Under the pieces are notes generated by a model. It saw only the letters and a program-made list of their open reading frames with translations, ran no database searches and had not been told where the DNA came from. From positions 1 through 39,260 of the forward strand of contig JASFYY010000107.1 of NCBI GenBank assembly GCA_045046875.1: a stretch of 39,260 bases of DNA, in the 5' to 3' direction. The position numbers and the translations under genes are program-made. Origin of the DNA: Verrucomicrobiota bacterium (GTDB lineage: Bacteria > Verrucomicrobiota > Verrucomicrobiia > Verrucomicrobiales > DEV007). Shown piece after piece: positions 1 to 39,260 of the stretch. Each line of letters starts with the position of its first letter. Positions within the stretch are counted from its first letter, which is position 1.

Positions 1-46
1 TCCCTTCCTCCATAAAAGCTACATCCCCCCCTACAGCCTCACCAAC

Positions 47-2065
47 CTATTCATACTTCTCAAACCACCGCACAATCCTGCTAATCTTATCCGCACGGTG
101 TCGTGGTTGACGAATCCCATGTGACTCATTCGGATAAATCACCAAGCCGGTTTCCACTCCAGCTCCAAGCAGCGCTTGATGAAAAGCCCTGGCCATCGGC
201 ATCGGGCAGCGACGATCATCCCGTGACTGCAAGATCAAAGTCGGTGTTTTCACCCGCCCCGCATAAGTGATCGGACTGTGATTATCCATCGCATGCGGAA
301 CCTCCCACGGTTTGCCACCAAACTCCCACTCCGTCCAGCTCTGCAAATCGCTCAGCGCCCACATCATCGTCATATCGGTGACCGCGTTCTCCGCCACCGC
401 TGCACGAAAACGAGTGCTCTGCCCCACGATCCAGGATGTCATGAATCCCCCGTAACTGACGCCATACACATAAAGCTGATCCTTGTCAGCCACGCCTTTT
501 TTAATCAGGAAATCGACTCCGCTCATGATATCGCGCAAATCACCGCCACCCAGATCACCACGGTCGGCATCTAAAAATGCCAAACCGTATCCGGTGCTGC
601 CACGGAAATTGGGTTTGAAGATCGCGTAACCTTTGGACGCAAGAATCTGATCATTAAAACCAACGCCCAGTCCCGATCGGTGATGCGGTCCGCCATGCGG
701 AAGAACCATCAGTTTGTAAGGAGGCTTGGCGATATCCGGATGTGGCTTGACCAATGCCCCTTCGATCTGCATGCCCTCTCCGTTGTCCCACACCACACGC
801 TCACTTGTGGCATTAAGCCTCGGCGGCAATTTATTACCCCCCTTCACTACAGGCCGGAAACGGCTCTCAAGTTTACGCTGTTTGGCATGAGGGGTATCAC
901 TTCCACCGCCATCGCTGATCTCCCCCGTATCGACATTGATAATATAACGCCTGGTGACGAGTCCAACATTTGCATCGTAAATCACATGTTTGTCATCCAG
1001 CCAACAATCCTCAAGCAAAGACATTCCCGGTGAGGGTGTCTTTTGAAAATCTATATCCGGCGCACGGAAATTGTAAACGATTCTCATCTCCGGCTTCTTG
1101 CCAGCAGTCACCACTGCCAGATTGTAAATATCCTGATGCGGCCCCCGACGCGGCGAAGTCAGGCAAATCAGCCGCGAACCGTCAGGCGAAAATCGCGGCG
1201 AAAACTCCGGACCATACCCGTCCGTCAACTGACGCATTTTTTTTGTTACCACATCGATCTCCCACAAATCGTAGTTTTTGTTGATGCTGTAACGCACCGA
1301 TTCCTGGTCATCCGTGCGGTTAGCATGAACCACCACCTTTTTCCCATCAGCTGACCACTGAGGATCGCCATACCAGAAACCGTCGTCCGTTAGACGAGTG
1401 ATTTTTTCAGCCGCGTATTCACCTGGTTTTTCGGCAAGCTCAGCGATCCAGATATCAGCCACGCCAAAGCCGGTGTAACCCTCACCCTGATCCTGACGCA
1501 CCACTTGAACTCCATTCTCAACTTCAGCCTCGGATCGTGGATCCTCCCCGTCATCTGCCGCGAACAACAAGCGTTTGCCATCCGGCGAAAAAGACACATG
1601 CCCGTAAAAACGATCCGGATAAACCCTGCCATAGGGCTTTTTGGGTCCACCCAGAGGAATCGCCTTGCCTCCCGCTGCCGGAATGAGCCAGAGATCAACC
1701 GTTGCTTCGGAAAACACCGCCGCTGCAGGCGTCTGCTTCCAGCCCTTGGGGCGTGCACGCGTCGAGAAAAATACGATCCACTTCCCATCCGGAGAAAACA
1801 TCGGCGTGCGCGCGTCCGGTTCTCCGGCTTCCATCGCCTCTGATTTCAACGGATCCCCCGTCGAACGCCACAACGACTGACGCTGTTTTTTGCTTTCAGG
1901 TTCGATCCAATTGTGAACCGCCGCCCCGACACTAGCATCAGACGATACCGCTACCGGATAAAAACTTTCAGCCGCAAAAAGGTCATCAACTTGCCAAGGC
2001 CGGGCTTCCTCAGCACCAAGCCGGGTCGACAATAATGCCAACAGAATTAGGGTTTTGATCTGCAT
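47..2065 (-). CDS. S9 family (prolyl oligopeptidase/acylaminoacyl) peptidase with N-terminal beta-propeller, secreted
   Basis: 672 aa. Signal peptide, PD40-like repeats (P.FSPDGK), HGGP motif, nucleophile GVSYGG, catalytic Asp (DDRRCP) and His (NESHG). Confidence 0.92.
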   Translation of the reverse strand: MQIKTLILLALLSTRLGAEEARPWQVDDLFAAESFYPVAVSSDASVGAAVHNWIEPESKKQRQSLWRSTGDPLKSEAMEAGEPDARTPMFSPDGKWIVFFSTRARPKGWKQTPAAAVFSEATVDLWLIPAAGGKAIPLGGPKKPYGRVYPDRFYGHVSFSPDGKRLLFAADDGEDPRSEAEVENGVQVVRQDQGEGYTGFGVADIWIAELAEKPGEYAAEKITRLTDDGFWYGDPQWSADGKKVVVHANRTDDQESVRYSINKNYDLWEIDVVTKKMRQLTDGYGPEFSPRFSPDGSRLICLTSPRRGPHQDIYNLAVVTAGKKPEMRIVYNFRAPDIDFQKTPSPGMSLLEDCWLDDKHVIYDANVGLVTRRYIINVDTGEISDGGGSDTPHAKQRKLESRFRPVVKGGNKLPPRLNATSERVVWDNGEGMQIEGALVKPHPDIAKPPYKLMVLPHGGPHHRSGLGVGFNDQILASKGYAIFKPNFRGSTGYGLAFLDADRGDLGGGDLRDIMSGVDFLIKKGVADKDQLYVYGVSYGGFMTSWIVGQSTRFRAAVAENAVTDMTMMWALSDLQSWTEWEFGGKPWEVPHAMDNHSPITYAGRVKTPTLILQSRDDRRCPMPMARAFHQALLGAGVETGLVIYPNESHGIRQPRHRADKISRIVRWFEKYE

Positions 2066-2086
2066 AATGTCCTCTGTGGTTTAAAA

Positions 2087-3463
2087 TTATTTCCCCTTCG
2101 CCTTCCGCTCTTTCTCTTTCGCATCCCGCTTTTTCACATCCTTGGAATGTTTGGAAAAAGATTCAAACACATCACCAATCACCAGATCTGCCAACTGCCC
2201 GAGTTTGGTCAAAATGATCTGCTCGGCTTCCGGTTTCAATTTAGAAGTATTCGGCTCATAACCTCCCACCTTATAAGAATCCTTCGTGGCAATATACCCA
2301 ATCCCACCATTCGCATAACCGACAATGATAGGAATGGCCCGATCAGCAATCGCAGCTTCCAACTTAAACCCATACTCAACCATTGGTTCGCCGGGCATGG
2401 TCAGCATCAGATAGGGGCCGATTTTGAAAGCCATCAACTCAGCGCTGACATCGCCCTCCTTACCTGGAAGTGTGATGACCTCACTCGCCACCTTGATTGG
2501 ATAATAATCCCCGCGCTGCTTCAGTTTTTCCCGCGTCACATTGTGCGCCAGCGAACGAACCACTGCGCTACCCAGGTCCCGACCCGCCCATTGGATGTCG
2601 GCCTCGTCTGCACAGCGGTAAGGGTAACCTGGGAGATTCGGGCGGATATCCCCGGCGCAACCCTGAATAAACAGCGCATGGGTTTGATCACCATAGACCA
2701 TCTCAACAAAGCTTTGCGCCTCTCCGGGAAAATCAGCAGTCATTTTCGGATAACCATTTGGATAAGGACGAGTGCCTTTGTCCCCCCAGGTGAAAAAACA
2801 AGGATGACAAACTGCATGCATGATCACCGCCAGCGGGGTGAGCGATTTGCCATCATCAAAACGTAAAACCTTTACTCGCTGATCATTCGGCCCATCCGAG
2901 TTGAGATTCACCACCGAACGACCATCGATCACCTTGCGTCGATTGATGTTAAATCCGATTTTATCCTCACCATATCCAACCGTCACCTTGCGCATGTTGG
3001 CGGCAGCTTCTTTAGCGGCGGCAGCAATCTTATTCACCAGCACCTGGCCCCATTTTGACTTGGGATCAAAATCAGGTCCCGAGTGATTGTGGGAAGCAGT
3101 GATCATGATATTTTCGGAAGGAACCCCGGTTTCCGCCGTAATACGCTGCCGAACCAGTGGCACCAAGTCGTTCCACACATTCACCACATCGAGTGTCACA
3201 ATAGCCGCCTGGGTGTTACCATCATCAAGCAACAATACCCCCGCTTTTAAAGGGTCGCGCACTCCATTGACCTTACGCACATGCCCCACGGTCATCATGC
3301 CCTTGACCTCGACCGGAGTGATATCCACCTTGGCCACTCCTGCTTTAAGATTAGAAGAAACCGCAAACTGCCCGTCAGGCACTTCAGCCTTCAACTGGGG
3401 CATAAAAAACAAACAAACAGCTATAATTAACAATCGGAAACAAGGGGGCTTGCACATAATCAC
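2087..3463 (-). CDS. Neutral/alkaline ceramidase-like hydrolase
   Basis: 458 aa. Signal peptide; AGVAKVDITP, ASHNHSGP, CHP, ADFPG, QGCAGD and PGEP motifs typical of the family. Confidence 0.8.
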   Translation of the reverse strand: MIMCKPPCFRLLIIAVCLFFMPQLKAEVPDGQFAVSSNLKAGVAKVDITPVEVKGMMTVGHVRKVNGVRDPLKAGVLLLDDGNTQAAIVTLDVVNVWNDLVPLVRQRITAETGVPSENIMITASHNHSGPDFDPKSKWGQVLVNKIAAAAKEAAANMRKVTVGYGEDKIGFNINRRKVIDGRSVVNLNSDGPNDQRVKVLRFDDGKSLTPLAVIMHAVCHPCFFTWGDKGTRPYPNGYPKMTADFPGEAQSFVEMVYGDQTHALFIQGCAGDIRPNLPGYPYRCADEADIQWAGRDLGSAVVRSLAHNVTREKLKQRGDYYPIKVASEVITLPGKEGDVSAELMAFKIGPYLMLTMPGEPMVEYGFKLEAAIADRAIPIIVGYANGGIGYIATKDSYKVGGYEPNTSKLKPEAEQIILTKLGQLADLVIGDVFESFSKHSKDVKKRDAKEKERKAKGK

Positions 3464-3568
3464 GTTCTTTCACGGGGGGGAATTGCCGAAAATCGCATCA
3501 GCAAACCTTGCCATTATCCCCCGAAAGCACTCGGGACACAAGCTCAACCTGCGGCAAATCCCGAACCC

Positions 3569-3854
3569 GGGCGTAAACAGAATAGTTAAGCTGCTGACAG
3601 CCATGCGTTCCGTCCTTGCAGGACTGGAAGAATTGGATTTTTTACCCAGTGCGAAGCGCTGGGCTGTCTCATTGAGCACCGTTGGTGCAATAGAGATGAA
3701 AGCAAACTGTCCTGTAAGGACAAAATGTGATAGCCCAGTGCGAAGCGCTGGAGTTAGATCGGTTTTATTGCCAGCCCTAAAAGGGCGAAATGATATTGAT
3801 GGGTGATAAGCTAGCTTTCAATAAATAATGGCTAACTTTTTTATCCTGCACCTC
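3569..3854. mobile_element. MITE-like repeat, copy 1 (diverged, inverted relative to 30919-31210)
   Basis: Aligns end to end with the reverse complement of 30919-31210. Right end taacttttttatcctgcacct matches the copy-2 TIR at 19/21; left end is degenerate. Internal hairpins cccagtgcgaagcgctggg, tgtcct-gta-aggaca, gccct-aaa-agggc. Confidence 0.8.
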
Positions 3855-3914
3855 CCGCCCCCCCCTCAACGGCTTTCACAAAAATATCTCCATCCTCTTT
3901 GCTAAGCACGCCCT

Positions 3915-4184
3915 CTAACCCTCCGGCAGTTTAGCTAGATAAGTCTCGGGATCAGCTTTAAATACCTTGACGCACCGTTTACAACAAAACTTCATCTCCT
4001 GTCTCTGATAGACAATCCGTTTGGGTTTGCCCATTTTTGCCAGCGGCACATCCATCACCAAACACTTATCGAAGGGGTAGGGTTTGACATCGGCGCCGCC
4101 CTTCCCCGTCATCGAATCCGTCGCGCAGGAAACCGTTAACAAAACGACTGCTAGAGCGAGCGCGATGGGAAGCAAATTTTTCAT
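3915..4184 (-). CDS. Small YHS/TRASH-like Cys-rich metal-binding lipoprotein
   Basis: 89 aa. Lipobox LTVSC; C...(Y)...KFCCxxCxxxFxxDPxxY pattern. Confidence 0.7.
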   Translation of the reverse strand: MKNLLPIALALAVVLLTVSCATDSMTGKGGADVKPYPFDKCLVMDVPLAKMGKPKRIVYQRQEMKFCCKRCVKVFKADPETYLAKLPEG

Positions 4185-4198
4185 ATCAAAAAATGACC

Positions 4199-5158
4199 TT
4201 ACGCCAGACCAAATTCACGATCCAAATTGGCGGACACCTCTTGCAGACGCTCCAAACCACCACCACCAACTTCCGCAGCCAACCAACCGTGGTAATTGAT
4301 CTCGATCAAAGCCTTGCGCACATCGGCAAAATCAATATCTCCTTCGCCGATTTTCGCCCATTTATCCTCTTTGCGATTGAACCCTTTCACATCGAGTTTG
4401 ATCACTCGTTTGCCCAAAGTCCGAATCCAGTCACCCATCGAACCATATTTCCAGTGATTGCCTATATCAAAATGCATGCCCACCCAAGGTGAATTAAACT
4501 CATCCACATAAGCCGCCAATTTGTCCGCCGTCTGCTCATGACCTCCTTCGTGATCATAAGTGAAATGATTCCACACATTCTCGATCACAATCGCCACCCC
4601 CAGCTCGGCCGCCAATGGCACCGCCTGTTTGATATTATCCACCGACCGTTTCCAAATTTCTTTCTCCGGCCCATCTTTACCATGACCCACCACCAACAAA
4701 ATAGTGTGGCCTCCCACCGCTTTTGTTTCCCTGATGCCATTTTTTAGATTTTCCAAAGCTGCGGCCCGAACCTTGGCATCAGGATCCGTGTGGCGAATAT
4801 TCCAATGTCCAGCATTAACCGAACCATCCACCGTCAAGCCCGACTCTTTGATCGCTTTTTTCACCTCTTCCACATCACTGCCCGGACAGTTCAACTCCAC
4901 CCCCTGAAACCCTGCCTGTTTGGCAATCTTGAAACGCTCGGTCAAAGAAGCATCCTTGACCTTAATCATACCAATTTTCAAGGTCTTGAAAATACGTCCT
5001 TTTAAAGGATCTGACACCGCATCAGCAGCCATCCCATTGCCGGCCGAAGCCGCAAAACCAAGAGCCACTGCCGAAGCCGCTGAACCTTGTAAAAAATGGC
5101 GCCGGGAAAAAGGCGCTTGTTTGTCGGAAGAATGAGGAGGGTTTTCAGATTTCATCAT
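4199..5158 (-). CDS. Sugar phosphate isomerase/epimerase (xylose isomerase-like TIM barrel), Tat-exported
   Basis: 319 aa. Tat motif SRRHFL; GFQGVEL, IENVWN, FDIGN and AEV metal-ligand motifs. Confidence 0.85.
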   Translation of the reverse strand: MMKSENPPHSSDKQAPFSRRHFLQGSAASAVALGFAASAGNGMAADAVSDPLKGRIFKTLKIGMIKVKDASLTERFKIAKQAGFQGVELNCPGSDVEEVKKAIKESGLTVDGSVNAGHWNIRHTDPDAKVRAAALENLKNGIRETKAVGGHTILLVVGHGKDGPEKEIWKRSVDNIKQAVPLAAELGVAIVIENVWNHFTYDHEGGHEQTADKLAAYVDEFNSPWVGMHFDIGNHWKYGSMGDWIRTLGKRVIKLDVKGFNRKEDKWAKIGEGDIDFADVRKALIEINYHGWLAAEVGGGGLERLQEVSANLDREFGLA

Positions 5159-5237
5159 GACAAATCCCTAGCCCGAACCCCATCCCTCGTCCAGCCTTTT
5201 CATTTAAGATTTATCATCTGGCATTTACCATTTGCCC

Positions 5238-5543
5238 TTATTTTTTGCGTCTTGACGGCTTTGTTTGAGACCTTTTACCCTTGGTTCCCGGTGCCGTGCG
5301 ATCGGGTCCAAAATATTTCTCACTGCGATACCGCAACCACACCCTCAGCACCTGCGGCACCTTTTCCCGCTCTTCCGGGCTCAAGCTCTCATATAAAACC
5401 ATCGCCTTTTCCCGCTCACCCCGGCACGCCCTGTTATTATGCGCATCCCAGTAGCTGCGCGCCACACGAATGCGCCGACAGACCTCTTTAACCAGCGCCT
5501 TGCCAAGCAAAGGCTTGTTATTCTTATTCTTCTTTGCCGGCAT
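5238..5543 (-). CDS. Small basic hypothetical protein
   Basis: 101 aa ORF with ATG start, co-oriented with neighbours; ordered helical core (RRIRVARSYWDAH...RVWLRYRSEKYFG). Confidence 0.7.
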   Translation of the reverse strand: MPAKKNKNNKPLLGKALVKEVCRRIRVARSYWDAHNNRACRGEREKAMVLYESLSPEEREKVPQVLRVWLRYRSEKYFGPDRTAPGTKGKRSQTKPSRRKK

Positions 5544-5631
5544 TACTGAAAAGAGTATTGGTTTTCAATCGGCTTATGCTACCATCCCCCCTTCCGAATT
5601 CCTAATTTTGAATCCTGAATCCTTATTTCCC

Positions 5632-6741
5632 ATGTCCGCCGAAGAAGTTGCCAAAAAGTTTCAAGTGCCCGGTCGCCTGGTCACTTTAAAAAGCATCACC
5701 ACCGGCAATGTCAACGACACCTACCGGGTGATTTTGCGCACCACCTTTTCTGAAGAACAATTCATCCTCCAGCGCATCAATAAAACCGTGTTCACCAAAC
5801 CCGCGTTGGTGATGTCCAATATGAAACGCGTGACCGATCACGCCCACCGCCGCATCGAAAGCGAAGCCGACGGCGCCGACCGCATCTGGCAACTGCCTCG
5901 TGTCATCCCGGCCAAGGACGACAAGGACTACGTCATCGACAGTGAAGGCGAATACTGGCGTGCGCTGTCGCTGATCGCCAGCACCACCTGCTACGACCGG
6001 GTGGACAGCATCGAACACGCCATCGAAACCGGTGTGGTGCTCGGTCACTTCCAACGCATCATCTCGGATTTCCCCGTTGATCAACTCGAAGACACCCTGC
6101 CAGGTTTTCATATCACCCCATTGTATCTTGCCAACTACGACGCCGTGCTCGCCACCAGCGAAGCGCAGGAACGCCTCGCTTCTTCCGGCGAAGCCCGACG
6201 CCTCGCCCGCTTTGTGGAAGAACGGCGGGACTTTTGTTCGGTGCTGGAAGATGCCGTTGCCCGAGGCGAACTCAAACTACGCCCGATCCACGGTGATCCA
6301 AAGATTACCAACATCATGATCGACAACCTCAGCGGCAAAGGCACCTCCATCGTCGACCTCGACACCGTCAAGCCAGGCCTGATCCATTATGACTTCGGCG
6401 ACGCCGCCCGCTCCTGCTGCAATCCCGCCGGCGAGGAAACCACCGACCTGTCGGAAGTTTTCATCGACATGGACTTTTTCGACGGCCTGGTCAAAGGCTA
6501 CCTGCGCCAGGCTGACTCCTTTCTCAGCGAAGCCGATCACAACTACCTCTACGATTCCGTGCGCCTGATTTCCTTCGAACTCGGCCTGCGTTTTTTCACC
6601 GACTACCTAGCCGGAGACGTTTATTTCAAAACCAGCTACGACGGACAAAATCTCAACCGCGCCCGGGTCCAACTCAAGCTCTGCGACAGCATCGAGTCCA
6701 ACGAAGCCCCCATGAAACGCGCCCTCGAGAACAAAATCTAG
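5632..6741 (+). CDS. Aminoglycoside phosphotransferase-fold kinase (N-acetylhexosamine 1-kinase-like)
   Basis: GNVNDTY P-loop, ILQRIN, Brenner motif HGDPKITN, DLDT, RFFTDYL. Start placed at ATG 5632 because the longer ORF overlaps the divergent gene. Confidence 0.85.
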   Translation: MSAEEVAKKFQVPGRLVTLKSITTGNVNDTYRVILRTTFSEEQFILQRINKTVFTKPALVMSNMKRVTDHAHRRIESEADGADRIWQLPRVIPAKDDKDYVIDSEGEYWRALSLIASTTCYDRVDSIEHAIETGVVLGHFQRIISDFPVDQLEDTLPGFHITPLYLANYDAVLATSEAQERLASSGEARRLARFVEERRDFCSVLEDAVARGELKLRPIHGDPKITNIMIDNLSGKGTSIVDLDTVKPGLIHYDFGDAARSCCNPAGEETTDLSEVFIDMDFFDGLVKGYLRQADSFLSEADHNYLYDSVRLISFELGLRFFTDYLAGDVYFKTSYDGQNLNRARVQLKLCDSIESNEAPMKRALENKI

Positions 6742-6769
6742 GCACAAGCCAAGTCGTCAACTTACTATT

Positions 6770-6794
6770 GTAGGGCGACCGCTCCGGTTGCCCT
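6770..6794 (+). repeat. GTAG-type REP-like hairpin / possible terminator between convergent genes
   Basis: gt-agggcgaccg-ctc-cggttgccct: 10-bp stem with one G:T pair, 5' GTAG, short T run after. Confidence 0.5.
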
Positions 6795-6884
6795 TTCATC
6801 TCCCCCAATTCCGAGCCTTGGCCACCAAAGTCTTGACGGAGAAGACTGCGTGAGATCTTCTTCTCCCTGCTTCTCCGGAGACTG

Positions 6885-9800
6885 CTACCAAGCTAACGAA
6901 TCTATCAATTCTTCCACCCGCTTTTCGGACACCTTCACCTTCCTCGGAAAGCTCGGCGCAAACTCCGCAACACGCCATTCCATTAACAGCCAACCAGCTG
7001 CCCACAGTTCTGTATTTCCCGGATCCTCCCGCCAGGCAGGGAACCACCGGTTCCACTGCCTTTGCACCCGCTCACGTTTTTCCTCATCCTTGAACAAAGG
7101 CAGACTATTGAGCCGCTTGAGCCGCTCTTCCATCGCAGAAAAATAACGCACATAATCACTAAACCGGTCATATCCAGCACGCCAGACAAAACCCACGGAT
7201 AACAACCACTCCAGCTCTTGCGATAAATCATCCGCCACCACTGCCAAGTGACGATCTTCGCGATGACCCTCGATCCAGTCAGAAATACGCCGTTCACTCT
7301 CTATCATCGATTCAAAAGCACCCGTCACCTTGCGCGCGCATTCGTAAAGTTCGCTTTTTCCGCTCGCGGCCGCCGTCACAAAAGAGTCCTCGGTTCTCGG
7401 CATCACCTTCCCCAGCGCCCCTTCACACGCCACCCGTAGCAGATCGACCACCAACTCACCCTCTCCCGAATCCATCACCGGTAGCATCATCTTGCCCAAC
7501 ATGCCTAATGGCAATTGGCGCCGCACATAATCAACCTGGCTTTTTTGCTCAATCTGAAACAGCCTGATGCAGCCCGCACGATGACTCTCATCCGCCTGCG
7601 ATCGATCTAAAAAAGCCCGCATGCCGACCGCCTCCCCTTCATCCACCAAAGCGGGAAACACCCCGTCCTCAGCCACCTCCGGAATATCGCCAAAACCCCA
7701 CTCTTCCCCACCGGTCATTTCCCATTCTTCATTCACTAGAATCTCGCGACGTTCACGCATCAGTCCGCTGAGCTGTCTGCGAATCTCAGCAACATCTTCA
7801 CTCAGCCCCATCTCCTGCCCTCCCTCGCTCCACACCCTCACCTTGGGCCGCAACTCATCAGGCAAGCTGTCAGGTTCAAACATCCCAAGCTCAATGCGTT
7901 GTTCGATGCGCTTGGAAAGAAAGTCCGCCAACTCATCGCACAAAAAACGCACAGGCTCCCAGCCGTCCCACTCCGTTACAAACTCCTGCGCCGCCACACG
8001 ACCTGGAGAACAAAGCTGACGCTGGTTTTTTGGCAACGTGCGGATCAGCAAATACACCCGCTCCTCCAACAAACCCCGCACCGCCCAACTTGGCAGGTGA
8101 TCAGGGAAATCAACAATTTCATCCATTCCAATCTCAAAAACCAAACCATCCGCACGCTCCCCGGGTCTCTCCGCATAACTGACATTATAACACTTTTCGC
8201 CATACCAAACCGCATCGGGAAAAGCATCCAAGTCATCGATCTCACCCCACACACAATCCTGCATGGTGACCATCAACTGCTTTTCATTATCCTCCGTCGT
8301 GCGCCACTTTTGAAAATCTTTAGCCGTGCAAATAGCTTCCGGAATACGGGTTAGAAAAAAATCAAACACCTCCGCCTCCGACCACACCCCACCCGAACGA
8401 CGCAGCTTGTGCTCAATCTTTTCCACCTGCCCACGCACATCATCCAAATGCTGCAAAAACGCTCCCTTCGTACGCAAACCTCCACCCAATACCGCTTCAC
8501 GCACAAACACCTCATGCGCCTCCGCCGGATTGACCCGGCCATAAAAAACCCTGCGCCCATCCACCAAAGTGAGCCCTCCACAACGCACCGTTTCTTTACC
8601 ATAGACAGCCCCCTGCGCTTCGTTCCAACGCGGTGAATGGTAACTGTGACGACAAAGCTGAGGCACCAGCTCTTCAACCCACTTCACATCCATCTTGGTC
8701 ACCTTGCGCGCCCACACCCGGGTGGTTTCAACCAGTTCAAAACCTAACAACCATTCTGGTTTCTGTTTACCAAAAAGCCCCGAACCAGGAAAAATAGCAA
8801 ACTCCCTTCCCCCCGTGCTGCGATAGGCCCTCTTTTCCTTGTCCCAAAAACCAAACTGCATCGGAATGCCCGCCATCAACGACTTGTGCATTTCATCCTC
8901 ATCCCCCCACTGACTGCGCTCAGCGGGCAGAGCCCTTGTTTTCACCTTGAGCGTATCGCGCACCAGCCGCCCCAGTTCGCCAACAATCTGATCCCATTCC
9001 ATCACCCGACGAAAGCTCAGATAGTTCTGTTTACAAAATTTGCGCAACTGGTTGCGCTTAAAACGCCGCTTGTCACGAAACTGACCCACCGCACTCCAGA
9101 TATGCAGCAGGGTAAGAAAATCCGAATCCTCATCGTTGAACTTTCCATGAGCCTTGTCCGCTTCGTTTTGTTTGTCTTGCGGACGCTCCCGCACATCCAT
9201 CACACTCATGCCTCCAACCATCACCAACACCGCATCCAACACCTTACGTCGACTGCCCTCGATCAACATCCTGCCCAGACGAGGATCGAGCGGCAAACGT
9301 GCCAACTTATACCCCAGATCCGTCAAGTTCCCTCGCGCGCCCCCCTTCGCAGACAAAGGCACCATCGCCCCCACTTCTTCCAAGGTGCGATGCCCTTCAC
9401 TGATCGCCTTGCCCGATGGCGGACTGAGAAAAGGAAACTCACGCACATCCGGCAGGTGCAGCGATTTCATTCGCAAGATCACTCCCGCCAACGAAGTCCG
9501 TCGAATCTCCGGATCGGTGTATTCATCCGCCAGGTCCAAAATCTCCTCGCTGTAGAGCCGCACACACACACCCTCACTGATCCTCCCGCAGCGCCCTCGC
9601 CGCTGCCGCGCACTCGCCTGACTGATTTGCTCGATCTGCAAACCTTGAATTTGCCGTGCAGGGTTCCATCGGCTCACCCTCGCCTGACCACTATCGATCA
9701 CATACACAATGCCCGGAATCGTCACACTGGTCTCAGCGACATTGGTTGCCAGCACCACCCGACGGCGAGCTCCGTCCACATTGAACACCCGCTCCTGCTC

Positions 9801-10601
9801 ATCCAAGCCAAGCCGGGCGAACAGAGCTAGAACGTCCGTATTAAAAAACTTTCGCCCCTCCAGCATCTCCGCACACTCCCGGATCTCCCGTTCTCCTGGT
9901 AGAAAAATAAGCAAGTCTCCTTGTTTATCCATATCTGTCACCCACTCAACCGCCCGCGCCACATGCCGCGAAAGCTCCTCGCCATCCGACAGCGGCGGCA
10001 GAAAAAAGTCCTCCACCGGAAAAGTCCGCCCCTCCACATTCACCACCGGCGCCCCATCAAAATAATCCGAAAACTTCCCTGCATCCAAGGTAGCCGAACT
10101 GACCACAATGCGCAGGTCTTTCCTTCGTTTGATCAAATTTTTAAGATACCCGAGAATGAAATCGATATTCAAACTGCGCTCATGCGCCTCATCGATGATC
10201 AAAGTATCGTATTGCGACAAATTTCGATCCCGCTGCGTTTCCGCCAGCAAAATACCATCCGTCATAAACTTGATCACGGTCTCCTGCTGCACCTTTTCAA
10301 TAAAACGCACCTGATAACCCACCCGTCCCCCCAGCTCAGAACCCATTTCCCCCGCCACCCGACGCGCCACCGTTGCCGCCGCCAGGCGCCTTGGCTGAGT
10401 ACAGCCCACCCGCCCTGTCTTGCCCTCTTCACACGCCAGCATATAAGCCATCTTCGGTAGCTGTGTCGTTTTTCCGCTACCCGTCTCCCCCACCACGATC
10501 ACCACTTGATGCTCCCGCATCGCCGCCATGATCTCATCACGCCGATTCGCCACCGGAAGATCCGGGTATTTAATATTTGGAACAGGAAGGGCGACTGGCA
10601 T
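6885..10601 (-). CDS. hrpA: ATP-dependent RNA helicase HrpA
   Basis: 1238 aa. GETGSGKTTQ, TQPRRLAA, DEAHER, SAT, ATNVAETS, QRRGRCGR motifs, HA2 region and long HrpA-type C-terminus. Confidence 0.95.
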   Translation of the reverse strand: MPVALPVPNIKYPDLPVANRRDEIMAAMREHQVVIVVGETGSGKTTQLPKMAYMLACEEGKTGRVGCTQPRRLAAATVARRVAGEMGSELGGRVGYQVRFIEKVQQETVIKFMTDGILLAETQRDRNLSQYDTLIIDEAHERSLNIDFILGYLKNLIKRRKDLRIVVSSATLDAGKFSDYFDGAPVVNVEGRTFPVEDFFLPPLSDGEELSRHVARAVEWVTDMDKQGDLLIFLPGEREIRECAEMLEGRKFFNTDVLALFARLGLDEQERVFNVDGARRRVVLATNVAETSVTIPGIVYVIDSGQARVSRWNPARQIQGLQIEQISQASARQRRGRCGRISEGVCVRLYSEEILDLADEYTDPEIRRTSLAGVILRMKSLHLPDVREFPFLSPPSGKAISEGHRTLEEVGAMVPLSAKGGARGNLTDLGYKLARLPLDPRLGRMLIEGSRRKVLDAVLVMVGGMSVMDVRERPQDKQNEADKAHGKFNDEDSDFLTLLHIWSAVGQFRDKRRFKRNQLRKFCKQNYLSFRRVMEWDQIVGELGRLVRDTLKVKTRALPAERSQWGDEDEMHKSLMAGIPMQFGFWDKEKRAYRSTGGREFAIFPGSGLFGKQKPEWLLGFELVETTRVWARKVTKMDVKWVEELVPQLCRHSYHSPRWNEAQGAVYGKETVRCGGLTLVDGRRVFYGRVNPAEAHEVFVREAVLGGGLRTKGAFLQHLDDVRGQVEKIEHKLRRSGGVWSEAEVFDFFLTRIPEAICTAKDFQKWRTTEDNEKQLMVTMQDCVWGEIDDLDAFPDAVWYGEKCYNVSYAERPGERADGLVFEIGMDEIVDFPDHLPSWAVRGLLEERVYLLIRTLPKNQRQLCSPGRVAAQEFVTEWDGWEPVRFLCDELADFLSKRIEQRIELGMFEPDSLPDELRPKVRVWSEGGQEMGLSEDVAEIRRQLSGLMRERREILVNEEWEMTGGEEWGFGDIPEVAEDGVFPALVDEGEAVGMRAFLDRSQADESHRAGCIRLFQIEQKSQVDYVRRQLPLGMLGKMMLPVMDSGEGELVVDLLRVACEGALGKVMPRTEDSFVTAAASGKSELYECARKVTGAFESMIESERRISDWIEGHREDRHLAVVADDLSQELEWLLSVGFVWRAGYDRFSDYVRYFSAMEERLKRLNSLPLFKDEEKRERVQRQWNRWFPAWREDPGNTELWAAGWLLMEWRVAEFAPSFPRKVKVSEKRVEELIDSLAW

Positions 10602-10702
10602 TCACTGAAAGTCAAGATTCCAGCGGCAGAGTCAAGCAGGAGCTTCGTGGAGAATCTCTCTATTCCGCTCGCTTTTTGATCAATTTTTATCCATATTCAG
10701 GC

Positions 10703-12073
10703 GTGAGTGGTCAAAAAACATCTGAAAGCAGAAGCCTTGCTCGAAATTTGGCCATCACTTTTTCTGTTTTTGTCCTGCTATCCTCCTTGCTGCTTACGGC
10801 ATGGATGACTTGGCGGCAACAACAGCAATCCTTACAAGAGCTCAAAAAACTGGCTTCGACCAACGCCTCTGTTGTCACCGAACTGCGCCTGCCAAAATCC
10901 CGCGAACTGGCAAAAAAACTCTCCCACATTCTCGACGTCGGAGTGGGTTTCCATTTCAAAAACGGGGAACCTGGTGACTGGCCGCAGCCCTTGAATGAGG
11001 TGATCGAAGACCTGGTCAAAACACACACTTCGGCAGCGACCCGTGCCCATGGTTACGCCATCGCGATTGCTCCCTTTCCCGATGACAACACTTCGCTGAT
11101 CCTTCTCCGCCAGAACAAAAATTGGTTTTCCCACCTACTCGGAGCGGCTCTCATCCCCGCTGCCGTGTTCGCCCTCGCCTGCGCCATACTCGCAATTCTG
11201 ATTGGCCGCAGCCTGGTCAAACCTCTCACCACCCTCGCTGACTGGTTGCCCAACTTGAACAGCGAAGCCGATGAAAAACACCAAGCCATCCCCACTGCCA
11301 TCACTCAGCGTCGCGATGAAATAGGAATGCTCGCCCAAGCCCTGGAACAAACCTGCCAGAATCTGCGCCACGAACAACAACTGCGCCGACAATCGGAACG
11401 CCTCGCCACCCTCGGCCGCATCGCGACCAGCCTGGCTCATGAAATAAGAAACCCAGCTGCTGCCATCGGCCTGCATGCCGACCTGCTCGCTGAATCCGTG
11501 AGCGAAGCCGACCGACAATCCATCGAACTGATTCGCGAAGAAGTGGATCGGATCACCGATCTGGTCAATCAATGGCTTTTTGTCGCCCGCTCTGCTCCCA
11601 CCCGAAAAGAGCCCCATGATTTGAGCCAGTTGATCAACAACGTCTCCCGCCGCTTGCGTCCGGTTTTGGAACACGCCCACGCAGAACTCATTATCCAACT
11701 TCCCGATAACACGCCTGTCTCGGTGCAAGTAGATGCTCCCAGAATAGAACAAAGCCTGCGTAACCTATTCATCAACGCTGCCCAGGCCATGCCCGAAGGC
11801 GGTAAAATTCTGGTCAAATTAAAAACCTCCGGCAACTCGGCAATTCTCACCATCGAAGACGAGGGCAAAGGTTTCAGCGAACAAGCCCTGCTCCACTTCG
11901 GCGAAGCTTTTTTCTCCGAAAAAGAAGGAGGCATGGGCATCGGCCTGACTCTCGCTTGTGAAGTGATTGAGGCTCACGGAGGAATTCTCAAACCTGGCAG
12001 CTCAAGTTCCCCGCCTGGAGCATGCCTCACCCTAACCCTTCCACTCGACAATAGCTCCCCTCATCTAAAATGA
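10703..12073 (+). CDS. Membrane sensor histidine kinase (2 TM, HAMP, HisKA, HATPase)
   Basis: H-box AHEIRNP, N-box NLFINAAQA, DEGKG, FFSEK, GMGIGL. Start uncertain; GTG 10703 chosen to avoid overlap with hrpA. Confidence 0.9.
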   Translation: MSGQKTSESRSLARNLAITFSVFVLLSSLLLTAWMTWRQQQQSLQELKKLASTNASVVTELRLPKSRELAKKLSHILDVGVGFHFKNGEPGDWPQPLNEVIEDLVKTHTSAATRAHGYAIAIAPFPDDNTSLILLRQNKNWFSHLLGAALIPAAVFALACAILAILIGRSLVKPLTTLADWLPNLNSEADEKHQAIPTAITQRRDEIGMLAQALEQTCQNLRHEQQLRRQSERLATLGRIATSLAHEIRNPAAAIGLHADLLAESVSEADRQSIELIREEVDRITDLVNQWLFVARSAPTRKEPHDLSQLINNVSRRLRPVLEHAHAELIIQLPDNTPVSVQVDAPRIEQSLRNLFINAAQAMPEGGKILVKLKTSGNSAILTIEDEGKGFSEQALLHFGEAFFSEKEGGMGIGLTLACEVIEAHGGILKPGSSSSPPGACLTLTLPLDNSSPHLK

Positions 12074-13386
12074 ACCCGCCACGCATCCTCATCGTTGAAG
12101 ACGAACGAGCCCTGGGCCTGGCCTTGGCGGCAGCCGTTCGCCAAAGCGGCGCCCACAGCGAAATCGCCCCCACTGCGGCACTTGCGCGACGATATTTAAA
12201 TGAAAGCAAGCTGGCCTTTTCAGCCATGATCCTCGACATCGGTTTGCCGGATGAAAACGGCTTGGACTTCCTCGCCAGCCTGCCTGAAGCATTAAAAATT
12301 CCAAGCCTGGTGATCACCGCCCATGGAGAAATCGAAAATACCATCACCGCACGCAAACTAGGAGTCAGTGAATTTCTCACCAAACCGCTCGATTTTGCTC
12401 TCTTCAAAAAAGCCCTGCAACGCATCCTGCCAAAAGCTCCAAGCGAAGCTCTTGCCACCCCCAGCCGCAACAGCGCGGCCTTCATCGGAGCCTCACCCGC
12501 GATGCGACCGGTCTTCCAACAAATTGCCCACGCCTGTGCCACCAGTGGCCCTGTCCTTATTTCAGGTGATACAGGCACGGGCAAATCACTTGCCGCTTCG
12601 CTTATCCTGCAAAATGGTCACGGTGCAGGGAAACCCTCTTCACACTTCCAACCCGGAGCCGGAGAACTGGACAAAGAACTTCAACTCGCCCTGGATCACG
12701 CCGCAGAGGGAACCCTGATTCTAGAGAACATCGAACAGTTGCATCAGGACTCACAAAAAGAGCTGGTGAAACGTTGGGAAAAGGACGGAGATCATTTCCC
12801 TCAAATCGTGGCTACCTGCAATGGCAACTTATGCCAATCGGTAGAGTCGGGTGACTTTCGCAGCGATCTCTATTATCGCTTGCAAGTGCTCGAAGTGAAA
12901 CTGCCCGCTCTACGCGAACGAATTGAAGACCTGCCCGCTCTTTTCGATTTTTTCCTAGGCGAACTCAAACCCGAGCAAGCCTTATCCCTCGATGAGCCCG
13001 CCATGCACTGCCTGCAAAATCATAACTGGCCAGGGAACTTACGTGAACTGCGCAATGTGGCCTCCTACGCAGTGACCGTGAGCTCGGGCAGTTACAAAAT
13101 AGAGTCCTCCCATTTACCCGCACATTTATCTGCAGATCTCACGCAAAATACAAACCACGATACAAACCTTGAATCAGAAAAGCTCAAGCAAGCCCTCGAC
13201 CAATGGATTTCGTCCCAACTCAATAGCTCACAGGAAAACCCACCGCCCAGTTACCGCGACCTTGCAGGAAAAGTAGAACAGCTACTCATCAAACAACTGC
13301 TCAAACGCTTTGACGGAAAACTCTCACGACTAGCCACTGAAATGAACGCCAACAGAACCACTTTGCGTAAAAAACTAAAAGAGTGA
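12070..13386 (+). CDS. NtrC-family response regulator (REC, degenerate AAA+, Fis-HTH) lacking GAFTGA
   Basis: 438 aa, 4-bp overlap with the kinase. REC (VEDE, LDIGLPD, KP), Walker A GDTGTGKS, FRSDLYYRL, WPGNLREL, C-terminal NRTTLRKKL. Confidence 0.9.
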   Translation: MNPPRILIVEDERALGLALAAAVRQSGAHSEIAPTAALARRYLNESKLAFSAMILDIGLPDENGLDFLASLPEALKIPSLVITAHGEIENTITARKLGVSEFLTKPLDFALFKKALQRILPKAPSEALATPSRNSAAFIGASPAMRPVFQQIAHACATSGPVLISGDTGTGKSLAASLILQNGHGAGKPSSHFQPGAGELDKELQLALDHAAEGTLILENIEQLHQDSQKELVKRWEKDGDHFPQIVATCNGNLCQSVESGDFRSDLYYRLQVLEVKLPALRERIEDLPALFDFFLGELKPEQALSLDEPAMHCLQNHNWPGNLRELRNVASYAVTVSSGSYKIESSHLPAHLSADLTQNTNHDTNLESEKLKQALDQWISSQLNSSQENPPPSYRDLAGKVEQLLIKQLLKRFDGKLSRLATEMNANRTTLRKKLKE

Positions 13387-13395
13387 ATCTGCCCC

Positions 13396-13434
13396 TGAAC
13401 AGTTTTTAACCCCTCGCTGGACAATTTTTATCCA
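13396..13434. promoter_or_regulatory. Tandem 17-bp dyad sites, putative response-regulator binding sites
   Basis: tgaacagtttttaaccc (13396-13412) and tggacaatttttatcca (13418-13434), 22-bp period, upstream of the TonB-dependent receptor. Confidence 0.55.
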
Positions 13435-13496
13435 CTTTCCAAAAGTCTTCAACTAGCCCTTGTTCAAACACCCAATCTTGCTTTCCTGTAAGCCGC

Positions 13497-15671
13497 ATGA
13501 CCAAAATTTTCACCTCCTGGAAAACACTGCTTGCCCTGCTCCCACTAGCTTCAGCCGAATTGTTTACAACAGGGACTCAAGCTCAAGAAGACACCCTGGC
13601 GAGCACCACTGTCAGCTCTCAGACGGATTCCACTCTGGTCATCGACGATACCGAACCCTACATCGTCACCGCATCACGAGTGAGCGAAAGCACCCTCGAC
13701 ACCCCCTACATCGTCGAACGCATCGACGACACCGTGATGATCGAACGCGCCATCCGCAGCGTGCCCGAAGCACTCGAACAAACCCCGGGCGTTGTCGTCC
13801 AGAAAACTTCCAACGGCCAGGGATCGCCCATCATCCGCGGCTTCACCGCCTACCACAATCTTTTCCTCGTCGATGGCATCCGGCTCAACAACGCCGCCTT
13901 CCGCTCCGGCCCCAATCAATATTGGAACACCGTCGATTCACAAGGGCTCAGTGCGATTGAATTGGTCAAAAGCCAGGGCTCGGTCATCTACGGAGCCGAC
14001 GCCGTCGGTGGCACCCTGCAGGCGATCACCCGCCGTCCGCTTTACGCCGAATCAGGCTTCCTAGCCAGTGGACGCTCCTACAGCCGTTACGCCTCGGGTG
14101 AAAACAGCTACATCCAACGCCTCGAAGCTTCGGTCAGTGAAGCCGGCAAATACGGGCTGATCATCGGCGGCACCTACAAAGACTTCGGCAACATCCGCGC
14201 CGCCGGACTCGGAACCCTGCCCAAAACCGGTTATCAGGAGTGGGACTTCGATGCCAAACTGGAAGTTTTTCTTAATGAAGACACCCGCCTGACTTTATTT
14301 CACCAACAAGTGCAAGTGGACAATGCCTGGCGCACCCACAAAACCATCTACGGCAAAAGCTGGCGCGGCACCAGCCTCGGCAACGAACGCGCCCGCATCC
14401 TCGATCAGGATCGCATGCTTTCTTACATTCAATTGGAAGGCGCAGCCGACAACCTGCTGTTTGATCACTACACCATCAGCCTGTCACGCCAACAGCAGCA
14501 AGAAGAACGCTACCGCGAACGCAGTGATCGCCGGGTGGATGTGCAAGGTTTCGACCTCACCTCTTACGGAGCCTGGGCTCAGTTTGATCGCGAACTGGAT
14601 TTCACCCACCTCACCTATGGCGCCAGTTATTATCAAGATCGAGCCAATTCCTACCGCAACGATTACAATGCCGACGGCTCATTCAAAAGCCGCGCCATCC
14701 AGGGGCCTATCGGAGATGATGGCAAATACCATCTGGTCGGAGCCTTCCTCAACAGCTCCACCTCCATCGGCGAACGCCTGACCGCCGACATCGGCGCTCG
14801 TTACACTTACGCCAAAGCCGACATCGGCAAAGTGCAGTCGCCAGCCACTGGAAAACAAATTTCCATTGCCAATCACTGGAGCAACGTGGTCGGCAGCGGG
14901 CGCCTGTCCTGGCAACTTGATCAGGAAAATCACTGGCGAGCCTTTGGCGGTATTTCCCAGGCCTTCCGCGCACCGAATTTTTCCGACCTGTCACGACTGG
15001 ACTCCAACCGCAGCAATGAAATCGAAACTCCAGTGCCTAATCTCGATCCGGAAAAATTCCTGACTTATGAAATCGGCATCAAAACCCAGGGCGAACGGCT
15101 ATCGGGCAGCCTTTCTTATTATTACACCCAAGTCAACGACCTCATTCTACGCACCCCTACCGGCCGCATCGTCGACGGACTCAACGAAGTCACCAAGCAG
15201 AACGTTGGTGATGGTTATGTGCACGGAGTCGAGCTCGCAGGAAATTACCAGATCAATACCGTGGTTTCCGTTTTCGGTGGTTTCGCTTACCAGAACAGTA
15301 AAGTTTCAACCTTCCCCACCTCACAACCCATCATTCGCGACGAGCCGCTCAGCCGCCTGATGCCCACCAACGGCTACGGCGGAGTCCGGCTCGATCTCGC
15401 CGACGGCAAATACTGGATCGAAGGACTGGTGACCGCAGTAGGCCGTGGCGACCGGCTCAGCACCCGCGACATCCGCGACACCCAACGCATCCCCCCCGGC
15501 GGCACCCCCGCTTACTGGTTAGCTACCCTGCGCGGCGGTTGGCAAGCACGCGACAACATTCTACTCACCGCCGCTGTGGAAAACCTCGCCGATCAAGCCT
15601 ATCGCGCCCACGGATCAGGACAAAACGAACCGGGTATCAATGTGGTGCTTGGCGCAGAGATCAGATTCTAG
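13497..15671 (+). CDS. TonB-dependent outer-membrane receptor
   Basis: 724 aa. Signal peptide, TonB-box-like IVTASR, plug motifs (PGV, IRGF, LVDG, IELVK...YG...GG), FRAP, ENLAD..Y, C-terminal Phe. Confidence 0.95.
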   Translation: MTKIFTSWKTLLALLPLASAELFTTGTQAQEDTLASTTVSSQTDSTLVIDDTEPYIVTASRVSESTLDTPYIVERIDDTVMIERAIRSVPEALEQTPGVVVQKTSNGQGSPIIRGFTAYHNLFLVDGIRLNNAAFRSGPNQYWNTVDSQGLSAIELVKSQGSVIYGADAVGGTLQAITRRPLYAESGFLASGRSYSRYASGENSYIQRLEASVSEAGKYGLIIGGTYKDFGNIRAAGLGTLPKTGYQEWDFDAKLEVFLNEDTRLTLFHQQVQVDNAWRTHKTIYGKSWRGTSLGNERARILDQDRMLSYIQLEGAADNLLFDHYTISLSRQQQQEERYRERSDRRVDVQGFDLTSYGAWAQFDRELDFTHLTYGASYYQDRANSYRNDYNADGSFKSRAIQGPIGDDGKYHLVGAFLNSSTSIGERLTADIGARYTYAKADIGKVQSPATGKQISIANHWSNVVGSGRLSWQLDQENHWRAFGGISQAFRAPNFSDLSRLDSNRSNEIETPVPNLDPEKFLTYEIGIKTQGERLSGSLSYYYTQVNDLILRTPTGRIVDGLNEVTKQNVGDGYVHGVELAGNYQINTVVSVFGGFAYQNSKVSTFPTSQPIIRDEPLSRLMPTNGYGGVRLDLADGKYWIEGLVTAVGRGDRLSTRDIRDTQRIPPGGTPAYWLATLRGGWQARDNILLTAAVENLADQAYRAHGSGQNEPGINVVLGAEIRF

Positions 15672-15683
15672 TATTATATCACC

Positions 15684-16433
15684 GTGTTACCACTTCACAC
15701 CGCCAACCTACCCAAACAGGACGACCGCCGATCGGCGAAACGCCGTCCTGCCGTCGCGTTGCTGGTTTCTGTGACCCTACATTTGCTGATCGCACTCGCC
15801 TTGCTGCTGATCCCCCGACCGGATCCACCTTTGAAAAATGCCCCGACCACGCCTCAGTTCACCCTGCATTTTTCTAGTGATCAAGATCTACTGGCGACTT
15901 CCCCAGCAGCTCCTCCCCAAAACAATACTCAAACCCCCTCCCAAATTCTTCCACCCCGCCAGCACGCAGCGCCCGCCCCTCTTAGTCCTAGCATTTTTCC
16001 TGCGCTACCAGCGCTCACCATTTCCGCTACCTTCGCCACCAATGAAAACGTCGCGACTACAATAGAACTCACCTCGACCAGTATTGATTTCCCCCGGCCA
16101 AAAGCACAACCATCCACCCTCCCCCAACACAAAAGCTCCGCTTCATCCGCCACCACCGGCAAACTCGCTGCCGCCCGCCCCTCAAAAAGGCGCGCACCGA
16201 TCTACCCTAAAATCGCCCGCAAAAAAGGCTACCAAGGAACCTCAGTCTTCATCGCCACCATCAACCCCGACGGCAGCATCAAAGAGCTAAAGTTATCAAA
16301 AACCTCCGGCCACGCCATTCTGGACCGTGCCGCCAAAGAAGCCCTGCGCCACTGGAAGTTCACCCCCGCCAAACGCAACGGCATCACCATTGCCTCCCAA
16401 CTGCGCATCCCGATCATCTTCCGCTTGGGGTGA
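15684..16433 (+). CDS. tonB: Energy transducer TonB
   Basis: 249 aa. TM helix with SVTLH (SxxxH) motif, Pro-rich linker, C-terminal YP..AR..G.QG...SG...LD.AA...WKF.PA domain. Confidence 0.9.
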   Translation: MLPLHTANLPKQDDRRSAKRRPAVALLVSVTLHLLIALALLLIPRPDPPLKNAPTTPQFTLHFSSDQDLLATSPAAPPQNNTQTPSQILPPRQHAAPAPLSPSIFPALPALTISATFATNENVATTIELTSTSIDFPRPKAQPSTLPQHKSSASSATTGKLAAARPSKRRAPIYPKIARKKGYQGTSVFIATINPDGSIKELKLSKTSGHAILDRAAKEALRHWKFTPAKRNGITIASQLRIPIIFRLG

Positions 16434-16466
16434 ACACAGGACATGCAACTGACCTCACAAGGATTC
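16405..16466 (+). repeat. 62-bp direct repeat, copy 1 (tonB 3' end, spacer, phyH first 8 codons)
   Basis: gcatcccgatcatcttccgcttggggtgaacacaggacatgcaactgacctcacaaggattc; 61/62 identical to 17079-17140. Confidence 0.97.
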
Positions 16467-16476
16467 TTAAAAACCA

Positions 16477-16791
16477 CTAGCTTGCCAATCCAAGCCACAA
16501 CTTGAGAGCTTGCTCCACCTTCTGCAAAGTATCGTCATCAACCTTGCTGATCCGCCGCATATATTTTGCGTTTGAAATACTGCCTATAAGCTGCACAGCA
16601 AAAGCCCCCTCCCTCATTCCCCTTGCACGGTGAACCACATCAAAACGCCCTTGATCCCATACACTTGTGGTACGCGGAATGTATGTCACAATCGCCCGTT
16701 CATCATCGGTGTAGTTGACACTGAGCACCAGAACAGGACGCACCTTTCCGGTATAACCAAGGTCTGCCAGCCAGATTTCGCCACGCGTCAT
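16477..16791 (-). CDS. Type II toxin, PemK/MazF family endoribonuclease
   Basis: 104 aa. RGEIWLADL...GKVRPVLVLS N-terminus, IP.TT, Q..SIS...L..V..AL...LGL C-terminus. Confidence 0.9.
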   Translation of the reverse strand: MTRGEIWLADLGYTGKVRPVLVLSVNYTDDERAIVTYIPRTTSVWDQGRFDVVHRARGMREGAFAVQLIGSISNAKYMRRISKVDDDTLQKVEQALKLWLGLAS

Positions 16792-16967
16792 TACTCAATC
16801 AGTTGACTGTTTCCACCATCCTCATCATCCAGCATTTGGGCAACCATTGCCGACGAGGCACTCGCATCTTGCTCCAGCTCATAACGTTCAAGCCATTGCC
16901 TGAATTGACCGTAATCCTTTTGCGGCAAGCGCTCAATAGCTTGTTCGATTTCTAAAACGGTAGTCAT
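16791..16967 (-). CDS. Putative antitoxin, 58 aa (absent from the ORF track)
   Basis: MTTVLEIEQAIERLPQKDYGQFRQWLERYELEQDASASSAMVAQMLDDEDGGNSQLIE; small, acidic, TAATG stop/start overlap with the toxin. Confidence 0.8.
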   Translation of the reverse strand: MTTVLEIEQAIERLPQKDYGQFRQWLERYELEQDASASSAMVAQMLDDEDGGNSQLIE

Positions 16968-17078
16968 AGTCGCAGGATAACTTACCTATCTCGGTTTTGC
17001 GAGTTTATATTTTCTCCCATCACAAGCAAGCGAAGCCCCTATTCACTTGTATTTCTGCACTATAAACCTCAACATTAT

Positions 17079-17140
17079 GCATCCCGATCATCTTCCGCTT
17101 GGGGTGAACACAGGACATGCAACTAACCTCACAAGGATTC
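17079..17140 (+). repeat. 62-bp direct repeat, copy 2
   Basis: Same as 16405-16466 except one synonymous change (CTG/CTA Leu); contains the functional phyH start codon. Confidence 0.97.
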
Positions 17141-17779
17141 GAAATTCATCGCAGGGTTTTACCTGAAGCCGAGCTGAAAAAGTTTCGCATCATTTGCGAT
17201 CAACTGATCAAAGATGCCGGCACCACTTGTGTCCGCCATATCGATCATCTCTCTGATCCCATAAAAAACCTCTCCACCAACCCTTGTTTGCTCAACTTGA
17301 TCCCAGCCCACCTCTCCCTCGTCAGAAGCATCCTCTTCGACAAAACTATTTCAAAAAACTGGCCAGTCGCCTGGCATCAGGATTTAACCATCGCTCTCAA
17401 ACACAAAATCGAATTGCCCGCTTACGCCCCTTGGTCAGTCAAAGATGGCGTGCCTCACGTTCAACCGCCGACAGAGCTGCTGCAATCCATGACCACCATC
17501 CGCATCCACCTCGATGACACCCCGGCGGAAAATGGAGCCCTGCGAGTGATCCCAGCCAGTCATCAGCTCGGCAAAATCCCCAGCAAAGATATCCCAATCC
17601 ACAGCGCCCGATCCATCCACATCTGTGAATGCCAAGCTGGCGACATCCTCACCATGTCCCCACTGATCCTGCACTCCTCCCCACGCTCCACCCACCCCTC
17701 CCGAAGAAGAGTGATCCATTTCGAATACGCCCCCCTCAAAAAACTGGATAGTCGCCTGCAGTGGCATAGCTCTCCATGA
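17117..17779 (+). CDS. Phytanoyl-CoA dioxygenase (PhyH) family Fe(II)/2-oxoglutarate oxygenase
   Basis: 220 aa. WHQD (HxD), IHLDD...NGAL.VIP.SH, distal His LHSS, RRVIH. Confidence 0.88.
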   Translation: MQLTSQGFEIHRRVLPEAELKKFRIICDQLIKDAGTTCVRHIDHLSDPIKNLSTNPCLLNLIPAHLSLVRSILFDKTISKNWPVAWHQDLTIALKHKIELPAYAPWSVKDGVPHVQPPTELLQSMTTIRIHLDDTPAENGALRVIPASHQLGKIPSKDIPIHSARSIHICECQAGDILTMSPLILHSSPRSTHPSRRRVIHFEYAPLKKLDSRLQWHSSP

Positions 17780-17944
17780 GTCACAGCTCAAATAATTTCC
17801 GCTAAAGAAATATCCAACTCAACTCTTATTATCCAGAGCTCTTTGATTTCGATAACCTGTGAGTCTCTAGGAAAAAGGTTGTTCTTTATGATAATTTTAA
17901 AGATTGCCAACTAGGGCTATACTTGCGAAAACAAAGAGATTAGC

Positions 17945-18232
17945 ATGCCAGATCAAAATATAAATTCACCTCCCGAATTGGAAGTTTTCGCAAAGTCCCA
18001 AGTGGCTTCAGGCTACTTCAATAATGCAAGTGAGGTGCATCGAGCCGCCCTTTCTGCTTTGGCGCGTGCCGAGGAAGAACGAGAACTACGCTTGCAAGTG
18101 TTGCGTAGGGAAATCAAATTAGGGCAAGCTGATATGGATGCAGGTCGCTACTCGACCATTGCTTCACCAGAGGAATCTAGTGATTATTTTTCCAAGCTTC
18201 GCGAAAAAGCCATAAAACGCGTAGAAAAATAA
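17945..18232 (+). CDS. parD: ParD-family (ribbon-helix-helix) antitoxin
   Basis: 95 aa. NI..PPELE.F...QVASG.FNNASEV.R.AL and L..LR.EI..G.AD..AGR patterns; precedes a ParE remnant. Confidence 0.8.
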   Translation: MPDQNINSPPELEVFAKSQVASGYFNNASEVHRAALSALARAEEERELRLQVLRREIKLGQADMDAGRYSTIASPEESSDYFSKLREKAIKRVEK

Positions 18233-18234
18233 CG

Positions 18235-18578
18235 ATGCTCAATTATCGCATCTCTGATCACGCAGAAGAAGACATCGTTTCGCTGAGCGCATACACCTTG
18301 AGAATTTCGGGGGCAAACTTTGGATCGTTACCTGATGCTGATTGAAGTTGCGCTGTTGGAGCTTTGCAAAAACCCGTCACGACGCGGGGTTACAAAATTT
18401 GAAGATAAGATCATGAAATTTCATCTGCGCCACTGCCGAGCTGATGCAGCTAAAAAAAGGTGAATTCATTAACAAACCTCGCCACATGATTTTCTTCAAA
18501 GAAGCCGAGGATGGAACTCTGGAAATTCTCCGACTGCTCCATGACAGCATGGATGTAGCCAAACAGTTGAGTCCATGA
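18235..18578 (+). pseudogene. parE: Frameshifted ParE/RelE-family toxin
   Basis: Segments MLNYRISDHAEEDIVSLSAYT / ENFG / QTLDRYLMLIEVALLELCKNP...FHLRHCR / KPRHMIFF...LEILRLLHDSMDV cannot be joined in one frame; about three 1-nt indels needed (near 18296, G run near 18310, A7 run near 18455). Confidence 0.85.
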
Positions 18579-18633
18579 AACATCTCTGCATGTAAACCCG
18601 TATTCATTTACCTCTAACCATCTCTCTCCTCTT

Positions 18634-18703
18634 ATCCGCGTATATTTGCCTTCGAGTAATAATCTCCGGCTGTCTCATTGCACTCGGCTGCGCCATCCAC
18701 GGT
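18634..18703 (+). repeat. ~70-bp dispersed element, copy A
   Basis: atccgcgtatatttgccttcgagtaataatctccggctgtctcattgcactcggctgcgccatccacggt; aligns with 19938-20008 (reverse) and 20103-20172. Confidence 0.85.
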
Positions 18704-18786
18704 AAAAAAATCATAAGTAAGATGCCGACCCCACGGCCAGGTGGCCGATCCCAATGCCTAACACCTACAGTCTAAACCGCTACAGC

Positions 18787-19884
18787 CTATCTCACCACCC
18801 TAGCTCCACCGCCATCCATCACCTTCTCAACCTCACTAACGGTTACCATCGTCGTATCCCCCGGAGTCGTCATCGCCAACGCTCCATGCGCCGCGCCATA
18901 ATTCACCGCTTTGGCTGGATCATTGTGGGTTAAAAACCCATAAATCAATCCCGAAGCAAAACTATCCCCCCCACCAACTCGGTCCATGATCTCTAGTTTT
19001 GGAAAAGCATTCGCTTCGAAAAACTCTCCGTCATGCCAGCAAACAGCGCCCCAGTCATTCACCGTCGCCGTGTGAACCTCGCGCAGGGTCGTCGCCGTGG
19101 CTTTGAAATTCGGGAACTCCTTCACCGCCGTCGAAATCATATTCTTGAAATTTTCCACATCGATACCGCTGATGTTGTCATCCACCCCTTCGACCTCAAA
19201 ACCCAAACTCGCAGTGAAATCCTCTTCGTTGCCAATCATCACATCGACAAAACGCGCGATCTCACGATTGACCTCTTGCGCTTTTTGCAAACCTCCAATC
19301 GATTTCCACAAAGACGGACGGTAATTCAGATCATAAGAAACAATCGTGCCATGTTTCTGTGCAGCTTTACAAGCTTCGATGGTGAACTCCGCAGCTCCTT
19401 CAGACAAAGCAGCAAAAATCCCACCCGTATGAAACCAACGCGCTCCCTGACGCCCAAAAATATCATCCCAATCGACATCGCCTACTTTCAATTGTGAAGC
19501 CGCCGTATTGCCACGATCCGGCACTCCCACCGCACCCCGAATCCCAAACCCGCGTTCAGTGAAATTCAAACCATTGCGCACCGTGCGTCCAATACCGTCA
19601 TAATCACGCCAAACGATATGCTGGGTGTCCACCCCGCCCTGAAGAATAAAGTCCTCCACCAAACGACCAACTTCGTTATCAGCAAAAGCCGTCACCACCG
19701 CCGTGTTCAATCCAAAACAACGACGCAGCCCACGAGTCACATTGTATTCACCTCCACCCTCCCAGGCTTGAAAAGATCGCGCCGTGCGCACCCGGCCTTC
19801 ACCGGGATCAAGACGAAGCATCACTTCGCCAAGAGAAACACAGTCATAAACACAAGAGTCAGCAGATTTTATTTCGAGAGACAT
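18787..19884 (-). CDS. kdgK: PfkB-family sugar kinase, 2-keto-3-deoxygluconate kinase-like
   Basis: 365 aa. GEVMLRL, GGGEYNV, SYDLNYRPSLW, GNEEDF, DRVGGGDSFASG. Confidence 0.85.
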   Translation of the reverse strand: MSLEIKSADSCVYDCVSLGEVMLRLDPGEGRVRTARSFQAWEGGGEYNVTRGLRRCFGLNTAVVTAFADNEVGRLVEDFILQGGVDTQHIVWRDYDGIGRTVRNGLNFTERGFGIRGAVGVPDRGNTAASQLKVGDVDWDDIFGRQGARWFHTGGIFAALSEGAAEFTIEACKAAQKHGTIVSYDLNYRPSLWKSIGGLQKAQEVNREIARFVDVMIGNEEDFTASLGFEVEGVDDNISGIDVENFKNMISTAVKEFPNFKATATTLREVHTATVNDWGAVCWHDGEFFEANAFPKLEIMDRVGGGDSFASGLIYGFLTHNDPAKAVNYGAAHGALAMTTPGDTTMVTVSEVEKVMDGGGARVVR

Positions 19885-19893
19885 GGTTTTTTA

Positions 19894-19924
19894 GAATATA
19901 GAAGTTAGAAGTTAGAAGTTAGAA
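19894..19924. repeat. Short tandem heptamer repeat (gaagtta)n just upstream of kdgK
   Basis: gaatata-gaagtta-gaagtta-gaagtta-gaa. Confidence 0.8.
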
Positions 19925-19937
19925 AATTATGAAGTAG

Positions 19938-20008
19938 ACCGTAGGTTTCTCAGCCTAGTACAACGAAACAGTCGAAGATTATTATCTCGAAGGCAAATAG
20001 GCGCAGAT
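19938..20008 (-). repeat. ~70-bp dispersed element, copy B
   Basis: Reverse complement atctgcgcctatttgccttcgagataataatcttcgactgtttcgttgtactaggctgagaaacctacggt aligns with copy A. Confidence 0.85.
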
Positions 20009-20102
20009 GAAATATTTAGTTTTAATGATTCTTTTTTAAATCGTAAAAATCAGACTGCCGTGGTTATCGTCTGTTGTCCTATTTAACTCAATCCCCTTTC
20101 TT

Positions 20103-20172
20103 ATCCGCGCTCATTTGCCTTCGGGTTCTTTCCTCCGGCTGTCTCCTTTCAGGAGGCTGCAAAATCCGCGGT
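20103..20172 (+). repeat. ~70-bp dispersed element, copy C (inverted pair with B)
   Basis: atccgcgctcatttgccttcgggttctttcctccggctgtctcctttcaggaggctgcaaaatccgcggt. Confidence 0.85.
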
Positions 20173-20180
20173 CAAGATTC

Positions 20181-21143
20181 TTAGAATTTGTTCGACTGGA
20201 TGAAATCGTCGTCGCCTTTGAGAAAGTTGACCAGATTATTCGTAGCCCGCATCGCCTGACGCACCACCGATTCATAAGTCCGCGATCCGATGTGCGGAGT
20301 GATCACACAATTCGGTGCGCTCAATAGCGGGTGATCCGCTGGCGGAGGTTCTTCATCCAACACATCAGCTCCGTAGCCACCCACTTTGCCCGAATGCAAA
20401 GCCGTCACCATATCAGCCGTTTCCACCAGCTCACCACGCGCGCAATTTAATACAATCACGCCGTCTTTCATCTCGGCGATCTTAGCCGTATTGATCATGC
20501 CACGCGTTTCGTCATTGAGAAAACAATGCAAAGAAACCACATCCGCCTGGGTCAATACATCGTCCATCGACTCACATCGCTGGACATCATGCGCCGCAGC
20601 AAACTCCTCATCCCAATAGGGATCAAAAGCAATCACCGGCATGCCAAAAGCTTTGGCACGGGTCGCCACTTCCTTGCCGATCCGTCCCAGTCCGATGATG
20701 CCCATCGTCTGCCCCATGATTTCATGGCCAGTAAGCCTCTTCCATTCCCCCTGACGCGCCGCCGATGCGGTCTCCACGATCGTCTTGGTGATCCCCAACA
20801 ACAGCCCAAAAGTATGCTCTGCCACCGTGGTGTGATTGACCCCTGGAGTGAACAACACCGGAATCTTTTTTTCCGTCGCGTAAGCCACGTCAATTTTATC
20901 CAAACCGATGCCGTATTTGGAAAGCACCTTCAGCCGTGGCAACGATTTATCGATCACCGCTTGGGTGATGGCGTCGTCGCCACAGAGAAAAGCGTCAAAC
21001 TCACCCACCAGCTCCAACATCCGCTCTTCGGCCAGTGGCCCGCGTTCACAGACGACTTCATAACCCTGGGATTCCAGCAGCTCGTGATGCGGCCCGGGTA
21101 TGTCTTGATAGGATGTGGTAGTAAGTAGGATTCGAGTTGTCAT
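20181..21143 (-). CDS. D-isomer-specific 2-hydroxyacid dehydrogenase (phosphoglycerate dehydrogenase-like, no ACT domain)
   Basis: 320 aa. G.GLDKID, VAEH, GIIGLGRIG, LNCARG, DV..EP, TPHIG. Confidence 0.9.
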   Translation of the reverse strand: MTTRILLTTTSYQDIPGPHHELLESQGYEVVCERGPLAEERMLELVGEFDAFLCGDDAITQAVIDKSLPRLKVLSKYGIGLDKIDVAYATEKKIPVLFTPGVNHTTVAEHTFGLLLGITKTIVETASAARQGEWKRLTGHEIMGQTMGIIGLGRIGKEVATRAKAFGMPVIAFDPYWDEEFAAAHDVQRCESMDDVLTQADVVSLHCFLNDETRGMINTAKIAEMKDGVIVLNCARGELVETADMVTALHSGKVGGYGADVLDEEPPPADHPLLSAPNCVITPHIGSRTYESVVRQAMRATNNLVNFLKGDDDFIQSNKF

Positions 21144-21191
21144 AAGCGGACAATAGGATTAGCGGTGACTTGACGAGAATCAACCAAGAAT

Positions 21192-21455
21192 ATGAGCAGT
21201 ACGCCAAACGAAGAAAATCCCATGGAACAGGGAACCCAGCCGCTGGACGCCGTGATGGAGGAAATGAAGCTCTCCAATCACGATCTGGTCGAGACCAGTA
21301 AACAGCAACTGACCCATAAAACCGTGGCCAAAGCGCGCAAAGGACGCCAATTGACCAAACGCAGCCAGCGCAAGGTCATCGACGCGATGAATGAACGGCG
21401 CGGAGGGCGCGAGCCCTATCAATTGGCCGATCTGTTCACTTACCGCGGACGCTGA
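21192..21455 (+). CDS. Small hypothetical protein, possibly HTH-like
   Basis: 87 aa ATG ORF in the divergent gap; QPLD.VM...LSNHDLV...QLTHK.V.KARKGR.LT; codon usage like neighbours. Confidence 0.65.
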   Translation: MSSTPNEENPMEQGTQPLDAVMEEMKLSNHDLVETSKQQLTHKTVAKARKGRQLTKRSQRKVIDAMNERRGGREPYQLADLFTYRGR

Positions 21456-21562
21456 CTCAAAACCCACAACGGACAGAGTCCTGCTGGTTGCAGGAACTAT
21501 TTTTCTTTGCCTCCGTGTTTGCTGTCTTCGCCTGGACACTTCATTACCCCTAAAAACCAACC

Positions 21563-23038
21563 ATGAAAAAACTCCTCAAGCTATATCTCTTAACCTGCTT
21601 CTGCCTTGTAAGCCCCCTGTTCTCCAAAGAAAACACATCCTCCCTGCTACGCGCAGTGGATCTGGATATCGGAGAAATCGTGAAAATCAAACTTAGCGAC
21701 GGATCTCCGGTCACCCTCAAACTGCTCGCCATTAAAGAAAGCTCCGATACGATGAGCAAAGCCGTTCGTCGCGCAGAGGTCGCTGTCGAAGTGAATGGTG
21801 AACGTGTGGATCTGATCTCGGCAACCTATCACCTGCCGACCACTGCCGCAGGAGTCCAGATCGATTGCCCCATCACCCAGGGTTACGTCGCTAATTCCGG
21901 AAGCGATGCCTGGGGACTCAAAAAAGCCGCTCGCCTGCGCTTGTGGCCCGCTGGTTCGCCATGGGTGAAACCCGGCACTTTCCAATACCCTGCCAAACAA
22001 AGATGGTTCGCCACTTTAACCCAGATGGCCAACGAGCCCACTTTCGCCGACGGAGGAGACCAACCCTCGCGCAAAAAAATCTACTACCATTACGGCCTCG
22101 ACATCGGCGGAGCCGAAGGTCTGATCGACATTGTTGCCGCCACAGCCGGACAAGTCGTTTCCCTCGGCGAGCAAGTCATGCCCGAACACAAGGACTCTCC
22201 CGCCCACCCACGCTATGATGTGGTCTATGTGCTCGATGACCGCGGTTGGTATTACCGTTACAGCCACCTCAATTCCATCGACCCGGCACTCACTCTCGGC
22301 CAGCGCATCAAAATAGGATCTGCCATCGGCGTGCTCGGTAAAGAAGGTGGCAGCGGTGGCTGGACGCACTTGCATTTTGGGATCAAGTCGATGCAGCCTT
22401 CGGGCGAATGGGGCACTCAGGAAGGATACGCTTTTTTGTGGCAGTCCTACATTAATGAGCATCGACCCAAGGTGCTTGCGGTTGCACGTCCGCATCACTT
22501 TGTAAAAGTCGGCGAACCCGTCCAACTCGACGGATCAAAATCCTGGACAGCAAATGCGGCTGATAAAAAATACCAATGGACCTTTCATGACGGCACCACT
22601 TCCAATCAGCCCCGGGTCAAACGAAGCTATCAAAAAGCCGGCGTTTATAGCGAAATTCTCAAAGTCAGTGATTCCGATGGCGCCTCCGATTACGACTTCA
22701 ACATCGTCCAAGTGATAGACGCACAACATCCCGAACAATTGCCCCCCACCATACACGCCACCTACGCCCCCACCTTCGGCATCAAAGCGGGCGATGAAGT
22801 GACTTTCAAAGTGCGCTCATTCCGCACCACAACGCCCGGAGAAATATGGAATTTCGGTGACGGCAGCCCGGAAAAACACGTGCAGTCCGATGGCAATGCC
22901 GTGAAACTGGCCAAAAACGGATATGCGGTGAGCAAACACCGTTTCGCTACCGCCGGACACTATATCGTCAGTGTCCGCCACACCAACGAACACGGCTTCA
23001 CCGCTACCCAACACCTGCAAGTAAGAGTAGCCGAGTAA
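21563..23038 (+). CDS. Secreted M23-family peptidase domain protein with two PKD domains
   Basis: 491 aa. Signal peptide; HYGLD (HxxxD), YSHL, HLHF (HxH); PKD motifs YQWTFHDG...Y.KAG.Y and WNFGDGS...H.F...G.Y.V. Confidence 0.8.
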   Translation: MKKLLKLYLLTCFCLVSPLFSKENTSSLLRAVDLDIGEIVKIKLSDGSPVTLKLLAIKESSDTMSKAVRRAEVAVEVNGERVDLISATYHLPTTAAGVQIDCPITQGYVANSGSDAWGLKKAARLRLWPAGSPWVKPGTFQYPAKQRWFATLTQMANEPTFADGGDQPSRKKIYYHYGLDIGGAEGLIDIVAATAGQVVSLGEQVMPEHKDSPAHPRYDVVYVLDDRGWYYRYSHLNSIDPALTLGQRIKIGSAIGVLGKEGGSGGWTHLHFGIKSMQPSGEWGTQEGYAFLWQSYINEHRPKVLAVARPHHFVKVGEPVQLDGSKSWTANAADKKYQWTFHDGTTSNQPRVKRSYQKAGVYSEILKVSDSDGASDYDFNIVQVIDAQHPEQLPPTIHATYAPTFGIKAGDEVTFKVRSFRTTTPGEIWNFGDGSPEKHVQSDGNAVKLAKNGYAVSKHRFATAGHYIVSVRHTNEHGFTATQHLQVRVAE

Positions 23039-23175
23039 AAAATAGACCCTTCTGATCACGCTCCGGCCCATGCGCAATTCATACCAAAAAAAACCAATGA
23101 GTTACTAGCGACAACCCGACAAACACAGCATAATTTATCCAGTAAAGTTCATTTGAACCCTAAATACTGTCTGCT

Positions 23176-26100
23176 GTGAATACCTGCCCGCTCCTTTCCC
23201 TACCCCTTGTTTGTGCTTTCACCTTCAGCCTGAGCATTTTTGATACCTGCGCAGCGGATGCCAAATTGCCAAAGCTCGATTTCACCAAGGACATTCGGCC
23301 GATCCTCTCCACCGCTTGTTTTCACTGCCACGGCCCTGATCAAGAAAACCGCGAAGCCGATCTGCGGCTCGACACAGAAAAAGGAGCCTTCGCCAGTCTC
23401 GACGGCGGGCACCACGCTTTTGTTGCTGGCAAACCCGAGCACAGTGAAGCCTATGCGCGCATCACCAGCCAGGACAAAGACGAGCTGATGCCGCCCGCAG
23501 ACTCGGGCAAAAAAATCACCGCCGAGCAGATCAAAATGATTCAACGTTGGATCAAACAGGGGGCCCAATGGGGACAACACTGGGCGTTCATCGCGCCGAC
23601 CCGCCCCAAAGTCCCCCAACTCGCCGCCAACGACAAAGCCCCCAGCGGCCCAGCGGCCCAAATAAAAAACCCCATCGACAATTTTGTTTTTGAGCAACTG
23701 AACCACCAGGGTCTGAACCCCTCCGCCCCGGCCAACCGGACTACTCAATTGCGCCGCCTGAGCCTCGACCTGATTGGCCTGCCGCCCACGCCAGCTGAAA
23801 TTGATAAATTTCTCGCCGATAAAAGTTCCACTGCCTGGGACAAACAAATCAACCGCTTGCTGAAATCCCAACATTTTGGTGAACGCTGGGCGCGGGTATG
23901 GCTGGACGCCGCGCGTTACGCCGACTCCGACGGGTACGAAAAAGACAAACCGCGCGAAGTGTGGTTCTACCGCGACTGGGTGATCGACTCAATCAATCAA
24001 GACAAAGCCTACGACCAATTCATCATCGAACAAATCGCCGGCGACCTCTTGCCCAATGCCAGTCAGGATCAAATCGTCGCCACCGGTTTTCTACGCAACT
24101 CGATGATCAATGAAGAAGGCGGCATCGACCCTGAAGAGTTTCGCATGTATGCCATGTTCGACCGCATGGATGCGGTCGGCAAAGCTGTTCTGGGTTTCAC
24201 CATGCAGTGCGCGCAATGCCACTCTCACAAATACGATCCGCTCTCTCAAAAAGATTATTACCGGGTATTTTCCTACCTCAACAACTCCTTCGAAGCCCAA
24301 CCCATCGTTTACACCAAACCTCAAAGAAAAAAACGCAACGAACTGTTTGAAAAAATTGCTCAAATCGAAAAGTCTCTGAAAATAAAACACGTCGATTGGC
24401 CCGCCCGCATGGCCGCTTGGGAAGAAACGGCGAAATCCACCCCCTCCAAAAAATGGGAAGTGCTGGAACTCAAAAACAGCTCCGGCAACAACGGTCAGCG
24501 TTATTACCAACAATCCGAAGGATCCTATCTCGCCCAGGGTTACGCCGCCACCAAACTCACCGCTCCTTTTGCGGCCACCACCCAAGCCAAAGAAATCCGC
24601 TCATTCCAGTTGGAGGTGCTCAACCACCCCAACCTGCCCGGCGGCGGCCCAGGTCGCGGTTTACTGGGACGCTATTCACTCAGCGAGTTCCAAGTAAAAG
24701 CGGAAAGCATCAAAGATCCCAAAAAGAGCATCAAGGTCAAATTCAGCCGCGCCAGCGCCGACTATGGCAATCCCAAAACCGCGATGAAGTCGCCCTACCT
24801 CGATAAGCGTGATGGCAAAAGCTCGGGACACACCGGCCCCATCAGCTACGCCATCGATGGGGACAACAAAACCGGTTGGAGCACCGACGCCGGCCCCGGT
24901 CGCCACAATGGTGAGCACCGCGCGGTTTTTGTCGCTGACAAAAACGTCGCTTTTCCCGGCGGCACCAAACTCACCGTGACCATGATCCAACGCCAGGGCG
25001 GTTGGAACAGCGATGACAACCAAACCATGAACCTCGGCTGCTTCCGCATTTCGATCCGCGGCGACGAAGTTGACGCCGACCCTCTGCCTGCGGATGTCAG
25101 GAACATCATCGAAAATGTCCCAGCCGCCAAACGCAGTGCCCAGCAGCAGCAAGTTGTATTTGCCTACTGGCGAACCACTTTACCGGCATGGAAGACCGCC
25201 AACGAGCAGATCGAAGCTCTCTGGAAACAACACCCACTCGGCACCACCCAGTTTGTTTACCAGGAAATGAAACAAGGCCGCAAGACCCGTCTCTTAAAAC
25301 GCGGAGACTTCCTCAGCCCCGAAAAAGAAGTCGCATCAGGGGTGCCCTCCTTTTTGCACGCCATGCCTGCCAATGCGGGAACCGGACGTCTTGCTTTTGC
25401 CCGCTGGTTGGTTGATCGTCAATCGCCCACCACAGCCCGCACCATCGTCAACCGTATCTGGCAAGGTTATTTTGGCACCGGACTTTTTGAAACCGCCGAT
25501 GATCTCGGTTCTACCGGCGCATCGCCCTCCCACCCTGACTTACTCGATTGGCTAGCCGTCGAGCTGATGGAAAACGGCTGGTCGCTCAAACACATCCACC
25601 GCCTGATCACCCAATCAGCCACCTACCGTCAATCATCAGTGATCAGTGAAAAGCTGGCCGCATCCGATCCCAACAACCGACTGCTCGCCCGCGGCCCGCG
25701 TTTCCGCGTTGATGCCGAAATCGTGCGTGACATTTTCCTCTCAGCCAGCGGACTGCTTAATCCCAAAATCGGCGGCCCCAGCGTTTACCCGCCGGCTCCC
25801 GCTTTTCTATTCGAACGTCCCGTCAGTTACGGCCCCAAAGTTTGGAACCACAACAGCGGCAAGGAAAAATACCGCCGTGCTTTATACACCTTTCGTTTCC
25901 GTTCCGTGCCCTACCCTGCCTTGCAAACTTTTGACGCACCCTCCGGTGAATTTGCCGTGGTCAAACGAGTTCGTTCCAACACCCCTTTGCAAGCTCTGAC
26001 CACTCTCAACGAATCCCTCTTTGTCGAATCAGCCCAAGCCCTCGCCCGCCTCGTGCTCAGCCAGGAAGGCAAAACCGACGCTCAACGCCTGACCACTATT

Positions 26101-26355
26101 TTCCGCCGCTGCGTCGCCCGCCACCCGAATAGCGAAGAAACCGACTTGTTAAGCCAAATGTTAAAAAAACAAAAACAGCGCTTTCAACAAGGCCAACTCG
26201 ACCCGAAAAAAGTGATCACGCCCCCTGACAGTTCCGATGGCAAAAAAGCCCCTACTCCGGATCTGCCCAAAGGCATCACCCCCTCCCAACTCGCCGCCTG
26301 GACCGTCGTCAGCCGGGTGATATTAAACATGGATGAAACCATCACTAAGGAATGA
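23176..26355 (+). CDS. Planctomycete cytochrome c + DUF1549 + DUF1553 (PSD1) protein
   Basis: 1059 aa. DIRPILS..CFHCHG, HWAF, NPID.F, RR..LDLIGLPP, WLD.ARYADS, CAQCH.HKYDP, TPLQAL. Confidence 0.93.
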   Translation: MNTCPLLSLPLVCAFTFSLSIFDTCAADAKLPKLDFTKDIRPILSTACFHCHGPDQENREADLRLDTEKGAFASLDGGHHAFVAGKPEHSEAYARITSQDKDELMPPADSGKKITAEQIKMIQRWIKQGAQWGQHWAFIAPTRPKVPQLAANDKAPSGPAAQIKNPIDNFVFEQLNHQGLNPSAPANRTTQLRRLSLDLIGLPPTPAEIDKFLADKSSTAWDKQINRLLKSQHFGERWARVWLDAARYADSDGYEKDKPREVWFYRDWVIDSINQDKAYDQFIIEQIAGDLLPNASQDQIVATGFLRNSMINEEGGIDPEEFRMYAMFDRMDAVGKAVLGFTMQCAQCHSHKYDPLSQKDYYRVFSYLNNSFEAQPIVYTKPQRKKRNELFEKIAQIEKSLKIKHVDWPARMAAWEETAKSTPSKKWEVLELKNSSGNNGQRYYQQSEGSYLAQGYAATKLTAPFAATTQAKEIRSFQLEVLNHPNLPGGGPGRGLLGRYSLSEFQVKAESIKDPKKSIKVKFSRASADYGNPKTAMKSPYLDKRDGKSSGHTGPISYAIDGDNKTGWSTDAGPGRHNGEHRAVFVADKNVAFPGGTKLTVTMIQRQGGWNSDDNQTMNLGCFRISIRGDEVDADPLPADVRNIIENVPAAKRSAQQQQVVFAYWRTTLPAWKTANEQIEALWKQHPLGTTQFVYQEMKQGRKTRLLKRGDFLSPEKEVASGVPSFLHAMPANAGTGRLAFARWLVDRQSPTTARTIVNRIWQGYFGTGLFETADDLGSTGASPSHPDLLDWLAVELMENGWSLKHIHRLITQSATYRQSSVISEKLAASDPNNRLLARGPRFRVDAEIVRDIFLSASGLLNPKIGGPSVYPPAPAFLFERPVSYGPKVWNHNSGKEKYRRALYTFRFRSVPYPALQTFDAPSGEFAVVKRVRSNTPLQALTTLNESLFVESAQALARLVLSQEGKTDAQRLTTIFRRCVARHPNSEETDLLSQMLKKQKQRFQQGQLDPKKVITPPDSSDGKKAPTPDLPKGITPSQLAAWTVVSRVILNMDETITKE

Positions 26356-26443
26356 AAAAAGGCTGTAGCTATTTAGGCTATAGGCTGTAGCCCCCCGAAA
26401 CGAACACCTTGTATATTTTTGATCAATTAACTTTTTTACTGCT

Positions 26444-27889
26444 ATGAAAAACTCGCTCACTTCCCGCCACGCTGCTGCCACCAACCTTTCCCGTCGTTGG
26501 TTTTTGAAAGAATGCGGAGTCGGCCTCGGCTCGATCGCCATGACCCAGTTATTAGCCGAGCAAGGTTTTGCTGCTTTGCCCAAAAATAACACCCCGCTAG
26601 ATCCGCTGGCGGTGAAAAAATCCCACTACCCCGCCAAGGCGAAAAACGTCATTTACCTCTTCATGGGCGGCGGCCCCAGTCACTTGGAAATGTTCGACAA
26701 CAAACCCTTGCTGAGCAAATTCGACGGCACCCTGCCACCAGCAGATTTACTTAAAGGTTACCGCTCAGCTTTTATCAATCCCAACTCCGCCCTGCTCGGC
26801 CCCAAATTCAAATACGCCAAACACGGACAATCCGGCACCGAACTGTCCGAACTGCTGCCCAACCTCGCCACCGTGGTGGATGACATCGCGGTGATCAAGT
26901 CGATGAAAACCGACGCCTTCAATCACGCCCCCGCGCAGATCCTGATGAGCACCGGCAATACCCAGTTCGGCAAACCCAGCCTCGGTGCCTGGACCACTTA
27001 CGGCCTCGGCTGTGAAACCCGCGACCTGCCCGCTTTTGTGGTTCTCAGCTCGGGCAGTAAAGGCCCCAGCGGAGGCAATGCCAACTGGGGCAGCGGATTT
27101 CTACCTACCGTTCACGCCGGTGTCCCCTTCCGCGGAACCGGTGACCCGGTGCTCTATTTGTCCAACCCCAGCGGTATCGACGACCAGCTGCAACACGACT
27201 CCATCCAAGCCGTCAATCAACTGAACTCCATCCGCCAAAAGGCCGTCGGTGATCCCGAGATCTCCACCCGCATCAACTCCTTCGAGATGGCCTACCGGAT
27301 GCAAAGCAGCGCGCCGGAATTGATGGATTTCTCGGACGAACCGCAGCACCTGCTCGACCTCTACGGAGCCAAACCCGGCGAAGCCTCTTTTGCCAACAAC
27401 TGCCTGCTCGCCCGACGCATGATCGAGCGCGGAGTGCGTTTTGTGGAGCTCTTCCACGAATCATGGGATCAACACGGCGGGCTGGTCAAAGGCTTAAAAA
27501 AGAACTGCGCCGACACCGAACAAGCCAGCGCCGCCTTGATCAAAGATCTCAAACAACGTGGTCTGCTCGATGACACCCTGATCGTCTGGGGCGGAGAATT
27601 CGGCCGCACCCCCATGGTCCAGGGCAGCACCGACGGACGCGACCACCACCCCAACGCCTTCAGTATGTGGATGGCCGGCGGTGGCATCAAAGGCGGCGTC
27701 ACTTATGGTGAAACCGACGACTTCGGTTTTAATACCGTGGAAGACCCCGTGCACGTGCGCGACCTGCACGCCACCATCCTGCACCTGCTCGGCTTCCATC
27801 ACGAACGCCTCAACTTCTCCTTCCAAGGCCTCGACCAACGCCTGACCGGCGTCGAACCCGCCCATGTCATCCACGATTTGATAGCGTGA
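26444..27889 (+). CDS. DUF1501 family protein (Tat signal)
   Basis: 481 aa. SRRWFL, LFMGGGPSH, CLLARR..ERGVRFV, WD.H, WGGEFGRTP, GRDH; usual partner of the PSD1 protein. Confidence 0.93.
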   Translation: MKNSLTSRHAAATNLSRRWFLKECGVGLGSIAMTQLLAEQGFAALPKNNTPLDPLAVKKSHYPAKAKNVIYLFMGGGPSHLEMFDNKPLLSKFDGTLPPADLLKGYRSAFINPNSALLGPKFKYAKHGQSGTELSELLPNLATVVDDIAVIKSMKTDAFNHAPAQILMSTGNTQFGKPSLGAWTTYGLGCETRDLPAFVVLSSGSKGPSGGNANWGSGFLPTVHAGVPFRGTGDPVLYLSNPSGIDDQLQHDSIQAVNQLNSIRQKAVGDPEISTRINSFEMAYRMQSSAPELMDFSDEPQHLLDLYGAKPGEASFANNCLLARRMIERGVRFVELFHESWDQHGGLVKGLKKNCADTEQASAALIKDLKQRGLLDDTLIVWGGEFGRTPMVQGSTDGRDHHPNAFSMWMAGGGIKGGVTYGETDDFGFNTVEDPVHVRDLHATILHLLGFHHERLNFSFQGLDQRLTGVEPAHVIHDLIA

Positions 27890-27903
27890 AATACGAAGAA
27901 GAT

Positions 27904-27935
27904 AGAACCACGAATGGACACAAATTAACACGAAT
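27904..27935 (+). repeat. 32-bp inverted repeat, left arm (three ~10-mer units)
   Basis: agaaccacgaatggacacaaattaacacgaat; 30/32 match to the reverse complement of 28415-28446. Confidence 0.92.
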
Positions 27936-27945
27936 AAGAAAAAAG

Positions 27946-28386
27946 TTACCCATCAACTCTGAAGGTTAGGCCGAATCGAGAAAGCCTTTTAATGTCTTTT
28001 GTATATGCTTGGATCCTTTCTTTGTTCACATATAAATAGAAATCGTAATTCATTCCGCAAATCGACACATCGTATATTTCTGGAAGCGTCGATAAGTAGC
28101 TCTGTATAGCGGGTATCAATGACAGATTTTCTATAGTTGAATTTTCACCAAGCTCGAAACCCATCCCGCGAGTACGATTGCTTCCATTGTCTAGATAGAA
28201 GTCCACTTGGCCGTATGAATCCTCTTTCCCAAATTCAGCTAAAACACCACGCAAACCATTCTCCACCTCATAGAACTCATCATCAAAGGCCTCATCACTG
28301 ACCCCATCATCAGGTGGGTTGTACGGCGTTTCAACAAACCTTCCCCACTCCTCCTCACTCATCATTCGAATAGGAATCAACTTCAT
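27946..28386 (-). CDS. Acidic orphan hypothetical protein (146 aa)
   Basis: ORF fills the interval between the inverted repeats; visibly AT-richer than flanking genes; purine-rich SD-like tract (gaggggt) before ATG 28386. Confidence 0.65.
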   Translation of the reverse strand: MKLIPIRMMSEEEWGRFVETPYNPPDDGVSDEAFDDEFYEVENGLRGVLAEFGKEDSYGQVDFYLDNGSNRTRGMGFELGENSTIENLSLIPAIQSYLSTLPEIYDVSICGMNYDFYLYVNKERIQAYTKDIKRLSRFGLTFRVDG

Positions 28387-28414
28387 TATCTTACCCCTCT
28401 TTACTCCTCCTCCC

Positions 28415-28446
28415 ATTCGTGTTTATTCGTGTCCATTCGTGGTTCT
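28415..28446 (-). repeat. 32-bp inverted repeat, right arm
   Basis: attcgtgttt-attcgtgtcc-attcgtggtt-ct. Confidence 0.92.
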
Positions 28447-28456
28447 CTTTCCCCTC

Positions 28457-30274
28457 TTACTGTTTTTGCTCTTTGTCGCAGCTCGCATCAAGTGGCATCG
28501 CTTTACCCACTTGTTCAACCGGGTGGGTGAACAAATAGCGCCACACGTTTTCGTGGACAAAATTGCCTTCGGCATCCTTCCATGCACTGCCTCCCGGCTG
28601 CACTGAGGAATGCGCTCGCCTCACATTTCCTTTCACATCAAAATCGGTGATCAATCGGCGGCTATTCTCAAAGGGTGGCTTGGACTGATCCACATTCACA
28701 ATCGGCCCGAATTTATTCAAACCGATCAACTCCCATGAGCGGCAATAGTGATCTGCCGTCCAGCCGCCATCAAGCACATGGGAAAAACCAAAATAGCGAT
28801 TCTCCGGAGTCGCTGATGGCAACTTTTGCCACACCTGGTGTTGATCCCTTGGTCCGCACAACATCACCACCCGGCTGACTTTTTTATACTTGGCAAATCG
28901 CGCCGAAGTGGTCGAACCGTGGGAACTGCCCGCCATGATCACATCATCCCAACGCAGATCCTTGCCATCAGCGGTAAGAAAATACTGCCAGCCTCCCTGG
29001 GGGTTTTCCTTCGCCAACCACATCACAAACTGCCTCGCCCGCTCCATCATGCCGTCCGGCTGGGCAATCGCCACATCCTTACTGAAATCCTCACCGGTCG
29101 CTGCCTCGATCCGAACGTTGCCACGGCAATGCTCGCCAACCGGCTTCTCCAGACAGACTTTGCCAAACCACTGCTTGGCATAAGCGATCTGAACCGCATG
29201 CAGGCCATAATCCGCCAATCGCTCGAACAATCGGCCATTATGACCCATCATCCAGATCACTAATTTGCCACGCGGAGCGACACTGGTATCGACAATCGCA
29301 TTCTCCAAATCACCGGGTTTTTTATCATCACCAAAAACAAAACCAATCTCGGGATATTCCTTCGTTCGCGAATCCAACTTGCTCGCCCGAGCAGAAAGGT
29401 GATAGCGCTGTGGCTTGGCATCTTTGTATTCAAATTTTGCCGAGCTCGGCAACTGCGCCGCAATGCTCTTCGCCACCTGTCCACCTAACACTGCGTAACC
29501 ACTGCCCTTAAAATGCACATCCTTGGGATTTTGAAATTCAGCCAGTTTTGGCAACATCAAAGCATACAAATCGTCAACCACGATGCCCTGCTCCTTCATC
29601 ACTTTCGCCGCCACCCGATTGCGCTCCACAATCGACTTTGCCCATTTTGCGTCATCCTGCCAATCCTCGGGAATCGGCGTGGTGCTGGCCCAGATCAGAG
29701 TCTTACCTCTTTTTTTCAGGCGCTCAATGAGCGTATTCAAGCGTGCCTCATAATCCTTCAATGGGGTTCGGCGATCATGAATGCCAAAGTTGAAATGGAT
29801 CACATCCCAATCCCCTTTGCCCAACCACACATCCAGTTTTTTCAGCGCCGTCGCCGTAGGACCGCAATTTTCCGGAGCCCGGTGCACATTGACTTTACCC
29901 GCCAGCGCTTTGCGAGTCGCTGCGGTGTAACCTCGCGAAACAGAATCTCCAATCAACAACACCCGTGGCAGCGCGGGGTCATCTTTCACATAATCCCAGG
30001 CAGTCGCGCTGCCCTTCACTTTCGCCCGTTTATAGATCGGCAAATAAAATCCACCCAGGTTTTCCTCCAAAACCGTCTCCCATTGCTGCTGCTCAGCAGG
30101 CAATCCCGCTTTCCAAGTCGCAAACTTCTTATTGGTGATCTCATCCTGCTTGGCTTTTTCCGCTTTTTGCGCTGCCGCCTCCTTGGCATTAGTGGGCTCG
30201 CCGGCGCCGTTCCCGATCATGGGAAAATATAGAAAAGCCGCAGTGAAATAACAAAAGGTGGTTCGCAGATTCAT
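28457..30274 (-). CDS. Secreted SGNH/GDSL hydrolase fused to an alpha/beta-hydrolase-like domain
   Basis: 605 aa. N-half: LLIGDSV, FNFGIHD, DVHF (DxxH variant). C-half: GSSHG (GxSxG elbow), FSHVLD, HSSV. Confidence 0.8.
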   Translation of the reverse strand: MNLRTTFCYFTAAFLYFPMIGNGAGEPTNAKEAAAQKAEKAKQDEITNKKFATWKAGLPAEQQQWETVLEENLGGFYLPIYKRAKVKGSATAWDYVKDDPALPRVLLIGDSVSRGYTAATRKALAGKVNVHRAPENCGPTATALKKLDVWLGKGDWDVIHFNFGIHDRRTPLKDYEARLNTLIERLKKRGKTLIWASTTPIPEDWQDDAKWAKSIVERNRVAAKVMKEQGIVVDDLYALMLPKLAEFQNPKDVHFKGSGYAVLGGQVAKSIAAQLPSSAKFEYKDAKPQRYHLSARASKLDSRTKEYPEIGFVFGDDKKPGDLENAIVDTSVAPRGKLVIWMMGHNGRLFERLADYGLHAVQIAYAKQWFGKVCLEKPVGEHCRGNVRIEAATGEDFSKDVAIAQPDGMMERARQFVMWLAKENPQGGWQYFLTADGKDLRWDDVIMAGSSHGSTTSARFAKYKKVSRVVMLCGPRDQHQVWQKLPSATPENRYFGFSHVLDGGWTADHYCRSWELIGLNKFGPIVNVDQSKPPFENSRRLITDFDVKGNVRRAHSSVQPGGSAWKDAEGNFVHENVWRYLFTHPVEQVGKAMPLDASCDKEQKQ

Positions 30275-30302
30275 ATTAGGTATTTGATGTTGATACGGTC
30301 AT

Positions 30303-30341
30303 AAAAAAACACCCGCCCTTCAAAAGTAAAGGACGGGTGTT
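30303..30341 (-). terminator. Rho-independent terminator after the cytochrome c gene
   Basis: Minus strand: aacacccgtcctt...aagggcgggtg stem ending in a run of seven T. Confidence 0.75.
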
Positions 30342-30368
30342 GTTTGATTTGATTTTAAGCTCAAGCGA

Positions 30369-30812
30369 TCAATGATCCTCTTTATGCTTGTCGTGACACT
30401 CCTTGCACGATTTGGTCATGCCCTTAAAAGCCGTCGCTGTCGCTTTGGCGTCCTTGGCTTGAGCTGCCGCAATCACCGCATCGCTGCCATTGCGCAACGT
30501 TTTTGTTGCCGCATTGGCCCACACCCCATCCGGACAACGTTTGTCTTCCATCAGAATGTAACTGGTTTCATTCAAGATCTCGGCATGCTCGATCAACGAC
30601 TCCCAGTCATCGTCCGTTTTCGGACCAGCTGCGATTTCCTCTTTTAATGCCTTACAATGAGGCTTGACCACATGCTCCATCCAGTTCTCCGTGCTCAAAG
30701 GACGCTTCTCGCCTTTGGTCACTTTGGCAATGCCGTTGGCTATCATGCCCATTGTTACAACCGTCACTCCAAGCAGAGCCATCGCCATCCATTTTTTGTT
30801 ATTTTTAATCAT
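30369..30812 (-). CDS. Class II cytochrome c (cytochrome c'-like)
   Basis: 147 aa. Signal peptide, helical body, single C-terminal CKECH haem motif. Confidence 0.85.
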   Translation of the reverse strand: MIKNNKKWMAMALLGVTVVTMGMIANGIAKVTKGEKRPLSTENWMEHVVKPHCKALKEEIAAGPKTDDDWESLIEHAEILNETSYILMEDKRCPDGVWANAATKTLRNGSDAVIAAAQAKDAKATATAFKGMTKSCKECHDKHKEDH

Positions 30813-30918
30813 TTGTCAGTATCAGGGTTTTGTTTATTTCAAATTCAGCTACAGCACGCCTAACATGGTCTAATCCTCAAGCAGCTGTCAATCTGAAAAT
30901 CCCCAGCTTTCCTCACTC

Positions 30919-31210
30919 GGGGTGCAGGACAAAAAAGTTAGCCATTGTTTATTGAAAGCCACCTTATCACCCATCAACATCATTCCGCCCTTTTAGGGCT
31001 GGTAATATAACCGATTTAACCCCGGCGCTTCGCACCGGACTATCACATTTTGTCCTTTCAGGACAGTTTGCTTTCATTTCTTTTGCACCAACGGTGTTCA
31101 ATGATATAGCCCAGTGCGAAGCGCCTGGTAAAAAATCCAATTCTCCCAGCCCTGCAAAGGCAGGCGAAATACATAGAGGTCAGCAGCTTAACTTTTTTGT
31201 CCTGCACCCT
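30919..31210. mobile_element. MITE-like element, copy 2, with perfect 21-bp TIRs and candidate 8-bp target duplication
   Basis: gggtgcaggacaaaaaagtta (30920-30940) and taacttttttgtcctgcaccc (31189-31209); flanks cctcactc (30911-30918) and cctcacac (31211-31218); no transposase. Confidence 0.9.
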
Positions 31211-31295
31211 CCTCACACAGATGAAAACTAGACGGCTCCGCAAAAACATTGCACAGTTATAAGCTTTCACTTCCCTCCCTCACAATCCCCCTGTT

Positions 31296-32600
31296 ATGAC
31301 AGAGCAAGAATCAACACCAGCTGAAACTGATCCGGCCGCCGTTCGTCGAGTGGTCGCCGCTAGTTTCATGGGTACCATGATCGAATGGTATGACTTCTTT
31401 TTATACGGAACGGCCGCCGCCCTGGTATTCAATAAACTCTTTTTTCCAGAGCTCGACCCGGCAACCGGTAGCATTGCCGCCTTGGGAACCTTTGCACTCG
31501 GTTTTTTTGCCCGGCCCGTCGGCGGGGTCTTTTTTTCCCACTTCGGTGATCGCGTAGGCCGCAAATCGGTATTGGTCACCACCCTCATGCTGATGGGCGT
31601 CGCCACCTTCCTGATCGGTCTGCTTCCCACCTACGAAACCGCCGGCATCTGGGCCCCCATCCTGCTGGTAAGCCTGCGTTTCATCCAGGGATTTGGTGTG
31701 GGGGGCGAATGGGGTGGCGCGGTTCTGATGGCGGTCGAACACGGCCACAAAGGCAAACGCGGTTATTACGGCTCGTGGGTGCAAGCCGGCGTACCAGTGG
31801 GACTGCTACTCGCCAACGGGGTTTTCAAATTGTGCTCGCAAATGCCCGAGGACGACTTTCTCGCCTGGGGTTGGCGCATACCTTTTTTACTCGGCATCGT
31901 GCTGCTTGGCATCGGTATGTTCATCCGCCTACAGATCACGGAGAGCCCTTTGTTTTCAAAGCTAAGCAAAGAAGGAGGGAAAGCCAAAATTCCCATCATC
32001 GAAACCCTCAAGCGTCATCCGAAAAATGTAGTTCTAGCGATGGGCATGCGCTTTGGAGAAAATGCCGGTTTCTACATCTTCACGGTCTTCGCTCTGACCT
32101 ACGCCACCGAGCAACTCGGCCTGCCCAAGTCAACCGTGCTCAACGGGGTATTACTGGCCGCCGTCGCGCAACTGATTGCCATCCCCTATTTTGGCAAATT
32201 GTCCGACAAAATCGGTCGACGACCGGTCTACATGGCAGGAGCCACCGCACTGCTTTTCTTTCCCTTCCTATTTTTCGCCCTGCTCGATACCCAGTCCACC
32301 GTTCTGATCTGGTTAGCCATCATCTTATCGCTCATCATCCACTCCGCCATGTATGGCCCGCAAGCGGCATTTTTCTCCGAACTGTTTGGCACCAATGTGC
32401 GTTACAGTGGCGCGTCGCTGGGTTATCAACTAGCCGCCCCCTTTGCCGGCGGGCTCGCACCGATGATCGCCGCCTTACTGCTGAAATGGTCAGACGGTGA
32501 TCCCTGGCCAGTAGCCGCCTACCTCACCGTCACCGCCATGATCACTCTGGTTTCCGTCTGGCTCGCCAAGGAAACCCACCAAACCGATCTGGATCACTGA
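31296..32600 (+). CDS. MFS transporter, metabolite:H+ symporter family (ShiA-like)
   Basis: 434 aa. GTMIEWYDFFLYG, ARP.GG..F.HFGDR.GRK, GGEWGGA, GWRIPFL, SDKIGRR. Confidence 0.92.
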   Translation: MTEQESTPAETDPAAVRRVVAASFMGTMIEWYDFFLYGTAAALVFNKLFFPELDPATGSIAALGTFALGFFARPVGGVFFSHFGDRVGRKSVLVTTLMLMGVATFLIGLLPTYETAGIWAPILLVSLRFIQGFGVGGEWGGAVLMAVEHGHKGKRGYYGSWVQAGVPVGLLLANGVFKLCSQMPEDDFLAWGWRIPFLLGIVLLGIGMFIRLQITESPLFSKLSKEGGKAKIPIIETLKRHPKNVVLAMGMRFGENAGFYIFTVFALTYATEQLGLPKSTVLNGVLLAAVAQLIAIPYFGKLSDKIGRRPVYMAGATALLFFPFLFFALLDTQSTVLIWLAIILSLIIHSAMYGPQAAFFSELFGTNVRYSGASLGYQLAAPFAGGLAPMIAALLLKWSDGDPWPVAAYLTVTAMITLVSVWLAKETHQTDLDH

Positions 32601-32610
32601 TCCAGATCGG
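32584..32610. terminator. Perfect 27-bp palindrome over the MFS stop codon; possible terminator between convergent genes
   Basis: ccgatctggatca-c-tgatccagatcgg. Confidence 0.5.
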
Positions 32611-32631
32611 AAAAATGACGCGCAACCATTA

Positions 32632-32964
32632 TTACTTTTTCAACTGAGCGTCGATTTGTTTTTCAGCCTCGAACCAATGCCCTACGGTATTGCCCGAAAA
32701 ACCTGATTTTTCAGCCAAATAATAAGCTGCGTCCTGGATCATCTGATAACGCTGCTCAGCGCTCAGCGCCTTGTTATTTCGTTTTTTAGCTGCCACTTTT
32801 TTCTTAGCAGGCACTTTTTTTGCAGGAGCCTTTTTCTTGCTAGCTACCTTTTTGGCAGCTGTTTTTTTAACAGCTACTTTTTTAGCCGCCGGCTTGCTCA
32901 CCACTTTCTTTTTTGCCGCTTTTTTAGCTACAACTTTTTTCTTTACAGTTTTTTTCGCACTCAT
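32632..32964 (-). CDS. DUF2934-like protein with histone H1-like Lys/Ala-rich N-terminus
   Basis: 110 aa. About 60 aa of (P/A/V)AKK repeats, then R..MI..AAYYLAE..GF......W..AE.QI. Confidence 0.82.
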   Translation of the reverse strand: MSAKKTVKKKVVAKKAAKKKVVSKPAAKKVAVKKTAAKKVASKKKAPAKKVPAKKKVAAKKRNNKALSAEQRYQMIQDAAYYLAEKSGFSGNTVGHWFEAEKQIDAQLKK

Positions 32965-33132
32965 CGGTATTTTGTCTTCAAGATTCAGGGTTCAGCCTCC
33001 CTTAACACAGCTAAAAGCATCTTCAATGCCAATTGATAAAAGAAACCTTACCCCTCAGTCAAGCCAAAGCCCGCTTTCTTTATCAACCCTTTTGTCACAT
33101 GGGCAAAAACACCTCCACCCTGAAATCTTAAA

Positions 33133-33867
33133 TCATTTCACCCCCCAAGCACCCATTTTGGCTTTTTTCGCCTGAGCTTCCATTTGATAAAGCCGTTTTT
33201 TGTATTTTTTACCTACTTGCAAAGCTCCCTCCCCCTGACCCACCCCGTCATAACGGCCCGAGCTATAATCATCCTGATTCCCCGGCCCTTTGGTGTAAAT
33301 ACGCGCCAAGCCATTTTCCACCAAAGCCGCGCTCAGGCGGTTCTGATTGGTTTCGGTCGAACCCGGCAACCAGACAAAAGCATAATAACGCTCGCTATCG
33401 AACACACTCTCCCATTTTGTCATCACCGTGAACGATTTCCCTTTCAGCTGTTTTTCAGTAAACGCCTTGGCTTGCAGCCCGATTTCCACCGCTTGCTGAG
33501 AACTCAACTCACCAAAATACCTGCCCTGATCCGCCACTCGTTTGCGCTGATCCTTGTATTTATCCGAAATATACTTCTCCGGGGCATCCACAAAGTATAA
33601 TCTAACGGTGTATTCGTTGCCCTTGTGCTTGACCACAAAACTATCCCCATCATTATTCCTTTGATCCACCCATTGACAGCCCTCAAGCAACTCAAATCCG
33701 CCGATATGCCGGGTCTTTGATGTCGCCGAAGCCTGGCCCTTTTCTTCAGGGAAGTAGTCCTGCTTCAAACGCGCACCGAATTTCGATACCACCACTATGG
33801 CAATCGCGATCAAAATCGCATAAGGGCGGAGCTTTCTGGCAATACTGGGGCGATTAGATTTTGGCAT
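33133..33867 (-). CDS. Thermonuclease (SNase-like) family protein, membrane-anchored
   Basis: N-terminal TM; DGDS, VRLYFVDAPE, RY.A.V, LVENGLAR, E..AK..KMG.W. Start is 33867 or 33888. Confidence 0.85.
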   Translation of the reverse strand: MPKSNRPSIARKLRPYAILIAIAIVVVSKFGARLKQDYFPEEKGQASATSKTRHIGGFELLEGCQWVDQRNNDGDSFVVKHKGNEYTVRLYFVDAPEKYISDKYKDQRKRVADQGRYFGELSSQQAVEIGLQAKAFTEKQLKGKSFTVMTKWESVFDSERYYAFVWLPGSTETNQNRLSAALVENGLARIYTKGPGNQDDYSSGRYDGVGQGEGALQVGKKYKKRLYQMEAQAKKAKMGAWGVK

Positions 33868-33919
33868 AATTTCAAAAAGCGCATACATTTACAAATTCCA
33901 TCACGAAAAGCGAGCACAT

Positions 33920-34534
33920 ATGACAGAAAAAAATCCAACCAACTGGGAGCAACACTACCTTGATCAAGAAACCCCATGGGATAAAGGCCGCCCGGCTCCC
34001 GGACTAGCCGCTTTTCTAAAAAACCACCCTGCACCCACTGGTCGCGTTCTGGTGCCAGGATGCGGATTGGGTCACGATGTGCGCGCACTCTCTGCCGCCG
34101 GTGGCGATGAAACCGAAGTCATCGGTTTCGACCTCTCTCCCACCGCGATGAAAATCGCCGACGATTTTCCCAAAGTAGGGCGCGAACATTTTTTGACCGG
34201 CGACTACTTTAATCTGCCCGATGAACTGCATGCCAGCTTCGATTGGATCTGGGAGCACACCTGTTTTTGCGCCATCAATCAAGAAGACCGTAAAACCTAC
34301 GTCGAAGCCTCCGCTACCGCACTGAACCCCGGCGGGCATTTGCTGGCCGTGTTTTATCTCAATCCCTACGATGAAGAGCACCAACCCGGTGAGGGGCCGC
34401 CGCACGGCTGCTCGCTAGAGGAACTGGAAAAACTGTTTGGCGGATCATTTGAGATCAGCGAACAGTGGCAACCCGACGACGCCTACCCCGGCCGTGAAGG
34501 CAAAGAACTGATGATGATTCTGAAAAAACGATGA
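33920..34534 (+). CDS. SAM-dependent methyltransferase, thiopurine/thiol-halide (TPMT-like) family
   Basis: 204 aa. W...Y....TPWD.G.P.P, VLVPGCGLGHD, D.IWEHTCFCAI, GPP.G. Confidence 0.85.
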   Translation: MTEKNPTNWEQHYLDQETPWDKGRPAPGLAAFLKNHPAPTGRVLVPGCGLGHDVRALSAAGGDETEVIGFDLSPTAMKIADDFPKVGREHFLTGDYFNLPDELHASFDWIWEHTCFCAINQEDRKTYVEASATALNPGGHLLAVFYLNPYDEEHQPGEGPPHGCSLEELEKLFGGSFEISEQWQPDDAYPGREGKELMMILKKR

Positions 34535-35223
34535 GCTTTTTTGCCCCACAGAGAAACACCGTTGCTGTCAAAATCTGCGGCATCACTCGTGCTGGTCAAG
34601 CCCAACAGATCGTCGAGCTCGGTGCCGACGCCATCGGCATCAACTTCTGGCCAAAATCCAAACGCCACATCGATATCGAACAAGCCCGCCCGTGGCTGGA
34701 CGAATTAAAGGACAGCGTCACCCGTATCGGCGTATTTGTGAACCCCACCAGTGACGAAGTCATCCGTATTCTGGAAAGTGGAGCCATCGACCACGCCCAA
34801 CTGCACGGTGACGAAAGCCCACAAATGCTCGATGAGCTGTTACAAAAAGGCCTGTCAGTTTACAAAGCCCTGGGCATCAAAACCGCAGACGATCTGGATA
34901 AAATCGACGCCTATCCCGGCAATGCCATCCTGCTCGACGCCTACGCACCGAGCGAATACGGCGGCACCGGCGAAGCCTTTGACTGGAATCTCGGCAAACG
35001 AGCCGTCGAACGTTTTTCAACTCAGAAAAAAATCATCCTCGCCGGCGGACTGACCGCAGAGAACATCGCGCAAGCGATCGCTCAAGTATCGCCCTTTGCC
35101 ATCGACACCGCCAGCGGCGTAGAATCCGACACCCCCGGCATCAAAGACCTCGACAAGGTGCGCTTGTTCATAGAAGCTGCCAAAAAAAACGAACTACCAA
35201 TAGACACCAATAAACCCAAATAA
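34531..35223 (+). CDS. trpF: Phosphoribosylanthranilate isomerase
   Basis: 230 aa. VKICGIT, S.R, GVFVN, QLHGDE, LLDA...GGTG..FDW, ILAGGL, D.ASGVE. Confidence 0.96.
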   Translation: MSFFAPQRNTVAVKICGITRAGQAQQIVELGADAIGINFWPKSKRHIDIEQARPWLDELKDSVTRIGVFVNPTSDEVIRILESGAIDHAQLHGDESPQMLDELLQKGLSVYKALGIKTADDLDKIDAYPGNAILLDAYAPSEYGGTGEAFDWNLGKRAVERFSTQKKIILAGGLTAENIAQAIAQVSPFAIDTASGVESDTPGIKDLDKVRLFIEAAKKNELPIDTNKPK

Positions 35224-35302
35224 AATGGGACTGATAACTCCACCCTTTTTACCCACTCACACAATATTCTACCCTCCTAGCTTCTAACTCCTATATTCTA
35301 CT

Positions 35303-35605
35303 ATGTACATCGCAATGAACCGTTTCCGTATCGCGCCTGGTTTTGAAGAAGCCTTTGAAGAAATGTGGCGCAGCCGCAAATCCTACCTCGATGAAGTGCC
35401 TGGCTTCAAAAACTTTCACTTCCTCTGTGGACCAAAAACCGACGAATGCACGCTCTACGTCTCACACTCCGTTTGGGAATCGCATGCCGCCTTCGAAGCC
35501 TGGACCAATTCCGACAGTTTCAAACAAGCTCACGCCCGAGCCAAATCCCCCGAAGGCATGCACCTCGGCCACCCGAATTTCGAAGGCTTTGAAGTGGTGC
35601 TGTAG
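35303..35605 (+). CDS. ABM-domain monooxygenase, IsdG/HmuQ-like putative haem-degrading enzyme
   Basis: 100 aa. Asn (AMNRF), Trp (FEAWT) and His (FKQAH) in the positions of the IsdG catalytic triad. Confidence 0.8.
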   Translation: MYIAMNRFRIAPGFEEAFEEMWRSRKSYLDEVPGFKNFHFLCGPKTDECTLYVSHSVWESHAAFEAWTNSDSFKQAHARAKSPEGMHLGHPNFEGFEVVL

Positions 35606-35614
35606 TCCCCCCCC

Positions 35615-36706
35615 CTACAAATCCAACTGATAGCGCGTACTGCGTCCGCCTCCAATCGAAACCAATACCCCCAATTCCACCAGCTCTATCAAATCACGGG
35701 TAGCCGTGGCTTTGGAAATTTTAGTGATGGCCAGATATTTGCGAGCATTCATCCCTCCCTTGAAACCGTCCGCCCCCTCTTTGAGCATCCGTCGCACGAC
35801 CTTCAATTGCCTGTCATTCAAGTTATCTTGATGACGATCAAAGAATTTTGTTTTACACAACACAAATTCGACCTGCTCTTCTGCAGCCACTTGTGCCCGG
35901 CTCACCAGATGAACAAAATATCTCACCCAATCAGTTACCCTATTGGATTTCTGTGCCGTCTCCAACGCCTCATAATAGTCATTCCTATTGGCCTCTATTG
36001 TCCGGGACAAACTCAGCAAAACAGGACGCCCCAAACCCTGCGACAAGGCTTTCTCCGCTATCGCCCGACCGACTCTCCCATTCCCATCTTCAAAAGGGTG
36101 AATGCTTTCAAAATACAAATGAGCAAGAGCCGCCCGAACCGGAGCCTGCTTGATCTCACTCGCACTGTCATTAAACCACTTCAAAAACGAATCCATTTCC
36201 TTCGCCACCTGACACGCAGGAGGAGCTTCAAAATGAACCTTGCTCCGACCTGCTCGCCCTGAAACCACCTGCATAGGATCACCCAATTCACGCCACTGCC
36301 CCACCAGCACCCCCGTAGATCCTTTCATGATCATGCTGTGCCAATAAAATAGCGACTCCTTGCTTAATTTCTCCTGCCAACTTCCCCTCACATCCATCAT
36401 CAGCTCTGCTATCCCCCGTGCCGCCAAATCCCTAACCGGCTCCACAGGCACGTTCAAACCCAACTGATTCCGTAAGGATGAAACCACATCAGAACGGCTC
36501 AGATACTCTCCTTCAATTTGCGAAGTTTTGATAGCTTCGGCTAGCATCACGTCTATCACCGCATCCTGACAAATCGATTCAGGCAACCCCTTCAACATTC
36601 CATTCACCTGCCCTGCTTTGTCAGCAAAAAGCATCAATGCTTCCTGCAAACCACCCAGTTCAAAAGAGAATACCGGCCAATCCGCTTGCTGCCAATTATA
36701 TAACAT
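35615..36706 (-). CDS. Fic family protein (DUF4172-type N-terminus, C-terminal wHTH)
   Basis: YNWQQ.DWP.F N-terminus, inhibitory motif TSQIEG, intact HPFEDGNGRVGR, C-terminal SKATATRDL...GGGRSTRY. Start set at ATG 36706. Confidence 0.92.
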   Translation of the reverse strand: MLYNWQQADWPVFSFELGGLQEALMLFADKAGQVNGMLKGLPESICQDAVIDVMLAEAIKTSQIEGEYLSRSDVVSSLRNQLGLNVPVEPVRDLAARGIAELMMDVRGSWQEKLSKESLFYWHSMIMKGSTGVLVGQWRELGDPMQVVSGRAGRSKVHFEAPPACQVAKEMDSFLKWFNDSASEIKQAPVRAALAHLYFESIHPFEDGNGRVGRAIAEKALSQGLGRPVLLSLSRTIEANRNDYYEALETAQKSNRVTDWVRYFVHLVSRAQVAAEEQVEFVLCKTKFFDRHQDNLNDRQLKVVRRMLKEGADGFKGGMNARKYLAITKISKATATRDLIELVELGVLVSIGGGRSTRYQLDL

Positions 36707-36779
36707 GAGCCGATTATACCCCCTAATCGGCTCATAATAAAGCATTTTTTGAGCCGATTAAGCCCTCTATTCGGCTCAT
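36705..36779. promoter_or_regulatory. Double palindrome at the fic start, putative autoregulatory operator
   Basis: atgagccgatta-N7-taatcggctcat (36705-36735) and tgagccgatta-N7-tattcggctca (36750-36778); 44-bp period. Confidence 0.75.
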
Positions 36780-36804
36780 AGGTCGTGGAATTGGTATCTT
36801 TCCG

Positions 36805-37197
36805 CTACTTCCGCTCCCTACCAAACCGCCTGATGATCAACGTCACGATCATCATGAAAACCCCAATCATGCTTTGCAGGATGAAGTTGAGGTGACCAAA
36901 ATACTCTCTACCAGAGATCGGCCTTGATTGCCCTGACACTATTAACAAATCTTGGATTTTGAGCTCAAACAAGGTATTTCTCAACCAATAGCCATAGACA
37001 GCCAGGAGCGTCGAGATCACCAAAGCACCCAAAAAATACCAGAATCGCTGTGAATTCTTGATAGCCGCGTATATCGCTAGAGTCGCAGTGACTAGCACAC
37101 AAAGAAATACCGCGTAATTCAATCCTCCCATTGGAACTATGATCAAATCGAAAAAATCGTCTCTCATAGTGTTTTCTGGATAATTTCCCATGATCAC
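36805..37197 (-). CDS. Hypothetical 3-TM membrane protein
   Basis: Up to 130 aa (start uncertain), three hydrophobic helices; resembles the C-terminus of the upstream protein. Confidence 0.7.
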   Translation of the reverse strand: MIMGNYPENTMRDDFFDLIIVPMGGLNYAVFLCVLVTATLAIYAAIKNSQRFWYFLGALVISTLLAVYGYWLRNTLFELKIQDLLIVSGQSRPISGREYFGHLNFILQSMIGVFMMIVTLIIRRFGRERK

Positions 37198-37214
37198 TCC
37201 TCAGGTATCTTTCA

Positions 37215-38399
37215 TTACTGGCTTTTAACTTTCCGAAGTAGCAGCGCCATCATCATCACAAAAAATCCCAGCGCACTTTGAAAAATTAAAGACAACTTCA
37301 TATAATAAATTTGGCCATCGATCACAAAATCTCTAGGAGAGCTATAAATTCCCGATATCGCTCGTTGCTGCCTATGGACAACTTCCACCGCTTCCACATT
37401 CGCCCAATAAACAAGACCCGCCATGAGTGATACCAAAAACAATGCCAAGGCATAACGCCAGAACCTCGTCGTTGTTTTTCTAGCTGAAGAAACAGTCATC
37501 ACTCCTGTTAATAACAACAACACCCAAATCGCAATATTGAACACCCAAACGATGCTTCCCTTACGATCCAAACGTTCCCACGAAATTCCCAACTTGCGAT
37601 CTATCTCCCTCTCCTGTTCTTCCGTAATCCCCAACTCAACTTTCACCGTATCTCTACGCTCATACAACCGCTCCAAAGAACCTCCGCTTCCCGGAGCATC
37701 CCCAAAATTCTGAAACATATACAGCAACTTCTTCATGTATCTATAAGACTTTAATTTCATCTCAGGATCATCGCTACTGTAGGCTATTTCAAAGCCACGC
37801 TCCAAAGCCTGCAACGACCACTCAGAGTATTCGCCATATACTGCTATCACCGCATTGTAAACTTTGATAGCATCGTCCGTCTTACCCAATTTCTCCAAAC
37901 ACAAACCATACAAAAAATTAGACTCGGCACGCCCTAATTTATCCAACCAGTCCTTGTTTTTATTGATCATCACCAGCGCTTCCTTTGCTGCTGGCCAATC
38001 TTCCAATTTCACCAGCACTCGTCCCAGATAAAGCGTAGCCTTGGGAGTCAGTTCATCATCCTGATATTCACTCACCACGCGCTGCAGATGCTCGCGTGCC
38101 TCAAGCAGCACCGCCCGATCTTCACTCCGCGATTTTTCCCACCCCGCTTCAAAATCGCTCATCGCCTTTGCCGCATCCCCCGTCCTCAACTCCATCGCAT
38201 AAGCATCCTCAACCTGCCACCTTTCCATCTCCGCAAAGTTCTCATCCGCAACGATCATCTGTTCAAACGTCGGAGGGGGTGGCATTCGGTAAATATCCAC
38301 AAATTCCCGATTCAGAAAACTCGCCACCGCAGAAAACACCCCCACTGTCACTAGTAGGAAAAAACCAACAATCAGCAATATAAGTCCAAAGTTTTTCAT
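37215..38399 (-). CDS. Membrane protein: N-terminal TM, TPR-like soluble domain, C-terminal 3-TM domain
   Basis: TPR-like A.L.LG.....L.DW..A..A and YGLCLEKLGK.DDAIK.Y..V...Y; SD-like aaaggtga before ATG 38399. Confidence 0.72.
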   Translation of the reverse strand: MKNFGLILLIVGFFLLVTVGVFSAVASFLNREFVDIYRMPPPPTFEQMIVADENFAEMERWQVEDAYAMELRTGDAAKAMSDFEAGWEKSRSEDRAVLLEAREHLQRVVSEYQDDELTPKATLYLGRVLVKLEDWPAAKEALVMINKNKDWLDKLGRAESNFLYGLCLEKLGKTDDAIKVYNAVIAVYGEYSEWSLQALERGFEIAYSSDDPEMKLKSYRYMKKLLYMFQNFGDAPGSGGSLERLYERRDTVKVELGITEEQEREIDRKLGISWERLDRKGSIVWVFNIAIWVLLLLTGVMTVSSARKTTTRFWRYALALFLVSLMAGLVYWANVEAVEVVHRQQRAISGIYSSPRDFVIDGQIYYMKLSLIFQSALGFFVMMMALLLRKVKSQ

Positions 38400-38520
38400 C
38401 CAATCACCTTTCACCCGCCCCAGTTGTCATAACCTGACCCCACCACCATCACCAATTTTGCCCTCCCCCGCGATTACAAAATTCCCCAATCTTTATACCA
38501 CCAAATCACTCAGCTCCCTA

Positions 38521-38547
38521 TTTCGTGCCTTTCGTGATTTTCGTGGT
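38521..38547. repeat. Three 9-mer tandem units ending at the kinase stop codon
   Basis: tttcgtgcc-tttcgtgat-tttcgtggt; same TTCGTG core and GGTT end as 28415-28446. Confidence 0.8.
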
Positions 38548-39260
38548 TACCTCATCTTCTCCCTCACCGCATCCAACCCCGGCAAAGCTCCTCGATTCCC
38601 TATCGCTCCACACTTCAACGCCGCCGCCGCGCAAGCAAATTTCAATCGTTCCCCCATCGCCCAATCCTGCATCGTGGCAAAAATCATCGCTCCCGCAAAC
38701 ACATCCCCCGCGCCATTGCTATCCACCACCTCCACTGGGTAGGCGGCTTGTTCGATCTTCTCCTCTTTAGAAAAAAACAAAACGCCCTCACCACCGCGAG
38801 TGATCGTGACCTCCTTCGGCCCCATCGCCAGCAACAACCTCGCCCCCATTTCAAGATCATCCGTATCGAACAAACGAGGGATCAAACCCTGCGGGCAATT
38901 CAAAAAGTCCACCCCCTGCAACAGCTTTTCATAGTCCGGCTTCGGCGAGCCCAGATCCATGAACACCCGCCCACCAGCTTCCCGCATCAAACTCATCGCT
39001 TTTAAAGCCGCCTGCCCCGACCAACCATCCAAATGCAACGCATCATGACAACTCAAACTTCCCTCGTCCACCTCGTCAGCGGCTATCTCATGACTGCCAC
39101 GAAAGCCAGCGATTGTTCGTTCACCCGTCTCCTGCTCTAGCCACACATGAGCAAAACCCGTGCGTGAATCACTGTGACATACCGGAGCCGCATAACCGAT
39201 CCCCTGTTCATCCAAATCCCGTTCGATCATCATACCATATTGATCCTGCGCCCACTTGCC
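38547..39260 (-). CDS. PfkB-family carbohydrate kinase (5' end outside the window)
   Basis: ITRG..G, VVDSNGAGDVFAGA, FA.AAAAL; frame stays open to the window edge. Confidence 0.88.
   Translation of the reverse strand, partial: GKWAQDQYGMMIERDLDEQGIGYAAPVCHSDSRTGFAHVWLEQETGERTIAGFRGSHEIAADEVDEGSLSCHDALHLDGWSGQAALKAMSLMREAGGRVFMDLGSPKPDYEKLLQGVDFLNCPQGLIPRLFDTDDLEMGARLLLAMGPKEVTITRGGEGVLFFSKEEKIEQAAYPVEVVDSNGAGDVFAGAMIFATMQDWAMGERLKFACAAAALKCGAIGNRGALPGLDAVREKMR

Follow-up and report, generated by a model that had tools for sequence, protein, structure and literature searches.

The segment between tonB and phyH in the 39,260-nt stretch of DNA analysed here (the window) is a real, strain-variable insertion without an integrase, and it leaves both host genes intact. 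It carries a toxin-antitoxin gene pair between 62-nt direct repeats, the same site is found empty in relatives, and members of the same gene family lie between repeats of unrelated sequence in other genomes.

Structure of the insertion

The locus is composed of the following features (coordinates of the window):

15684..16433, plus strand: tonB, intact host gene, the last 29 nt of which open the left repeat (PF03544, E 1e-21; TIGR01352)
16405..16466, plus strand: left repeat, with the tonB end, the 9-nt spacer and an orphan phyH start; derived G at repeat position 47
16467..16476, minus strand: 10 nt past the toxin stop, T-rich, after a weak terminator-like hairpin (16497-16478)
16477..16791, minus strand: MazF/PemK endoribonuclease toxin, 104 aa, intact (PF02452)
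16791..16967, minus strand: antitoxin candidate, 58 aa, with an acidic tail, family unnamed; its stop overlaps the toxin start
16968..17078, minus strand: upstream region of 111 nt, with a putative leaderless promoter and about 75 nt of passenger DNA, GC 0.40
17079..17140, plus strand: right repeat, with an orphan tonB end and the working phyH start; equals the empty allele at the mismatch
17117..17779, plus strand: phyH-family dioxygenase, intact host-side gene (PF05721, E 1e-14), adjoining tonB directly in the congener G005

The two direct repeats (16405-16466 and 17079-17140) are 62 nt long, start 674 nt apart and are identical at 61 of the 62 positions, the single mismatch being between the leucine codons CTG and CTA. 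Each copy consists of the final 29 nt of tonB with its stop codon, the spacer of 9 nt and eight phyH codons, and the orphan phyH start in the left copy opens a dead-end ORF of 20 codons. When the 5.59-Mb genome was searched, the 62-mer was present solely at these two places. The flank-similarity score at the cassette was 119, compared with a 99th percentile of 30 for 1500 random spans of the focal genome. The insert (16467-17078, 612 bp) holds two ORFs, those of the antitoxin candidate and the toxin, both on the minus strand, and has a GC content of 0.47 (tonB 0.57, phyH 0.53). This geometry, with tonB and phyH both intact, is exactly the one first given in the preliminary description. The evidence for the terminator-like hairpin is weak, two being found and 0.8 expected in shuffles.

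The cassette had also been described as lacking an integrase, a transposase and terminal inverted repeats, and this held for the ORFs scanned and for the ends of the insert. No integrase or transposase Pfam match was found among the 29 ORFs scanned of the 32 in the window with at least 90 aa, and the insert has no terminal inverted repeat, its ends matching at 5 of 20 positions. No tRNA is present within the window, no outward promoter for phyH was found inside the insert by a strict scan, and no near-identical further copies of the cassette, which is single-copy, occur in the focal genome.

Assembly check and alleles in public runs

The assembly was checked against contigs from four of the ten listed public runs (X1, X2, X3 and X7); runs X4-X6, with small word shares, and X8-X10 lay outside the check. 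Record 26 of X7, a run that may be the source sample itself, spans positions 16361-17118, including the left flank, the entire left repeat and the insert, with one difference in 758 nt. Record 12 of X2 spans 16681-17155, including insert sequence and the entire right repeat, with ten differences in 475 nt; it reaches 15 nt of phyH past the right repeat, which is below the 31-nt bridging rule. The insert is present in X1 and X3 too, i.e. in all four runs compared.

An assembly artefact, a chimeric join across the short repeat, could be suspected because the focal genome is a 163-contig assembly (94.7% complete) and none of the pieces listed from the four runs is a single contig over the entire structure. 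However, both junctions are crossed by contigs of different studies and the insert recurs in every run compared, and the suspicion can practically be dismissed, as had already been argued from the single mismatch.

The carrier contigs differ from the focal sequence at 1 of 758, 2 of 466, 6 of 627 and 10 of 475 positions. Such divergence, up to about 2%, fits one old event, and judged from these differences the insert looks old. Record 19 of X3 is an empty allele, which skips exactly 674 nt and has nine differences in 277 nt. Because this empty allele is about 3% diverged and the insert contig of the same run 0.4%, the former comes from a different strain rather than from a recent excision. Depth in X2 is 17.8 and 26 for the flank contigs and 5.5 for the insert, which makes the insert the minority allele as far as depth, a rough guide only, can tell. 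No joint going back across the cassette was present among the listed contigs, which drop rare variants.

Empty sites in relatives

Empty tonB-phyH sites, for which the preliminary description had proposed a search in relatives, were found in the congener G005 and in the approximately 97%-identical strain of X3. The tonB-phyH region was searched against 41 genomes, and in G005 tonB was joined to phyH through one junction copy, the 62-mer of which is identical to the focal repeat at 47 of 61 positions. G005 has an A at the mismatch position, and the empty allele of X3 agrees with both copies over the first 46 nt and with the right copy from there on. As both share the base of the right copy (X3 by a reading of the joint table), the G of the left copy is derived.

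Two other congeners also carry tonB, which is followed by pfkB in G001 and by unrelated DNA in G002, phyH being absent there in both. Since the DNA after tonB differs between them, the space behind tonB is a slot with variable content. No integrase-bearing island follows tonB in any of the three tonB-carrying congeners (G001, G002 and G005). A parD-parE pair lies after phyH in the window (17945-18600); parE is frameshifted here, with tblastn pieces in three frames, and intact in G005, and run contigs carry one-base insertions at 18295 and 18312. The pair is absent in G001, and thus the tonB-pfkB gap collects accessory genes.

The toxin and its partner

The toxin matches PF02452 with 46.7 bits (cut-off 23.1, E 4e-12) and has weak PDB matches to MazF7, MazF9 and EndoA. 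Its residues R18 and T41, the catalytic role of which we presume from E. coli MazF, are invariant in 21 of 21 aligned homologues. The 58-aa partner has no Pfam or meaningful NCBIfam match, and so no recognised antitoxin or DNA-binding domain. Its Atlas neighbours are unnamed, and the nearest named cluster, PF09720 at 0.78, is a lead only. Among 400 other genomes of the order, 21 encode homologues of the partner, in most cases immediately before the toxin gene.

The predicted complex of the partner with a toxin dimer scored 0.87, while the best control scored 0.13, and the predicted interface includes R18 and T41. At least 94% of contacts are shared between the prediction runs, and the pLDDT of the partner is at least 87. 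Of 157 solved pairs, 116 reached the mark for such scores, as did 2 of 215 mismatched ones; these figures are only a rough guide here, and the score may owe something to resemblance to solved MazEF complexes. As modelled, the gene pair is very probably a type II toxin-antitoxin system.

The motif TATCCT is located 6 nt before the antitoxin ATG. Of 24 family loci, 19 have TAnnnT at a distance of 5-7 nt ahead of the start, and none of the 24 has it at a control offset; a strict sigma-70 scan gave no promoter at the cassette. The placement of the motif points to a leaderless operon, in which case the whole unit would need only about 0.55 kb. As the insert includes the putative promoter, it looks derived from DNA and not from copied mRNA.

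The same gene family at other loci

The same pair was sought at other loci, as the preliminary description had suggested, and flanking repeats of 39, 129 and about 144 bp, unrelated in sequence, were recorded in three genomes. The flank test used 400-bp flanks of 37 close-family loci, of which two with identical flanks were counted once, leaving 35 besides the focal one; all but one of the distant toxins (24-56% identity; 26 genome and 43 metagenome loci) lay outside it. Long repeats hugged the pair at 3 of these 35 loci and at 3 of 1500 random spans (p 5e-5). This p-value is overstated, as related genomes are not independent samples, the glyQS site accounts for four of the loci, and random DNA, not accessory genes, served as the control. 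No flanking repeat was present at the remaining 32 loci.

In G145, the repeat (39/39 bp) comprises the last codons of the upstream gene and 5 nt, is unique in that genome and encloses an insert of 546 bp; no empty allele for this site was found in three congeners. In G366, the end of glyQS is repeated (122/129 bp), with a second, older 93-bp copy further on. The repeat in G004, about 144 bp of the acrB end, has an internal deletion in one copy, and three of the four differences between the copies are non-synonymous. The gene pair in G004 is broken, with the toxin cut to about 26 codons and the antitoxin without its ATG. The four family repeats, the focal one included, share no sequence beyond that found in shuffles, and the four inserts share no ends. 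The closest outside copy of the cassette (G002, 79%) has unrelated flanks and no repeat.

The pair lies directly behind glyQS in four genomes. In G366, stacked orphan 3' ends of glyQS separate successive cargo, the toxin-antitoxin pair being followed by a PEP-CTERM-like gene (L147:157-243, 1032-1160 and 1758-1887; L146:62-156; also L140 and L143). The glyQS locus is a good place for working out the mechanism.

At 5 of the 27 printed loci (L113, L115, L117, L133 and L134) the pair follows what we take to be the C-terminus or a remnant of a tyrosine recombinase gene, and such loci could be the mobile reservoir of the family. Distant MazF homologues of other phyla were also observed between direct repeats of 26-205 bp (L057, L058, L060, L066, L092, L094, L049 and L052).

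Similar duplications in the focal genome

Self-comparison of the focal genome gave 158 close same-strand pairs, 31 two-copy and 23 that did not lie within two genes. In eight hand-picked cases, the focal one not counted, extra DNA is enclosed by copies of a gene end or of the sequence immediately following it. Among the enclosed genes are a glycoside hydrolase, an enolase with a kinase, sulfatase-related genes and a DUF3800 gene, and such non-toxic cargo suggests that the process is general and not special to toxins. No clear empty allele was found in five congeners for the four duplications tested, of which three have their cargo shared by G005, and for this reason the other duplications of the genome remain candidates.

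In 12 hand-picked other gene-end duplications, the similarity ends at most 1 nt from a stop codon in six. Of the coding differences within these 12 pairs, 59/103 are synonymous, compared with a null of 0.37-0.46 (p 2e-5 to 0.014). The adh pair alone has 10/10 synonymous differences, and without it the excess weakens to 49/93 (p 0.001-0.12). The synonymous excess suggests that some copy pairs are two separately evolved alleles. Relatives match the working copy at 47 of the 65 differing sites and the orphan copy at 10; 23 of these 47 sites are third positions (p 0.019), the G004 pair being left out.

Among other candidate repeat-bracketed toxin-antitoxin modules of the focal genome, one on contig C87 has 140-bp flanking repeats (91%), and on C54 (L027, G000:C54:37442-38712) a DUF5615 toxin with an upstream partner lies between 236-bp units that are 72% identical. 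The C54 units begin with a near-perfect 33-bp sequence that we take to be dif-like. A repeat-bracketed toxin-antitoxin unit on C37 was rejected for its multi-copy repeat (61 matches), and a pair on C120 as paralogous genes.

Several further structures were observed. A lone Fic gene (444 aa) without an integrase inside lies between 48/49-identical repeats resembling part of a tRNA (L017, G000:C117:8362-10015). An 8.4-kb region with ORFs that are filamentous-phage-like by eye has a 27-bp direct repeat at its bounds (L029, G000:C30:42507-50938). A perfect 59-bp gene-end duplication surrounds a non-coding, palindrome-rich insert of 225 bp (L156, G000:C153:17152-17494). The window itself includes a MITE-like 237-nt pair, 88% alike (3616-3852 and 30921-31157), and a REP-like palindrome (18630-18706 and 20099-20175) with dozens of genomic copies. 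A Fic/DUF4172 gene in the window (35618-36745) ends beside two 31-nt palindromic repeats 44 nt apart (36706-36780).

Routes of insertion

The leading route is the integration of a small circle by one crossover, one of the possibilities raised in the preliminary description, to which we assign a probability of about one half; the wider class, comprising this route and the repair of a break, is well supported. A fragment would have been joined by an illegitimate joint to a 62-bp tonB-phyH piece of a near-identical donor chromosome, and the joined fragment would have closed into a small circle. One homologous crossover within the 62 bp would then have integrated the circle, leaving the piece on both sides, and the cassette would since have been inherited as a strain-variable passenger. 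Because the tonB stop and the phyH start both fall within the duplicated piece, neither gene is lost and such events pass selection. There is laboratory precedent in E. coli, where according to PMC3240628 such duplications were found in 56 of 60 recombinants (109-950 bp in 14 sequenced) and were explained by one crossover of a molecule that had been trimmed and closed into a circle again. The arrangement at glyQS, with the pair right behind the gene in four genomes, is the donor state that a circle needs. ComEC and DprA are present in the focal genome, a weak indication as most control genomes have both. The stop-codon ends and the synonymous excess favour the circle at some loci, most clearly adh. 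On the other side, the donor arrangement, with the pair beside one side only of the tonB-phyH junction, was absent from the genomes searched. Furthermore, the focal repeat continues for 33 nt beyond the tonB stop and into phyH, so that a donor would have had to carry either a disrupted phyH or a remnant of tonB.

Break repair within the recipient is possible, if somewhat unlikely: at the tonB-phyH junction, a staggered break, or a fork that had stalled, would have captured or copied 612 nt of foreign DNA, and rejoining 62 nt behind its start would duplicate the cell's own sequence in one step, with neither a homologous donor nor any special donor arrangement. It accommodates the near identity of the two copies (61/62), and since the empty alleles match the right copy, the G of the left copy can be a later mutation of dead sequence. 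The 39/39 pair of G145 and the neutral-looking differences of G004 also agree with it, and Furuta et al. proposed that double-strand breaks are the common cause (PMC2853133). Break repair leaves unexplained, however, why the similarity ends at the stop codon in 6 of the 12 other pairs and why all ten adh differences are synonymous, and no microhomology is evident by eye at either insert joint. The one difference of the focal repeat cannot tell the two routes apart, and the siding of relatives with the working copy is equally predicted by plain decay.

The preliminary description had further suggested a self-maintaining addiction cassette, which would excise through its repeats as a 674-bp circle, be held by post-segregational killing and re-integrate at the same junction in relatives. 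Excision would be clean, 62 bp exceeding the RecA threshold of about 30 bp quoted for E. coli in the text of PMC2884548; the toxin is intact, with R18 and T41 covered by the predicted antitoxin interface, and filled and empty alleles coexist in X3. Yet the sole empty allele seen in the runs belongs to the other, approximately 3% diverged strain, the insert has the lower depth in X2 (a rough measure), the pair in G004 is broken, and cargo without toxins shows the same footprint in the focal genome; the listed contigs, from which rare variants are dropped, include no joint going back across the cassette. Active excision with addiction is thus possible but distinctly improbable and unsupported, the indirect signs being against active cycling.

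Movement by a tyrosine recombinase encoded elsewhere, or descent from an integrase island leaving an att scar, the residue of the preliminary description, would be in line with the eight PF00589 matches on other contigs of the genome and with the five of 27 printed loci at which the pair follows an apparent recombinase end, assumed from a motif. The focal contig has no integrase, however, the three tonB-carrying congeners have no island after tonB, and the junction is poorly conserved, phyH being absent there in G001 and G002 and the 62-mer matching at 47/61 in G005. The repeats also differ in length and sequence at every locus, the four of the family sharing no sequence, and this reading is very improbable and largely refuted. 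The earlier statement that target duplications of DDE transposases are only a few to about 14 bp has exceptions in the IS1549/IS1634 elements, which according to PMC2266710 make variable direct repeats of 8-514 bp, and the cassette could accordingly be a non-autonomous passenger of such a transposase acting in trans. Terminal inverted repeats and shared ends among the four inserts are lacking, which makes this highly improbable. The cassette is also single-copy, and PF14104, which we take to be a marker of the IS1634 type, had no matches in the 94.7%-complete genome.

Significance

To our knowledge, the spread of standalone chromosomal toxin-antitoxin pairs without transposases or integrases is poorly explained. 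At base level, the footprints of the focal locus and its three relatives point to insertion with long target duplication. It was proposed in the 2010 survey that the class depends on the DNA breakage common to restriction systems (PMC2853133). An RNase as cargo suggests that DNA cutting by the cargo itself is not needed, and together with the metabolic cargo, if those cases hold up, it implies that host recombination is enough.

It is improbable, though slightly less so than active excision of the focal cassette, that the leaderless family as a whole is a minimal mobile element without an enzyme of its own, a circle with a captured gene end as homology key and kept by addiction. If this is true, no smaller case would be available for testing the 'virus-like cycle' that the Kobayashi group put forward for restriction-modification units, whose release and re-infection steps are said in the main text of PMC2853133 to lack experimental evidence. 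On present evidence the cassette serves as a neat and testable example rather than as a new mobile element. As the unit is only 674 bp and both alleles exist in nature, excision, circle formation and addiction are directly testable.

Comparison with known systems

Nobusato et al. reportedly described insertion with long target duplication for restriction-modification genes in 2000. The preliminary description had overlooked that the footprint is that of a published class, surveyed for restriction-modification genes by Furuta, Abe and Kobayashi (2010, PMC2853133). The survey, in its main text, defines the class by a duplication longer than 30 bp, here 62 bp (61/62); by an insert shorter than 20 kb without a mobility gene, here 612 bp with two ORFs; by a repeat that is unique and not a tRNA, as here; and by a one-copy empty site in a relative, here G005 and record 19 of X3. 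The cargo departs from its rule of restriction and modification genes, being MazF and an antitoxin. As in that class, the repeat is of variable length and spans a start or stop so that the host genes survive; in contrast to it, the cargo is an RNase toxin-antitoxin pair that does not cut DNA, and the insert of 612 bp is very small. Orphan methylases were also reported there, while the word 'toxin' does not occur in the main text of PMC2853133. A review of restriction-modification and toxin-antitoxin systems names, in its text, this route for restriction-modification units only (PMC3874152), and no report of the class with toxin-antitoxin cargo was found in the main texts of the open-access literature.

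Single-crossover and homology-facilitated illegitimate recombination resemble the case in giving variable target duplications with host enzymes only (texts of PMC3240628, PMC5361080 and PMC2884548), and the single-crossover route accounts for orphan gene ends that lie in stacks, as at glyQS. The precedent differs in being an engineered plasmid in E. coli, and classical homology-facilitated events give deletions. The IS1549/IS1634 elements share the long, variable direct repeats (text of PMC2266710) but carry a transposase and inverted ends, neither of which the cassette has. Integrative islands differ in having a linked integrase, a tRNA or a conserved att target, none of which was found at this locus. 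The gene pair resembles mazEF/pemIK in its PemK-family toxin, the small acidic partner upstream, the overlapping stop and start, and the predicted binding of the partner across the active-site face of the toxin dimer; it differs in that the 58-aa partner matches no MazE or DNA-binding family and the operon appears leaderless. The cassette has the footprint of a known class and carries cargo of a new kind; it is filed as a variant that works like the class and not as one of its restriction-modification members.
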